From Promethearchaeota archaeon (GTDB taxonomy: Archaea; Asgardarchaeota; Lokiarchaeia; Sigyniarchaeales; SOKP01): a DNA stretch of 64,000 nt. Below are positions 1 through 64,000 of the stretch, piece by piece; the first letter of the stretch is position 1, and each line of letters opens with the position of its first letter. A program made the position numbers and the translations under genes. Below the pieces are notes generated by a model that saw only the letters and a program-made list of their open reading frames with translations, did not search any database and had not been told where the DNA came from. Location: contig JBHLLU010000010.1 of assembly GCA_048938895.1 (NCBI GenBank), positions 1 to 64,000 of the forward strand, in the 5' to 3' direction.

Positions 1-3000
1 TGATTTCAACCAAGCCATCTGGTTGGCTAGCCCACTCAGTGGAATTAATGTTACCTGTCTCCGATGTGATATAAATAGGTGAACCACCATTAAGCGTATA
101 CCAATACTGATACAAATTTGCTTCAGTAATAGTAATATCATAACTAGGTACCCCATCATACACCCCAACTACTGGAACTGTAATCGAGACAACAGGATCC
201 ACGGTGTCTTTGGTAACAGTCACACTATTAGAACCTATATGTCCTGCATCATCCTCAGCATAAAAGAAAATCTCCACTGTCCCCTCTGGTTGACTAGCCC
301 ACTCAGTGGAATTAATGGTACCTGTCTCTGATGTAATATAAATAGGCGAACCCCCATTAAGCGTATACCAATATTGAAACAAGTTTGCTTCAGTAATAGT
401 GATATCATAACTAGGTGCTCCATCATACACTCCAACTATGGGAGCTGTAATTGCGATCTCAGGGTCCACCGTATCTTTGATAACGGTCACACTATCAGAA
501 CCTATATGTCCCGCATCATCCTCAGCGTAAAATATGATTTCAACCAAGCCATCTGGTTGGCTAGCCCACTCGGTGGAATTGATGGTACCTGTCTCTGATG
601 TGATATAAATAGGTGAACCACCATTAAGTGTATACCAATATTGATACAAATTCGCTTCAGTAACAGTAATATCATAACTAGGTGCTGCATCATACACTCC
701 AACTATGGGAGCTGTAATCGAGACAATAGGATCCACCGTGTCTTTGGTAATAGTCACGCTATTAGAACCTATATGTCCTACATCATCCTCAGCATAAAAG
801 AAAATCTCCACTGTACCCTCTGGTTGGTTACCCCACTCGGTGGAATTAATGGTACCTGTCTCTGATGTGATATAAATAGGTGAACCACCATTAAGTGTAT
901 ACCAATACTGATACAAATTCGCTTCAGTAATAGTAATATCATAACTAGGTGCTGCATCATACACTCCCACTACGGGAGCTGTAATCGAGACAATAGGATC
1001 CACCGTGTCTTTGGTAACATTTACACTATTAGAACCTATATGTCCTGCATCATCCTCAGCATAAAAGAAAATCTCCACTGTCCCCTCTGGTTGGTTACCC
1101 CACTCGGTGGAATTAATGGTACCTGTCTCTGATGTGATATAAATAGGTGAACCACCATTAAGTGTATACCAATACTGATACAAATTTGCTTCAGTAATAG
1201 TAATATCATAACTAGGTGCCCCATCATATACTCCCACTACGGGAGCTGTAATTGCGATCACAGGGTCCACGGTATCTTTGGTAACGGTCACACTATTAGA
1301 ACCTATGTGTCCTGCATCGTCCTCAGCATAAAAGAAAATCTCCACTGTCCCCTCCGGTTGACTAGCCCACTCAGTGGAATTGATGGTGCCTGACTCCGAT
1401 GTAATGTAAATAGGCGAACCGCCATTGAGCGTATACCAATATTGATACAAATTCGCTTCAGTAACAGTAATATCATAACCAGGTGCCCCATCATACACTC
1501 CCACTACGGGAGCTGTAATTGCGATCACAGGGTCCACTGTATCTTTGGTAACAGATACACTATCAGAACCTATATGTCCTGCATCATCCTCAGCATAAAA
1601 GAAAATTTCTACTGTCCCCTCCGGTTGACTAGCCCACTCGGTGGAATTAATGGTACCTGTCTCTGATGTGATGTAAATAGGCGAACCACCATTAAGTGTA
1701 TACCAATACTGATACAAATTCGCTTCAGTAATAGTAATATCATAACTAGGTGCCCCATCATACACTCCCACTACGGGAGCTGTAATTGCGATCACAGGGT
1801 CCACTGTATCTTTGGTAACAGATACACTATCAGAACCTATGTGTCCTACATCATCCTCAGCATAAAAGAAAATCTCCACTGTCCCCTCTGGTTGGTTACC
1901 CCACTCAGTGGAATTAATGGTACCTGACTCCGATGTAATGTAAATAGGCGAACCACCATTAAGTGTATACCAATATTGATACAAATTTGCTTCAGTAATA
2001 GTAATATCATAACTAGGTGCCCCATCATACACTCCAACTATGGGAGCTGTAATTGCGATCACAGGATCCACGGTGTCTTTGGTAACAGATACACCATCAG
2101 AACCTATATGTCCTGCATCGTCCTCAGCATAAAAGAAAATTTCTACTGTCCCCTCCGGTTGACTAGCCCACTCGGTGGAATTAATAGTACCTGTCTCTGA
2201 TGTAATGTAAATAGGCGAACCGCCATTAAGTGTATACCAATACTGATACAAATTCGCTTCAGTAACAGTAATATCATAACTAGGTGTTCCATCATATACC
2301 CCCACTACGGGAGCTGTAATCGAGACGATTGGATCCACTGTATCTTTGGTAACGGTCACGCTATTAGAATCTATGTGTCCCGCATCGTCCTCAGCATAAA
2401 AAATGATTTCAACCAGCCCGTCTGGTTGGCTAGCCCACTCAGTGGAATTGATGGTACCTGTCTCTGATGTAATATAAATAGGCGAACCACCATTAAGTGT
2501 ATACCAATACTGATACAAATTCGCTTCAGTAACAGTAATATCATAACTAGGTGCTCCATCATATACCCCCACTACGGGAGCTGTAATTGCAATGACAGGG
2601 TCCACCGTATCTTTGGTAACAGTCACACTATTAGAACCTATGTGTCCCGCATCGTCTTCTGCATAAAAAATAATTTCAACCAAGCCATCTGGTTGATTAG
2701 CCCACTCAGTGGAATTGATGGTGCCTGTCTCTGATGTGATATAAATAGGCGAACCACCATTAAGTGTATACCAATATTGATACAAATTTGCTTCAGTAAC
2801 AGTAATATCATAACTAGGTGCCCCATCATACACTCCAACTATGGGAGCTGTAATTGCGATCACAGGATCCACGGTGTCTTTGGTAATTATTACATTATTG
2901 AAACCAATATTCCCAAGAGAATCATTTGCATAAAAAATTATCTCGACTGGTCCATTTGTTAAAGGTCCCCAAGCAGTGGAATTGATGGTACCTGACTCCG

Positions 3001-3140
3001 ATGTAATGTAAATAGGTGAACCGCCATTAAGTGTATACCAATATTGATACAAATTTGCTTCAGTAATGGAAATGTCATACGCAGGTGCTTCATCGTAAAC
3101 TCCGACTACGGGAGCAGTGATTGAGATCAGCGGGTCAATA
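1..3140. repeat. Intragenic tandem repeat, 267-bp unit, at least 12 copies
   Basis: Motif ccaata(c/t)tga(t/a)acaa recurs at about 101, 368, 635, 902, 1169, 1436, 1703, 1970, 2237, 2504, 2771 and 3038 (period 267 = 89 codons). Confidence 0.97.
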
Positions 3141-3622
3141 ATATCAATTCTAATTACACAATCTGTATAACCTGTTTCTCCTAGAGAGTTATTTACATAA
3201 AATCTAATAGTTACCGTTCCATTACTTAAGTTATCCCATAAATTTTGGTCAAATGTACCATTTACATCTTCATCTAAAAACCCCATCAATTCAATTGCAG
3301 TAGAATTTTCACCAGTCTCTAAGAATTCATACCAAGTATAATTACCCGGGCTTCCAGTTATGGTTATAGAATAGTTTGGAGCAATCTTTCCGTATAAAGT
3401 ATAATTCGTGGGAAAATTAACCGAAATTACCGGAGCCGTAGATGTTTTAATATGTTTATCTTCGCGTAATTTACTAGATTCACATAAGCCTAGGATGGAG
3501 TTGTAAATAATACCTGAGGCTGTGGTAGTATTAATTACTAATAAAAATACAAGTAGGATTTTCTTTAACCCTTTAAATTTAAAAATTGTATGTCTTCGAT
3601 AGGATCTAATTCTTTTTATCAT
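1..3622 (-). CDS. Large secreted/surface protein with tandem 89-aa Ig-like repeats; runs off the left edge; absent from the ORF track
   Basis: ATG at 3622 gives MIKRIRSYRRHTIFKFKGLKKILLVFLLVINTTTASG (basic + hydrophobic signal-like). The same frame reads repeated DTVDPVIAITAPVVGVYDGAPSYDITITEANLYQYWYTLNGGSPIYITSETGTINSTEW... and is still open at position 2 (EWASQPDGLVEI). Confidence 0.9.
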   Translation of the reverse strand, partial: MIKRIRSYRRHTIFKFKGLKKILLVFLLVINTTTASGIIYNSILGLCESSKLREDKHIKTSTAPVISVNFPTNYTLYGKIAPNYSITITGSPGNYTWYEFLETGENSTAIELMGFLDEDVNGTFDQNLWDNLSNGTVTIRFYVNNSLGETGYTDCVIRIDIIDPLISITAPVVGVYDEAPAYDISITEANLYQYWYTLNGGSPIYITSESGTINSTAWGPLTNGPVEIIFYANDSLGNIGFNNVIITKDTVDPVIAITAPIVGVYDGAPSYDITVTEANLYQYWYTLNGGSPIYITSETGTINSTEWANQPDGLVEIIFYAEDDAGHIGSNSVTVTKDTVDPVIAITAPVVGVYDGAPSYDITVTEANLYQYWYTLNGGSPIYITSETGTINSTEWASQPDGLVEIIFYAEDDAGHIDSNSVTVTKDTVDPIVSITAPVVGVYDGTPSYDITVTEANLYQYWYTLNGGSPIYITSETGTINSTEWASQPEGTVEIFFYAEDDAGHIGSDGVSVTKDTVDPVIAITAPIVGVYDGAPSYDITITEANLYQYWYTLNGGSPIYITSESGTINSTEWGNQPEGTVEIFFYAEDDVGHIGSDSVSVTKDTVDPVIAITAPVVGVYDGAPSYDITITEANLYQYWYTLNGGSPIYITSETGTINSTEWASQPEGTVEIFFYAEDDAGHIGSDSVSVTKDTVDPVIAITAPVVGVYDGAPGYDITVTEANLYQYWYTLNGGSPIYITSESGTINSTEWASQPEGTVEIFFYAEDDAGHIGSNSVTVTKDTVDPVIAITAPVVGVYDGAPSYDITITEANLYQYWYTLNGGSPIYITSETGTINSTEWGNQPEGTVEIFFYAEDDAGHIGSNSVNVTKDTVDPIVSITAPVVGVYDAAPSYDITITEANLYQYWYTLNGGSPIYITSETGTINSTEWGNQPEGTVEIFFYAEDDVGHIGSNSVTITKDTVDPIVSITAPIVGVYDAAPSYDITVTEANLYQYWYTLNGGSPIYITSETGTINSTEWASQPDGLVEIIFYAEDDAGHIGSDSVTVIKDTVDPEIAITAPIVGVYDGAPSYDITITEANLFQYWYTLNGGSPIYITSETGTINSTEWASQPEGTVEIFFYAEDDAGHIGSNSVTVTKDTVDPVVSITVPVVGVYDGVPSYDITITEANLYQYWYTLNGGSPIYITSETGNINSTEWASQPDGLVEI

Positions 3623-3840
3623 AATACAAACCAAATATCTAAAATATTTTCATATTGGATTCAATGGAAAAGGATTCCAATAACCATACATACACATTTT
3701 TCAATTACTATTAATGGTTTTTGGATTTATTAACGTACTATTAAATGTTTATTCCAAACTACATATATATTTTATCCAACGTCCCGCTTTTTCCCGTGAG
3801 AAAAAGGAAAATTAATGTGAAACAGGTTAATGAGAAAATT

Positions 3841-5118
3841 TTAAGAAATGCTATTTTTTTTCAGTTTCCTATTGATTTCCTGATATATTTTTTTCGGATC
3901 TCTATTTCCAAGTTTTTTTTTATTTTTTATTAAAAAATCTTTAAATGTAGCACTATTAAGGCGATTTAGATTTCTTGATTTTGCCCATTCAAAGCAATTA
4001 TTTATAAGTTCACCTTCATCACCTCCCATAAACTTTGGTAGATATAAGTCTGCGAGATGTTTTCCAAAATATATTGTTCTCAAATATAATCCTTTTGAAT
4101 CAAAATGCTTATACATTGCCGAAAGTCGACTTGGAGACACGGTATTAACGATGTTTTTACCAGCAGCTTGAATCTTTTTGTACAAGGGGTACCATTTTTC
4201 ATGCCCCATTGGTTCTCGACCATCTCCGGGAACCCATTGTATTCCAGTAAGTTCTGGAATTGATAATAGGTCATCTAAATGAGGGATCGCTAAAGGTCCA
4301 TCCAAATGATATATTGAATAATCCATATGAACTGCTTGAGCTTGGATGTCTGGTAACGCAAACCTTTTAAACCATTTAGGATTAAGCATTGCACTAAAAT
4401 CACATTGAATTGGATACCACCGTTTAGCACACCACACATTTAACCAAGAATTACATCCATCATTATATTTTTCAATTATATTTTGAAGATCATCATAAAC
4501 CTTCAAAGTTTTTTCTAAAATTATTGCTCGGCACGTATCTATAATATCAGGACGTCGCTTCATCGTTAAGATAATATTTTTTGGTCCTAAAAAAGATGAT
4601 AATATATCCAAAATTCCTCCTAAATCAGTCATAGATATTTGATATTTTCCTTTCGAACGTTTTGCAGCATATTCTGTAATGCGTAAAAGTCTAGAATACC
4701 ATTGATTGTCGGGGTTTAACCTAACACCTTCAAGTAATGCAATGATCTCATCTACTGGTGTTGGGCGGCTAAACCACATTGTTCGGGTTTGAAACTTTGG
4801 ATCAACACCAAAAACTGCTGCCATAATACCAGCGCCATAGTTTGGAAAATAAGAAGGTATAGCCTCTCCTCCAAAAAATAAATCAGATAATCTTTCTTCA
4901 AAACGATTAAGAACCTGTTCAATATTATCTGGATTTTTAGCTAGATCCCAGCCAAAACCAAAGATATCAATGAGACCTGCGATTGAAACACCCTCACGTG
5001 GGTGAAGATATGAAATTACAGGACGATCAATAATTTCATGATCCCACCAAGCATTCAATCTTTCTTTTGATTCACTAATATCTTCTTTATAAGCAGCCAT
5101 ACTAATTCTATCTTTCAT
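3841..5118 (-). CDS. Uroporphyrinogen decarboxylase / methylcobamide methyltransferase superfamily protein
   Basis: QCDFSAM, FKRFALP, YHLDGP, IQWVPG motifs typical of URO-D-like TIM barrels. Confidence 0.7.
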   Translation of the reverse strand: MKDRISMAAYKEDISESKERLNAWWDHEIIDRPVISYLHPREGVSIAGLIDIFGFGWDLAKNPDNIEQVLNRFEERLSDLFFGGEAIPSYFPNYGAGIMAAVFGVDPKFQTRTMWFSRPTPVDEIIALLEGVRLNPDNQWYSRLLRITEYAAKRSKGKYQISMTDLGGILDILSSFLGPKNIILTMKRRPDIIDTCRAIILEKTLKVYDDLQNIIEKYNDGCNSWLNVWCAKRWYPIQCDFSAMLNPKWFKRFALPDIQAQAVHMDYSIYHLDGPLAIPHLDDLLSIPELTGIQWVPGDGREPMGHEKWYPLYKKIQAAGKNIVNTVSPSRLSAMYKHFDSKGLYLRTIYFGKHLADLYLPKFMGGDEGELINNCFEWAKSRNLNRLNSATFKDFLIKNKKKLGNRDPKKIYQEINRKLKKNSIS

Positions 5119-5197
5119 ATCAAGTTGAAGTTAATTTATATTATAATCCTTATAATAAAATAATCTTTTTTAATTCAGAATCTTAAGATTAATTGTT

Positions 5198-6763
5198 ATG
5201 AATCAAATTAACTCTGAAAAAATATCTGCTGAAGATGCTGCAATTGCAGATAATAATGCGCAGTGGTTAGGTATTCCTTTAATCCATTTAATGGAATGTG
5301 CGGGATATTGCATTGCAGATGAAATTATGAGAAGGTTCAAACTCAAAGAAAATTCTACTGTCGCTATCTTTTGTGGAACTGGAAATAATGGGGGAGATGG
5401 TTTTGTAGTAGCTCGACAATTAGCAGCATTTAAGATTAAATCTATTGTAATTTTAGTTGGATCTCCTGAAAAAATAAGAACAGACGCGTCTCAACTTAAC
5501 TGGGACATCATTAGAAACAAGATAAATTATATGGTACAATCAACCGTCATTTCTGATTCTACAGATTTTGGTAAAATCAAGCTATTGAATAAAAATAGGA
5601 AAGATATAGGCTTGATTGTTGATGCCTTACTAGGAACTGGAGTAATTGGAAATATTAGAGAACCTATATCATCTGCTATTGATATAATCAATAATTTAAG
5701 AGAGTTAAATAACATCAAAATCGTATCAGTTGATTTACCTTCTGGGATGAATCCGAATACTGGAAAAGTATCACATAAAGCTGTGAAAGCAGATCTGGTT
5801 GTAGCACTTCATCGCCTTAAAAAAGGTTTGAATATAGATAATGAGTACATTAATGATTTGGTGGTAAGATCGATCGGTATCCCTTTTGAGGCTAATTTAT
5901 ATGTAGGAAAAGGTGATTTAATTCCAAGCTTAAAAGTTAGAAAAGTTGATAATCATAAGGGGAATTTTGGTAGAATGTTAGTTATCGGGGGTTCCAAGAA
6001 TTATTCTGGTGCTCCAGCATATACTTCATTAACAGGGATAAAATTTGGGATTGATTTGGTTATAACTTATGTACCAGAGGTTGTAGGTGATGTTGTTAGG
6101 AACTACTCCCCTAATATGATTGTTCGGACAAGTCCAGGTAAATGGTTAAACAGTAAATCGTTCGAGGAAATCGCAGAATTAATCGAGTGGTCAAACGCGG
6201 TTGTTATTGGCCCTGGATTAGGAGTGCAAAAAGAAACAGAAGCGTTGCTACTCCAATTACTAGAAAAACTCAATACTGAAAAAAAATCATATGTGCTAGA
6301 TGCTGATGCCTTAAAATTGGTTAAAGATCATATTGATTCATTGCAAGGTCAGAACGTAATTTTAACACCTCATGAGGGTGAATTGAAAATTATGTTCGGA
6401 ATAAAATTACCATTTTATGACCAAATTGAAGAAAGAAGTAGGGTTATAATGGATCTGGCAAAGAAACATGATATAACATTGCTCGTAAAAGGACCCTATG
6501 ATTATATTAGCAACGGAAATGAATTAAAGATTAATCGCACAGGTTGCCCTGAAATGTCTATTGGGGGAACAGGAGATGTATTAGCAGGATTATGTGCTGC
6601 GTTTTTAGCCACAGAGAACAATCCATTTCAATCAGCGTGTTCTAGTGCTTTCCTCAATGGTTTTATCGGTGAGTATTGCAAGAAAAATATTGGAACACGT
6701 TTTACAGCAGTAGATATGATGAATAACGTAAATAATGCCCTTAGGGAATTAATGAAGTTTTAA
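5198..6763 (+). CDS. nnr: Bifunctional NAD(P)HX epimerase/dehydratase
   Basis: LMECAG, GTGNNGGDG, VDALLGTG, DLPSG (YjeF-N); HKG.FG, GPGLG, DADAL, TPHEGE, GGTGDVLAG (YjeF-C). Confidence 0.95.
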   Translation: MNQINSEKISAEDAAIADNNAQWLGIPLIHLMECAGYCIADEIMRRFKLKENSTVAIFCGTGNNGGDGFVVARQLAAFKIKSIVILVGSPEKIRTDASQLNWDIIRNKINYMVQSTVISDSTDFGKIKLLNKNRKDIGLIVDALLGTGVIGNIREPISSAIDIINNLRELNNIKIVSVDLPSGMNPNTGKVSHKAVKADLVVALHRLKKGLNIDNEYINDLVVRSIGIPFEANLYVGKGDLIPSLKVRKVDNHKGNFGRMLVIGGSKNYSGAPAYTSLTGIKFGIDLVITYVPEVVGDVVRNYSPNMIVRTSPGKWLNSKSFEEIAELIEWSNAVVIGPGLGVQKETEALLLQLLEKLNTEKKSYVLDADALKLVKDHIDSLQGQNVILTPHEGELKIMFGIKLPFYDQIEERSRVIMDLAKKHDITLLVKGPYDYISNGNELKINRTGCPEMSIGGTGDVLAGLCAAFLATENNPFQSACSSAFLNGFIGEYCKKNIGTRFTAVDMMNNVNNALRELMKF

Positions 6764-6981
6764 TATCACAAAAAATGAGCAAAATTTGATAACAAATTAA
6801 GAGACGTCAGAACGTGTTTTTATTTTTTGATAAAAATTTATTAATTTCTAATTTATTATATTATTAAACTAGTTATTATGATAACTAAGTTGAGGTTAAA
6901 GAATTAATATTTTGGGTAACAATAAAATATTTTAACCATTTCTGAAACCGAAACCTAGTCCCCATAACTAAAAAGAGGAGA

Positions 6982-7821
6982 TTGATTAAAATAACGCAAT
7001 TGTTTCTTATTAATCCAGATGGAACTACAACTGAAATAACATCAGAAGGTTCAATTAAAGATGTGTTAAAAACCGATGAATGTTATGTTCTCGTTGCTGA
7101 CGATAAAAGAAAAGTCTATCTCTGGAAGGGTGTTAAAAGCAGTGTAAGATCTAAATTTATTGGAGCAAAAAGATCTCAGGAAATTCGTGGTCAAGTTGGA
7201 ATGCATTATAGCGTAATACCCCTTGATGAAGGTGATGAAGATCCTGAGTTTTTACAATTAATAGGAGGAAGAACAGAAGGTGGTGTAGCAAAAGAAATAA
7301 AAGGGGAAAAAGTTGCTCCACCAAACGTACACCCATTAAGAGAAAAAAATATATTTGGTGCCCCAGAACCAGCTGAAGGAATGAATATTGCTGGTAGCAA
7401 GAGTCGAGAAGCCCTAAATACAGGTCCTCTATATAGAGGAGATGGATCGATGCCTTCATTTACACAAGAGGAGACTCAAGTTGATTTTCAAGAAATTATG
7501 GGAAAATTAGAAGAAATCCAAATACCTGCGGGATTTGAACGAGAATTGATCATCATTGGGAATCAAGCATATTCAGTGGTTGAAAGAGTTCAACAATTCT
7601 TAGGAGAAAAACAAGTCACCAAGGAGATTTCAAAGGTGGGTGCGATACCCGAGGGAATCTTCTTTGCTGAGGATTATGCTCCTCGTATACTCTCTGAAGG
7701 AGGAAGAATACTAGCCATTGAACTTTTAAAGCATTCTAGTAAAGGTTCAGCTCCTGTAGTTGGCAAATCTAAACGAGAACTGCTAAAAGAACAAATTAAA
7801 GAGCAACTTGGAGGAAATTAA
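6982..7821 (+). CDS. Gelsolin-domain protein with uncharacterised C-terminal region
   Basis: LKTDECYVL...KVYLWKGVKSS.RSK...DEGDEDPEFLQLIG matches the gelsolin repeat pattern; GAGGAG upstream of TTG start. Confidence 0.8.
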   Translation: MIKITQLFLINPDGTTTEITSEGSIKDVLKTDECYVLVADDKRKVYLWKGVKSSVRSKFIGAKRSQEIRGQVGMHYSVIPLDEGDEDPEFLQLIGGRTEGGVAKEIKGEKVAPPNVHPLREKNIFGAPEPAEGMNIAGSKSREALNTGPLYRGDGSMPSFTQEETQVDFQEIMGKLEEIQIPAGFERELIIIGNQAYSVVERVQQFLGEKQVTKEISKVGAIPEGIFFAEDYAPRILSEGGRILAIELLKHSSKGSAPVVGKSKRELLKEQIKEQLGGN

Positions 7822-7952
7822 TTCAATTTTTTCATATCTCTTTCCACTATTTTATTTAAAAATATAATAAATTCCAAAATTTCTTAAAATATAATTTTTT
7901 AAGTCTAAATTTTTTACATATACTTAATTGAATTAAAATTTTTAATTTCATT

Positions 7953-8336
7953 ATGGCAGAATTAACCCCAGAAGAAGCACAATCACTCTCTACCTTCCTT
8001 AGTTCAATTACAGAATATAGCGAGCTAGAGGCACTAGGCTTAATCACGCGTGAAGGCCTCCGACTTGCGTTCAGTGCAGTTCCTGGCTATGCAATTGACC
8101 CAGACTTGTTCTCAAGTTTAAGTGCCGTAGTTGTACAGTCTGGAGATGATGCAATAAATTCTCTTGGATATAAAAATATGCTTGAAGTTATTTTGCGTGG
8201 TGATAATGGTTTTATTATTCTCAGCGCTGCGGGAAGATTTTTCCTAATGGGCGCATCTAGGCAAATGCCTGAGCTAGGAAAGATTGTAAAAGTGTTTAGG
8301 TATTATGCTGGGGAGATAGCTAAGAGATATCCATAA
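7953..8336 (+). CDS. Roadblock/LC7 domain protein
   Basis: 127 aa; LITREGL, IDPDLFSSLSA, EVILRGDNGFIIL, ELG pattern. Confidence 0.8.
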   Translation: MAELTPEEAQSLSTFLSSITEYSELEALGLITREGLRLAFSAVPGYAIDPDLFSSLSAVVVQSGDDAINSLGYKNMLEVILRGDNGFIILSAAGRFFLMGASRQMPELGKIVKVFRYYAGEIAKRYP

Positions 8337-8561
8337 ATTTATTGTTTTAATGAAATAATAGTTTTTCTAACTCAGCTACTTTTTTTTGCACATATATATA
8401 ACATAAATATATTTATATGGATAGTTTTATCATTTCTTGATAAATATCTTATACTGATATTAGTTTATTATTTTATAACGAACATAAATAATATTTGATA
8501 GAAATTTTAATCTAAATCAATTATATTATATCATTAAATTGAGTAAAATAAATGAAAAAAT

Positions 8562-10727
8562 ATGGCAGAACTTAAGCTTTTTGTAGATGGAAATAGCGAT
8601 ATCTCAGATAAAGTAATAATTTGTCAATCTAATGCCGATAAATTAGGAGTAAAAAATGGAGATGCAGTAGAAGTCATTAATTTAGATAATAATCTGAAAA
8701 AAGTGGCAGTTGTAGAAATTTCAAATGACATGTTAGATTTTGCAGGGCAATTTGCTAAAAATCTTCTTGAAGAACTTCAGTTTGCAGGAGTGGAACTAAC
8801 AGTCCGTCCTTCTAGTGCTGCAGTTAAACTTGAACCTAAAGTAAAGGTTCCTAAAGTTCCCGTACAACAACCTGCTTCTAAAACTAATAATCAATCGGTA
8901 TTTAAGCAATTAGATGCACTTTCTCCTTTACCAACACCGCCTCCTTCTCCTCAATCATCTACACCTCAACCTACCTCAATACCTCAACCGACTCCTGTTC
9001 CCCGACCAACTACAATTCCCCAACCCACTTCACAACCTACAGCAATACCTCAGCCAACCCCAGCACCCCAACCTTCATTATCACCATTACCATCAGCCCC
9101 ACCTCAACCAACTCCAACAGCATTTCCTCCATCTCCTTCTGCACAACCATCACTTGATTCAGTTGCTCCTGCTGAACCTTATCCGAATAAAACAGATGTA
9201 AATATGTTAGCAAGTCAAAAACGTGGAATAGTACTTAAACCTATAATAGATAACAACATTGGAGGGGGAAGAATTCAATTAAATCCTAGTAATCTGCAGC
9301 AGCTAGGATTAATACAAGGAATGCTAATAGGATGGGAAGATCCACTAACGAGATCTATGGGTTCCGCGCGAGTTGATGAGGTGAATATCTCAATATCAGA
9401 AATCAAAATGAGTTTTGATACATATGAAGATACTAATATTAAATCTGAACAAATAGTTGTTTACTCGACAGAACCTCCTATCGAAAAGGCTTCTGAATTG
9501 ATGCTCGAAGTTGAATCCCAACCTAATTTAATGGGATATGCGTTAGTGAGCCCTAGAACTCAGTATGCCCTTTCTATCCAACATAACGATATCCTTGCTT
9601 TTGAGGATGAGCTTACTGGAGCGATGGGTGCTGGAAAAGTTGATATTTTAGAGACAGCTCCGGATAATGTAATAATCATAGATAGTGAAATTTTAGAAGC
9701 ATCTGGAATCGGTAGTTTTGAAGTAAAAGTATCTAAAAATCAAAGAACTATAATTCCTTTACAGAGCATCTCATTAGGTATCTCTCCTATCTCAGGAGAG
9801 AATATGTGGGAGATAATTTCGACTGCGCGTGAAAATGTGGCATCTATGAAAGGTTGGATTTCGAATTATGTCATCTTTAAGGGGATAAAGCTCAGATGGA
9901 GTGCTGTAAATATTGCTTGTTCTGTTTTAGAGACGGTTCCTGATCTTACAGGCGATATTTTCGCACAGGTTACTGAAAATACAACGTTATCCCTGAGTCC
10001 TGTAGGATTAGTTCCTTTCAATGCTATTTTGATTATAGATATTAGCCGAAGTATGATGGCACGTGATGTTTTAGTAACAAACATTGCTCCTGCAATTGAA
10101 GGGATAAAAGCAGCAATGGAGTCTCGAGAAATCCAAGAATTTTTAAAACATTTTAAAGATGGAATAAACATCCCGCGTAGAATATCAGCCGCATTTGCAG
10201 CAGTTTTATTTTTAAGTGAAAAAGTTGGTAGAGGATTTGGTGAGAAAGTTTCAGTAATTCGCTTCGCAGACGAGGCACAGGTACTACCCTTTGGTAATAG
10301 TTATTATATGGACTCTGCCAGCGGTAAAAAGGGTGTCCTTGAGGATGCAGCACGTATGATAGTAGATCGCATAGGAAATTCGTATGGACAAGCTACGAAT
10401 ATGGGAGCTGCAATGCTACAAGCAAATCAAGTATTAGCTAATTTTCAGCAAATGAATCCAGACCAACCAACAATGATAGTACTATTAACCGATGGTGTGG
10501 CTACGGATGGTGACCTTTTCTTCAATGAGGTAAAGAAACTTTCGGATAATAGTAATGTTGTTACGTATATCGTTGGTTTAGGAAACCCAGACCGAGAATT
10601 GATGACTCGTGCGGCATCTTTATGTGGTGGTGAATATTTTGAACCTGAAGATGCAGGAGAATTATTAATATGGTATTCTAAACGAGCACGAGATCTCACT
10701 GTAAAACTAAAATCTCATAAAGAATAA
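8562..10727 (+). CDS. Cdc48-N-like (double-psi barrel) domains, Pro-rich linker and C-terminal vWA domain
   Basis: ADKLGVKNGDAVEV-type motifs three times; PQPT repeats; MIDAS DISRS, TNM, LLTDG, VGLG. Confidence 0.75.
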   Translation: MAELKLFVDGNSDISDKVIICQSNADKLGVKNGDAVEVINLDNNLKKVAVVEISNDMLDFAGQFAKNLLEELQFAGVELTVRPSSAAVKLEPKVKVPKVPVQQPASKTNNQSVFKQLDALSPLPTPPPSPQSSTPQPTSIPQPTPVPRPTTIPQPTSQPTAIPQPTPAPQPSLSPLPSAPPQPTPTAFPPSPSAQPSLDSVAPAEPYPNKTDVNMLASQKRGIVLKPIIDNNIGGGRIQLNPSNLQQLGLIQGMLIGWEDPLTRSMGSARVDEVNISISEIKMSFDTYEDTNIKSEQIVVYSTEPPIEKASELMLEVESQPNLMGYALVSPRTQYALSIQHNDILAFEDELTGAMGAGKVDILETAPDNVIIIDSEILEASGIGSFEVKVSKNQRTIIPLQSISLGISPISGENMWEIISTARENVASMKGWISNYVIFKGIKLRWSAVNIACSVLETVPDLTGDIFAQVTENTTLSLSPVGLVPFNAILIIDISRSMMARDVLVTNIAPAIEGIKAAMESREIQEFLKHFKDGINIPRRISAAFAAVLFLSEKVGRGFGEKVSVIRFADEAQVLPFGNSYYMDSASGKKGVLEDAARMIVDRIGNSYGQATNMGAAMLQANQVLANFQQMNPDQPTMIVLLTDGVATDGDLFFNEVKKLSDNSNVVTYIVGLGNPDRELMTRAASLCGGEYFEPEDAGELLIWYSKRARDLTVKLKSHKE

Positions 10728-10878
10728 AATTTTTAACCTTCTATTTATCTTATTTCTATTTCAAGCTATCATTATAAAACAGTTTCATTAATATTATTAA
10801 TAATAATTTCGTTAATATTTATAAGAAAAGGATTTCCATAATGCAATTATTATAAGAAAAAGTGATATATATAGAACT

Positions 10879-11286
10879 ATGAAGGACGTTAAAATTATAT
10901 CCATAGATAATCGAGGGAGAATAGTACTCCCACTGGTAACCAGGAAAAATCTTGGTATTACAACCGATTCACAGTTGATGCTTGTAAGTGACTCAGAAAC
11001 GAAGGAGATTCGTATTACACCGGTTGGAATTACTAAAGAGGAAAAACCTATCAAATTTAGGATAACGATGAGGGATGAACCGGGATCATTAGCAAAGATA
11101 GCCTCTACTTTTGGAGATCTTGGGATTTCTTTAATGTATGGAGAAAGTGTTATTGTAGAAAAATCAAAAACAGCAATTTGGACGGTAATCAGTCCAACTC
11201 CTCAAAATATTACTATGGATGAATTAAGAGAAGGTTTAATAAAAGACGGAAAAGCAATTAATGTCGATATTGTTCCTTTTGATTAA
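10879..11286 (+). CDS. AbrB/MazE-type DNA-binding domain fused to an ACT domain
   Basis: IDNRGRIVLPLVTRKNLGI (AbrB); DEPGSLAKIASTFGDLGISL (ACT). Confidence 0.85.
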   Translation: MKDVKIISIDNRGRIVLPLVTRKNLGITTDSQLMLVSDSETKEIRITPVGITKEEKPIKFRITMRDEPGSLAKIASTFGDLGISLMYGESVIVEKSKTAIWTVISPTPQNITMDELREGLIKDGKAINVDIVPFD

Positions 11287-11327
11287 ATTCATATAGATGA
11301 ATTTTATTATGTATATAGGTATATTCT

Positions 11328-12170
11328 ATGGCAAAGAAAAAGAAAAAAGAAAAGAAAAAAAAAGTAGAAGAAGTTGAAGAATTAGTGGATCTTCAAGGAT
11401 ATTCCTTAGATGACGCTTTACATTCAACAAAAACGACAAAAACCACGTTACAAAGTTTAATGGAAGAGGCTACTGAGGGAGGGGGTTTTGGCATCTCTAA
11501 AAAAGAAGGAGAGGAGAAAATCCGACCTCAATTATCTCATGAGAGCCGCAGTAAAATTGCCGAAGCATATGCATTAGAAGATGTCCCATTAACTCAAAGA
11601 AAAACCACTGAAAAAAGAGAAAAGATAACGATTACTCCCGAGTCTACAGTTGAAACTCCACCTCCTGCGGCAAAACCTCAACCTACGACTCGTCCTCGAA
11701 TCAAGGTAGAGGCGTCAACAATTCCCTCTCCTAGTGAAAACATTTCAATAATTGAAGAAGATCTGCCACCTACTCCTCCAGTAGAGAAAAAAATCTCTGC
11801 AAGTAAAAAGCATAACATATACAGCAAACTTTCTGTATTCTTTGAGGAGTTATTAAAAGGATATAATGAACGATATGAGAGATGGGAGAACTCTATTTCA
11901 AATATATTGGGAATATTAAGAAAAATGCGGAAAATAACTAAGAAAAATACTGATGACTTGGTAATATCGATTAATAATTTATACAAAAAAATCCAAGCAG
12001 ATTTAGAATTGTTTAAAGTCAAACGAGCTGAGGTAGAAAAAGTTGCGGAAGTTGATATTGAATCTATGTCTGGTAAATTCAAAAGAGTTTTAGGACTATT
12101 AGAATTACAAATTAAAGAATATCAACTAAAAAGAGTAACGGATGATTTGATTCATGAAATGACTTATTGA
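11328..12170 (+). CDS. Hypothetical protein, charged/Pro-rich N-terminus and helical coiled-coil C-terminus
   Basis: 280-aa ORF co-oriented with neighbours; composition. Confidence 0.7.
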   Translation: MAKKKKKEKKKKVEEVEELVDLQGYSLDDALHSTKTTKTTLQSLMEEATEGGGFGISKKEGEEKIRPQLSHESRSKIAEAYALEDVPLTQRKTTEKREKITITPESTVETPPPAAKPQPTTRPRIKVEASTIPSPSENISIIEEDLPPTPPVEKKISASKKHNIYSKLSVFFEELLKGYNERYERWENSISNILGILRKMRKITKKNTDDLVISINNLYKKIQADLELFKVKRAEVEKVAEVDIESMSGKFKRVLGLLELQIKEYQLKRVTDDLIHEMTY

Positions 12171-12220
12171 ATATACTTTTTTTCCTAATCATTGAAAAAA
12201 AAAAAGAATATTAGCTAAAT

Positions 12221-13411
12221 ATGTCCTCTGAAAATAATAATCAACTTCGTCCATTAATTCTTGATATAGGAAATAATTTTTTTCGCTTAGGATGGGCTGG
12301 CAATGATTATCCTGATATTATTGCTCCTAGTGTCTATGTAGATAACAGTGATTATTTATTTACATCAGACGTTATTGATGGTCTCGAAGATATATTTATG
12401 AGTGAAAAAAATGTCGAAACCCAGTTATTTGGACATGAAGCATTAAAATATTCCAATATCCTTAAAATCCATGAGTTCAAAAAAGAAAATAATTACAATG
12501 TATTGATGAAATTTTTTTATTACCATTATAAACTGTTAAATATAGCTGAAGAAAACCAATTTAAACAGCCACTTATTGTATTGACTCCCTTTTTTATGTC
12601 AGAACTTGAGAAGACTAAATTAAGAGAAATTTTTTTTAATGTATTTGATATCCCTAACATTTTATTTCTCTCAGAAAGTCAAGGTATAATCTCGACATTC
12701 AAGAAAACAAGTGGTGTAATTGTAAACATGGGGGAGGAAAACACCTATATTACGACTTTCCTTCATGGATTTTCTAATGTTATGGCGAGAGATACCTTTC
12801 CCATTGCTGGAAAAGATTTGACAAATTTTCTGTTAAATCTTCTGTTAACTCATATTGGTCCTGGAAAATCAATATTTTTAGATAATATTACTACAAAAGA
12901 GATAAAAGATAAGTTTTCGTTATGTGTATTAAATCCTGAAGAGGAAATTAGACGGATAAAGGATGGGTTTACTAAGTATAATAGTAGCATTGGTTTGCCT
13001 GATGGATCTAATTTAGAAATTAATTCAGAAAGATTTATAACCTCGGAGCCTCTTTTTAACCCGAGATTAATACATATTGATTATATTGGATTACCTGAAG
13101 CAATATCTAAGGTGATTCGAACGTGGGACAGGGAAAATTGGGAAGAATTATTATCAAATATTATTCTTGCGGGAGGAGGAAGTTTAATCCCTGGTTTAGA
13201 GAAAAGATTGAAACTTGAAATATCAAAGTTCTTTTCTGAAAAACTCAAGGAGAAAGTAAATGTGTTAGCTGTTTCTGGAAGGGAAAATGTAAGTTGGGTC
13301 GGAGCAAGTGTTTTGTGGGCACAAGGAAAATTGGATAAAGGATGGGAGATTAATCCTAAAATCCTTGAAGAAGAAAGTGAAAAAGAAAACATTGATCAAA
13401 TAGATAACTAA
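12221..13411 (+). CDS. Divergent actin-related protein (Asgard actin family)
   Basis: ILDIGNNFFRLGWAG.DYP, IAGKDLT, LPDG, ERF..SEPLFNP, NIILAGGGSLIPGLEKRL, SWVGASV. Confidence 0.92.
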   Translation: MSSENNNQLRPLILDIGNNFFRLGWAGNDYPDIIAPSVYVDNSDYLFTSDVIDGLEDIFMSEKNVETQLFGHEALKYSNILKIHEFKKENNYNVLMKFFYYHYKLLNIAEENQFKQPLIVLTPFFMSELEKTKLREIFFNVFDIPNILFLSESQGIISTFKKTSGVIVNMGEENTYITTFLHGFSNVMARDTFPIAGKDLTNFLLNLLLTHIGPGKSIFLDNITTKEIKDKFSLCVLNPEEEIRRIKDGFTKYNSSIGLPDGSNLEINSERFITSEPLFNPRLIHIDYIGLPEAISKVIRTWDRENWEELLSNIILAGGGSLIPGLEKRLKLEISKFFSEKLKEKVNVLAVSGRENVSWVGASVLWAQGKLDKGWEINPKILEEESEKENIDQIDN

Positions 13412-13432
13412 AAATAGAGATTATAAAATTAT

Positions 13433-16024
13433 ATGACCGTTAGCTTAGAAATAAAGCAGGAATTTCTAAAGAATTTCCAAAAGAAAATAGTTATTGCGCG
13501 TAAATTATTAATTGGTGCTAATCATAAATGGGCTTCCAAATTGCTTGACAATTTAAGTATGGATATCGAGAAGAATGAATGGTTAGACATCCAGAAAAAA
13601 CATCAACTTTTGATGATAATCTCAAATTCCTGGTGGATGTATTTAAATTCTCTTGTAACACGGAAAGAAGGTAAGGTAGAAATTGATTTAATACGATATA
13701 TTGATGCCTATAAGCGGTTCTTTTCTTTTTTAGCTAATTTAGATGATTTTTATTTATTTAATAATTTTGGTAATAATCTTCTTAAACAATTCATAAAAAT
13801 TGAGGATTTATCTCAGAAAGGGATTACGAAGTTTATCAATTCCTTCTCTATTAAGTTACATGAAAAAGATGAATATCAGAAATTAATTGAGTTACAAATA
13901 TTGTTAATGTTCTTGAGAAAATCTGTAGCACCTTCAAAATTTTTTCATTTAAGCATGGAAAAATTGGGGAATACAGTACTTAAATTGGAACCAAGTAAAA
14001 GAACGTTATTTATTTATATGATTTTAGAGGATGTTTGTATAAAATATAAACTTATGGAGGATTCCTCTGAATTTGTTAGAATTATTAATAAAATTCTTAT
14101 TAATCGACTACCACAATATTTAAAAAATGAATTTAGCAGTATTGGCAGAATCTCCATAAATGAGAGAAGTTTTACAACAGTTTTAGCAGATCTTGAAGAG
14201 CTCATAAATTACTTAAATGATATCGGAGAATATTCATGGATTATAATTATCATTAGAAATATTTTTTCAAAAATGCAAGAATATCAATCATATGGTGATG
14301 CTGTTACATATATTCGTAAATTTATTGATTTTTCAATTAATAGAAATCGATTTGAAATAGCTTTTGAAATATACGATTTCTTAGAAGATTTATTTCTATA
14401 CAAATCAGATCTCTCCTATGACAACATTTTAATTGAATTATGGGTTGAGGCGTGCAAAAAGTTTGTAGATATGAAAGAAAAGAAGTATTTATTACAATCT
14501 TTAGAAAAACTAAACAATCATTTAAAAATCCCTCGAACTAATAGCCAAATTCTTCATTATTTTTATACATGTAATTTGCTCTGGCAATTTAAATCAATGT
14601 TTTTTTCTCTAGAACAACGAGATTTCTGGAGAATGATGTTTTATCGTGCACTTTTTGAAGAAAAAAATTTTGCGATTGCTCAAAAAATTTTAACTCACCT
14701 AGATAAAGATTTTAGTTTATTAATTAAAGATATTATTTCATTGTATAATGAAGTAGAACCAGTAATAAATCAGATTTATTCATTTAAAGATAGTAAAAAT
14801 CTTCCTACATTAAATTTTGAAAGCTTTTCTATAAGAAATATGGTTCTTAGGATTAATTCTAATGGTATGATTTCATATCGAATGATTTCAAATAATAACC
14901 AAATTATCAATGGCAATATCAGTAATGAATATTGGAATGATACTCAAATTTTAGAAATATACAATGAGCTCTTTTTTGAACCGGAAAAGAGAAAATATAT
15001 GTTCGATCTAAATGAATTTGGACAATTACTTTTTATCTTCCTTCCTAAGTTAATTAGATATTTTTTTAAATCCTTTAAAATCGAAAGTTTACAGACCATT
15101 CCTCAAATCTATTTTAGTATGGATAATATGACTATTCCTTTTGATCTAATATATGACAATAATTTCTTCTTGTTAAAATATTCAATTGGGTATAAGATAG
15201 GCGAAATACCCCTAGAAGGAATATTATATAAACATAGAGATTTTATTAAGTCCCCACAAGAGCAAGTAATCAAAAGACATAATGTATTAATAGTGGATGC
15301 AATAAATTCAACAAGTCCTCTAAAATGGAATGAACAACTAAAGAAAAAAGAGCTAATTTACCCTTTTCCTGCTGGTGCAAATGAAATTAATTATATCATT
15401 AACTTCTTCAATAGCACGCAAAATATTGATCAAATCACTACTCTTATAGGCCCAAATTCAACAAGAGAGAAATTATTGGACCATATTTCAAGAGATTTTT
15501 ATACTATAATTGTTTTTGTAGGAAACATCTTTTATTCGAAATGGAGCCCAAAAGACAGTTATATGATAACTAATGATAATGAAATCATCACTTTCAAAGA
15601 GATAAATAATTTATTAAGTCAGATTAATTCAAAATTACACCCATTGTTATTTTTTAATGCTCAAATATTCGATATTGAAGGTCAGAAATTAAGAAATGTT
15701 CTAAAGACTTTTGGTGATATTGTTGGTCAATTTGATCAAACTAAATTTACAGGAATAATTTCAAGAACTTATCCTCTCTTTAATGAAGAGACAATGGAGA
15801 TTATCTCTACCTTCTTTCTTAATTTAATTGACAATTATAGTCAAGGGGTTTCACTCCTTAGAGCCAGACAGCATTGTATAGCAAATAAAATAGAAGATTT
15901 TGTGGAAAGCCAATATAAAAATTCGATTGACAAAGAAGGTTCCACTAGAATTGATTTAAGAAGTAGTTTGACAGTATCAAGCTTCTTATTGTTTGGGCAG
16001 CCATGGAAAAGATTAAATGATTAA
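13433..16024 (+). CDS. Alpha-helical solenoid protein with C-terminal CHAT/caspase-like domain (catalytic dyad apparently lost)
   Basis: FGQLLF, IPFDLI, FPAGANEI, IVFVGN, LFFNAQ, SLLRARQ, FLLFGQP follow the CHAT motif order. Confidence 0.65.
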   Translation: MTVSLEIKQEFLKNFQKKIVIARKLLIGANHKWASKLLDNLSMDIEKNEWLDIQKKHQLLMIISNSWWMYLNSLVTRKEGKVEIDLIRYIDAYKRFFSFLANLDDFYLFNNFGNNLLKQFIKIEDLSQKGITKFINSFSIKLHEKDEYQKLIELQILLMFLRKSVAPSKFFHLSMEKLGNTVLKLEPSKRTLFIYMILEDVCIKYKLMEDSSEFVRIINKILINRLPQYLKNEFSSIGRISINERSFTTVLADLEELINYLNDIGEYSWIIIIIRNIFSKMQEYQSYGDAVTYIRKFIDFSINRNRFEIAFEIYDFLEDLFLYKSDLSYDNILIELWVEACKKFVDMKEKKYLLQSLEKLNNHLKIPRTNSQILHYFYTCNLLWQFKSMFFSLEQRDFWRMMFYRALFEEKNFAIAQKILTHLDKDFSLLIKDIISLYNEVEPVINQIYSFKDSKNLPTLNFESFSIRNMVLRINSNGMISYRMISNNNQIINGNISNEYWNDTQILEIYNELFFEPEKRKYMFDLNEFGQLLFIFLPKLIRYFFKSFKIESLQTIPQIYFSMDNMTIPFDLIYDNNFFLLKYSIGYKIGEIPLEGILYKHRDFIKSPQEQVIKRHNVLIVDAINSTSPLKWNEQLKKKELIYPFPAGANEINYIINFFNSTQNIDQITTLIGPNSTREKLLDHISRDFYTIIVFVGNIFYSKWSPKDSYMITNDNEIITFKEINNLLSQINSKLHPLLFFNAQIFDIEGQKLRNVLKTFGDIVGQFDQTKFTGIISRTYPLFNEETMEIISTFFLNLIDNYSQGVSLLRARQHCIANKIEDFVESQYKNSIDKEGSTRIDLRSSLTVSSFLLFGQPWKRLND

Positions 16025-16121
16025 ATATAAAAGTTTGAATATTAAAAAGTTTTGAATAAAAAATATTTATAAATTTAATTTAAATTTATTAATACAAGAA
16101 TTAAATGAAATTTAGCGCATC

Positions 16122-16658
16122 ATGTCAGACCGATTATTCGAATTACGTGTAGAAAATAAACGATTGAAGCAAGAAATAGAATCATTAGAGAGTAAAATAT
16201 TAACTCTTGTAGGAATGTTTAATATAGAATCTTCGGGAACTCAAGAGAACAAAAATGCTCTTAATGATCAACTTCTAAATTTGATTTCTTCTACTAAAGA
16301 ACAGCTAAATATAGTTACACCGAAAATTGATGAGTTTTATTCAAGAGAATTAAAAAAAGTTGCGAAGAAAGGTATTCCTGTGCTTTTAATAACTAATGAT
16401 CGTGCAAATTTACCTAAAACCTATCAAACTATCTATGATGATTTAAAAGTTACAGAAGGGATAAGTATGATTAATAATCCTAATGTGAGATACCTTCTTG
16501 TATTTAACACTGATCAAGCTATTTATTCAGGAGGGTCATTAGATAAAGAAGAACTATCAAAATCTATATTAATTATCACAACAATACAAGAGAAAGCAAA
16601 ATTACGAAAAATAGCTAAGATTTTTTCCTTCATGCTTCCGACATTTATGAGAAAGTAA
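16122..16658 (+). CDS. Coiled coil plus PLD-like/TrmB-type domain lacking the HKD motif
   Basis: LISSTKEQLNIVTP, KKGIPVLLITND, LLVFNTDQAIYSGG. Confidence 0.55.
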   Translation: MSDRLFELRVENKRLKQEIESLESKILTLVGMFNIESSGTQENKNALNDQLLNLISSTKEQLNIVTPKIDEFYSRELKKVAKKGIPVLLITNDRANLPKTYQTIYDDLKVTEGISMINNPNVRYLLVFNTDQAIYSGGSLDKEELSKSILIITTIQEKAKLRKIAKIFSFMLPTFMRK

Positions 16659-16714
16659 GAAGACTTTTTTTTCATTTTCAATTCTTTTTATATTAAAGTT
16701 GGTTCGTTTAAAAT

Positions 16715-18886
16715 ATGGAGATTAAAAACACTTTGAATTCCAAATTTATTGTGGATAAATTCGGAATGCATTCAGAGATATACCTTGAAGTTATGAAATT
16801 TCTTAATGAAAGATCAATCTCTGAAAAATTATATAAATCAAAATTTGAACTTTGGAAAAAAGACTTTAATATCATTTATGGTGAAGCTATTTCTTCAGAA
16901 CTATTTTTAAAACATACATACTTTATTCAAATTCTAAAAATATTGATCTCATCCAAAATAAGTTCTATTAAGGATAATACTGAATTAAATAGTAATTATA
17001 TTGAAAAAAAAATTTTCAATTTTACCTATTTCTTTTGGATTTCATTAAACAATGATTTACTCAATAAAATAAATGATGAAATTGGGAATTGTATAATTGA
17101 AAAAGAGGATCTTTTCAGCCAGTTCTATCAACATTTGTTCATATCCAACATTAGGCATAAAAGGGGGGAATTTTTTACTCCTTCTCAACTTGTAAATACT
17201 ATGCTTGAGGATTTTTATGAATTTGGATTGAAGATTTTGGATCCGTCATGTGGTTCAGGAAATTTTTTAATAGGGATAGTATTAAAAATCCTTAATTCGC
17301 AACATTCTCTTTCTAATAAGATAAAAGCAATTAATCAGGTTTATGGATTTGATGTTAATCCTCTAGCAATTATTACTACAAAAGTTAGTATTCTTTTGTT
17401 GTTTATAGAGAATCTTAAAATTGAACAGGAGAAATGGCCTAATATAAATGTATTTCTTTGTGACTCTTTATTTCCAGAAAATTGTAAAAATCAAGAATTA
17501 CCAAAGATCGAGATTTTATTTAATACTTTTGATTTAATTATTGGCAATCCACCATGGTTAACTTATAAAGATTTGTTTGATAAAATTTATCAAAGAAATA
17601 TCCGAGAGTTATCAGGTCGGTTAGGTATTAAACCATTAAGCCAGTATATCACCCATATAGAGCTTGCTGCAGTTTTTTTCTATGCAATTCCCTCTTATTT
17701 TTTAAAGAAGCACGGTAAAATATTTTTTGTTATGCCTAAAAGTGTATTAAATGGAGATCATTGTCATAAATTTCGAAGTTTTAATATATTTAATATAAAG
17801 TTAGAAATATGGGACTTTCCAGATAGCTATATGTTTAATGTAGACCATATCTGTTTAAAAGCAGAGTATATAGGTAAAGATAACAGCATATCAATAGCAG
17901 AACATTATCCAATCAAAACAAAAATCTATGATAGTGAGGGAATATTAATAAAAGAAACAGAATATTCAAGTTTACAAATTAGTGAAGATGGTGCTAAATT
18001 AATTTTACCGATTCATGAATTAAAAATGTTAAAAAATTTACAAAATAGCCCCTATAAAAACTTGTTTTATCAAGGAGCGACATTAGTCCCGAGAACCCTT
18101 GTTTTCTTTCGCATAAGAAGTGGAAAAAATGGAATTCTTATCATTGATTCTGATCCTGATATTTTATCTAGAGCTAAAGAAAAATGGATTTTTCATTTTG
18201 AGAACAAAGAAATTGAAGAGAACTTTCACTTTAAAACATTCTTGAACATGCATCTTATTCCTTTCCATTTACATAGTTTTAAGGACGTGTTTCTACCAAT
18301 AAATGCTCAATTCACTTTTGATCCTGATTATCTTCAAATGCATCCTAAAGCTCAGAGCTTTTATAATGAAATGAATAGCATCTACATAGCCAATAAAAAA
18401 AAAACAAGTAAAATCACCACTCTATATGATAACTTAAATTATTGGAATAAATTACAAAAACAAATCAATAATAAATCTTTTCTTATAGTTTATAATGCCA
18501 GTGGCTCTAATTTAAAAGCAGCAGTCATAAATAATGAAGATCAAAAAGTTGTAGTTGGATCTGAAAATTATTATTATTCTTCTGATTCAGAAGAGGAGGT
18601 TTATTATCTTTCAGCAATTTTAAATGCCCCAGGTTTATCAAAGAGGATAAAACAAATAAAAAGTTCAAGGCATATACATAAAAGGCCTTTTATGTTTCCT
18701 ATTCCTATTTATGATGAAAATAATCCAAGCCATGGGAAATTAGCTAAGACTGGAAAAAAATGCCACATTATTGTTCAAGAATTATTTATGAATAATCCAA
18801 AAATTACAGCTGATAAAGTTAGGATATTCATTAATAGAAAATTGGCAAAAATTAATGATTTAACTGAACAGATTCTCTATTCCTAA
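16715..18886 (+). CDS. N6-adenine DNA methyltransferase (gamma class) with C-terminal target-recognition region
   Basis: GEFFTP, LDPSCGSGNFL, GFDVNP, IIGNPPW, YLSAILN. Confidence 0.88.
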   Translation: MEIKNTLNSKFIVDKFGMHSEIYLEVMKFLNERSISEKLYKSKFELWKKDFNIIYGEAISSELFLKHTYFIQILKILISSKISSIKDNTELNSNYIEKKIFNFTYFFWISLNNDLLNKINDEIGNCIIEKEDLFSQFYQHLFISNIRHKRGEFFTPSQLVNTMLEDFYEFGLKILDPSCGSGNFLIGIVLKILNSQHSLSNKIKAINQVYGFDVNPLAIITTKVSILLLFIENLKIEQEKWPNINVFLCDSLFPENCKNQELPKIEILFNTFDLIIGNPPWLTYKDLFDKIYQRNIRELSGRLGIKPLSQYITHIELAAVFFYAIPSYFLKKHGKIFFVMPKSVLNGDHCHKFRSFNIFNIKLEIWDFPDSYMFNVDHICLKAEYIGKDNSISIAEHYPIKTKIYDSEGILIKETEYSSLQISEDGAKLILPIHELKMLKNLQNSPYKNLFYQGATLVPRTLVFFRIRSGKNGILIIDSDPDILSRAKEKWIFHFENKEIEENFHFKTFLNMHLIPFHLHSFKDVFLPINAQFTFDPDYLQMHPKAQSFYNEMNSIYIANKKKTSKITTLYDNLNYWNKLQKQINNKSFLIVYNASGSNLKAAVINNEDQKVVVGSENYYYSSDSEEEVYYLSAILNAPGLSKRIKQIKSSRHIHKRPFMFPIPIYDENNPSHGKLAKTGKKCHIIVQELFMNNPKITADKVRIFINRKLAKINDLTEQILYS

Positions 18887-18929
18887 ATTTCATCAGAAAA
18901 TTTAAAACCATAAAGTACATCTTATCCTT

Positions 18930-19337
18930 ATGGTGAATAATTCAAATAAAGATGGTTTATTTCGTAAAGTAGATTGTATTAGAATCCCTGTATCTAATTT
19001 AAACGATGGTCTAAAGTTTTATAGGGATAAACTTGGTCACAAGTTAATTTGGAGGAGAGAAAATTCTATAGGTTTGAAAATTCCCGAAAGTGAAGCTGAA
19101 CTTGTAATTCATACTGAATATGATGAGGCTGAAACAGATATAAAAGTTGATTCCGTGGAACTTGCTACTAAACGCTTCATTGAAGCGGGAGGAACAATGG
19201 TTAAAAAACCTTTTGATATCCCAATAGGTAAGTGTGTAATACTCATGGATCCTTGGGGAAACAAATTTGTTTTGCTTGATTCCTCGAAAGGAGTTTATAT
19301 AACTGATTCAAAAGGGGATGTGATCGGTTTAGATTAG
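18930..19337 (+). CDS. VOC/glyoxalase family protein
   Basis: IPVSNL...KFYRDKLG, VDSVE, DPWGNKF. Confidence 0.88.
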   Translation: MVNNSNKDGLFRKVDCIRIPVSNLNDGLKFYRDKLGHKLIWRRENSIGLKIPESEAELVIHTEYDEAETDIKVDSVELATKRFIEAGGTMVKKPFDIPIGKCVILMDPWGNKFVLLDSSKGVYITDSKGDVIGLD

Positions 19338-19345
19338 CCTAATAT

Positions 19346-22345
19346 TTATGCGAATTTAATTTTCCATTTTTCTAATTCTTCAATGAATTCCTGCTTGAGT
19401 TCATCTTCTAAGAGATCTCTGATGGATCTCAACTTACTTATCCATTGCCTCAATGCATTCGCAGCTACAGCACCATAAGAAGGGAGTACTATGTCTGATA
19501 TGTCTTGTAATCCTCTTGAAAGTTCAGAACCAGTAGAAGCATCAATAGTTTGAATTAAAAAATCAATTTTTTCACTTATATTAGCTTCTCCGAATTGAAG
19601 ACTTCCTTCATTTTCATCATTTAGTAATCCAAAACTTAACGATTGGATTTCTGAATCACTCTTGGAATATTTCTCCTTCCAATTAAAGAAGGCTACCACA
19701 AAATCCTCTTTTATATCTTCTTCCAGAGGATTTCGAATTTTTTTAAGTTTACTTATCCAATCTTTAATGTTTTTTAGTTCCATTGAATACCCTTCTGTTT
19801 CTAAGATTATATCGACGATATTTTGTATTTTCTTACTAATTTCAAGTCCGCTTAGTTCTGTGAATTGTTCTTCTATATTTTCAAATAGTTCTACCATTTT
19901 CTGAGACGGATCAATTTTCTTCTCGTTATCAAATGACTCTGGATTAATCAATTCATCAGATTGAAACTGTGATTGTGATAAACCAGGACTTATATATTCT
20001 TCTTCACTTTCAGCTACATAATCTATCTGAGGAATTGAATTTATAGGTTTTACTGAATCCATTTCTTCCTTTGTATTATTTGGTCGTAATATTCCTCGTT
20101 TCCAAGTAATAAAATCAAGTATTATTTTTTCTTTTGTTGGCTGATCTAACGTTGTATTTAATTTAGCTAAATTCTTTTTCCATTCTAAAATTTGAGAATA
20201 TCCTTGTAAATTAAAAATAACTTCAATAAATTTATCTATCTGGTCTCCTAGCTCTACACCTTTAAGGTCATCTAATTTTTCAAGAAAGAGATCAAAAAGG
20301 TTATTCACTCTTTCAGAATCAATTGTTTTTATTTCCTTCTCATCAGGTTTGAGACCGTGGTCTAATTCTTCAGGTTTTTTATCATTAATATGAGGGACTC
20401 TAAATTCAGGAGGATAAACTAGCTCTAAAGTCGAAAATTCTCTATTTAATTTATTAAGCTCTTCTATAACATATGTCTTCATATCATCCTCCAAGGGATA
20501 AAGATACCTTTCTAATTTACTAATTAATAGCTTAAACTCTAAGATATTGAGTGATATTCCATCCTTTTCGAATGCAATATCTAAAAGATTTTTTAATTTT
20601 TTAGAAATTTTCTTTCCGCTATAGTCATTTATATTCTCAATAATTTGGTTAAATCCATAATTAATTTGTATTTCTCTAGTTGGTTTAGCCTCTTCAACAA
20701 TTTTAAGAATATTTGGTTGAATTAAATTTACTAATGGTTTAAATGATGTTGTAAATCCAGTTATTTCATATTTTGATTTATTCTTTATTTTTTGACATAT
20801 AGCATAACCTAGATATTCATTATCACCTAAAATTGCTATTATTCTTATATTATTAAATCTAAGGTAATCTACAGACTTATTCTTCAAAGCTCTAACATGT
20901 TTGTTATCATGAAATTCTGAGGATACTATTTTTATCTTTAATCCATTAAAAAAAACTTCTGACTTGAGTGTTTCATTATTACTACTTTTCTCTCCTAAGT
21001 TTTTTTCAACCTTTTCTTCTGGTTCTTCTTTCTTCTTAATTTTTAGATAGTCTTTTTTCCATTTCTCAATATCCTCTAAGATTAAATATTGTGTATTTTG
21101 ATCAAGATACTTTCTTATGACTAGAAGTCGGTTTAACCACCCTTGAATATTTTCGATAATGAGAGATTCGGGGTTCACATCTGAAACTTTTGCTAATATA
21201 TCAGCAACATCATGACTAAGTTCATAACCTTTAAGATCAGCTACTCGTTTTGCAGTTGAATTCATTGCTTCTTCTAGTTCTTTTTTTTGTTTGATATTTA
21301 TAGAAGGTTTTTTATTGGGAGATACAACAGGTTTCTTTAAAATTTTTGATATTTCTTCAGAGGAGGGTTCAGAATCGGCATCATCAGAATATTCTAAATC
21401 AAATTCATTTAAAGGAATAAAATCTTCTATATTTGGAACAACGATAAATAAGCTTTCTTTACATCTTTCTAACAAAGTGGAGATTAACTCGTGTATTTTT
21501 TCAAGACTATAAAGTGGAAATAATCTATCTAAAGATATTTCATCTCTACTTAAATAATCTGTTAATATGTTAAACAAGGATTTTTCAACTAATTGTAACT
21601 GTTTTATTGGAAATGATTCAGAATCCTGAAAGATTTCATTACTCCTTTTATCGATGGATTCACCTAATTTTCTTATAAACGTTTTAAATGATTCCACTAT
21701 AGAAGGTGTATTTGTTGAACTCATTTCATTTATGATGTCTCTGAATTGTTTAAACATATTTGAAATTATCTCTTCCGATTCTCCGATTTTCTGGTTTATT
21801 TCTCTTATTACTCGTTCAATATCAATTTCATTTATGATCGATTTAGATTTTAATTTCGTTACTAATTGGCTTATTTCTGTTAATAGAACTTGGGAAAATT
21901 TCTTTACATTTTTCTCAACTTCAGATAAAATTTCTGTTGTATGATTATTATCGGCTTGATTGGATATAATTTCAATTAAATCTTGACTGATTTCTTCAAT
22001 ATCTTGGAGTATAGTATCTTGAAATTGCTCGATATAGGAGCTACTTCTTTTAATGTCTGTTTGTTTGTCTTTTGTAACATCTTTAATAGCAGAAAAAGCA
22101 TTAATCATAGCTGCGAAAGGAGGTATGAAAAAATAATGAGGTAAAACGTCAGAAAACCTCGATTTCACAAGAATGAGCAACTTTTTATCTATGAGTTCAT
22201 TAATTATTCTCTTAATATCCTTATTTGATGAATTTGGGATAATTTTATGCATCTCTGATGATGTAAAAGGGTATTTACCTAATCCTTCAATATATATATT
22301 AATGGCTTCTTCAGAAACGTCATAAATTTTCAAGAGTTCTCTCAT
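19346..22345 (-). CDS. Large protein with TrmB-like N-terminal HTH and five copies of a ~60-aa helical repeat
   Basis: YDVSEEAINIY...INELIDKKLL...YFFIPP; repeated G.E(L/I)S...W..KL...L...W.K units. Confidence 0.7.
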   Translation of the reverse strand: MRELLKIYDVSEEAINIYIEGLGKYPFTSSEMHKIIPNSSNKDIKRIINELIDKKLLILVKSRFSDVLPHYFFIPPFAAMINAFSAIKDVTKDKQTDIKRSSSYIEQFQDTILQDIEEISQDLIEIISNQADNNHTTEILSEVEKNVKKFSQVLLTEISQLVTKLKSKSIINEIDIERVIREINQKIGESEEIISNMFKQFRDIINEMSSTNTPSIVESFKTFIRKLGESIDKRSNEIFQDSESFPIKQLQLVEKSLFNILTDYLSRDEISLDRLFPLYSLEKIHELISTLLERCKESLFIVVPNIEDFIPLNEFDLEYSDDADSEPSSEEISKILKKPVVSPNKKPSINIKQKKELEEAMNSTAKRVADLKGYELSHDVADILAKVSDVNPESLIIENIQGWLNRLLVIRKYLDQNTQYLILEDIEKWKKDYLKIKKKEEPEEKVEKNLGEKSSNNETLKSEVFFNGLKIKIVSSEFHDNKHVRALKNKSVDYLRFNNIRIIAILGDNEYLGYAICQKIKNKSKYEITGFTTSFKPLVNLIQPNILKIVEEAKPTREIQINYGFNQIIENINDYSGKKISKKLKNLLDIAFEKDGISLNILEFKLLISKLERYLYPLEDDMKTYVIEELNKLNREFSTLELVYPPEFRVPHINDKKPEELDHGLKPDEKEIKTIDSERVNNLFDLFLEKLDDLKGVELGDQIDKFIEVIFNLQGYSQILEWKKNLAKLNTTLDQPTKEKIILDFITWKRGILRPNNTKEEMDSVKPINSIPQIDYVAESEEEYISPGLSQSQFQSDELINPESFDNEKKIDPSQKMVELFENIEEQFTELSGLEISKKIQNIVDIILETEGYSMELKNIKDWISKLKKIRNPLEEDIKEDFVVAFFNWKEKYSKSDSEIQSLSFGLLNDENEGSLQFGEANISEKIDFLIQTIDASTGSELSRGLQDISDIVLPSYGAVAANALRQWISKLRSIRDLLEDELKQEFIEELEKWKIKFA

Positions 22346-22576
22346 TTTTTCTCTCTTTTTATTTTCGATTTATCTCTATATATGATGGTAATCCATGTTT
22401 TTTAATATTCGGAAAAGGGAAAATGAGCGAAACACCTACACGAATTTTATGAAGATAAATAAGAATATCGAAAAATAACAAATAAATAGAAAAGGAAATA
22501 GAAACCTTTTTCTTTAAAGAATCATTTTCTTTATTGAAATTGTGTAAAAATCGATAAATATTTTTTGTGAAATAAA

Positions 22577-23731
22577 CTGAATTTTAAAGAAATAGGCATT
22601 AACGACATAAACGTTAACGCATTACGGAAGCTAAATATACTTAAACCTACACCTGTTCAAAAACAAGCCATTCCCTTAATATTAGAAGGTAAAAATGTAA
22701 TGGCTCAAGCTAAAACTGGAAGTGGAAAGACATTAGCTTTTGTACTTCCAATAATCGAACGTCTGAAGTATGTTAATAATGAAGTGCTTATACTAGCACC
22801 TACAAGAGAGCTTGCCAAACAAATAAATCGAGTTATTAAAGACTTGGGTGATCATAAAGTTAAATCCATGACAATATATGGTGGGGTCTCAATAAATAAC
22901 CAAATTAACAAATTACATAATGGTATAAATATTGTTGTTGGAACACCAGGAAGAATAATAGATCTATATAAAAGAAGAGAATTAAGTTTTAAAAACATTC
23001 GATTTGTCGTCCTCGATGAAGCTGATAGATTATGGGATATGGGTTTTGCTCCTGATGTTAAATATATATTACGTCAAATAAAAACAGATTATCAGTTTAT
23101 GCTATTTTCAGCAACGCTCTATTCTAGTATCAGAGAATTAGTTAAAAAATTTTCTAAAAATAAATTTGAATTCCTTAATTTAAGTAGAGATAGTATAACA
23201 GTAGGTAGTACGAAACAATATTATTATATGATTGACCGCTTTGAAGAGAAGTTTAACACATTTTTGAAGATATTAAAGAAAGAAAATCCACGCCATGCTT
23301 TAGTATTTGTTAATACAAAGAAGACAGCAAATTGGCTAAGCAATAGATTAAGGAAAAGGGGGGGATTTAAATTCAGAGTAAAAGAAATATCGGGGGATTT
23401 ATCTCAAGCTAAACGTGAAAAAGTGCTTTTAGATTTTCGAAATCATAAAATAAATATGCTCATTGCTACCGATGTTGCGGCAAGAGGGCTTGATATTGAT
23501 AATATTTCCCATGTATTTAATTATGATGTACCCAAGTTTCCAGATGTTTATGTTCACCGAATAGGAAGAACTTCTCGAATGAGTAAGCGAGGTGTCGCAA
23601 TTACTTTATGCTTAAAAGATGAATATGAATATCTATGTCATATCGAGGGATTAATTGATAAAGAAATTCAACTAAGGACTATACAACAACCTTTACAACA
23701 ACAAAAGAAGTATCATAATCCCTTTTATTAA
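22577..23731 (+). CDS. DEAD-box RNA helicase; start extended to CTG at 22577
   Basis: Q-motif (NFKEIGI...KPTPVQKQAIP) lies in frame upstream of ATG 22700; AKTGSGKT, PTRELA, TPGR, DEAD, SAT, ARGLD, HRIGRT. Confidence 0.92.
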   Translation: MNFKEIGINDINVNALRKLNILKPTPVQKQAIPLILEGKNVMAQAKTGSGKTLAFVLPIIERLKYVNNEVLILAPTRELAKQINRVIKDLGDHKVKSMTIYGGVSINNQINKLHNGINIVVGTPGRIIDLYKRRELSFKNIRFVVLDEADRLWDMGFAPDVKYILRQIKTDYQFMLFSATLYSSIRELVKKFSKNKFEFLNLSRDSITVGSTKQYYYMIDRFEEKFNTFLKILKKENPRHALVFVNTKKTANWLSNRLRKRGGFKFRVKEISGDLSQAKREKVLLDFRNHKINMLIATDVAARGLDIDNISHVFNYDVPKFPDVYVHRIGRTSRMSKRGVAITLCLKDEYEYLCHIEGLIDKEIQLRTIQQPLQQQKKYHNPFY

Positions 23732-23733
23732 AC

Positions 23734-24480
23734 TTAAGTAAAGGACTTATTTTGCAAAGCTTTTAAAGCTATCTTGGTGGATGATTTTGCTTCTTCAATC
23801 TCAACCATCCCTATTACCACAGCACGTATATTATGATTAGAAATGTACTCATACGCTTTTTCAGGAGCAATATTACCAGCTGCGAGAGTTTTCATTGCCA
23901 TAAATGGTATCGGTTTTTTTTTATCTACTAAAACTTCGAGTTTTTTCTGATCCCCCATCAGCATCCCATTTGCATTAAAGGGAATTAGGAAGGTTTTTGC
24001 ATTTAGTTTATTTTGGAAAGCAAATTCTAAGGTTGAGATTGGATTATGAGCAGCAAGACCTGGAATAATACCTCGAGAAGAGATATCATCAAGTAATTTA
24101 GATACCCGTTCATTCTTGCTATCTGAGATGGTTGCATGAACATAAATAATCTTTGCATCTAGCTCAACTAAATCTTCAATACCAGGATCAGGAAGCATTC
24201 CTGGTAATGTAGAACCGGTAACAATATAATCATTATGTGTTTCCTTCATGATTTTCACTGCTTCAGATACCTTACCAAATGGGATTGCTCCAATTCCTCG
24301 ACCACCACTCTCATAACAGGCTTCCATTATATCTAACATTGCCTTAGCATTGTTGAAAAATTTCTCTCGATATATAGGAGCCATTTTTCCAAATTGTCCA
24401 GAACCTGCAAAGGGAGACACTCCGGTTGAAACAATTGGAATCTTGACACCCATGAATTCAGTAAATAATTTCTCATCCAT
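23734..24480 (-). CDS. Hypothetical TIM-barrel protein (aldo/keto-reductase-like C-terminus)
   Basis: G.SPFAG, GLAAHNP, LIPFN, MAMKTLAAG. Confidence 0.55.
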   Translation of the reverse strand: MDEKLFTEFMGVKIPIVSTGVSPFAGSGQFGKMAPIYREKFFNNAKAMLDIMEACYESGGRGIGAIPFGKVSEAVKIMKETHNDYIVTGSTLPGMLPDPGIEDLVELDAKIIYVHATISDSKNERVSKLLDDISSRGIIPGLAAHNPISTLEFAFQNKLNAKTFLIPFNANGMLMGDQKKLEVLVDKKKPIPFMAMKTLAAGNIAPEKAYEYISNHNIRAVVIGMVEIEEAKSSTKIALKALQNKSFT

Positions 24481-24724
24481 TTATTTCACTTTTATAATCC
24501 TTATTATAGAATTTAATATACATGGTAAGATTATGCTATAAAAAAACCTTGGTAAAATTATAATATTTAGATATTAGACCCAAATTCATATAAGAACAAG
24601 GTTTTTAATTCCTAAAAAACGCAACACTTTTCTTTTGCAAATTTTTATATTACAAGAGTTTTATAGATTTTATAAGATCTATTTTAATTATACCAATATT
24701 TTTTAAAATTGAGGTTCGATAAAT

Positions 24725-25339
24725 TTGCCTAGTCGTCGTGGAGATGGAACACTTGTATTTAAAATCTGCTTTTACGGTCCTAGCCTTGGGGGCAAAACTA
24801 CTGCTTTAGACTGGGTGTATCGCCGTGAGGGTCTTGCATCAGGAGATATGCAGCAAATACAAGACCCAACAGGACGAACACTCTTTTTTGATCGAGTTGT
24901 AGCAAGAGTTTCTAATGTTGTTTTTCAAGTATACACTGTTGCGGGACAAAGGAGACATAAATTTCAGCGTCAAACTGTTCTTAAGGGTACAGATGCAGTA
25001 ATCTTTACATGGGACAGCTTAATTGACCAATGGGCAGAGGATATATGGAGTTTGAAGGAATTGCTCCGCTTCTATGGGGATAAATTGATACCAGAAAAAC
25101 CATTTGACCCACCAGACGTACCAATGGTAGTTTTAGCCAATAAACGGGATTTAGAAGATATTGTAGAAATTTCAAAAATTCGAAAAGCATTAGATACAGC
25201 TCATTTAAATCATACTTTAATTTATGAAACAATTGCTATTCAAGGTATTAATGTAAAGCGGGCATTTGTCTATGCTGCTCGTCAAGCTGTGCTGAATCAT
25301 TATAAAAAGCTTTCAGGAAAATCAATGGAAGAAGCATAA
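24725..25339 (+). CDS. MglA-like small Ras-superfamily GTPase
   Basis: GPSLGGKTT, RTLFFD, YTVAGQ (in place of DxxGQ), VLKGTD, NKRDL. Confidence 0.9.
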   Translation: MPSRRGDGTLVFKICFYGPSLGGKTTALDWVYRREGLASGDMQQIQDPTGRTLFFDRVVARVSNVVFQVYTVAGQRRHKFQRQTVLKGTDAVIFTWDSLIDQWAEDIWSLKELLRFYGDKLIPEKPFDPPDVPMVVLANKRDLEDIVEISKIRKALDTAHLNHTLIYETIAIQGINVKRAFVYAARQAVLNHYKKLSGKSMEEA

Positions 25340-25340
25340 C

Positions 25341-26102
25341 TCAATTTTTTTCTACTGTTTTTGCATTTACTTTCAAATCTACTAGTGATTTTCCACAATT
25401 TGTACAAAAATTTGATCTATTATATAATAATTGATGCCCACAATCAGGACAGAAATTAATCTTCTTAGAAATTTGGCCAATAGGTGTTTTAGTTATTACT
25501 CCTCTTTGTATTTGCTTTTTAAAAATAGGTGTATGAATAATTACTCCTCTTTGTCGAATGAATTTGCTTACGATACTTCCCAAAATTGACAAAGCTGCAC
25601 CGATAAAGGGTGCTATTACAGCGAAACCAGGATTATATAGATTCCAAATAGTATAGTCAGGAGGGAGGGGACCAAGTTGAGATTCTAACAAATTTATCCA
25701 TGTTATATTTATTCCAATAATAAAGATTATAGAGGCAATGACTAGAATGATACCTATGATTATCCATAATTTTTCACGGTTTTTTAACTCGGCTCTACCT
25801 GCCCTTACTGCATTAGCAGATAATATAAGTGCTAATGAACCAAAAAATATAAGTATTAAGGGGATTAATCCGACAAGGAACATCGGTATTGTATATAAGT
25901 GAGGTTCTTCAGCAGGTAAAAATGATATGTGAGAATCATAACCTGGAATGATATAATTGAATAACCCCCACATCCAAAAATATTCTGCATCATAAGGGGT
26001 AGAACTATAATAAGCGGGAGTTAAAATAGAGATGATTGTTAAGATTCCTCCAATTAAGGGAAGTACCCAAATATATTCTCGAGATTCTTTGATGATTATT
26101 AC
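25341..26102 (-). CDS. Membrane protein with C-terminal double zinc ribbon; start extended upstream by paralog alignment
   Basis: FCPDCG...FCTNCG; frame open upstream of 25973 and reads IIKESREYIWVLPLIGG, matching the N-terminus of the adjacent paralog. Confidence 0.75.
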   Translation of the reverse strand, partial: VIIIKESREYIWVLPLIGGILTIISILTPAYYSSTPYDAEYFWMWGLFNYIIPGYDSHISFLPAEEPHLYTIPMFLVGLIPLILIFFGSLALILSANAVRAGRAELKNREKLWIIIGIILVIASIIFIIGINITWINLLESQLGPLPPDYTIWNLYNPGFAVIAPFIGAALSILGSIVSKFIRQRGVIIHTPIFKKQIQRGVITKTPIGQISKKINFCPDCGHQLLYNRSNFCTNCGKSLVDLKVNAKTVEKN

Positions 26103-26133
26103 CTTTATCTTAAATTAAAATAGCTTTATCTAT

Positions 26134-26193
26134 ATTTATTATTTTTTTAGAGATTTCTGAAACATGCGAAGGGATGTGCGTATCTCTTATTAG
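26134..26193 (-). pseudogene. 60-bp relic copy of the 5' region of the metallophosphoesterase gene
   Basis: Aligns without gaps to 27457-27516 with 6 mismatches; reads LIRDTHIPSHVSEISKKIIN vs LIGDTHIPSRVSEIPKNIIN. Confidence 0.8.
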
Positions 26194-26906
26194 ATTTTTA
26201 GTTCTTTTCCGCAATTTGTACAAAACCTCGATCCATCATATAAAAGTTGATGACCACATTCAGAGCAGAAATTAATCTTCTTAGATGTCTGACCAATCGG
26301 TGTTTTAGTTATCACTCCTCCTTCTATTTGTTTTTTAAAAATAGGTGCTTCTCTTTGTTTTATAACTTTACTAGCAATACTTCCCGCAATTGACAAAGCC
26401 GCGCCGATAAAGGGTGCTATTACCGCAAATCCTGGGTCATACACATCCCAGAGATTATAACCAGAAGGAGCGGGACCCATTAGATATTCAAGATAATTAA
26501 TTGTAGTAATATCAATTCCAACAATAAAGATAATAGGAGCGACTATAAGAATGATGCCCATTGCAATCCATAAGTTCTCACGGTGTTTTATATCGGCTCT
26601 ACTTGTCCTTACGGCATTAGCCGATATTATAAGTGCTAATGAGCCTGCAAGTATTAATAATAAAGGAATAAGTCCGGCAAGAAACATCGGTATTGTATAT
26701 AAGTAAGGTTCCTCAAAGGGGATAAAGGTCGTTTGGGATCCATAACCTGAAACAGAATAATAATCTAACCCCCACATCCAATAATATTCGGTAACAGAAT
26801 ATATGGAAGCATAATAAGCGGGAGTAAAAATAGATATAAGAATTAAAATTCCTCCGATGAAAGGGAGTATCCAAATATAGTCTTTTGGTTCTTTAATTAA
26901 ATTCAC
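26190..26906 (-). CDS. Membrane protein with C-terminal double zinc ribbon (paralog of 25341-26102)
   Basis: Four hydrophobic segments; FCSECG...FCTNCG. Confidence 0.85.
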   Translation of the reverse strand: MNLIKEPKDYIWILPFIGGILILISIFTPAYYASIYSVTEYYWMWGLDYYSVSGYGSQTTFIPFEEPYLYTIPMFLAGLIPLLLILAGSLALIISANAVRTSRADIKHRENLWIAMGIILIVAPIIFIVGIDITTINYLEYLMGPAPSGYNLWDVYDPGFAVIAPFIGAALSIAGSIASKVIKQREAPIFKKQIEGGVITKTPIGQTSKKINFCSECGHQLLYDGSRFCTNCGKELKI

Positions 26907-27021
26907 CTTTTTTTAATTTGGTATTTATTTGTCTTATTATGATTTTTTATTCATAGTTTCTATATATTTTTGACTATTTTTTTGACGAGAAAAGTGTTGA
27001 ATACTGCAAGAATGGATCTCT

Positions 27022-27558
27022 TTATACGTAAATTATTTCAGGCTCGATTTTCTCATGAGAGATCCTTAAAAAACCATAAGAGTTAATTTTAGTAAAAATT
27101 TTATCAGTGGGAGTCCCAGGACATATGTAATATTTCCCATCTGTCCACTTTTCACTAACTGGATGATGGATATGCCCAAAAATGATAATATCATACTCAG
27201 TCAAGTCAAACATCTTATTTAAGTTTTGAATGATATTATTAGGACCACCTGTACCGTGTGTAATGAATATTTTATATCCATAAAGTTCTAGTTTCATATT
27301 AGGGGGTAATAATTTCTTGATCTCACGGTTATCCATGTTGCCATGAATTGCAATAACTTTATCTTCTCCAAATGTTTTTTGGAGGTTTTTATATACCTCA
27401 GTTACATCGAAATCTCCGAGATGAATTAGATAATCAACATTTTTATCCATAAAATCATTTATTATGTTTTTAGGGATTTCTGAAACACGAGAAGGGATGT
27501 GTGTATCTCCTATTAGGCCAATCAATAATTCTTTTTTATTCGTTTGAATCAATTTCAT
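27022..27558 (-). CDS. YfcE/MJ0936/Vps29-family metallophosphoesterase
   Basis: GDTH, HLGD, HGNMD, THG, FGHIH, CPGT. Confidence 0.9.
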   Translation of the reverse strand: MKLIQTNKKELLIGLIGDTHIPSRVSEIPKNIINDFMDKNVDYLIHLGDFDVTEVYKNLQKTFGEDKVIAIHGNMDNREIKKLLPPNMKLELYGYKIFITHGTGGPNNIIQNLNKMFDLTEYDIIIFGHIHHPVSEKWTDGKYYICPGTPTDKIFTKINSYGFLRISHEKIEPEIIYV

Positions 27559-28480
27559 TTTCTTTCAATCTTAATTTTACAATTCTTAAAGCAAAATTAA
27601 TGACTTCTTCAAGGTTTTTCCATTTTCCTAAATTTATCATATCTTTAGCCCAATAGAAGAGGTCTTGACTTATTGCAACCGTTGAGAATATAGGTTTCAT
27701 CATTCGATCATCATCAGAGCTAGCTTTGTTTAACAACCAAGAGATAATATTAGAAACTAATTTAAAGTTATCCGCTGCTCGAATACCATAAGTTTTATTT
27801 AGACTAGAAAAAATTGAGAGGTTACCAATAGTTATTACCTTCCCTAATTCAAAATGTATTGCTCCAATAATAGGAAGGTGCTGTTTTGATTCATCATGCC
27901 ACCCATCTCCATTCAAGTAACTGTGCCATGAAGTCTTTTCTGAAGAATATGCAATACTATTCACATCAATATTCCCAGCTTCAATTGATTTATCTATCAA
28001 TATTGTACAACCATTGGAATGGATAAATTGGTTTAAATCCCTTGTAATATAATGAGGACTAAAATCTTTAATAACAGGATGAGAATTTTCTTGGGAAAAT
28101 GATTTATTATCATATAATTTATCATTATTAAAAGTAATCCCAAAATGTTTTGTTAATTCAGATAAATTATTCTTATTTTCATAATCTCCCCCGCCATCAT
28201 TTATTATAAGAAGACTTCCACCTTTCTTAACATATTCAACCAAATCGTCAATTTCTTCTGATCCTAAGTTTGGACCTAAATGGGGAACTCCAATAATGAA
28301 AAGATCATAGCTAGTCAATTTTTCCTTTGTTATACCTGCTTCAATTTTTCCCAATTGAAATCCAGAATCAAATAAATATTGGATAAAATCAGTAAAAGCA
28401 TTATTTTCAATAGTTAACTTATTGTTATGCGTATAATCAAAACCGATTGTTATTTTCTTTGTCATGGTTAATATTCCCAA
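27536..28480 (-). CDS. GATase-like (DUF4350/GldG-IFT52-like) domain protein with possible C-terminal ribbon-helix-helix
   Basis: FDYTHN, LVEYVKKGGSLL, HFGITF, GKVITIG, DNFKLVSNIISWL; tail GKWKNLEEVINFALR. Confidence 0.6.
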   Translation of the reverse strand: MGILTMTKKITIGFDYTHNNKLTIENNAFTDFIQYLFDSGFQLGKIEAGITKEKLTSYDLFIIGVPHLGPNLGSEEIDDLVEYVKKGGSLLIINDGGGDYENKNNLSELTKHFGITFNNDKLYDNKSFSQENSHPVIKDFSPHYITRDLNQFIHSNGCTILIDKSIEAGNIDVNSIAYSSEKTSWHSYLNGDGWHDESKQHLPIIGAIHFELGKVITIGNLSIFSSLNKTYGIRAADNFKLVSNIISWLLNKASSDDDRMMKPIFSTVAISQDLFYWAKDMINLGKWKNLEEVINFALRIVKLRLKENEIDSNE

Positions 28481-28732
28481 TATACTCTTAAAATTATTTA
28501 TAATTAGTTATAGCACTATGAAAATATCTACTTATTAATATCAATTAAATTAATTTTCTAATAATCTTTTGGTATTAGTTTGTTGATAAGTAATTTAAGG
28601 TTATAAAATCAAATTCTTCAGCTAACTTTTTACTAGAATTGTCCATTTCAGCAATTGTTCTGAATTAAAGATCTGTAAGATTAACATTTAAATTGGCTAT
28701 AATTTTAATAGAATAGGAGTTTTTCTTAAATT

Positions 28733-29092
28733 ATGATTAAAAAAAATTATACTGATGTAGAAGAACAACAAGCTACTCTTAGTGATGGCACAAAAGTAGA
28801 AGGAGTTACCGTTCAGTGGTTAATTGACGAGAAGATTGGTGCTAAAAATTTTGCTATGCGAAGATTTGAAATTGAAGTAGGTGGAAAAGTCCCACTCCAT
28901 AACCATGAACAAGATCATGAAATTTTCATATTATCTGGAACTGGAAGATTCTATAATGATAAGGAACAAGAAAATCATGTCTCGTATGGAGATATAGTTT
29001 ATATTCCACCTAATGAAAAACATGGTATCGATAATCTAGGTAAGGATAAACTAGTTTTTATTTGCCTAGTTCCATATCTAAAAAATAATTAG
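28733..29092 (+). CDS. Cupin domain protein
   Basis: PLHNH...HEIFILSGTG, GDIVYIPPNEKHG. Confidence 0.92.
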   Translation: MIKKNYTDVEEQQATLSDGTKVEGVTVQWLIDEKIGAKNFAMRRFEIEVGGKVPLHNHEQDHEIFILSGTGRFYNDKEQENHVSYGDIVYIPPNEKHGIDNLGKDKLVFICLVPYLKNN

Positions 29093-29100
29093 AAAAAAAT

Positions 29101-31557
29101 TTATACTTCTTTTTCACATTTCCCAATTCCGGTGACATAATCATTTTCATACAATTTTATGACCCTTACACCCTTAGCGGTTCTATGGGTTATTCTAATT
29201 GAATCCACGGCAACTCTTATCATCTGTCCCTGTTCTGTACCAATTAATAAATCCATATGTTTAGCAATCTTAATAGCAATAACTTTATCATTTTTTTCTA
29301 CATCTAAAGTGATATTTTTAACTCCTTTTGCCCCTCGACCTGTCTTTCTATATTCTTTTACATAAGTTCTCTGACCATAACCATTTTCAGTTAAAGTCAA
29401 GATTATATCATCATCAGATACTAATAAAGAATCAATTACTTCATCACTTTCTCTTAAATCTACTCCCTTGACGCCCATTGAATTTCTTCCTAACTCTCTT
29501 AATTCAGATTCATCGAATCGAACTGCATATCCTAATTTTGTAGCAATGAAAATGTCCTCTAATTCATTAGATAATCTTTTAACACTAACTAGTTCATCAT
29601 CTGGTCTGATTCTCTGTGCTCTTACTCCTGTACTTTTAAATTTAGAAAACAATCTTAATGGCGTTTTCTTTATTATTCCTTTTTTAGTTGTCATTATTAG
29701 CATCTCATTTGTATTGAAATTATTAATAGGTATCATTGAAGATATCTTTTCTTCAGATTGTAGAGGTATAAAATTGATTATTGGTTTTCCCCGAGCAGTA
29801 CGTTTCTGAAGTGGAATGTCATAACATTTAATTGAATAAACTCTACCTTTTGAAGTAAAAACTAAAATTGTATCGTGTGTAGAACATACAAACAAATCTG
29901 TAATGAAATCTTCTTCTCTTACAGTCATGCCTTTCTTTCCACGGCCACCTCTTCCTTGTGTACGATATTGTTCAACTGAAGTTCTTTTTATATACTGATT
30001 TTTTGTAAAAATTACAATTGTGGGTTCATTTTTAATAAGATCTTTTGTTTCAATATCTTTAGGTGTATCTTCACCGCTGATTTCAAGTTCAGATTTCCTA
30101 GAATCTCCATATTTTTCATTCAATTCTCTGAGTTCCGTTTTTATAATATTTAATTGTAGCTGTTCACTTGCCAGAATTTTCTTGTATTCTGCTATGTTTT
30201 CTTTAAGTGACTTTTCTTCATCAACTAATTTTTGTTGTTCTAAATTTGTTAATCGTGACAATTGCATATTTAATATTGCTTGAACTTGTATTTCAGATAG
30301 ACTATATGCATCTATCAACTTAATTTTAGCTTCGTTTGTATCTTTTGCTTTTTTAATTATATCTATTACATTATCAATATCATTTAATGCTATAAGAAGA
30401 CCTTCTACTCTATGGAGACGATCCTCAGCTTTTCTAAGTTCAAATGCAACTCTCTTTTTGATGATAACGAGACGATGATTAATATATTCTTGAATAATCT
30501 CTTTTAGAGTAAGTATTTTAGGTTGTTTTCCATCATTAATCAATACTAAGTTAATAATATTAAAACTCGTGAACAGTTTTGTTCTCTTAAATAGGATGTT
30601 TTTAATAATAACTGGTTGAGCATTCTTAGTTAAATCGATAACAATACGCATTCCCTGCCGATCAGATTCGTCTCGCAAATCTCTAATATCTTTTAGAACT
30701 CCATCTTTTACCAGCTTTGCAATTGATTCTATTAATAAAGATTTATTTACTAAATAAGGAATTTCAGTAATAACTAAACTAGTTTTATCTCCTTTTACTT
30801 CAGTTTTGATTTTACCACTAATATTGACATTACCAATTCCCGTAGTGTAAGCATTATATATTCCATTTCTATCCGAGATAATCCCACCTGTTGGAAAGTC
30901 TGGTCCTTTAATAATTTCCATAAGTTCTTGAATTGAAATTTCTGGATCGTCAATGGTAGCAATAATACCTTCACAAATTTCGTTCAAATTATGAGGAGGC
31001 ATTGAAGTAGCCATCCCTACAGCAATACCTTTTGTACCGTTAATTAAGATATTAGGGATTTTGGCAGGTAAATAAAGAGGTTCAACTTTACTATCATCAA
31101 AATTATTATAAAATTCAACAGTGTCTTTGTATAAATCCTCAATCAGTTCATCTGAAATTCTAGAGAGTCTTGCTTCAGTATATCTGTAAGCTGCGGGATC
31201 ATCTCCATCAACAGAACCAAAATTACCTTGAGGATCAATGAGAGGATATCTTAAAGTAAAATCTTGTCCCATTCTTACAAGTGCTCCATATATAGCTCCG
31301 TCTCCATGAGGATGGTAATTACCTAGGACATCGCCCACTATCTTGGCACATTTAACATGGGGAGAACGTGCATTCCAACCATTTTCAGCCATGGCATAAA
31401 TAATTCTTTTCTGAACGGGTTTTAATCCATCTCTTATATCAGGAATAGCTCTACCAATAATGACTGACATGCTATAATCAATATAGCTACTAGCCATTTC
31501 ATCTTTTAGCAAAATATCTTCAATTTGTTCTGTAGTCAAAATATAACCCCTATTCAT
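29101..31557 (-). CDS. gyrA: DNA gyrase subunit A
   Basis: [23 protein letters not shown], GyrA-box QGRGGRG, beta-pinwheel repeats. Confidence 0.97.
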
Positions 31558-31585
31558 ATATTAAGTTAGTACTAAATAATAGGAT

Positions 31586-33660
31586 CTAAATATCTAAAAC
31601 ATTTACTTCATCAAAATTACTTATTATAAACTTTTTCCGGGCTTTGACTTCTTTACCCATTAATTTCGTAAACATCATATCATTTTCTAAATAGTCTTCA
31701 TAAGTAACTTTCTTTAGTTTCCTTGTATCTCGGTTCATTGTTGTAGAATAAAGTTCCTCAGCGTTCATCTCCCCAAGCCCTTTGTATCTTTGGGTTCGTA
31801 TCGAATTAGTCTCTTTTAATTTATGTTTTTTCTTTAATTCTTGAATATAATCATCCTTTTCTTTATCTGTATAGACATACTTATAGTCTTTTTTATAGAT
31901 TACTTTGTATAAGGGAGGACATGCTATATAGAGATGCCCTTTATCTATTATTGGACGCATATACCTAAAAAAGAAAGTGAGTAATAAAGTTTCTATATGA
32001 AATCCATCCACATCTGCATCCATAAGTAAGATCACTTTGTGATATCTCAGTTTGTTCAGGTCAAAGCTTTCCTCTGCGTCTTCTACTTCTTCAACTTCAG
32101 AATTCAATCCATTTGTACCATTAGTCTCATTCACTTCCTGAAACCCTACTCCGAGAGCTTTGATAATGGATTGGATTTCATTGTTTTGTAATATTTTATC
32201 TAACCGCGCTTTTTCTACATTTAAAATTTTGCCTCTAAGCGGAAGAATAGCCTGATAATTCCGATCTCTGCCTTGTTTGGCAGATCCTCCAGCAGAATTC
32301 CCTTCAACAATAAATATTTCAGCTTCTTCAGGATTATTTGAAGAACAATCAGCAAGTTTACCAGGCATTCGTGCATTATCTAATGCTGATTTTCTACGGA
32401 TTAAAGACCTCGCTTTTTGGGCAGCTTCACGAGCCAATTTAGCATTAATTGTTTTCAAAATAATTCTTTTAGCTGTTTGAGGGTGTTCTTCCAAATATTG
32501 GGTTAATCTATCTGTAACCATTTGACTAACGATTTGGCGAATTTCTGGATTGCCCAACTTAATTTTAGTTTGACTTTCAAATTGAGGATCAGGTAGTCTA
32601 ACCGAAATAACTGCTGAAAGTCCTTCTCTTGTATCACTTCCAGTTAATACATGGTCTTTATACTTCTTTTCCATATAACTTTCAATGTAAGAATTAAAGC
32701 CCCTCGTTAGCGCAGATTTAAAACCCGTAAGATGTGTTCCTCCCTCAATAGTGTTGATTGTATTGGCATAAGAGAGAATATTTGTTTGATAACCTTGGTT
32801 GTATTGAGCGGCAATTTCACAAATCACCGAACCATTCTTATCTTCATAAGAATCGCTTATATAAATAATATCATTATGTAAAGGTTGTTTGTCTTTATTC
32901 AAAAATGCTACAAATTCTTTTAATCCGCCTTCATAGTGAAAGTCTTCAACTTCATCATTAAATTTATCATGAAGTTCAAATCTCGTATGAGGATTAAGAA
33001 ATGCAAGCTCGCGCATTCTTGTGGTGATGGTATAAGCATTGAATATCTGCTCATTTGGATCATAATCAAAAATTGAATTATCTGGGTAAAATTTGATTTT
33101 AGTATAAGTATTTTTAGTTTTTATTGGTTTTATTTCTGGTTCTGATGCTTTTTTTCCTCTAGAAAATTTCTGGATATAACATAATCCATCACGACAGACT
33201 TCTACTTCCAACCATTCAGTTAAAGCATTCACAACCGAAAGCCCAACACCATGTAGTCCTCCTGAAATTTTATAACTCTTGCTATCAAATTTACCTCCAG
33301 CGTGTAGATGTTCCATTATTACTTCAAGGGCAGGTCTCTTATATTCAGGATGATCATCAATAGGAATACCTCGACCATTATCAGCTATTTGAACTGAATT
33401 GTCTTTATAAAGGGTAACTTTTATCTCGTCGGCATATCCCCCTATAGCTTCGTCAACAGAATTATCAAGCACCTCAAAAATTAGATGATGAAGTCCTTTC
33501 TTCCCTTGATCGCCGATGTACATTGCGGGCCTCTTTCGATAGCGACTTAGCGCGATTCGCGCATCTCCTTCAATTTTTATGAAGAAAAGTTTACGCCGTC
33601 AAGGCCCTTCAATACTTTGATATCATCAGCGTCGTAGGAACTATTTTTTTTCTCAACCAT
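31586..33660 (-). CDS. gyrB: DNA gyrase subunit B, split: exon 1 33660-33592, exon 2 33538-31586 (673 aa if joined)
   Basis: EVLDNSVDE, DNGRGIP, GGLHGVG, EGNSA, PLRGK, DADVDG, RYKGLGEM; N-terminus MVEKKNSSYDADDIKVLKGLDGV lies upstream in another frame. Confidence 0.95.
33539..33591 (-). other. Putative 53-nt bulge-helix-bulge intron in gyrB mRNA
   Basis: GGCG/CGCU 4-bp helix flanked by 3-nt bulges UAA and AUC, intron helix ACUU/AAGU, exon helix GGGCCUU/GAGGCCC; removal restores GV|RKRP. Confidence 0.85.
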
Positions 33661-33950
33661 AAGAATTCGATTTTTCCCTTATTATGTAAGGTTAAATTTA
33701 TCTAAATTGAACTTAAGTGATAATTTAACGGTTTACAATATATGAATAGAATTTATCACTTTTAAATGTAGGTACATTTTTTCATTGTTTTTAATTGTTC
33801 AAAAATAACAAATATTCAATATAATCTTCCAATTCTTTTGAATCATCGATTTAACTCACTAGATTAGTGAATTAGACAATTATTCTATTTAGATTGGTTC
33901 TAACTGCCCAGATTTTCGGAAAAGATTTTTTTCATAAAAATAGAGATCTT

Positions 33951-34811
33951 TTAATTCTTTCTGATTTCCTCAGCCATTTTTACCATTTCAATGAGTTGAT
34001 TATCAATATCATGAGTTCGAATAATGTGAGCTCCATTATATACTGCTATTGCTGTTGAAGAGAGTGTTCCATTCAGTCTATCTTCAGGATCAGGGATATC
34101 TAGGGTAGTACCGATAAAAGATTTTCTTGAAATGGCCACAAGAACAGGGAGATTTAATTTTCGAAGTTTTCTAAGATTATTTATTATTTTTAGATCATAA
34201 ATATGAATTTTTTTTTCAACCCATTTGCCAATTCCAGGATCTAAAATGACTAAATTTTTATTATAACCGTTAGATTTAAGGTGTTTTATGGTCTTCTTAA
34301 ATTCATATATAATTTCCTCAATTGTGCATAAATCGCCGGGGAATTTTTTTGATGCCATTAATATAATAGGAATTTTATTCTTAATTATAAAGTTCTCAAG
34401 CATTGGATCAGTTTTTAAACAACTCACATCATTGATTATAATTTTTTTGTCATATTCCATGGAAATATTATAAGCGACTTCAGCAACTCGAGCATACTGG
34501 GTATCTATAGATATTATAATCTTATTAGAAATATTTTTACAAACATTTTCCATAGCTGATTGAAGCCGCTCAATCTCTTCTTCGATCGTTATTTTTTGAG
34601 ACCAAGGAGCGGTAGACCGAGCTCCTAAGTCTAACATAGTAGCCCCATTTTTAATCATTTGTCGTGTTGCATTCTCTAAAGATTTTATGTCAGAATAGAC
34701 CGATCCTTGATAGAAACTCTCGGGACTAAGATTTAACACGCCCATTATTACAGTAGGGTGATCATCTCCGATTTCTAAGATGTCATATAAATTCATATAA
34801 ATTTTTTTCAT
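33951..34811 (-). CDS. folP: Dihydropteroate synthase
   Basis: MGVLNLSPESFY, DLGARSTAP, SIDT, INDVS, DPGIG, SRKSFI, RTHD. Confidence 0.92.
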   Translation of the reverse strand: MKKIYMNLYDILEIGDDHPTVIMGVLNLSPESFYQGSVYSDIKSLENATRQMIKNGATMLDLGARSTAPWSQKITIEEEIERLQSAMENVCKNISNKIIISIDTQYARVAEVAYNISMEYDKKIIINDVSCLKTDPMLENFIIKNKIPIILMASKKFPGDLCTIEEIIYEFKKTIKHLKSNGYNKNLVILDPGIGKWVEKKIHIYDLKIINNLRKLRKLNLPVLVAISRKSFIGTTLDIPDPEDRLNGTLSSTAIAVYNGAHIIRTHDIDNQLIEMVKMAEEIRKN

Positions 34812-34868
34812 GAGGTATCTAGAAAATGAACAAAGTATATCAAATAAGTTTAATTCTTTTACCCTACA

Positions 34869-35654
34869 ATGGAATTATTTTCAATCAAACTTCCCCTCAT
34901 AAAAGAAAATGATGATTTGCTTAGTATTATAATTGAAAAAATTAAAGAAATGGGGAAATCCTTAAACGAAGGGGATGTAATTGTAATTGCTGAAAAAGTA
35001 ATAGCTACTTCACAGGGGAGAGTAATTAATTTATCTGATGTTTCCAATATCTCAAAACAAGCAAAGAAAATGGCAAAAGAATTTGATATGGACGAAAGGT
35101 ATGTCCAATTGATATTACAGGAAGCATCCATGATTTTAGGTGGCATGACTCATGTAATTTTGGCTCAGGTAAATGATTTTTTAATAGCTAATGCAGGGAT
35201 AGATCAATCAAATGCGGGACCAGGTAAAGTGGTCCTTTTACCAAAAGATCTGAAAAAAGTTGTTTGGGATTATTGGAGGTTATTGAAAGAAGAATTTAGA
35301 TTAGGAAAACTTGGTGTGATTATTTCGGATTCTAGAGTACAACCTCTGAGAAAAGGAACAATCGGTATAGCAATTGCAACCGCAGGTTTTGAACCTGTCG
35401 AAGATCTACGAGGACATCCTGATCTTTTTAATCGACCAATGGAAATCACTATGAGAGCGATAGCAGACGATCTTACAAGTGCAGCTCAATTTCTATTGAG
35501 TGAAGCTGATCAACAGACACCTGTAGTAATTATCAGAGGAAGTAATGTTGAATTTACAGATAATCCCCAACTAACTCCAGAAATGCCTCCAGAACAATGC
35601 CTTTATATGAATATATTCTCAAAATATCTTTTGGAAAAAAAAGAAAAAGATTAG
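34869..35654 (+). CDS. cofE: CofE-family gamma-glutamyl ligase
   Basis: PLIKENDDL, VIAEK, ANAGIDQSN, VIISDS, DLFNR, TPVVIIRG. Confidence 0.85.
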   Translation: MELFSIKLPLIKENDDLLSIIIEKIKEMGKSLNEGDVIVIAEKVIATSQGRVINLSDVSNISKQAKKMAKEFDMDERYVQLILQEASMILGGMTHVILAQVNDFLIANAGIDQSNAGPGKVVLLPKDLKKVVWDYWRLLKEEFRLGKLGVIISDSRVQPLRKGTIGIAIATAGFEPVEDLRGHPDLFNRPMEITMRAIADDLTSAAQFLLSEADQQTPVVIIRGSNVEFTDNPQLTPEMPPEQCLYMNIFSKYLLEKKEKD

Positions 35655-35750
35655 AATGAGAATTTAAAATTAGACAAATTTTTTAGAAATCACTTATATG
35701 AATAATTATTGTTTATTTAATTCTATTTCAAAAATTATCCATAGTTAAAA

Positions 35751-37052
35751 ATGAAGGATATAAATTACACTACGATTGAACAAGCATTAAAAAAAAAAGA
35801 ATCCACAGTGAATTTGAGAGGCTGGATATACCGAGAACGGAAATCAAATAAATTCATATTTATTGTATTGAGAGATGAATCGGATATAATTCAATGTGTT
35901 ATACCAAAAACTAAAAATCCAGAGATTTTTAAGAAGGCTGAAAACCTAACAATTGAATCTTCAGTTAAAATTTCCGGAGAACTAAAAGAAGATGAAAGAG
36001 CGCCAACAGGTTATGAAGTTTCGGTGTCAGAGTTAGAGATTGTTCAAATAGCTGACCCATTTCCAATAACAGAATATCAATCACCTGAGCTTTTATATGA
36101 TAATCGTCATCTTTGGATAAGGTCTAGACAATTAAATGCAATCCTTAAAATCAGACATACTGTTGTTGGAGCAATACATGAATTTTTTAGAAGCCGAGGA
36201 TATTACGAGTTTGATGCACCAATTTTCCAACCGAGTCAATCTGAAGGTGGAGCTACTCTTTTTGAGGTTAAATATTTTGATGATATAACCTATCTAAGCC
36301 AAACATGGCAATTATATGCTGAGGCAGGTATTTTTTCTTTGGGAAAAATTTACAATATGAGCCCAACATTTAGAGCGGAAAAGTCAAAAACTTCACGACA
36401 TTTATCAGAATTCTGGATGGCTGAAATGGAAGTTGCCTGGATGCAACTTGATGAAGTTACTGAAGTTGCTAAAGATGAAATTAGGTTTATTGTAAAGGAA
36501 GTATTGAAGAAAAACAAAAAGGAATTAGAAATTCTAGAAAGGGATGTTAAATTATTGGAGCATTATGCAGAAGCAGAATATCCAACAATTAAATATTCCG
36601 AAGCTTTAGAAATTCTTAATACTAAATATAAGATGAATGTTCCTTGGGGTAAGGATTTAAGAACTATTGAGGAAGCTAAAATAGCAGATCATTTTAAGGT
36701 TCCTGTTGTAGTCACACATTATCCTACAGAAATAATGGGTTTTTATAAACCACCAAGTGAAGAGAATCCGAAAGAAGCATTATGTTTTGACATGTTGGCA
36801 CCGGAAGGATATTGTGAAATTGTTGGGGGTTCAGAACGTTCTTTACTACTAGATAATATGAAGAAAAGATTGAAGGCTGATGGAGAAGATCCTAAGAATT
36901 ATGAATGGTATTTTGAATTAAGACGCTATGGAAGTGTACCTCATTCTGGTTATGGAGTTGGAGTTGAGAGGGTTATTATGTGGATATGTGGAATAGATAA
37001 CATTAAAGATGCGATCCCGTTTCCGAGGACTATGTTGCGGAAAGCACCTTAA
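35751..37052 (+). CDS. asnS: Asparaginyl-tRNA synthetase
   Basis: OB-fold, LSQTWQLYAE, FRAEKSKTSRHLSEFW, EIVGGSER, PHSGYGVGVER. Confidence 0.88.
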   Translation: MKDINYTTIEQALKKKESTVNLRGWIYRERKSNKFIFIVLRDESDIIQCVIPKTKNPEIFKKAENLTIESSVKISGELKEDERAPTGYEVSVSELEIVQIADPFPITEYQSPELLYDNRHLWIRSRQLNAILKIRHTVVGAIHEFFRSRGYYEFDAPIFQPSQSEGGATLFEVKYFDDITYLSQTWQLYAEAGIFSLGKIYNMSPTFRAEKSKTSRHLSEFWMAEMEVAWMQLDEVTEVAKDEIRFIVKEVLKKNKKELEILERDVKLLEHYAEAEYPTIKYSEALEILNTKYKMNVPWGKDLRTIEEAKIADHFKVPVVVTHYPTEIMGFYKPPSEENPKEALCFDMLAPEGYCEIVGGSERSLLLDNMKKRLKADGEDPKNYEWYFELRRYGSVPHSGYGVGVERVIMWICGIDNIKDAIPFPRTMLRKAP

Positions 37053-37130
37053 AATATTGAATCCATATCTACAAAATAAGAATTATTAAGATCCTTTTCC
37101 TTAATTATTTAAAAGTGTGGTTTATTGTAA

Positions 37131-38612
37131 ATGGCATTCTATGAATACATGGCACATGAACTAATTGAAAAGATAAAAAATAAAGAATTTAAAATAGAAG
37201 AGGTAATTCGCCAAACATTTCAACGAATAGAAGAGACTGATGATAAAGTACATTCTTTTGTCCATTTACATAAAGAAGAAGCGTTAGCTAAAGCAAAGAC
37301 ATTAGATAAAAAACTAAAGCAGGGAAAATCTGTAGGAAAATTATATGGCTTGCCTATCGCTATAAAGGATCTTATTTGTATTAAAGATAGTCCTACTACG
37401 TGTGGATCTAAAATACTGACGAGATACTTACCTCCTTATAATGCAACAGTTATAGAAAAACTACTTGAGCAGGAGGGAGCTATATGTGTGGGACGCACTA
37501 ACATGGATGAATTTGCAATGGGTTCATCAACAGAAAACAGTTCTTATGGCCCTACATATAACCCATGGGATCTTGAACGAGTCCCTGGAGGTTCAAGTGG
37601 GGGATCTGCTTGCTGTATTGCAGCAGGTCAAACATCTGTTTCATTAGGGTCAGATACAGGGGGAAGCATTAGATGTCCAGCTTCTTACTGTGGTGTAGTA
37701 GGATTGAAACCAACTTATGGAAGAGTATCTAGATATGGATTAGTATCATATGCAAATTCATTAGATCAAATTGGTCCGATATCTCGCTGTGTATATGACT
37801 CAGCAATGATATTAGAAATAATCGCAGGACAAGATCCCCTAGATTCCACATCTGCAGATTTTAAAGTTGAAAAATATACTCAAAGTCTTGAAAATCCAAT
37901 TGAAAAAATGGTTCTGGGGATTCCGAAAGAATTTTTTGGTGAAGGCTTGGAAGAAGATGTGAAAGACAGAGTAAATAAAGCTATTGACAAATTAAAAAGT
38001 TTAGGCTCTAAGACAATAGAAATTTCTTTCCCACATTTAGAATATGCAATTCCTACTTATTATTTGATAGCTATGAGTGAAGCTAGTTCCAATTTAGCTA
38101 GATATGATGGATTAAGATATGGTGGTATGAGTGATAATCTAAGTGGAGACATTTATGAAGTATATAGTAGAACTCGAGCTGAAAAATTCGGTAAAGAAGT
38201 AAGAAGAAGGATTGTCTTGGGAAGTTATGCTCTTTCAGCAGGTTATTATGAAATGTTTTACATCAAGGCTTTAAAAGTAAGAACTTTAATTAAAACTGAT
38301 TTTCAAAATGCGTTAAAAAAATGTAATGCAATAGTGTGTCCAACAATGCCTACTACTGCATTTAAGATTGGAGAATTGGTTGATGAGCCATTGAAGATGT
38401 ATTTAATGGATGTTCTAACATGTCCAGTTAATTTAGCAGGTTTACCTGCACTTTCAATTCCCTGTGGGTTTGATAGGAATGACCTTCCTATCGGATTTCA
38501 GATTATTGGCAATTATTTTGACGAAAAATCATTACTGAATATTGGATATTTGCTCGAACAAGAATTAAATATTTATAGGAAATTAGCTCCACTTAAACCA
38601 AGAGGTCAATGA
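37131..38612 (+). CDS. gatA: Asp/Glu-tRNA amidotransferase subunit A
   Basis: NMDEFAMGSS, PGGSSGGS, GSDTGGSIR, SNLARYDG. Confidence 0.96.
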   Translation: MAFYEYMAHELIEKIKNKEFKIEEVIRQTFQRIEETDDKVHSFVHLHKEEALAKAKTLDKKLKQGKSVGKLYGLPIAIKDLICIKDSPTTCGSKILTRYLPPYNATVIEKLLEQEGAICVGRTNMDEFAMGSSTENSSYGPTYNPWDLERVPGGSSGGSACCIAAGQTSVSLGSDTGGSIRCPASYCGVVGLKPTYGRVSRYGLVSYANSLDQIGPISRCVYDSAMILEIIAGQDPLDSTSADFKVEKYTQSLENPIEKMVLGIPKEFFGEGLEEDVKDRVNKAIDKLKSLGSKTIEISFPHLEYAIPTYYLIAMSEASSNLARYDGLRYGGMSDNLSGDIYEVYSRTRAEKFGKEVRRRIVLGSYALSAGYYEMFYIKALKVRTLIKTDFQNALKKCNAIVCPTMPTTAFKIGELVDEPLKMYLMDVLTCPVNLAGLPALSIPCGFDRNDLPIGFQIIGNYFDEKSLLNIGYLLEQELNIYRKLAPLKPRGQ

Positions 38613-38613
38613 A

Positions 38614-40092
38614 TTGAGTGGTAATTATGAAGATGTAATAATTGGATTGGAAGTCCATATTCAACTTACTAATTTAAAGACAAAACTGTTTTGTAGTTGT
38701 AATGCTGATTATCGAGGTGCTTATCCAAACACACATAATTGCCCAATCTGTTTAGGATTACCAGGTTCTTTACCTGTTATTAATAAAAAAGCTATTGAAT
38801 TTGCTACTAGACTTGGATTAGCACTAGACTGTAAATTCAATGATACGACCTACTTCTTTCGAAAGAATTATTTCTATTGTGATCTTCCAAAAGGATTTCA
38901 GATATCTCAATATAATAAAGCAGGAGGAAGAGCTTTTGCCGATAAGGGTATAATTAATATCAAAATTAATGAGACTAAGAAAGCAATTCAGTTAAATAGA
39001 ATACATTTAGAAGAAGATCCCGCAAGATTAGTGCATAAGGGAAGTATTGCTACGTCTCCATACACTTTAGTTGATTATAATCGATCTGGTGTTTGTCTTA
39101 TCGAAATTGTAACGGAACCAGTGATTAGTTCTCCAGAAGAGGCGAGAGAATTCCTAAAGCAATTAAAATCAATCGTTCAATATACAGGAATATCAGATTT
39201 AGATTTAACTGGTGCTGCTCGAGTAGATGCAAATATATCAATCAAGGGACATGAGCGTAGTGAAGTTAAAAACATTAGTAGTTTCAAGGAAGTAGAACGT
39301 GCATTAAAATGGGAAATTCAGAGGCAGAAGAATTTAATAAAACGAGGAAAGACTCTAATTCAGGAAACAAGACACTGGGATGATAAAAGAAGAATTACAA
39401 TCTCATTAAGGACAAAAGAATTTGAAGAAGACTATCGTTATTTTCCAGAACAAGATTTAGTTCCAATAATAATTCAAGAAGATTTCATTCAAAAAGTTAA
39501 AAATGAATTACCAGAAATGCCAAATGAGAGAGCTATTAGACTTCATATGGACTACAATTTATCAGAATTTGATTCAGAGAATTTAGTGCTTGATAAAGAC
39601 ATTGCAGATTTCTATGAAAATGGTGTGAATTCCGATCCATCTTTTGGTACAAGTGAATATAAGCAATTCTGCAATTGGCTAATGAATGATATTTCACGTT
39701 ATTTAAATGAACATAATAAAACGATAAAAGATACAAAATTGCATTCGAAACAATTAGTAGACTTAATTAATTATATTAATGAAGGTAAGATTACAACAAA
39801 AATTGCAAAATCCTTCATAAGTGAGATGTTAGAAGGCACTTCAATTTCTAATATAATTGAAAAAAAAGGCAAAAAAAGAATTTCTGATGAAGAAGTCATT
39901 GAAAAGATTTCTGAAGAAGCCATTCAAGAAAATCCAAAAATCATCGAGGATTGTCAAAAAAATCCAAGAGCTATTGAAGCCTTAATAGGAAAAGTGATGG
40001 CTAAAACCAAAGGTCAAGCCGATCCGGAGATTACAAGAAGAATCATGTTTAATCTGTTGAAAAAAATAGGGATTGACTTTTCAAAATTATAA
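38614..40092 (+). CDS. gatB: Asp/Glu-tRNA amidotransferase subunit B
   Basis: IGLEVHIQL, RKNYFY, HLEED, DYNRSG, DYRYFPE. Confidence 0.96.
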   Translation: MSGNYEDVIIGLEVHIQLTNLKTKLFCSCNADYRGAYPNTHNCPICLGLPGSLPVINKKAIEFATRLGLALDCKFNDTTYFFRKNYFYCDLPKGFQISQYNKAGGRAFADKGIINIKINETKKAIQLNRIHLEEDPARLVHKGSIATSPYTLVDYNRSGVCLIEIVTEPVISSPEEAREFLKQLKSIVQYTGISDLDLTGAARVDANISIKGHERSEVKNISSFKEVERALKWEIQRQKNLIKRGKTLIQETRHWDDKRRITISLRTKEFEEDYRYFPEQDLVPIIIQEDFIQKVKNELPEMPNERAIRLHMDYNLSEFDSENLVLDKDIADFYENGVNSDPSFGTSEYKQFCNWLMNDISRYLNEHNKTIKDTKLHSKQLVDLINYINEGKITTKIAKSFISEMLEGTSISNIIEKKGKKRISDEEVIEKISEEAIQENPKIIEDCQKNPRAIEALIGKVMAKTKGQADPEITRRIMFNLLKKIGIDFSKL

Positions 40093-40160
40093 AAATTAAT
40101 AATAAAGTTATGAATCTTAGGAAATAAGATCTAAATTTTCCAAAAAAAAAGAGAAAAAAA

Positions 40161-40514
40161 TTATAGCCTTTTTCTAAGTTCTGTACTGGCAGCATCCAAT
40201 TTAAGGTTGATAATTCCTAACTTGGCTTCTTTTGTGGTTATTATCGTGAGAATATTACCCTCAATTTCACTGAATAGTATTTTTCCCTTCTCAGATTCTA
40301 TTATTGCACTAAAAAATTGACCCTGCTCTAATTCTTTAGTCGCTCTTTGACTTGCTTTTAAAATTAATGTCACCATAGCTGCTACAGCTTCTGGGTCCAC
40401 CCATCCAGGTAATGCGCTACCTCTTATTAAACCAAATTTTTCAATTAAAGCCGCACCGTGAACTCCTTTAATTGCCTTTAAAGAATCAAGAATTTCTGTT
40501 ATTCTTTCACTCAT
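40161..40514 (-). CDS. Roadblock/LC7 (MglB-like) protein
   Basis: IKGVHGAALI..GL, DPEAVAAM, IIESEKGKI, AKLGII. Confidence 0.88.
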   Translation of the reverse strand: MSERITEILDSLKAIKGVHGAALIEKFGLIRGSALPGWVDPEAVAAMVTLILKASQRATKELEQGQFFSAIIESEKGKILFSEIEGNILTIITTKEAKLGIINLKLDAASTELRKRL

Positions 40515-40747
40515 TTAACTCATTCCAATTTTAATGTAGTGAGATTATAAATTCTTTAATTATTATGTAAGGTGTAATTATATATAAGTATACAAATCTT
40601 AATTAAAAAAGCTATTTATCATTTTTTTACTTCTTCCCTGGTTTTGATATTAGATTGATCATAAAGAGATAAGCATATATAATCAAATTTAGATATATAT
40701 TATAATTGAGATTTATTTACTCTAATTTATTTTTGAGAGTGGGGTAA

Positions 40748-41530
40748 TTGGGAAAAGAAGTAGATAAAGCTAAGAAAGTTTTTAAAGAAGCTTTTGATGT
40801 TTTAGGAGATTATTTTGAAGAAAAAAGATCGGATATTGTTATTGAAAAGGAAAAAAAAGCTAAAAAAGGAAAAGTAGCATTAGCTAAGTTTTCTAAGGGT
40901 TTAATTGGTAAGACCGACAAGATTAATTTTAGATTATTGATAGGAGAAAAAAAAGAGCTAGGAGATCATATCTATGAAGCTGTATATTTAAGTGATAAAA
41001 ATGAACCTAGAATTTTTGTATACCAAGTTAACAAAGGAAGACCTTGCAATACTATACTTATGAATTTCAAGGAGGATGGATGGGATGGATACAAAAGTGT
41101 TGAAAAATATAAATCTCTAACTAAATTCCTTGAAATTGTTTATAAGGAAGGTATCTATTACAAGCAGAAAAAGGAAAAAAAAGAAGAAGCTCTAAATAGA
41201 TTAATAAAAGGGTTGAAAAGATCGCTTGAGGCTGTCGAGGACGATGAAAAGTCAAAAAAGGGAAACAACAGCCCCATTGCTATGAAAATTGCGAAAGTTG
41301 TTGCTATAGCGGCAGTTACTACAGTTGTTTCAGCAGCACTAACTCCTGCTGTTGGTGTTATTGCTGAAGAATTAGTTGGTGGGGGCACAATTGGTGGAGA
41401 TGTTATGGGTCAAGCAGCTGATGCTGCAGTCCAAGGATTAAAAAGTTTAGTAGATCCGACCACAATTGCAAAAAAAGCAATTACAAAAACTATTACCAAA
41501 GGAAAAGATCTCCCTGGATCTAATAGATAA
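40748..41530 (+). CDS. Hypothetical protein with Ala/Gly-rich hydrophobic C-terminal helices
   Basis: 260-aa ORF, TTG start after GGGGT. Confidence 0.6.
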   Translation: MGKEVDKAKKVFKEAFDVLGDYFEEKRSDIVIEKEKKAKKGKVALAKFSKGLIGKTDKINFRLLIGEKKELGDHIYEAVYLSDKNEPRIFVYQVNKGRPCNTILMNFKEDGWDGYKSVEKYKSLTKFLEIVYKEGIYYKQKKEKKEEALNRLIKGLKRSLEAVEDDEKSKKGNNSPIAMKIAKVVAIAAVTTVVSAALTPAVGVIAEELVGGGTIGGDVMGQAADAAVQGLKSLVDPTTIAKKAITKTITKGKDLPGSNR

Positions 41531-41605
41531 TAAAAAAATCGTAATATACTTAACCGATTCTTTTTTCATTTTCCTAATAAGTTCTAACAATAAAAAGTGA
41601 GTTAA

Positions 41606-42100
41606 ATTTCAATACTTAAAGAAGAACATGTAAAATGGGGTATAACATACTCCACAGTTATTTCCTCTGTAATCTATATAGTAACGTCTATTATTGGCGG
41701 GGGTTATCCTATGTGGCCAATCTACTCTGGGGCATTTCTTTACGCCGATCTTCAATTTTTATTGGGTTCTATTCCTGGAATTGTATATACCTTGAGAAGG
41801 TGTCAATCAGATCAATCATTTTTGAAATATGGAATAACTGTGGGAGTATTAGGAGGTATTTTCTCTTCTGTGATAAATAGCATATATGAACTGTTTTTAC
41901 TTTTATTAAGAGGAGTAGTGACAATACTCGCCCTTTTTTTTGTGTTAGGTATATTCTTAGTCTCTGGAGTGATAATAGGTTTACTAACAGGAGCCTTATT
42001 AGGGACATTCTACGTATATAAAGAAATGAAAACAGAAAGCAAAGTAGAAACAGATGACAAAGTTGACGATGATTTTTATGCAGATTTAATAGACAAATAA
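41606..42100 (+). CDS. Membrane protein; probable ATT start at 41606
   Basis: Frame open from 41606, adding a hydrophobic helix before ATG 41711; GTGAG just upstream. Confidence 0.6.
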   Translation: MSILKEEHVKWGITYSTVISSVIYIVTSIIGGGYPMWPIYSGAFLYADLQFLLGSIPGIVYTLRRCQSDQSFLKYGITVGVLGGIFSSVINSIYELFLLLLRGVVTILALFFVLGIFLVSGVIIGLLTGALLGTFYVYKEMKTESKVETDDKVDDDFYADLIDK

Positions 42101-42137
42101 TCTAAACAAAAAAAATTAAAAAAAAATTTAAGTCAAT

Positions 42138-43076
42138 TTACATGAGAGTCGCTAAAGAAGTCATTAAAGTTTCCTTCTTTGGCTTGCCTTCTAATAACTC
42201 TTTTTCAACACGTTCAGCCAAAATTTGAGGTGTAAACCTCTCACCATTATTATTAATTTGTTTATAAGTCGTCCATCCATTCAAAGAAAAGACACGATCT
42301 CCAACAGCTCTAAATACTTCCCCGTTAATATTTGCAGCTTTATCAGAAGCTAAGAACACGACCATTGGGGCTACATTTGAAGGATCAAATATATCGAATC
42401 CTCTTTTATCTTTCATACTCATGGTACCCGCCATTGTTGGGGTCGCATCTGTCGTAAGTCTTGTTCTTGCCACAGGTACAATGCAATTAACTGTTGCATA
42501 TTTTTTTAGCTCCATTGATGCAATATTCGTAAAAGCAGCTATTCCTGCTTTCGCAGCACCATAGTTAGCTTGTCCTACATTTCCAAGTAAACCAGCATCA
42601 GAGGCTGTATTAATAATTCTACCAAAAGCACCTAATTCGGGTTTTGCTTTTCCTTGCTCTCTAAAATAGGCTGAAGCATGCCTAGTCATGTTAAATGTTC
42701 CTTTTAAATGAACTGCCATGATTGCATCCCATTCTGCTTCAGACATATTAAATAACATTCGATCCCTTAGAATTCCTGCATTATTTACTAGGATATCTAG
42801 TTTCCCAAATTCGGAAATGGCTTGATCGACCATTTTTTTAGCAGCGTTAAAGTCAGTTACAGAATCGTAATTCCCAACAGCTTTAACACCTAAATTTTTG
42901 ACCTCTTCGACAACCTCATCAGCCACTTTTGTTTCAGATCCAGTTCCATCATGAGATGCTCCTAGATCATTTAGAACTAAATTACATCCTTCTTTTGCCA
43001 TGAGGAGGGCTTCTTCTCGGCCTAAACCACGACCTGCGCCTGTGATTATAGCTACTTTTCCATCTAACATTCCCAT
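42138..43076 (-). CDS. Short-chain dehydrogenase/reductase (MFE-2/HSD17B4-like acyl-CoA dehydrogenase type)
   Basis: TGAGRGLG, NDLG, NNAGILRD, YGAAK. Confidence 0.92.
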   Translation of the reverse strand: MGMLDGKVAIITGAGRGLGREEALLMAKEGCNLVLNDLGASHDGTGSETKVADEVVEEVKNLGVKAVGNYDSVTDFNAAKKMVDQAISEFGKLDILVNNAGILRDRMLFNMSEAEWDAIMAVHLKGTFNMTRHASAYFREQGKAKPELGAFGRIINTASDAGLLGNVGQANYGAAKAGIAAFTNIASMELKKYATVNCIVPVARTRLTTDATPTMAGTMSMKDKRGFDIFDPSNVAPMVVFLASDKAANINGEVFRAVGDRVFSLNGWTTYKQINNNGERFTPQILAERVEKELLEGKPKKETLMTSLATLM

Positions 43077-43196
43077 TTTTTATCACTCTTAATTAATTTA
43101 AATTTAATTTTGATATGTAAAATTGAATTACAAGTTTAAAAAATTTTAAGGATTTTATATAATTTTATCATTTTAGAATTGGAATTAAAGATATAA

Positions 43197-43697
43197 ATGG
43201 AAACAATTACTCATAATTTAATTGCGGTCATTATTCAAATTTTATGTTTTAAATTCTTATTATTCCCTCTCAATATCCTATTTACCATCATTTTTTCTTT
43301 TTTTTCTCATATTTTTTTTGATGCAATATCAGTAATTACTTACCATACACCAAAAGCCCAAAGAAGAGATTTGTTCTGGATTGTTTGGCATGTTTTCATC
43401 TACACCGCATCGATAATTTCTACACTTGTTTTTATTATTTCATTTTGGCTAAGTTTATTATTCGCGAACATCATGGATATTTGGGATTGGTTTATTCTAA
43501 GACCTATACAAAAAAAGAAGAAAAAAAGAAAGCCAAAATCACAATGGGGTGAAAATTTATATTTACACATTATCGTAGAGTGGTTTAGGAAAAGATGTTT
43601 CAATTGGCTCCCAAAATGGAATTATAAGAAATCCGCTGTCTTCATCGAGATCTCTATTATTATCTGTTTAGTATTAATTATCTTTCCTATTTATTGA
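43197..43697 (+). CDS. Hypothetical membrane protein (possible membrane metal-dependent hydrolase)
   Basis: ITHNL, SHIFFD, hydrophobic segments. Confidence 0.6.
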   Translation: METITHNLIAVIIQILCFKFLLFPLNILFTIIFSFFSHIFFDAISVITYHTPKAQRRDLFWIVWHVFIYTASIISTLVFIISFWLSLLFANIMDIWDWFILRPIQKKKKKRKPKSQWGENLYLHIIVEWFRKRCFNWLPKWNYKKSAVFIEISIIICLVLIIFPIY

Positions 43698-43702
43698 TTT
43701 AC

Positions 43703-44098
43703 TTAATATATAAAGTCTTTAAATTGCCTAAAGTAAAATAAATGACTCTTACATTGACAATCAGAAGAGCCAAAACCTGTAATAAAACCTTCTGATCGTT
43801 CTTTTATTTCTCTTGCAATAATACACTCGAGACGAGAGGTTGATGGGATTAAATATATCTTAATTATACATGTAAGTCTATGGTTTAATAAATAGTCAAT
43901 ATGCCAATGGATCTTTTTTTTATTAGAAGGAAGTATATGCCTATTTACCCGATGTTCCAATGTTGCCGAACCCTTATTCCCCATACCCGATCCGATATAA
44001 AAGTAGAAGCCTGTTTCAAAATGAGCAATTCTCAAGTTACCGATATTAATATCTGCAGCTTCAGAAAGGGAAATAACAAGGATGTAAGTTCCTTTCAT
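43703..44098 (-). CDS. DUF123 / GIY-YIG (Uri) family putative nuclease
   Basis: GTYIL, YFYIGS, HWHIDYL, GFGSSDCQCKSHL. Confidence 0.9.
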   Translation of the reverse strand: MKGTYILVISLSEAADINIGNLRIAHFETGFYFYIGSGMGNKGSATLEHRVNRHILPSNKKKIHWHIDYLLNHRLTCIIKIYLIPSTSRLECIIAREIKERSEGFITGFGSSDCQCKSHLFYFRQFKDFIY

Positions 44099-44280
44099 TT
44101 CTTACAATTTTTCTTATGATTTTGGTAACAACTATCACATAAGTAAGCCCCACAACGCTTACAAACATTACTGCATTCATCACAAAGTTGAGTATCGCAA
44201 TCTTCACAATTATATATAACCGAATCTGTGTTTTCACCACAGTTCTCACAAATTATATTATTTTCACTCATGTATCTCAT
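44095..44280 (-). CDS. Small Cys-rich zinc-finger protein
   Basis: Five CxxC motifs in 61 aa; 4-nt overlap with the DUF123 gene. Confidence 0.75.
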   Translation of the reverse strand: MRYMSENNIICENCGENTDSVIYNCEDCDTQLCDECSNVCKRCGAYLCDSCYQNHKKNCKK

Positions 44281-44420
44281 CTCATATACTTATATTTTAT
44301 ATTGATAATATTAATCTCTATTATTGTTAGATAAATAAAACAGTTTTACTTAATTCTCAAGGGATTAACACTTGTTTTCTAAAACTTTTTTTAAAGTATA
44401 ATATTCATAAGGATAATTCA

Positions 44421-46184
44421 GTGATATTATTATCTATGGAAAAAGAACAAGAAAGAACCGAAATTAAAATAGATTTCTCGAGAGAGCGAAAGTTTTTTGA
44501 ACAAGAAGGGAGTTCAAGAGTAATTACTTCTGGATCTCTTTATATGTTTTTTGCTCTGGTTAATGCGGGATGTATTTGGGTTTTCATAATACTGGCTACA
44601 GGTTGGGAAGGCTTAAAATATTTTGGATTAGCTACTGCCATTAATGGAATGGTTGGATTGGTAGGGATTGGGATTTCAAGATATTTTATCGCCGAAATAA
44701 AAACGGCTCTCATTTTAAATGCTGAATTAGGAAGAATAAAAGCTGCGACTTATTCAAAAATACTTATTTTAATTGGATTAATTTTCGGTTTAACAATGAT
44801 TATGATTCCTTATATCTTTGGATTTTTCTTTACAAATACACTATTAAGAGAATGTGTTTTTGCTTCTGGATTTACCACCATATTGTTATATATTAACTTT
44901 GTATTTCAAATTGGATTGCAGATTAAAAACAGATATGATATTATTGCATTTTTATCAATATTTGCTGGAATTTTTCTGTTAATTGGAGGTTATATTTTCA
45001 TATCTCTTAACGTCAATCCATTTTGGTTTGCGTTTTATCCTTTTTTTAACATTACCACCTCAATTTTATTAGCTTTTTATTTCAATAGGGAAGCACCATA
45101 CTCATTCAAAGATATACTAAAAGCTGGTCTAAGAACAAGGACTATGAAGATGAGAGCTTCACCAGAAATAAGAGAGTTCATTGAAGAACACCAAATTTGG
45201 ATATATATGAAAAATTCTGCCTATTCAATGCTTACCAACATCCAAAATTCAAAATTTTTTGAAGATTTAATATTTTTTTTTGCTGCGCTCTATTTAGCCA
45301 TATTTACTGATCCGGAATACCAAGGGTTTGCATTAAGTTTACTAACTGTATTAATGACTTACGGTGCCGTCAAATCAGTTATTTTATATTATTCAGCCCC
45401 ATTAAATATTGAAATTGCAGAAGCAAGTGCAAAAAAAAGATATGACACAATTGAAACTTCGATTAATGACTCTACAAGAGTTTCAAGTATTTTAGCACTT
45501 GGATTTTTAACAGCAATGGTAGCTCTTTCAGGAAAATTATTGCTTTATTTACATAGAGATTTGTTTTTAGAGGGAGGATCAGTGAATACAGACGTTTTAA
45601 CAATGGCTGAATTTTTGTTTATTTTTATTATATTTGGTCAATTTTTATATGGTTATTCTACACTATTTGGGAATGCGTTAATTGGGTCTGGAAATGCAAA
45701 CTCTGCAGCAAGAGGTTTTCTAATCACAATAATACTTATAACGAGTTTATCTCCAATTTATATTTTCCTTTTCGGTATAATAGGGATCGGATTTGTCATG
45801 TTGATCTCAGCTTTCTTCTTATTACCTTATACAATTTGGCAGTTGAAAGGAAAGCTTAATATACATTATAATGTAAGAATTTATCGCTTGATTCCTAATA
45901 TAATTATTTTATTTTTCATATTATGGGTATTTCCGATTAATAATACTATTATTTTAATCTTAAGTATTATCATTGGGGCTTCAATATATTTAATGTTGAA
46001 TCCATTCTTTGGAGTATCTATTCCTGCTGATCTTCAAATGATAAACGACTTATTCAATACATTAAGAATTAAATTCTTTGGGGATTTAATAGTCAAAGCT
46101 ATGAGAACAACTTATAATGTAAGTCCTTTAAATAAGGATCAAATCGTTCTTGAAGAAAATAGACTGGTATTAGTTAAGAAATAG
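44421..46184 (+). CDS. Multi-pass membrane protein, MOP/MATE flippase-like
   Basis: About 14 hydrophobic segments; FGIIGIG-type motif late in protein. Confidence 0.6.
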   Translation: MILLSMEKEQERTEIKIDFSRERKFFEQEGSSRVITSGSLYMFFALVNAGCIWVFIILATGWEGLKYFGLATAINGMVGLVGIGISRYFIAEIKTALILNAELGRIKAATYSKILILIGLIFGLTMIMIPYIFGFFFTNTLLRECVFASGFTTILLYINFVFQIGLQIKNRYDIIAFLSIFAGIFLLIGGYIFISLNVNPFWFAFYPFFNITTSILLAFYFNREAPYSFKDILKAGLRTRTMKMRASPEIREFIEEHQIWIYMKNSAYSMLTNIQNSKFFEDLIFFFAALYLAIFTDPEYQGFALSLLTVLMTYGAVKSVILYYSAPLNIEIAEASAKKRYDTIETSINDSTRVSSILALGFLTAMVALSGKLLLYLHRDLFLEGGSVNTDVLTMAEFLFIFIIFGQFLYGYSTLFGNALIGSGNANSAARGFLITIILITSLSPIYIFLFGIIGIGFVMLISAFFLLPYTIWQLKGKLNIHYNVRIYRLIPNIIILFFILWVFPINNTIILILSIIIGASIYLMLNPFFGVSIPADLQMINDLFNTLRIKFFGDLIVKAMRTTYNVSPLNKDQIVLEENRLVLVKK

Positions 46185-46185
46185 A

Positions 46186-46674
46186 TTATTTTTTGAATGT
46201 CTTTGAAATTTTGGAAAATTGATTCTTTATTATAAAAATTATTAAAATGACTTGTAGTCCTATTAAAGAATACAACAACAAATCTAAGTAAAAGCTGGCA
46301 TGTACATTCATACCTAACCAACTCTTAATCCAACATCCAGAATCACCATTAGTGAACAATAAACAATCGGTAACTGATAAATAGAGAATATGAAATCCCA
46401 ATGATAGAATAATAACGAGTATTCCTAAGATTATTTGAAAATAAAAATATTTACTAACTCTTCTATGCATCAAGGGTGGATTCAATATTAAATTTTCATT
46501 CTTCTTTAATTGGTCAATAATAAGCTCTTTTAAGAGTTTTTTCTCATTCAATAAGTTTTGATTCTTTTCTTTTAAGAGTTTATTCTGAACAATTAAATTT
46601 TGATAATTTATATTGAGTTGTTTAGCTTTCCCCTCAAGTTCCTGATTTTTTTTGTTAACCCCAGACTTACTCAT
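46186..46674 (-). CDS. Hypothetical coiled-coil protein with two transmembrane helices
   Basis: Heptad N-terminus, two hydrophobic segments. Confidence 0.65.
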   Translation of the reverse strand: MSKSGVNKKNQELEGKAKQLNINYQNLIVQNKLLKEKNQNLLNEKKLLKELIIDQLKKNENLILNPPLMHRRVSKYFYFQIILGILVIILSLGFHILYLSVTDCLLFTNGDSGCWIKSWLGMNVHASFYLDLLLYSLIGLQVILIIFIIKNQFSKISKTFKK

Positions 46675-46917
46675 AATAGTATTTACATATTCTTAGGAAA
46701 GAGATTCTGAAATATAAAATATCTAAAAATATTACCCCAATTTTGTATAATTTGAATATTTAATAAGACTTATCCTATTAATAAATAATTAAAATATTTT
46801 TTTTCCGTTATGTTAAAACAAATTTTGAATGAAATGTTAATTAAAAGAAAAAAGAAAATAGTAATAATAATTTAGAATAAAATTTAAAAATCAATAAGAA
46901 AAAAAAAGGTGTAAAAT

Positions 46918-47778
46918 TTAATATTCATAAAAACCCTTCCCAGTTTTCCTCCCAAGATGGCCATCATTTACCAATTTTTGCAATAATGGGCTTGGGCGAT
47001 AATTAGTTCCTAATTCTTTTTCTAAATAAGTTCCTATATGGTGGTATGTATCATTACCCACTAAATCAGACAATTCTAAAGGTCCCATAGGAAAATTGAA
47101 TGCTAATTTACATGCTGTATCTATATCTTTAGCATCAGCGATTCCTTTCATTAATAAGTTGATTGCTTCATTGCATAATACATAGATGAGTCTACTTGTT
47201 ACAAAACCAGGTGAATCATTGATAACCACCACTGTTTTCCCCAAACTTTCAGAAAATAGCTTCGACTTTTCTACTATTTCATCTGAAGTTTTTTTCCCCT
47301 TTATTAATTCAATCAATTTCATCACTGGAGCAGGATTAAAAAAATGAATTCCTATTATCCTTTCTTGGTGCTTACTTTTTGAACCTATATCTGTAATGCT
47401 CAATGATGATGTGTTAGAAGCAAGAATGATATCAGTGTTACACTTTCTGTCTAGCTGAGAGAATAAATCTTGTTTTAAATTCATATCTTCAGATACAGCT
47501 TCAATTACCATTTGCACATTCTCAATTGCATCATCTATACTAATAGTAGTATGTATTCGATTAATTACTTGTTCTGCATCTTCCTTGGTGATTTTATTTT
47601 TAGCAACAAAAAACTTCTGTAAGTTTGAATCAATCAAATTATTGCTTTTGACTAATATATCTTCACTTATATCAACTAAATTCACATTGATTCCGTTTAT
47701 TGCTAATAATTGGGTGATTCCTGACCCCATTATACCTGCTCCGATTACACATACGCTTTTTATATCCATTCTCACCAC
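46918..47778 (-). CDS. 3-hydroxyacyl(butyryl)-CoA dehydrogenase
   Basis: [29 protein letters not shown]. Confidence 0.95.
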
Positions 47779-48575
47779 TATTTCCTAAATTTATTAAAAT
47801 CAGGTTTACGTTTTTCTAAAAATGCATTTTTCCCTTCTACCGCTTCATCTGTACCATAATATAATGATAATCCCCCAACTCCTAACTGAGTAACTCCTGT
47901 TACTCCATCCGTTTCAGCTAAAAATGCATATTTCAGCATTTTTAACGCGTTAGGGCTTTTTTCTAGTAATTCATTACACCATTGCTCAACTTCTTCATCT
48001 AGTCTTTCCATGGGGACTACTGCATTCACAAGTCCCATCTCCAAAGCTTGTTGAGCAGTATAACGTCGACAGAGATACCATATTTCTTTCGCACGTTTTA
48101 TACCTACAGCACGCATTAAATCTCCCGTTCCATAACCGGGGTCAAAAGATCCAACTCTCGGTCCAGCTTGTCCTAATTGGGCGTGTTCTGCTGCAATACT
48201 TAAATCACAATTAACATGCCATACATGACCACCCCCGATTGCATATCCATTCACTCTGGCTATAACGGGTTTGGGCAGTGTACGGATGAGATGGGTAACA
48301 CGTTGCCAACCAACTTCGAGAGGTAACATTTGACTCCCTTTATACCCCCCCTTTTCTCGAGTACTCTGATCTCCACCGGTACAAAAAGCTTTTTCTCCAA
48401 TCCCCGTAAATACAACGACACCTATTTCATTATCAAAGCATCTATTAAATGCATCCATTAACTCATGCACTGTTTTCTGTGTGCACGCATTGTAGACTGC
48501 AGGACGATTGATTGTGATTCGAACTATACGATCTTTCTTTTCAAATATTATATCTTCATAATCCAAAATTTTCAA
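47778..48575 (-). CDS. MenB/BadI-like crotonase
   Basis: [39 protein letters not shown]. Confidence 0.88.
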
Positions 48576-48785
48576 CTCAATTTTATAATTTTATCAAATT
48601 GAAATACATTCATTAAACATAATCTCATAACCTTTAAAACACCTTTCCAAATTTAATTTAAAATTTAAAGAGAGAAATACTACGTGAAACCCTAATTTCA
48701 CGATCAGAATTTTAGTTTCAATAATACTGTTTTAAAAGAAAGAATGATAAAGTATGTAAACTTTTAGAAATGTGTGAATAAAAGG

Positions 48786-49313
48786 TTATAAAACCATCTT
48801 TTGCTTAATCTCTTGAACCATTTTATAACCGTTTTCATTTATTTCAGTGATAATATCTCTTAATATTTCATTTATAGCCATGCCGTGCAAATCACACGAT
48901 ACATACAAAAGAGAGATGATCTCTTTCGCTAATATTGATATATTCTTAATATCATTAATAGGGATTCTAATTCCAAGAGCTTTTAAATCCAAGTGGGTCT
49001 CTTTTTCCTGTTGACGGATTGTTAGTAAAATATCATTTTTTCTACCTTTCCATTCTTCAGTAATCGCTCTTATTGATAATAGATATCTTTTTGTAGGACT
49101 TCCAATACCCATAACATCTTTTGCAAAATCTAAAGATTCAGAATTTCTTATTGTTTTTAACCCAAATGTTCTATTAAGTTTATAATTCTTGTCTAACTTA
49201 AGTTTCATTTTAGAAATTTCATCAGTTAATTGTTCGACTTTTAACGCTAATTTCTCGAATTTTTCAAGAAATAATTCTTCCACATTGGATTCATAATTGC
49301 TTATTATAGACAC
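48786..49313 (-). CDS. Hypothetical protein
   Basis: 175-aa ORF. Confidence 0.65.
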   Translation of the reverse strand: MSIISNYESNVEELFLEKFEKLALKVEQLTDEISKMKLKLDKNYKLNRTFGLKTIRNSESLDFAKDVMGIGSPTKRYLLSIRAITEEWKGRKNDILLTIRQQEKETHLDLKALGIRIPINDIKNISILAKEIISLLYVSCDLHGMAINEILRDIITEINENGYKMVQEIKQKMVL

Positions 49314-49450
49314 CTCTAATGATTAAATATGATATCATTTGAATTATTCTTTGATAAAACTAATTATTAATCTATTAATCTATAGAGAATTTATAATTTA
49401 CAAAAAAGAATAAAAACTTAAATTTAATTTAGATTCCAAGGAAGTTCTCT

Positions 49451-50686
49451 TTAATAATCTTGGTCTTGATTTAACTTATGAGTTTCTTTTTCCACTTCAT
49501 CCTCATCGGTAATATCAACACTTTCCAACGATGTTATTGCATCTTGTTCATCTGTTTTTGAAGGAGGGAGAAAAATAGTCTCTTTCTCCTGATCTATTTT
49601 TGTCTTTGTTTGGCTCTTCAGTTTATAATATTTACAAATTTCATATGTTCCAATAGCTATTAATAACAATAAGAAAAATGCCAAGACGGCTACATTTTTA
49701 ACGAGATTTATGAGATTATTGTTTAAATCTGCCAATTGATTAATAAATAGATAATCGATATCCTCAAATAAAGAATATGGGAAAAAGTGGATAAATTCAA
49801 ATGCTACTTTTGAAAGTATTAACCAGATAATGACTGTATCAAGTTTGAATCTTTTAAATCTTTTGCTAAGTAATTCTGCCTGTGATCCCATGAGAGTACT
49901 CAGAGAGTAGAATATAATAAACATATCTGGAATGATCATACCGAGATATGCCCAGATAGTATTGATTTCTTCAGAAATAGATTCAAGGTTAACAATACCA
50001 AGATAGATTTTTAATACCAAGAAAAGCGTGTAAAAAGAAACTAAGAGAGCAAAAATACCAAACCATCCTGCAAATACTTTTTTGAACATAAAGATAATTG
50101 ATATAGCTGTAAGTCCAAGTAATATTCCCCCAACGAGAATATAAACACCATTCAAGTACCATGGAACTTCAATTGGGTCTTCAATTACTATAGAAAAATC
50201 AAAAATTGTTGGTCCAATTACACACAGGAATAAAAATAGAATTGAACCAACAATACCGCCTATATAGATCAAAACTCTTATGAAAGATTTGGCTTTAGAT
50301 ACTTTATATAGTCTATTATCAATATTTCTACCAAGTAAATAAGCACCATAAAGAATAAACCAAGAAGAAAAGAAGAAATACGAAATTATAGAAATTGCGA
50401 AAAGAATAATGAGTAATATTGAAATTAAGAGCATTATTGGCAAAGAAATTAGCAAAAACAAGATAACTTTCCACGCGGGGTATTCAAAAATGTCTTTCTT
50501 TGATATCAGAGACAATAAGAATAAGAACATAAGAAATACTAAGAAAGGAAGGAATATGATTATACCTATGAAAGAAACTATAGGATCTGGGAAGGGTATT
50601 ATTGCTATACCAACTAATAACCATATTACAATAACTAATAATCTCCAATTTTTACCTAATTTCTTAAAATTATCAATAATATCCAT
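49451..50686 (-). CDS. Hypothetical multi-pass membrane protein with acidic tail
   Basis: Numerous hydrophobic helices. Confidence 0.75.
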   Translation of the reverse strand: MDIIDNFKKLGKNWRLLVIVIWLLVGIAIIPFPDPIVSFIGIIIFLPFLVFLMFLFLLSLISKKDIFEYPAWKVILFLLISLPIMLLISILLIILFAISIISYFFFSSWFILYGAYLLGRNIDNRLYKVSKAKSFIRVLIYIGGIVGSILFLFLCVIGPTIFDFSIVIEDPIEVPWYLNGVYILVGGILLGLTAISIIFMFKKVFAGWFGIFALLVSFYTLFLVLKIYLGIVNLESISEEINTIWAYLGMIIPDMFIIFYSLSTLMGSQAELLSKRFKRFKLDTVIIWLILSKVAFEFIHFFPYSLFEDIDYLFINQLADLNNNLINLVKNVAVLAFFLLLLIAIGTYEICKYYKLKSQTKTKIDQEKETIFLPPSKTDEQDAITSLESVDITDEDEVEKETHKLNQDQDY

Positions 50687-50786
50687 AAAAAATTAGTTAT
50701 ACTCCATATATTTAAACTTTCTGATTCAAATGAGCGATTTAAAAAGCCTATAGCATATTGTATTTAGGGTGTAGACTCGATTTGGA

Positions 50787-51590
50787 TTATTTTATAAATT
50801 CTGTTAAGTCTTTTTGAGGATTATGGCTATGAAAGCTTATAGCAAATTTATTTCTGAGATTATTTACACTTTCAGGGGCTGATCCCTGAAAATGGTTATT
50901 CACAATGATAAAAATTTCAAATACTTCTGGGATTTTAAGTAATTTTTGAACATTCTTATACAGATTTTTTAAAATTTTTCCCTGATCCCTCTGAATTCTG
51001 TTAAAAACAGTTAATTCTCTATCCCCGATTAATCTAATATAATAATAATATTGATCTTCTAAGTAAAAAGGTTTAATTCCAGGCATATATGTTGTTCCTA
51101 GTATTATTTTATTCCCATCGATAAGCTTAGAAAGGATTACTGGATTAAACCAAGAATTATCTCTAAACTCGATAATATATCGATAACCTGAGGGAAGTTG
51201 ATTAATTAGGCTTTTCATTTTACCGAAATGATTATCTGTGTATTTAAACCATGGCGGGAACTGCAAGAGGAATGCGATTGCTTTTTCCTTCAAGTGACTT
51301 AATATAGAGAAAAAATTTATTATGTTTAAGTCTAATTCAGGATCATCTAAATTATGAGTGATTTTTTGCCATACTTTTACAATAAAACGAAAATTTTCCG
51401 GAACTCGGTTTTCCCAATTTTTTACTATATCTATGGTTGGTATATTATAAAAAGTAGAATTTATCTCAACTAAATCAAAATTTTTTGAGAAAAATTCTAA
51501 ACGGTGGGCTCTCTCTAATTTTTTTGGATAAAAAGATCCAACCCAATCATTATAATCCCATCCAGCAGTTCCTATCTCAATTTTAGCCAT
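50787..51590 (-). CDS. DUF72 domain protein
   Basis: IGTAGWDY, VEINSTFY, LLQFPP, EFRDNSW, YIRL, NNH. Confidence 0.92.
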   Translation of the reverse strand: MAKIEIGTAGWDYNDWVGSFYPKKLERAHRLEFFSKNFDLVEINSTFYNIPTIDIVKNWENRVPENFRFIVKVWQKITHNLDDPELDLNIINFFSILSHLKEKAIAFLLQFPPWFKYTDNHFGKMKSLINQLPSGYRYIIEFRDNSWFNPVILSKLIDGNKIILGTTYMPGIKPFYLEDQYYYYIRLIGDRELTVFNRIQRDQGKILKNLYKNVQKLLKIPEVFEIFIIVNNHFQGSAPESVNNLRNKFAISFHSHNPQKDLTEFIK

Positions 51591-51764
51591 GGAAAGAATG
51601 CTTACATTAAATGTATCTTATACATTCAATGAATTTATATTAAAATAATTATTTTTTATGAAAAATTAATTTGAATTTAAAGATTTAAAATAGAAGTGAG
51701 TTTTAAAATATATAGAAAGAAAGATATAAATAATTCTGCTTGAAAATATAATTAGTGATTTAAA

Positions 51765-52496
51765 GTGAGTATAGATTGGACAAAAATAGAAGAAAATCCC
51801 AAAAAGAAGCATTCCATAGACGGTACTATTTTGTTAGACTTCAGAACGACTAATGAGGATTTAGAACTAAGAGTAAAACAATTGGTTAAAGAGTTAGAGA
51901 AAAAAGCAGAGAATTTAGAAAATGTAAAGAAGAAATTAGCTGGTCGAGAAAAAAGTCTAATTCAACTAACAGAAAAAAGATCAACAGCTAGAAAATCGCT
52001 TGACAATATAAAAGAAGAAAAATTGCATACAGATATAAAAGTGACACAATTAACAGCTGCAAAATCCGATCTAGAAAAAAAATTAAATGATTGTACAAAG
52101 AAAATCTCAACCTTAGAAAATCAATTTAAACATGTTGTGAAAAATTCAGAAGGATTTGAACAGAAGTTATTCCATAAAGAAAAAGAAATTCAAACCAAGG
52201 AAGAAGAGATGTTAAAGAAAACTAAAGAGATACTTGCTAAAGAGAAAGAAATTCAAAATTTAAAATCTCTTTTGGGCCAAAGAGATAAGGAAATTGATTT
52301 TCTCAAAAAGAATTTAGAGGTTGAGAAGGGAAAAACTTCCTATCAAATCAAACAAGTTGAAGCTCTTGAGGCGAATATGGCAAAATCAGAAAGTATTATA
52401 GGTATGATAAACAAAATTAAAGAATTACTTCATGTAAAAGGATTTCTATCAGATAAAGAATTTGAAGATCTATATTTAACTTTAAATATCTCGTAG
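51765..52496 (+). CDS. Long coiled-coil protein (paralog of 52686-53420)
   Basis: MSIDW.K.EE.P head, heptads, KGFLSDKEF tail. Confidence 0.8.
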   Translation: MSIDWTKIEENPKKKHSIDGTILLDFRTTNEDLELRVKQLVKELEKKAENLENVKKKLAGREKSLIQLTEKRSTARKSLDNIKEEKLHTDIKVTQLTAAKSDLEKKLNDCTKKISTLENQFKHVVKNSEGFEQKLFHKEKEIQTKEEEMLKKTKEILAKEKEIQNLKSLLGQRDKEIDFLKKNLEVEKGKTSYQIKQVEALEANMAKSESIIGMINKIKELLHVKGFLSDKEFEDLYLTLNIS

Positions 52497-52685
52497 GACA
52501 TTTTAAGAAAATTTATTCATCTTGAAACAAAGTTTAATAACACCATCTTACATTATAGATTAATATCGAAATAAAATATTGCCTTAAGAATTATATTTTA
52601 ATAAAAGATATAAATTTCCTAACCAGAATTAAATATAAGTTCATTTAATTTACAAAAATTAAAAAATTGTTAGGGTGGTTAAAAA

Positions 52686-53420
52686 ATGTCGATTGATTGG
52701 GCAAAAGCGGAAGAAAGACCAGATAAAAAGTTAGCTATTGAAGGAAAGGTCTTATTAGACTTAAGATCAAAAATAAATAATTTGGAAAAGCAATTAGCTC
52801 AGAAAACAAAAGACCTAGATAAAACATCAAATGATCTTAAAGCGACAAAAGAAAAATTATCTGACGTCTCGAAAAAAGCAGAAGAGCACTCTAAAAACCT
52901 CGTGGAGACCAAAAAAAATTTTGAACGTGCTAAAGAAGAAAAACTTTATGCAGATGCTGAAATTAATAAAATTAAGGCCTCAAAGTCAGAACTAGAAGAA
53001 AAACTGTCAGAAACTAATTCAAAAATTACGGAATTTGAAAAAAAATTGAAAGAATCTTCATTAAAGGTAGAAACTCTAGAAAAAGAAAAAAATAGTGTAT
53101 TAGAAAATTATGAGCACGAAAAATCAAGTGTTAAGGACGAATTACAGCAAAAAGTAAACGAAATTGAAGCTCTTAAAAAGGAATTACAGTCAACTAAATC
53201 AGATAAATATGTCGAAATTGAAACTCTAACTAATGAGAAAGATGCTCAAGCAAAAGAAGTAAATGCACTTAAATTAAAAATTGAATCTCTTAAACAATCA
53301 GTTGCTGAAGCTAAAGGTGCACCTCAACTTATAGCAGAGATAAAGGGAATCATGGTTCATAAGGGTTTCCTTTCAGATAAAGAATTTGATGATTTACTTG
53401 AGAAATTAGAAAGTACATAA
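52686..53420 (+). CDS. Long coiled-coil protein (paralog of 51765-52496)
   Basis: Same head and tail motifs. Confidence 0.8.
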   Translation: MSIDWAKAEERPDKKLAIEGKVLLDLRSKINNLEKQLAQKTKDLDKTSNDLKATKEKLSDVSKKAEEHSKNLVETKKNFERAKEEKLYADAEINKIKASKSELEEKLSETNSKITEFEKKLKESSLKVETLEKEKNSVLENYEHEKSSVKDELQQKVNEIEALKKELQSTKSDKYVEIETLTNEKDAQAKEVNALKLKIESLKQSVAEAKGAPQLIAEIKGIMVHKGFLSDKEFDDLLEKLEST

Positions 53421-53443
53421 TAAATTCTTTTTATTGTATTAGA

Positions 53444-54538
53444 ATGGTTAACTTAATTTGGAATACGAAAGTTGATATTAGTACCAATATAGATGAATTA
53501 AAAAATAAATTTTCCAATTTTTTTGAACTTTTAATTATTGATTCTTATGCTAAAGAGAAAGAATCCCACATTAATTTAAAATATGAAAATTGGAATAATA
53601 AGTTATTTTGGAGTGATAATTTTAAAGTTATATTATATCTACTTAATGATTTTGAGAATAAAATCGATTTAATTTATATAGATCCCCCTTTCTTTTCTGG
53701 TATTAATTATAAGATTCAAATTAAAGAAAAAGATAAGATCTTTGATTTAATTGCTTATTATGATCACTGGAAGAAGGATTTAGATTCATATTTACAAATG
53801 TTATATGAGAGAATAATCCTATTCAAAAAGTTGCTATCAGATACGGGTCTCTTGTTTATTCATTTAGATTGGCATGCGAGTCACTATATACGATTGATAT
53901 TAGATGAAGTTTTCGGGAACGACCATTTCGTAAATAATATAATATGGTATTATTATAATAAGTACTCTGCAGGTAAGAAAAATTTACCACGTGCTCATGA
54001 TGATATCCTTGTATATTCCAAGACAAACAATTATACTTTAAATGAGATTAGATTACCACGAAAAAGACCAAGAAAGCAATTAATGCGAGTCAATGTAAAT
54101 GGGATCTTGAAAAATGTAAAAGATAAAGATGGTCATGTAAAATATCGTATGGTGTCTGATAAGAAATTAGATGATGTCTGGAAAATTCCATGTTTACAAC
54201 CTGCTTCAAAGGAATGGACTGGTTTTCCTACTCAAAAACATCATGAATTACTTGAGAGAATTTTAAGATTGGGCTCTAATGAAGGAGATTTGGTGGCTGA
54301 CTTCTTTTGTGGATCTGGTACAACTCTTTTAGCCGCAGAAAAGTTAAAAAGACGATGGATAGGGTGTGATATTTCTAATTATTCAATTTATATTACACGA
54401 AAGAGAATATTGAAATACCATAAAAAGAATCAGAACGAATATCCATTTGAAATTTTTACTCATATTGACGATAAAAAAGAGGAAATTATTAAATCAGGCT
54501 TTTTCCAAAAAGATCTTTCAATAGAAAGAAAAAAATAG
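53444..54538 (+). CDS. N4/N6 DNA methyltransferase (beta class)
   Basis: IYIDPPF, FPTQK, DFFCGSGTT. Confidence 0.92.
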   Translation: MVNLIWNTKVDISTNIDELKNKFSNFFELLIIDSYAKEKESHINLKYENWNNKLFWSDNFKVILYLLNDFENKIDLIYIDPPFFSGINYKIQIKEKDKIFDLIAYYDHWKKDLDSYLQMLYERIILFKKLLSDTGLLFIHLDWHASHYIRLILDEVFGNDHFVNNIIWYYYNKYSAGKKNLPRAHDDILVYSKTNNYTLNEIRLPRKRPRKQLMRVNVNGILKNVKDKDGHVKYRMVSDKKLDDVWKIPCLQPASKEWTGFPTQKHHELLERILRLGSNEGDLVADFFCGSGTTLLAAEKLKRRWIGCDISNYSIYITRKRILKYHKKNQNEYPFEIFTHIDDKKEEIIKSGFFQKDLSIERKK

Positions 54539-54562
54539 AAATTTATAAAAAGATAACGATCT

Positions 54563-55999
54563 TTAACCGTTTCCCTCATGGAATTCTATATTATAACCGA
54601 GATATTTTGAAACTGCCTCATAGACTATATCTCCAACATGAGTTAGGGTAGCAGCAACGTGATGAGCAAAACCACCTAAACATAGTGCCTTTAATAAATT
54701 TTGCAAATTAGGAATTTCAACCACGCCAAAACCTCCAAATGTGTTTAGTGGATCTTCAGTATATCTACCTTCTGCTAATATTGCTTTGATTTTTCCGAAC
54801 AAATCGTCAGTTTCAATTCGGAGTAATGTACAGGGTTTAGTTTTAATTCTACCTTGGATAGCCCCAAAACTTACATCACCTCCTTTTAAATCTGAAATTA
54901 TAGGATGAATTGTCATTTTAGTATCTTGAAAAAAAGATTTTGGAAGGTTACTGCAATGAAACAGTATCATTTTATTTGGATCATCTCCATAATTATTATT
55001 CCAATCGAGGATTGCAGAAGGTGTATCTGTAGCTGTTTGTAAAATCAACATACCTATTAAACCAGGAATGTCCACCTCGCAAGCAGCAGGAACCAACCCC
55101 TCACTAAACATGCTCATCACGGCGCAAGGCACAATACCAAAATTATCTTGAATTGATGGCCAACATTGGAATGCAAAACCATCAAGTTCATTTTCTTCAA
55201 CCCAATCCTCAATTACAATTGCCAATTTTGCTAATTTAAGAATTGCATCTTCTGGAAAAGATGTAGTTGAAGTGTAATTTCTAATAAATTCAATTTTATT
55301 TCTAATTCTTGGTTCATCGTCTCGTATTTGTTGAATTAAACCAAAAATTTCAGATAAATCAATTGGTTCAATACTTATACCGTTAAATTCTAAAATTTTT
55401 TCACTGTACCTAACTGTTTCAAAAGCGTTTGGTCGAGTTCCAATTTGACCTAACCTTGCATTTTGCAGTTTTTTAACAATTCTACAGATTTTTTCGAACT
55501 TTATGAGATCTTCTTTAAATATATCTGATTTTATAGGGCAAGTATGATGTTTTGTAAGAGTAAAGGGGATACCATATTGATATAATACACTTGTTACAGA
55601 TATCTTTCCACAGAAAGCATCTCTTCGATGACGTCTATCCATTTTCTCAAGTTCATCCGAAGATGCATGAATCAAAACAGGGACATTAAGATTGGCTATC
55701 TTCAGGGTATTTGCTACACCTTTTTCATCACCAAAATTAGGAAGTATTACTATAATTCCACTTATTTTTTCCTTATTTACCTTAAATAATAAAGCTGATT
55801 TTTTAGCATCTTCATAAGTCTCTACACATCCAAATTTAGAATCCTCCTCACTTAAAATAATGTAAGCATAATCTAGCTCGTTCATAATATCTATAATTTC
55901 GAGCCTTCCTTCTTTTGCTAGATGATCCGGGAATACATCACGATTTCCTACAATGATTCCAAAAGTAGTCTTGGGGGATGTTTTTAATGTTAATCCCAT
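54563..55999 (-). CDS. L-fucose/L-arabinose isomerase family protein
   Basis: NFGDE, RRDAFCGK, QCW, ACEVD, FHC, FAHH. Confidence 0.85.
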   Translation of the reverse strand: MGLTLKTSPKTTFGIIVGNRDVFPDHLAKEGRLEIIDIMNELDYAYIILSEEDSKFGCVETYEDAKKSALLFKVNKEKISGIIVILPNFGDEKGVANTLKIANLNVPVLIHASSDELEKMDRRHRRDAFCGKISVTSVLYQYGIPFTLTKHHTCPIKSDIFKEDLIKFEKICRIVKKLQNARLGQIGTRPNAFETVRYSEKILEFNGISIEPIDLSEIFGLIQQIRDDEPRIRNKIEFIRNYTSTTSFPEDAILKLAKLAIVIEDWVEENELDGFAFQCWPSIQDNFGIVPCAVMSMFSEGLVPAACEVDIPGLIGMLILQTATDTPSAILDWNNNYGDDPNKMILFHCSNLPKSFFQDTKMTIHPIISDLKGGDVSFGAIQGRIKTKPCTLLRIETDDLFGKIKAILAEGRYTEDPLNTFGGFGVVEIPNLQNLLKALCLGGFAHHVAATLTHVGDIVYEAVSKYLGYNIEFHEGNG

Positions 56000-56088
56000 C
56001 GTTTAAATCTCGCATGTAATTTTAAAAAATTTAATTAAGTAATTTAATTAAAGAATTTAAAACTAAAATAAAATTTGCTAAGAATTCA

Positions 56089-57351
56089 ATGAATATTTTC
56101 CTTAGAATTAAAAATTTAATTAAACGTTTTTGGGAGCATAAGATATTTCGATTTGCTATACTTCTTCAATTATTTTACTTTTTTCTATCGATTATTTTAT
56201 TTCTACTAGTTTATAGAGAAAAAAATGATTTTGTTATTTTTTACAATGTTGGTGATATATTTCTTAATGATGTTGAGAATCTATACAATCAAGCTTATTA
56301 TTTATGGGATTTTAGATATTTTCCTTTATCTGCACTGTTTTTTCTCCCTTTTTCAATACTCCCTTTTGAATTAGCGTTTGTATGTTTTAATATATTTAAT
56401 TTTTTGCTGAATATTTTAATTTCTGTAATCCTCTATAAAATCATTAAGCTTGTTAGGTTCAAAAACCATGAAAAAGATGATAAAAGAGTGATATTATACA
56501 TATCAATATATTTAATGGGTTTACCTCATATATTGAATTATATATATGGACAAATTAATTTATTTATAACATTATTTATTTTAATTTCTCTTTATATTTT
56601 CCTTGAATATGAATCTCTTAAGTGGCAATTAATAGGAAGTATAATTTTAGGAATAAGTATTATAGTCAAGCCGACTAGCTTTTTTCTAATTCCTTTTTTG
56701 ATAATTTTAACCATTGACTGGAGAAATAAGAAGATAAAGATTAATTTTATTACAAGCATGGTAAGATTAATAGGAGTTATTATCCCTGTATCACTTAATG
56801 CTATAATCTTTCTTATTTATCCTAGTCTTTTAAAAGGTTTTTTGGATACGAATTTCACAGGGACTAACCCTGTTGCGATGAACTTTTCTTTTAGTATTAC
56901 TAAACTTATCACTAATTTCTGCTACTTTAATAACTTCCCTTTTAGTCAAATCTTAGTGCTGATTAGCGTAATTTGTATTGTTGGGGGTTTGGGTTATATT
57001 GTATTTGTTTTTAGAAGATTTAAAAAAAATTCAATTATTTATGGGTATGCATTTGGCATTATTATTATGCTACTTACGTATTATGATTCATGGGATCATC
57101 ATCTTCTAAATTTGACCCCAATCCTTATTATAATAATGTTTAATCTTCCCCGAAAGTCGACAGTTTCAAATTCAATTAAAACTAGTCTATTTTTCTTTAG
57201 CTTTTTTGATTTAGCTTTTATAGGAATTTGGTATCTCATATATCCATTATTCCCATATAATTTTGAAGCTACATTTTTCTTGTTGCTCGTGTTTTATGCA
57301 GTTTCAAAGTATTGTTTGAAAAATAAAAAAAACTCCTCAGAGATGGTCTAA
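56089..57351 (+). CDS. GT87/DUF2029-like GT-C glycosyltransferase
   Basis: NDF..FY, FRYFP, GQIN, IVKP, WDHH. Confidence 0.8.
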   Translation: MNIFLRIKNLIKRFWEHKIFRFAILLQLFYFFLSIILFLLVYREKNDFVIFYNVGDIFLNDVENLYNQAYYLWDFRYFPLSALFFLPFSILPFELAFVCFNIFNFLLNILISVILYKIIKLVRFKNHEKDDKRVILYISIYLMGLPHILNYIYGQINLFITLFILISLYIFLEYESLKWQLIGSIILGISIIVKPTSFFLIPFLIILTIDWRNKKIKINFITSMVRLIGVIIPVSLNAIIFLIYPSLLKGFLDTNFTGTNPVAMNFSFSITKLITNFCYFNNFPFSQILVLISVICIVGGLGYIVFVFRRFKKNSIIYGYAFGIIIMLLTYYDSWDHHLLNLTPILIIIMFNLPRKSTVSNSIKTSLFFFSFFDLAFIGIWYLIYPLFPYNFEATFFLLLVFYAVSKYCLKNKKNSSEMV

Positions 57352-57353
57352 AA

Positions 57354-58118
57354 ATGAAACATCGATTATTTTTATTTGGTTTTTTAGTTTTTTTCCTCCT
57401 CAGCAGCAATATGGTTGCACAAGTAAATGCAATTAAATACAAAGCTGGTATTAAAGAAAGTGACAAATTAATATGGAAATGTAAAGTGTGTAATCAAGCT
57501 GAGATGAACCTCATTTTTGGTGTTGAATGGAACACGAAGGGATTTTTTCAAAATCTTAGTAAGGGATCTAATATGAAATGGGAAATAAATAATATTGAAG
57601 TAAATGAAACATCGATAAGAATGAATTTTAGTATATGGTTTTGGACTGAAAATAGAAATTGGGGTGTAAAGGTTAATGATTCTCAAATTATTTATTATAA
57701 AGATCCAACATCTTATTCTGAAGATATAAACTTTACGAACCATGGTTTTTTCGTCCCATTCTGGTTTCCTATACCCGTAGGAGATTTTATGGGAAGTTTG
57801 AATTTTAATGCATGGTATGATGTGGATAACAGAGTCTTACCCACACTTAATGTGGATATTCCTAAAGATGCCATCTCACCTGGTTTCCCTAATAAAGGCG
57901 TAAAGATTATTGCTATTTATAATGATCAAGGGATTTTAAGTTCATACAAGCTTTATATAAAAGGAAATGTCGTTATTATCGATATTTCTCTTGATTTTTT
58001 ACCATTTTATGTGTTACCTGTCATAATTGGATTATTCTCAATTATATCTATTATGGTTGTAGGTTATATTATTAGAAAATTAAAATTTACACAAACAACA
58101 ACTCTCAAAAGAAAATGA
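57354..58118 (+). CDS. Secreted protein with C-terminal membrane anchor
   Basis: Signal-like N-terminus; C-terminal hydrophobic helix followed by basic tail. Confidence 0.75.
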   Translation: MKHRLFLFGFLVFFLLSSNMVAQVNAIKYKAGIKESDKLIWKCKVCNQAEMNLIFGVEWNTKGFFQNLSKGSNMKWEINNIEVNETSIRMNFSIWFWTENRNWGVKVNDSQIIYYKDPTSYSEDINFTNHGFFVPFWFPIPVGDFMGSLNFNAWYDVDNRVLPTLNVDIPKDAISPGFPNKGVKIIAIYNDQGILSSYKLYIKGNVVIIDISLDFLPFYVLPVIIGLFSIISIMVVGYIIRKLKFTQTTTLKRK

Positions 58119-59383
58119 AGATAGTAGATATCTTAATTTCATTAAAAAGTCGGTTTAAAGAGCTCTGGGATTATAAAATATTTAAAACTGCAGTCTTTGT
58201 TCATGGAGGATATTTCATATTCTCTATAATTTTAACGCTTATATTCTTTCCAAAACAGAATGATTTCCTCGTGTATTATAATGTAGGTGGAGTTGCTTTA
58301 AAAAATTTAAATAATCTTTATACTACTTCATACAATTGGCCTTTTAGGTATTTACCAATGGCAGCATTATTTTTTATTCCGTTCAATCTAATGGGATTTT
58401 ATTTAGGATTTATTGTATTCAATTCACTCAATTTAATTATTAATATCTTAATTTCTGTGGTTCTGTACAAAATAATAATACTTATAAGAGCAAGTGATCA
58501 TGAAAAAGAGGAAACGAGAGTTATACTCTATATATGTATATATTTAATGAGTCTGCCTAACCTTTTTAATTACATTTTGGGCCAAATCAATTTGTATGTA
58601 ACATTATTAATTTTAATATCACTATTTATATTTTTGAAACATGAAGAACTGAAATGGGACTTAATAGCATGTTTTTTACTTGGAATTAGTATAATAGTAA
58701 AGCCAATCACAATTTTTATGATTCCATTTATTTTTATAATTCACTTTGATTTAACTACGAAAAAGCTTAAATTTAATTTCCAAAGAAGTTTGATAAGATT
58801 AATTGGAATTTTACTTCCTATTTCCGTAAATTTGATATTATTTTTTATGTTACCCGATTTATTAGATGGATTTATTACTGCAAACTTTACAAGCGCAGAA
58901 CCTTCTCAAATTAATCATTCTTTTAGTATAACTAAACTTGTCTTAAATTCTTTATATTTTATGGGACTCACGGAACAACAAGTGCTAACTCTACAAATGC
59001 CCATTTTTTTTATTATTACTTTTATATTTAGTATAATAGGATTCATTTCATATGTTATAAGAAGAACTACAAATTATTCATTAATTTATGGTTATTGCTT
59101 TGGAATATTAATAATGTTTCTTTGCTATTTTGATACCTGGGATCATCATTTATTAAATTTAATCCCTCTTTTAATCATTATCTTATTTAATTTCCCAAGA
59201 AAATCCAGTTATACCAAAAAATTTATCAAACCTGGTTTGTTTTTCTTTTGTTTTTTTGATCTTGCTTTCATGGGATTATTTTTTCTAACCAAAGAATTTT
59301 TTCCTTTTAATTTTGCCAGTACTATTTTTCTTTTACTTATCTTTTATTTATTGGTCAGATACTGTACCACGAAAAAAATATAG
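58115..59383 (+). CDS. GT87/DUF2029-like GT-C glycosyltransferase (paralog)
   Basis: NDF..YY, FRYLP, GQIN, IVKP, WDHH. Confidence 0.8.
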   Translation: MKIVDILISLKSRFKELWDYKIFKTAVFVHGGYFIFSIILTLIFFPKQNDFLVYYNVGGVALKNLNNLYTTSYNWPFRYLPMAALFFIPFNLMGFYLGFIVFNSLNLIINILISVVLYKIIILIRASDHEKEETRVILYICIYLMSLPNLFNYILGQINLYVTLLILISLFIFLKHEELKWDLIACFLLGISIIVKPITIFMIPFIFIIHFDLTTKKLKFNFQRSLIRLIGILLPISVNLILFFMLPDLLDGFITANFTSAEPSQINHSFSITKLVLNSLYFMGLTEQQVLTLQMPIFFIITFIFSIIGFISYVIRRTTNYSLIYGYCFGILIMFLCYFDTWDHHLLNLIPLLIIILFNFPRKSSYTKKFIKPGLFFFCFFDLAFMGLFFLTKEFFPFNFASTIFLLLIFYLLVRYCTTKKI

Positions 59384-59397
59384 GTCTAATAAGAATT

Positions 59398-60147
59398 ATG
59401 GAGATAATACCAGCTATAGATATCAGCAATGGAAAGTGTGTAAGGTTGTATAAAGGACGGAAAGGATCTGAAAAAGTATACTTTGAGGATCCACTTGAAG
59501 CTCTTAATTTTTGGATTAGTAATGGTGCAAACCGTATCCATATTATAGATTTAGATGGTGCTTGGGGCTCTGACGTTAACAAACAATTGGTCAAAAACAT
59601 TATTGAAAACACTAAAAATAAATTGAAGATTCAGATTGGAGGTGGTGTAAGAACTATTGAATCTGTGTTAAGTTTAATCGATATGGGGGTTGATCGTATT
59701 ATATTAGGTACATTTGCCATTCAAAATCCAAAAATTGTGAGTAAATTAATTGAAAAAATTGGTTCTGACAAGTTAATAATTGCAATAGATTATCTAAATG
59801 AAAAAATTGCTATTCATGGATGGACAAAACTCACAAATAGAGACCCTTTCATATTTGGGAGAAAATTAGAAAAAATTGGTGTAAAACTTATACTATTTTC
59901 GTCAATTAATGCAGATGGAACCTTACAGGGCCCTGATTTTCAAAATATTCAAAAATTAGTAAAAACTTTAAATAAAGTTTCGGTATTTGTAGCTGGAGGC
60001 GTTCGAGATGTTGATGATCTTGATAAACTGAATAAAATCGGTGTTAAAGGAGTAATTATTGGAAAAGCATTTTATGAACAGAAAATTCCATTTTCAATAA
60101 TCAAAAATTCTAAATATGATGATGAAAATATAATTAAAGGAGACTAA
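59398..60147 (+). CDS. hisA: ProFAR isomerase
   Basis: IIPAID...GKCVRLYKG, HIIDLDGA, QIGGGVR, DGTLQG, AGGV, IIGKA. Confidence 0.93.
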   Translation: MEIIPAIDISNGKCVRLYKGRKGSEKVYFEDPLEALNFWISNGANRIHIIDLDGAWGSDVNKQLVKNIIENTKNKLKIQIGGGVRTIESVLSLIDMGVDRIILGTFAIQNPKIVSKLIEKIGSDKLIIAIDYLNEKIAIHGWTKLTNRDPFIFGRKLEKIGVKLILFSSINADGTLQGPDFQNIQKLVKTLNKVSVFVAGGVRDVDDLDKLNKIGVKGVIIGKAFYEQKIPFSIIKNSKYDDENIIKGD

Positions 60148-60199
60148 GAATTAGTATAAAAATATAATAGAATTCCAAAATTAATTTTATTACTAGAAG

Positions 60200-60928
60200 A
60201 TGTTTCAAGAATTTTATCTACCACCATTATTAGTTGTTTTCGCTCCTGCGTTCACTTTAGGTATTCTTCATACAGCACTTCCGTGTGAAGATAAAGCAAT
60301 CTTCTTTTTTTGGTCCTTTGGGATTTCTAAAACACCTCTACGTAGTGTTTTAATATTAGTTCTATATGGTCTAGGTTTAATGTCATCAAATTTACTATTA
60401 GCGTGTATAACAATTGTTATTAGTTTCCTTCCTCAGATATTTATTCCAGGTATTATTCCTAATGACTATACGATTAACTTTTTTGGAGCAGTTGTCTCTA
60501 TGTTTGCAAGTATAATTTTATTATTTTTTATTACAAGAAGAAAATATATACCCCATTCTAAATATAAGGATGAATTGAGTGAATTAAATTGGGAAAAAAA
60601 GAAAACACCATATCTTTTTGGTATCCTAGCAGGGTTTGCTCCTTGTATTTTTGAATTACTTATCTATTCTCAATGCTTACAATATTCACTTAGTGGGATT
60701 TTTATAGATGGCATTTTTACTGTATTCTATTTTTCTTTAGGTACTTTTGTAGGACTTTTTCCATTAGCTTTGGCAAAGCATGGAACTTCACAAATATTAA
60801 AAACTAAAGAACCAAAAACCAATCGAGTTTTACTTATAATGATATTGATAATTATAATATTCAACACTATTGTAATGATTTTGTCATTTTTGCGCATCCC
60901 GGTTTTCCCAAAAGTAAAGTTTGATTAA
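60200..60928 (+). CDS. Membrane protein, DsbD/CcdA- or NicO-like (LysE superfamily)
   Basis: GILHTALPCED and GILAGFAPC motifs, FSLGT; about 6 TM segments. Confidence 0.55.
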   Translation: MFQEFYLPPLLVVFAPAFTLGILHTALPCEDKAIFFFWSFGISKTPLRSVLILVLYGLGLMSSNLLLACITIVISFLPQIFIPGIIPNDYTINFFGAVVSMFASIILLFFITRRKYIPHSKYKDELSELNWEKKKTPYLFGILAGFAPCIFELLIYSQCLQYSLSGIFIDGIFTVFYFSLGTFVGLFPLALAKHGTSQILKTKEPKTNRVLLIMILIIIIFNTIVMILSFLRIPVFPKVKFD

Positions 60929-61087
60929 ATCTGGTAAGAACTTATTTGATATTAATGAAAAATTTAATTATCTTTAGATTATTCATATTATTTGAGATTG
61001 CCAAAATTTGGTCTATTAAAATATTTTAAGCTGTAATTTTTTTATAATAATATAGATTTCAAAAAACCTATAATAATAATAATAATA

Positions 61088-63457
61088 ATGAAATGCCTAT
61101 TCTGTGAGAGTCAAAATATCGATTATACTTGCGAAAAATGTAAATCGAGTTTCTGTATTAATCATATTGCCACAACAGAAATTCATGAGTGTAAAAAACA
61201 TAGTCTTATCTATTCAAAAGCGAAAGCGCTTGAAAGGAATTTTAAATGTACTGTAGTTGAAGAAAGTGAATGTCCTTCATGCAAATCTCTCCTAAGATTA
61301 GAAAGATTATCTTCAGGTCAATATTATTTGGAATGCACTAATCCTCAATGTCCGGACTCTTGGAATTCTTATTTAAAAACTCCCGGATTATTCTTTCCAA
61401 CAAAAGAAAAATTAGCAAGAGAAGCTTTACGGTATAATCTTATAAAAGGAAATAGATTGATTCTCTGCAGTAAAAAATTGAAACATATTATTGGAAAAGA
61501 AATATGTCCTAATTGTTTTTTGGATTTATTGAGAAGAGCCCCACTCATTAATTTCTCAACAATAATGAATTCGTTCAATATTTCTGCGGATCAAATGATA
61601 AAGTTTATCAATAAATATATGGATGAGGAACGAATTTATGGAATTATAGACCAGAAGAGTCAAATGTTTTACTATATCTCACCAGATTTACGAGAAAATT
61701 TATTATCCAAGTTTAATAATGAGGGAATAATTAAAGTAGAAGATATATCTACAATGTTAGATATGAGCAGTGAAATCGCTCGTAAAGTTATTTATAAATT
61801 AATCAATCAATTCCAAATAAAAGGTTCATTTTCACAAGATAAGAGTATATATTTCACTCAAAAATATATTTTAGATAATTTAATAGAATCAATTAATAAG
61901 AAAGGCAGAGTACCTATAAAAGAGTTGGCAAAAAATTTAGATTTACCACAGGAACTTGTAAAATCTTTCTGTGTTAATTTAATGAGAGCAAAAGCAGTTA
62001 ATGGCTATTTTGCAGATCGGGGCAATGAAATAATCACTGCAAATCAAATCTTCAGAGAGATTAAAGTTTTTGCAAAAGACACAGGTTTATTCGAACTTAA
62101 TAAACTAGCCACTAATTTAAAGATTGCTGTAGAATTAGCGAGAAAAAGTTTGCATGAATTAATTAAGACTGGTAAGATTAAAGGTTTGTTTACTCAAAGA
62201 AGAGAATTTATGACAAACAAGCATATGGAGATGAAGATAAAAGAAATTGCTCGGGCATATCGAACTATGCCTTTAAGAGAACTTTCAAATCGGTTAGGAG
62301 TGACTGAATCGAGTATAGAAGAAAATTTAGCACAAATTATTGCACGAGGGGATATTGATGGTTATATCGATATGTCAAAAAGAAACTTTACAGCTTATTC
62401 AGTACCAAGAGAAAAACCTCAAGAAGTTCAAGATATTCCAACTGCTACTGATGGTGGAAAAATTGAGGTTGTTCGTGACTATGATTTTGTAGGAGGGCAA
62501 CTCCATTTTAAAGTTGCTGTACGTAATATAACTAATATGGCTATAAATTCTGTAAAGGTAATCTTAGATGTTCCCAGTTCATATAAAGTAAAAACACCAT
62601 TAATCAACATCCCGGTTATTGAAGCAAAGAATTCAAGGGGAGTAGATTTTTACTTAGAACCAAAAGAATGTGGGATCTCTTCGATTGGGGGTGATGTTAT
62701 ATACAAAACAGCTGCAGGTGTAAAAAAGACTATTCATATCAAGAAACGCGAGGTTCAAATAAAATGTCCGTTGGTGGTATCGTGTTTATCAACTATAGAG
62801 GATGTTCAAATTACAATTCAAGATCTCCCAAACGATGCTCGAGCATTTTTAATAGCTGACTTGGATCCTAGATTAGCATATAGAGCAGCTGTTCGAACTC
62901 TAAAACGTTTTGAGGTAAGTACAGTAACATCTCATGAAGGGAAAGATACAAAAGGAAAATATGAAGCAGAATCTTGGCATTGTAGTGAGGCAAAAGTCAC
63001 CGGTGGTAGAATTGTCACGAGAATTTATGTTTCTGAAACAAATCAATCTCTAGAGGTAAGGGTGTGGTGTGGGGAAGCTGGTCAACTAACAGGCTTCTTA
63101 GCTAAAATTATCGAACTTCTTTTTGAAGAGATTAATATTATTCGAAAGATTAAATCGGAAGAAAGGGAAAAAACGATTGATGTAATGGCAATTACACAAA
63201 ATTTGGCTGAAATGTCTGATTATTGTATGTTAAGATGGAAAGCTCAGAATATTAGAAATAAATTACATGATACTTTTGTCCGTGTAAGAAAAATAATTGG
63301 AGATAATGAAGCGATCCTTGGAAGAATGGAGTTTTGGTTGACACAATTAAATAAATATGGAAAAGATGATAAAATCGATGATTCTGATGCAGATAAGCTT
63401 GTAAATGATCTTGAAAACTTCAAGTCTGTTATCGCTAGGGCTATTAAGATTAATTAA
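61088..63457 (+). CDS. Zn-finger + tandem winged-helix/PCI + beta-sandwich/platform multidomain protein
   Basis: N-terminal CxxC clusters; repeated G.I.G.(I/F)D wings; AYRTMPLRELSNRLGV...RGDIDGYID (PCI-like); FKVAVRN...VDFYLEP. Confidence 0.7.
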   Translation: MKCLFCESQNIDYTCEKCKSSFCINHIATTEIHECKKHSLIYSKAKALERNFKCTVVEESECPSCKSLLRLERLSSGQYYLECTNPQCPDSWNSYLKTPGLFFPTKEKLAREALRYNLIKGNRLILCSKKLKHIIGKEICPNCFLDLLRRAPLINFSTIMNSFNISADQMIKFINKYMDEERIYGIIDQKSQMFYYISPDLRENLLSKFNNEGIIKVEDISTMLDMSSEIARKVIYKLINQFQIKGSFSQDKSIYFTQKYILDNLIESINKKGRVPIKELAKNLDLPQELVKSFCVNLMRAKAVNGYFADRGNEIITANQIFREIKVFAKDTGLFELNKLATNLKIAVELARKSLHELIKTGKIKGLFTQRREFMTNKHMEMKIKEIARAYRTMPLRELSNRLGVTESSIEENLAQIIARGDIDGYIDMSKRNFTAYSVPREKPQEVQDIPTATDGGKIEVVRDYDFVGGQLHFKVAVRNITNMAINSVKVILDVPSSYKVKTPLINIPVIEAKNSRGVDFYLEPKECGISSIGGDVIYKTAAGVKKTIHIKKREVQIKCPLVVSCLSTIEDVQITIQDLPNDARAFLIADLDPRLAYRAAVRTLKRFEVSTVTSHEGKDTKGKYEAESWHCSEAKVTGGRIVTRIYVSETNQSLEVRVWCGEAGQLTGFLAKIIELLFEEINIIRKIKSEEREKTIDVMAITQNLAEMSDYCMLRWKAQNIRNKLHDTFVRVRKIIGDNEAILGRMEFWLTQLNKYGKDDKIDDSDADKLVNDLENFKSVIARAIKIN

Positions 63458-63571
63458 ATAAACCCAAAAACACATAAAAAAAATTTATAAACCTTATATA
63501 CTATATGTTATATTAAATAATTAGTATCTTTCCCTATAATTTTCATTCAATTAATAAAAAGTGAGAACCTA

Positions 63572-63988
63572 ATGTCACCAATCATCTCGATCTCAATTAA
63601 TGAGAACCTTAAAAAGTTCATAAATAAATTAGTTTCAAGGAATCAGTACGAAAACAAATCTAAATTAATCAGAGATGCGTTATTACGATTAATGTCAACA
63701 ATAGATATTTCAAGCATGGATCTTGCCAGCGAATTAGCTCCAATTCCTAAAAGAATAGTAGGAAATCTTATCCTCATTGCTCCTAATGATTATTTAATAC
63801 AAAAGAAGCTAAATAGAATAGAAAATGAATATAAAGATCAAATTATTAGTAAAAACGTTAATTTTGTGAATCAGAACTCTATTATATTCATGATCTTCGA
63901 AGGTCAAGTGCAGGATTTTCAGAAACTCGTTGTCGAAATCAACAGCATCGAAGAGATTAAAAATTTTAGATATTTAATTGTTAATTAA
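63572..63988 (+). CDS. CopG/NikR-like ribbon-helix-helix regulator with ACT-like C-terminus
   Basis: IISISINENL...YENKSKLIRDAL; His nickel ligands of NikR not evident. Confidence 0.8.
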   Translation: MSPIISISINENLKKFINKLVSRNQYENKSKLIRDALLRLMSTIDISSMDLASELAPIPKRIVGNLILIAPNDYLIQKKLNRIENEYKDQIISKNVNFVNQNSIIFMIFEGQVQDFQKLVVEINSIEEIKNFRYLIVN

Positions 63989-64000
63989 TTTTGTTAGATT

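What the first reader, a model, noticed from the sequence alone, without database searches (positions are those of the whole stretch)
33527..33607. Canonical bulge-helix-bulge intron interrupting the gyrB coding sequence
Seen: the minus strand from ATG 33660 reads MVEKKNSSYDADDIKVLKGLDGV and then hits TAA. The conserved continuation RKRPAMYIG resumes 53 nt later in another frame. The junctions fold into a textbook BHB: central helix GGCG(33597-94)/CGCU(33544-41), 3-nt bulges UAA(33593-91) and AUC(33540-38), intron-side helix ACUU/AAGU, and exon-side C-G plus GGGCCUU/GAGGCCC. Established: the archaeal tRNA-splicing endonuclease EndA cuts after the second nucleotide of each bulge and RtcB ligates; cbf5 of some Crenarchaeota is the classic mRNA example. 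Applying that rule gives GGC GUA|CGA AAG = G-V-R-K, exactly the family consensus. Initiating at the internal ATG 33523 would lose the N-terminal arm (Tyr5/Ile10 equivalents) needed for ATP-dependent dimerisation. Inference: gyrase expression here depends on mRNA splicing by the tRNA machinery. I know of no described gyrB or Asgard mRNA example, and gene callers would hide it by truncating the protein.
Basis: partly seen in the sequence, partly recalled or inferred. Interest (0 to 1): 0.96.

Follow-up and report, generated by a model that had tools for sequence, protein, structure and literature searches.

The report
tRNA-type intron splitting Asgard gyrB
The gyrase B gene of this Asgard (Loki-type) archaeon is interrupted after codon 23 by a 53-base insert that has the shape cut by the tRNA-splicing enzyme, so making full-length gyrase most likely needs protein-enzyme splicing of the messenger RNA, which is rarely documented in archaea.

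Summary
On the minus strand gyrB starts at ATG 33660 and codes 23 residues of the conserved N-terminal arm. A 53-nt insert (33591-33539) breaks it, and it resumes at 33538 with RKRPAMYIG in another frame. One detail was wrong: exon 1's frame reads four more codons before its stop.

Comparative evidence supports a bulge-helix-bulge (BHB) intron:
- 19 distinct relatives, all Loki-type Asgard genomes, carry an insert at exactly this codon boundary. Lengths are 30, 31, 33, 52 or 53 nt.
- About 79 distinct relatives have an uninterrupted gene.
- The 4-bp central helix, the 3-nt bulge and the intron-side helix appear in unbiased consensus folds, with compensatory changes.
- The standard cut rule restores GV|R-x-RP in every case.
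- Exon 1 stays under coding selection.
- The genome has one gyrB, two EndA paralogues and RtcB.

The motif is relaxed on the exon side, not "textbook". Hopping, frameshifting, a pseudogene and an assembly artefact do not fit. No RNA data could be found, so splicing itself is inferred.

In the searchable literature only cbf5 (Crenarchaeota) and one Haloferax 5'UTR are known mRNA cases. This is a new member of a known kind, in a new gene and phylum, with very patchy presence.

The parts
33592..33660 (-). gyrB exon 1. It has 23 codons, from ATG to the Val codon GUA, and encodes the N-terminal arm of GyrB.
   Evidence: As a 23-aa query it hits only GyrB N-termini in PDB: 16 of 16 hits, chain residues about 2-21 (14-33 in one chain with an N-terminal extension), each ending at ...KGLDAV. 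Across 18 intron-bearing sequences the differences fall on third codon positions (249/139/1127 for positions 1/2/3).
33539..33591 (-). The 53-nt intervening sequence, the predicted BHB intron. It would be cut after UA of bulge 1 and after AU of bulge 2.
   Evidence: Homologous inserts of 53, 52, 33, 31 and 30 nt sit at the same codon boundary in 18 other distinct sequences. There is no Rfam match and no second copy in the genome.
31586..33538 (-). gyrB exon 2. It begins with RKRPA, followed by the 645-aa ORF that starts at ATG 33523, and ends at the stop codon.
   Evidence: NCBIfam names it DNA gyrase subunit B at 860 bits, but the ORF aligns only from profile position 21-30 onward, so the N-terminal arm is missing from it.
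33594..33597 (-). Central helix H, 5' strand (GGCG). It consists of the Gly codon plus the first base of the Val codon, and is exonic.
   Evidence: It pairs with 33541-33544. 95.8% of cells pair across 18 sequences. The Gly codon is GGY in 18 of 18 intron-bearing sequences against 32 of 79 intronless ones.
33541..33544 (-). Central helix H, 3' strand (CGCU). It is intronic.
   Evidence: It varies as CGCU, CGCC, CGUU or CGUC, which keeps G-C or G-U pairs. 3 of 18 sequences have one G.A mismatch.
33591..33593 (-). Bulge 1 (UAA). The predicted 5' cut lies between 33592 and 33591.
   Evidence: It is left unpaired as a 3-nt bulge in the de novo consensus folds. The cut rule, between the 2nd and 3rd bulge nucleotides, comes from passages of PMC2738675.
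33538..33540 (-). Bulge 2 (AUC). The predicted 3' cut lies between 33539 and 33538.
   Evidence: On this side the bulge is closed only by C33598-G33537 and then a 2x3 internal loop. In the consensus folds this stretch is part of a larger unpaired region.
33587..33590 (-). Intron-side helix h', 5' strand (ACUU).
   Evidence: It pairs with 33545-33548. 93% of cells pair, and 4 of 5 pairs show changes on both sides across 18 sequences. The fourth pair occurs as C-G, U-A, G-C, A-U, G-U and U-G.
33545..33548 (-). Intron-side helix h', 3' strand (AAGU).
33601..33607 (-). Exon-side outer helix, 5' strand (GGGCCUU, from the K-G-L codons).
   Evidence: It forms 7 bp with 33527-33533 and is part of the minimum-energy fold. 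Much of this complementarity is inherent to the codons: 5.44 of 7 pairs in intron-bearing sequences against 4.74 of 7 in intronless relatives.
33527..33533 (-). Exon-side outer helix, 3' strand (GAGGCCC, from the K-R-P codons).
33550..33562 (-). G+C-rich inner hairpin of the intron (GCGCG-AAU-CGCGC). It is nearly invariant among the long introns.
   Evidence: 93% of cells pair; predicted de novo. The 3' part of the intron diverges less (p-distance 0.16) than third codon positions of the gene (0.44).
33567..33585 (-). A+U-rich first inner hairpin of the intron (UCUUCA...UGAAGG). Its sequence varies among relatives.
   Evidence: 79% of cells pair and 2 pairs have changes on both sides. The hairpin is absent from the short (30-33 nt) forms.
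29101..31557 (-). gyrA, starting 28 nt downstream of the gyrB stop. It is intact.
   Evidence: NCBIfam names it gyrA at 1060 bits.

Best explanation
The 53 nt at 33591-33539 are an archaeal bulge-helix-bulge intron inside the coding sequence of the only gyrB gene of a Loki-type (Promethearchaeota) Asgard archaeon.

In the pre-mRNA, the last bases of exon 1 (GGCG) pair with the intron's CGCU to form the 4-bp central helix. A 3-nt bulge lies 3' of that helix on each strand. The intron-side helix (ACUU/AAGU) closes the first bulge. A looser exon1-exon2 helix closes the second.

The heteromeric (two-paralogue) splicing endonuclease EndA cuts after the second nucleotide of each bulge, and RtcB joins the exons. 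This places the Val codon directly before the Arg codon and gives a 673-residue GyrB with its ATP-lid and dimerisation arm. The unspliced RNA encodes only a 27-residue peptide, plus at best an arm-less GyrB started at the internal AUG 33523.

Shown here:
- the split gene
- the conserved structure with covariation
- the conserved coding of exon 1
- the presence of the enzymes
- the presence/absence pattern among relatives

Inferred:
- that cutting and ligation occur
- the exact cut sites
- any regulatory role
For: 1. **Same site, five lengths.**
   - 22 of 106 loci with a readable junction carry an insert between the GV and R-x-RP codons. These give 18 distinct sequences: eleven of 53 nt, one of 52, three of 33, one of 31 and two of 30.
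   - A 19th distinct sequence came from a model scan of 54 same-genus genomes. That scan gave 12 genomes with one hit each. 11 hits were confirmed at gyrB: G000 and the five loci by coordinates, five by script, and G042 by eye.
   - 79 distinct relatives are uninterrupted.
2. **Structure.**
   - On all 18 sequences, these 9 pairs are 94.3% paired against 20-47% when slid by 1-3 columns.
   - 4 pairs have changes on both sides.
   - The covariation score is 0.347 against a shuffled value of 0.221 (0 of 500 shuffles reach it).
3. **Cut rule.** Cutting between the 2nd and 3rd bulge nucleotides (passage of PMC2738675) restores the consensus junction in all 19 sequences, although the lengths differ modulo 3.
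4. **Exon 1 is translated.**
   - Pairwise differences by codon position are 249/139/1127.
   - Exon 1 matches only GyrB N-termini in PDB.
   - The downstream ORF lacks profile positions 1-20/29.
5. **Unspliced reading fails.**
   - Exon 1's frame stops after 1-5 more codons in 18 of 18 sequences.
   - A stop codon directly precedes exon 2 in frame in 9 of 18.
6. **Machinery.**
   - There are two EndA paralogues of 202 and 200 aa, both above the TIGR00324 cut-off, and one RtcB.
   - 13 of 24 ARAGORN tRNAs are flagged with introns.
   - Passages of PMC5829648 state that Asgard archaea have the (alpha-beta)2 EndA with the L1 loop linked to broad specificity.
7. **Single copy.** There is only one gyrB in the 98.7%-complete genome, with an intact gyrA downstream.
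8. **Energetics.** The best fold that contains the BHB is -31.5 kcal/mol against an MFE of -34.7.
Against: - No RNA evidence could be obtained. No RNA run was listed, so no spliced junction, circular intron or transcript end has been seen.
- The motif is relaxed. The pair next to the 3' bulge is a standard pair in only 5 of 12 long sequences, and the ungapped exon-side helix is only 57.5% paired.
- 3 of 18 sequences have a G.A mismatch in the central helix. One short form (L098) has two mismatches in h', and L127 has a C.A mismatch.
- The 5' strand of the central helix is fixed by Gly and Val codons, so that helix shows only one-sided changes.
- The exon-side complementarity is largely inherent to the codons (5.44 against 4.74 of 7 pairs; p = 0.014 without phylogenetic correction).
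- In the single-sequence MFE the h' helix is replaced by a longer hairpin.
- Coding fixes the cut sites only to within about 1 nt, because Val is four-fold degenerate.
- My attempt to validate the geometry on this genome's own tRNA introns was inconclusive.
- A genome-wide BHB plus ORF-joining scan showed no excess over nulls, so gyrB stands alone for now.
Confidence: 0.82

Rival explanations
1. There is no splicing. The mRNA is translated as it stands. Exon 1 is a 27-codon upstream ORF or leader peptide, and an arm-less GyrB starts at the internal AUG 33523 (or at an AUG inside the insert in some relatives).
For: - An AUG (the M of MYIG) lies 5 codons into exon 2 in nearly all relatives, with a purine-rich stretch before it.
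- 3 of 6 short inserts (L070, L076 and L098) carry an AUG in frame with exon 2 and no stop in between.
- Gene callers would produce this model.
Against: - Exon 1 is not just any uORF. It is the GyrB N-terminal arm: it matches only GyrB residues about 2-21 in PDB and is kept under coding selection in all 18 intron-bearing lineages.
- The insert keeps a BHB geometry with covariation, which a plain spacer would not need.
- The in-frame AUG inside the insert is not conserved. It is absent or blocked by a stop in 15 of 18 sequences.
- From general knowledge, recalled and not tested here: the arm, with Tyr5 and Ile10 in E. coli numbering, is needed for ATP-dependent dimerisation.
Confidence: 0.07
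2. Translational bypassing (a ribosome hop) over the insert, as in phage T4 gene 60, which also encodes a topoisomerase subunit and skips 50 nt.
For: The gap size (30-53 nt), the stem-loops within the gap and the topoisomerase context resemble gene 60. I recall the gene 60 features; I did not fetch them.
Against: - Hopping needs a landing codon that matches the take-off codon. The take-off codon would be GUA or GUU. The last three nucleotides of the insert are UAU, CAA, CAG, UAG, UAA or UAC, and never GUN, in 18 of 18 sequences.
- The codon after the take-off is not a stop in 18 of 18 sequences.
- The conserved feature is a two-strand helix with opposed 3-nt bulges, which hopping does not require.
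Confidence: 0.03
3. The insert is removed at the RNA level, but by something other than EndA/RtcB: another endonuclease, or cuts at different positions.
For: - The exon-side helix is weak, so the 3' bulge is not canonical.
- Cut sites are known only to within about 1 nt.
- There is no enzymatic test.
Against: - The geometry matches the EndA substrate in spacing and polarity (4 bp between two 3-nt bulges).
- The standard cut rule gives the right junction in all 19 sequences.
- Relaxed motifs are the documented substrates of heteromeric EndA in cbf5 pre-mRNA (passages of PMC2738675).
- Inserts of 30-53 nt are too small for self-splicing introns, and there is no Rfam hit.
Confidence: 0.05
4. A decaying pseudogene, an assembly artefact, or a programmed frameshift that reads through the insert.
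For: - In G000 the exon 2 frame is open 20 codons upstream of exon 2 and overlaps the end of exon 1, so a frameshift product is conceivable there.
- The genome bin has 7.5% estimated contamination.
Against: - The insert occurs in 19 distinct assemblies, whose record titles point to several different projects.
- Both exons and gyrA are intact and conserved.
- gyrB is single-copy.
- In 9 of 18 sequences a stop codon directly precedes exon 2 in its frame, and exon 1's frame always stops within 5 codons, so no frameshift can read through.
Confidence: 0.02

Closest known systems
cbf5 pre-mRNA intron of Crenarchaeota (Desulfurococcales and Sulfolobales; Watanabe 2002, Yokobori 2009; I saw passages of PMC2738675)
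   Same: - It is a short BHB-type intron inside a protein-coding sequence.
- The motif is usually relaxed.
- The predicted cuts lie between the 2nd and 3rd bulge nucleotides.
- It is associated with a heteromeric EndA.
- It has been lost in some lineages.
- Gene callers mis-annotate the gene.
   Different: - The gene is different (gyrB; cbf5 here is uninterrupted), and so is the phylum (Asgard, Promethearchaeota).
- The intron sits after codon 23, so exon 1 is a micro-exon.
- There are two size classes, and the long one has a conserved G+C-rich hairpin.
- Presence is far patchier: at least 13-16 changes on the gene tree.
- cbf5 splicing was shown by cDNA and in vitro cleavage. Here nothing has been shown at the RNA level.
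HVO_1309 5'UTR intron of Haloferax volcanii (passages of PMC7714728, and PMC10485636)
   Same: It is a non-tRNA, non-rRNA substrate of the archaeal splicing endonuclease within an mRNA.
   Different: That intron lies in the 5' untranslated region and is cut by a homodimeric EndA. The gyrB insert interrupts the reading frame itself, so splicing is needed for the protein sequence.
Archaeal tRNA BHB introns, including the heavily interrupted tRNA genes of Asgard archaea (preprint 10.64898/2026.10.13.758758, passages)
   Same: The motif is the same (two 3-nt bulges around a 4-bp helix, with half of it built from exon sequence), and so are the presumed enzymes. This genome also appears rich in tRNA introns.
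   Different: The host is an mRNA with no tRNA body to help recognition. The preprint's passages mention no mRNA or gyrase case: 0 occurrences each of 'mRNA', 'gyrase' and 'cbf5'.
Phage T4 gene 60 translational bypass (recalled, not fetched)
   Same: A topoisomerase-subunit gene whose coding sequence is interrupted by about 50 untranslated nucleotides.
   Different: There are no matched take-off and landing codons and no stop directly after the take-off codon. The conserved feature here is a BHB fold.

Membership tests
Archaeal BHB intron (substrate of EndA, ligated by RtcB) | [quoted passage not shown] | tested here: met
   - The window has GGCG/CGCU with bulges UAA and AUC.
- 15 of 18 distinct relatives have 4 of 4 pairs and 3 have one G.A mismatch. 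L127 also has 4 of 4.
- De novo consensus folds give the helix and the 5' 3-nt bulge.
- The 3' bulge is part of a larger unpaired stretch in the consensus.
Archaeal BHB intron (substrate of EndA, ligated by RtcB) | Cuts between the 2nd and 3rd nucleotide of each bulge give a functional mature RNA | tested here: met
   In all 19 distinct sequences this rule removes exactly the stretch between the Val codon and the Arg codon, whatever its length (30-53 nt). Coding alone allows about 1 nt of slide.
Archaeal BHB intron (substrate of EndA, ligated by RtcB) | Flanking helices: intron-side h' and exon-side h (the strict hBHBh' form) | tested here: inconclusive
   The h' helix is met: 93-98% of cells pair, with compensatory changes. 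The h helix next to the 3' bulge is weak (57.5% paired ungapped). A displaced 4-7 bp exon-exon helix exists but is partly inherent to the codons. The motif is therefore a relaxed, HBh'-like form.
Archaeal BHB intron (substrate of EndA, ligated by RtcB) | The genome encodes the splicing endonuclease and the RtcB ligase | tested here: met
   There are two PF01974 hits at 101.5 and 68.1 bits, both ORFs above the TIGR00324 cut-off, and RtcB at 566.5 bits.
Archaeal BHB intron (substrate of EndA, ligated by RtcB) | Spliced RNA, a circular intron or in vitro cleavage is observed | not testable with these tools
   No RNA run was listed for this stretch, so read laying could not be used.
cbf5-type archaeal pre-mRNA intron (same orthologous intron) | The intron lies in the cbf5 gene | tested here: not met
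   cbf5 of this genome matches TIGR00425 over positions 5-319 with no stops inside. The intron is in gyrB.
Translational bypass of the T4 gene 60 type | Matching take-off and landing codons, and a stop right after the take-off codon | tested here: not met
   The last 3 nt of the insert are never GUN in 18 of 18 sequences, and the next codon after Val is never a stop in 18 of 18.
Self-splicing group I/II intron or intein | A ribozyme-sized structured RNA, or an in-frame protein insert | tested here: not met
   The inserts are 30-53 nt. There is no Rfam match except a chance CRISPR-DR hit at E = 4.2 outside the insert. The lengths are not all multiples of 3, and stops occur in frame.
DNA gyrase subunit B | A full-length match to the gyrB family, including the N-terminal arm | tested here: met
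   Exon 2 matches NF004189 at 860 bits from profile position 30. Exon 1 supplies the missing arm.

The most novel reading that the evidence does not exclude
Loki-type Asgard archaea, relatives of the eukaryotic ancestor, splice a protein-coding mRNA with the protein-only tRNA machinery. The intron is not a frozen relic. It is repeatedly lost, regained or exchanged at one proto-splice site, where the Gly/Val and Arg/Pro codons already supply half of the motif. Its conserved G+C-rich hairpin, which diverges less than synonymous sites, has a function of its own. One possibility is that gyrase output depends on splicing capacity or RNA folding. Another is that the excised intron persists as a stable circular RNA.
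Probability: 0.25. Interest if true: 0.85.

Novelty: new member of a known kind. Interest (0 to 1): 0.72.

Why it matters
**How rare the mechanism is.** Enzymatic (EndA/RtcB) splicing of a coding sequence has been documented in archaea only for cbf5 of some Crenarchaeota. One further case is a Haloferax 5'UTR. [quoted passage not shown] My four literature searches found no gyrB or Asgard mRNA case.

**What would follow if confirmed.**
- The mechanism would extend to a new phylum, the one closest to eukaryotes.
- It would extend to a central DNA topology enzyme, present as a single copy in this genome.
- Public gene calls for these gyrB genes would probably be N-terminally truncated. I did not check this in databases.
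- It would give a natural series of alleles (no intron, 30-33 nt, 52-53 nt) for studying how BHB introns are gained, shrunk and lost in protein genes.
- It offers a compact natural substrate for testing the specificity of Asgard EndA.

Tried and rejected
**RNA evidence.** The look-up of sequencing runs (kind rna) on window 33300-33800 listed no RNA holder, so read laying was never used. This says nothing about expression.

**Second copies of the intron.**
- nhmmer with the long-intron profile found only the gyrB site in the own genome. blastn-short with the 53 nt also found the gyrB site, plus short A+T-rich chance matches.
- Covariance model R1 gave exactly one hit per positive genome in 54 same-genus genomes.
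- The intron is therefore not a dispersed repeat at this sensitivity. R1 was built from the long forms only and would miss the short forms.

**Genome-wide scan for other BHB-split genes.**
- Criteria: 4/4 central pairs, 4/4 intron-side pairs, intron 18-150 nt, joining two open frames of at least 50 codons each that are broken when unspliced.
- Result: 4423 candidates against 4343 and 4383 in two wrong-register nulls.
- There was no excess at any exon-helix stringency.
- The scan has no power to separate real introns from fusions of adjacent genes. By design it cannot see micro-exons such as gyrB exon 1. It is therefore no evidence that gyrB is unique.

**Geometry control on this genome's own tRNA introns.** The control was inconclusive. 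ARAGORN's intron calls in these interrupted tRNAs are unreliable, and both the correct and a mirrored model found matches. Only tRNA-Ser(GGA) on contig C51 gave a perfect motif under the model used (4/4, 3/3 and 3/3 pairs, against 2, 1 and 2 for the mirrored model). The polarity of the motif therefore rests on the textbook 37/38 tRNA case (anticodon stem 27-31/39-43), which is established knowledge.

**Rejected readings.** See the rival explanations for a ribosome hop, a frameshift, an intein, a group I/II intron, a pseudogene and an assembly artefact.

**Intron history.**
- Among 11 introns of 53 nt, intron distance does not correlate with gene distance (r = 0.08 and -0.06, 55 pairs). With 53 nt and near-saturated third positions this is weak, and I draw no conclusion about horizontal movement from it.
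- The careful tree search did not finish. The counts of changes come from quick IQ-TREE trees of a 339-column protein alignment.

**Not done.**
- A check of public annotations for truncated GyrB.
- A metagenome or metatranscriptome scan for spliced cDNA.
- A structure or complex prediction.
- Supplementary files of papers, which are closed. They may list further predicted archaeal mRNA introns, for example those cited as predictions in PMC2738675.

**Rows dropped.**
- L100, L101 and L103: the contig ends before the N-terminus.
- L022: it failed my exon-1 regular expression but is uninterrupted by eye.
- 11 non-Loki rows were left out of the second tree.
- L127 was found after the pair counts and is not.


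Full report
**1. What is in the window**

On the minus strand an ORF starts at ATG 33660 and reads MVEKKNSSYDADDIKVLKGLDGV. It then continues for four more codons (N-F-S-S) to TAA 33579-77.

- From 33538, in a different frame, the sequence reads RKRPAMYIG... and runs into a 645-aa ORF (ATG 33523 to stop 31586).
- NCBIfam names that ORF DNA gyrase subunit B (860 bits). It aligns only from profile position 21-30 onward, so the N-terminal arm is missing from it.
- As a query against PDB sequences, the 23-residue exon 1 hits nothing but GyrB. All 16 hits align to chain residues about 2-21 (14-33 in one chain with an N-terminal extension) and end at ...KGLDAV.
- gyrA follows 28 nt downstream and is intact.
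- The genome (4.65 Mb, 174 contigs, 98.7% complete, 7.5% contamination) has a single gyrB.
- The gap between the two pieces is 53 nt (33591-33539).

**2. The proposed fold**

- GGCG 33597-94 with CGCU 33544-41
- bulges UAA and AUC
- ACUU 33590-87 with AAGU 33548-45
- C33598 with G33537
- GGGCCUU 33607-01 with GAGGCCC 33533-27

The polarity, with each bulge 3' of the central helix on its own strand, is the one required by the canonical tRNA 37/38 intron. There the anticodon stem 27-31/39-43 is the exon helix. This is established knowledge.

- The region folds better than shuffles (z = -3.2; 0 of 200 as good). The MFE contains the central and outer helices but replaces h' with a longer hairpin.
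- The best fold that contains the full BHB is -31.5 kcal/mol against -34.7 for the MFE.
- Shuffling the 53 nt gives a fully paired central helix plus h' in any of three registers in 225 of 200000 trials.

**3. Relatives**

*Same order.* A search of 41 genomes of the same order found gyrB in 35.
- Among the 20 same-genus loci, 6 carry a 53-nt insert at the same spot and 14 are uninterrupted.
- All 10 loci from other families are uninterrupted.

*Named genome collection.* A scan gave 80 loci.
- The near relatives are titled Promethearchaeota or Promethearchaeia, so the organism is a Loki-type Asgard archaeon.
- Of the 77 loci with a readable N-terminus, 16 carry an insert.

*Pooled counts.*
- 106 loci had a recognisable junction and 22 had an insert.
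- These give 18 distinct sequences: eleven of 53 nt, one of 52, three of 33, one of 31 and two of 30.
- 79 distinct sequences are intronless.

*Covariance-model scan.* A model of the long form found exactly one hit in each of 12 of 54 same-genus genomes.
- 11 of the 12 hits were confirmed at gyrB: G000 and the five loci by their coordinates, and five new loci by script.
- The twelfth, G042, was read by eye and is a 19th distinct sequence.

No bacterial, Methanosarcinales or other-family gyrB in the set has an insert.

**4. Structure across relatives**

I anchored the sequences on the coding-defined boundaries.
- The central helix is 4/4 paired in 15 of 18 sequences. There is one G.A mismatch in each of L003, L070 and L076.
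- The h' helix is 4-5 bp in 17 of 18; L098 has two mismatches.

The count of structure pairs gave:

| Set | Central helix paired | h' paired | Slid registers |
|---|---|---|---|
| 12 long sequences | 97.9% | 98.3% | 37-42% |
| All 18 sequences, the nine pairs together | 94.3% overall | — | 20-47% |

On the 18 sequences, four of the five h' pairs show changes on both sides. The fourth pair occurs as C-G, U-A, G-C, A-U, G-U and U-G. No shuffle of 500 reaches the observed pairing or covariation score.

RNAalifold, run without any hint, predicts the central helix, the 3-nt 5' bulge, h' and a displaced exon-exon helix. It does so for the long set and separately for the short set.

The central helix shows only one-sided changes, because its 5' strand is the Gly codon plus the G of the Val codon. 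Consistent with pairing, the Gly codon is GGY in 18 of 18 intron-bearing sequences against 32 of 79 intronless ones. These comparisons are not corrected for relatedness.

**5. The exon side is relaxed**

- The pair next to the 3' bulge is a standard pair in only 5 of 12 long sequences, and the ungapped exon helix is 57.5% paired.
- A 4-7 bp exon1-exon2 helix lies a few nucleotides further out and shows some compensatory changes.
- Most of that complementarity comes with the codons (Gly GGN against Pro CCN, and so on). Intron-bearing sequences have 5.44 of 7 pairs and intronless relatives of the same clade have 4.74 of 7 (p = 0.014, uncorrected).

The motif is therefore of the relaxed kind described for cbf5 pre-mRNAs and for non-canonical tRNA introns. 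Passages of PMC2738675 and PMC5829648 say that only heteromeric or epsilon-type EndA cleave that kind. The site looks like a proto-splice site that already offered half a motif.

**6. The pieces must be joined**

- Exon 1 is under coding selection in intron-bearing lineages. Pairwise differences by codon position are 249/139/1127, with 925 synonymous against 365 non-synonymous codon differences.
- Unspliced, exon 1's frame stops after 1-5 codons in 18 of 18 sequences. In 9 of 18 a stop codon directly precedes exon 2 in frame, so frameshifting through the insert is impossible.
- A ribosome hop is excluded by the lack of a landing codon: the last three nucleotides are never GUN, in 18 of 18.
- The five insert lengths fall in all three classes modulo 3.
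- Applying the published cut rule, between the 2nd and 3rd bulge nucleotides (passage of PMC2738675), removes exactly the insert in all 19 sequences.
- Coding alone would tolerate a slide of about 1 nt. In the window, offsets of -1, 0 and +1 all keep V-R-K.

**7. Machinery**

- Two EndA paralogues are present (contig C83 and contig C123, 202 and 200 aa). Both are above the TIGR00324 cut-off, and one also weakly resembles a beta-subunit model.
- There is one RtcB.
- ARAGORN finds only 24 tRNAs in this nearly complete genome, 13 of them flagged with introns. This fits the report that Asgard tRNA genes are heavily interrupted (preprint 10.64898/2026.10.13.758758, passages).
- It also fits the report that Asgard archaea carry the (alpha-beta)2 EndA with the L1 loop (PMC5829648, passages).

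**8. Evolution**

- On a quick ML tree of the first ~339 aligned residues, all intron-bearing genes lie within one 79-row Loki clade.
- Long and short forms are each clustered (2 changes). Presence against absence needs at least 16 changes, 13 of them forced by well-supported branches. That is no fewer than for shuffled labels (mean 16.5).
- Several intron-bearing genes are sisters of intronless ones, for example the window's gene and L032.
- The pattern means many precise losses, allele exchange by recombination, or regain. The tree rests on one short protein segment, so I do not choose between them.
- The intron, and above all its 3' part with the GCGCG-AUU-CGCGC hairpin, diverges less than third codon positions: 0.26 overall and 0.16 for the 3' part, against 0.44. 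This suggests constraint beyond the BHB.
- In the MAFFT alignment, the short forms lack a 20-column stretch running from the loop of the first hairpin to the loop of the second.

**9. What is known**

- In passages I read, PMC7714728 (2020) states that besides tRNA and rRNA only the cbf5 mRNA intron had been reported, and it adds the HVO_1309 5'UTR.
- PMC10485636 (2023) says the endonuclease splices 'at least two archaeal genes'.
- Four full-text searches returned no gyrB or Asgard mRNA BHB intron. The library does not hold most subscription papers, and supplements were closed.
- cbf5 in this genome is uninterrupted.
- Rfam has no family for the insert.

**10. Verdict**

The BHB-intron reading is well supported by comparative sequence analysis but unproven at the RNA level, so my confidence is 0.82. 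It is a new member of a known kind (an archaeal mRNA BHB intron), in a new gene and a new phylum, with an unusual micro-exon and an unusually dynamic distribution. The scan for further cases in this genome had no power, so whether gyrB is alone remains open.

Noticed in passing
own genome, all contigs (G000): ARAGORN finds only 24 tRNA genes in a 98.7%-complete genome, 13 of them flagged with introns. One call is clearly spurious: a 'tRNA-Pyl' with an 1828-nt intron on contig C124. Many tRNA genes are probably hidden by multiple or non-canonical introns.
   Followed up: partly
window 33661-33800 (minus strand, upstream of gyrB) and the same region in L003-L021: About 130 nt upstream of the gyrB start are conserved in blocks across the genus. 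They include an A/T-rich TTTAAA box about 115-135 nt upstream of the ATG and a block reading ...GTAAA-CGTTAAATTATCAC.... This may be a promoter plus a long conserved leader. Its function is unknown.
   Followed up: no
window 33547-33568 (minus strand, inside the intron): A GGAG followed by a 5-codon mini-ORF (AUG 33564 ... UAA 33549-47) lies inside the intron. An AUG at this place is common among relatives, but its frame and length vary. In 3 of 6 short introns (L070, L076 and L098) it is in frame with exon 2 without a stop.
   Followed up: partly
L041, L066, L035, L063, L069, L073, L088, L093 (record titles): Records whose gyrB nests inside the same Loki clade carry titles of other phyla: Thor-, Odin-, Hermod- and Hodarchaeota, and one 'Nanopelagicaceae bacterium'. 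This suggests mislabelled or mixed bins in public data.
   Followed up: no
own genome, contig C5 23828-24775 (minus strand): cbf5, the classic host of an archaeal mRNA intron, is uninterrupted here. RtcB (38935-40242) and two intron-flagged tRNAs (Lys, Thr) lie on the same contig.
   Followed up: yes
L004/L035, L127 and L050 (junction codons): The normally invariant Lys of the R-K-R-P motif is replaced in a few relatives. It is Leu in L004/L035 (intron-bearing) and in L050 (intronless), and Val in L127 (intron-bearing). In several intron-bearing sequences R-R-R codons (CGU CGA CGC) pair with the L-E/D codons of exon 1. RNA pairing may therefore shape these codons.
   Followed up: partly
window 33951-34811 (minus strand): A 286-aa ORF lies directly upstream of gyrB on the same strand. 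By eye its sequence looks like a pterin-binding or dihydropteroate-synthase-like protein. I did not test this.
   Followed up: no
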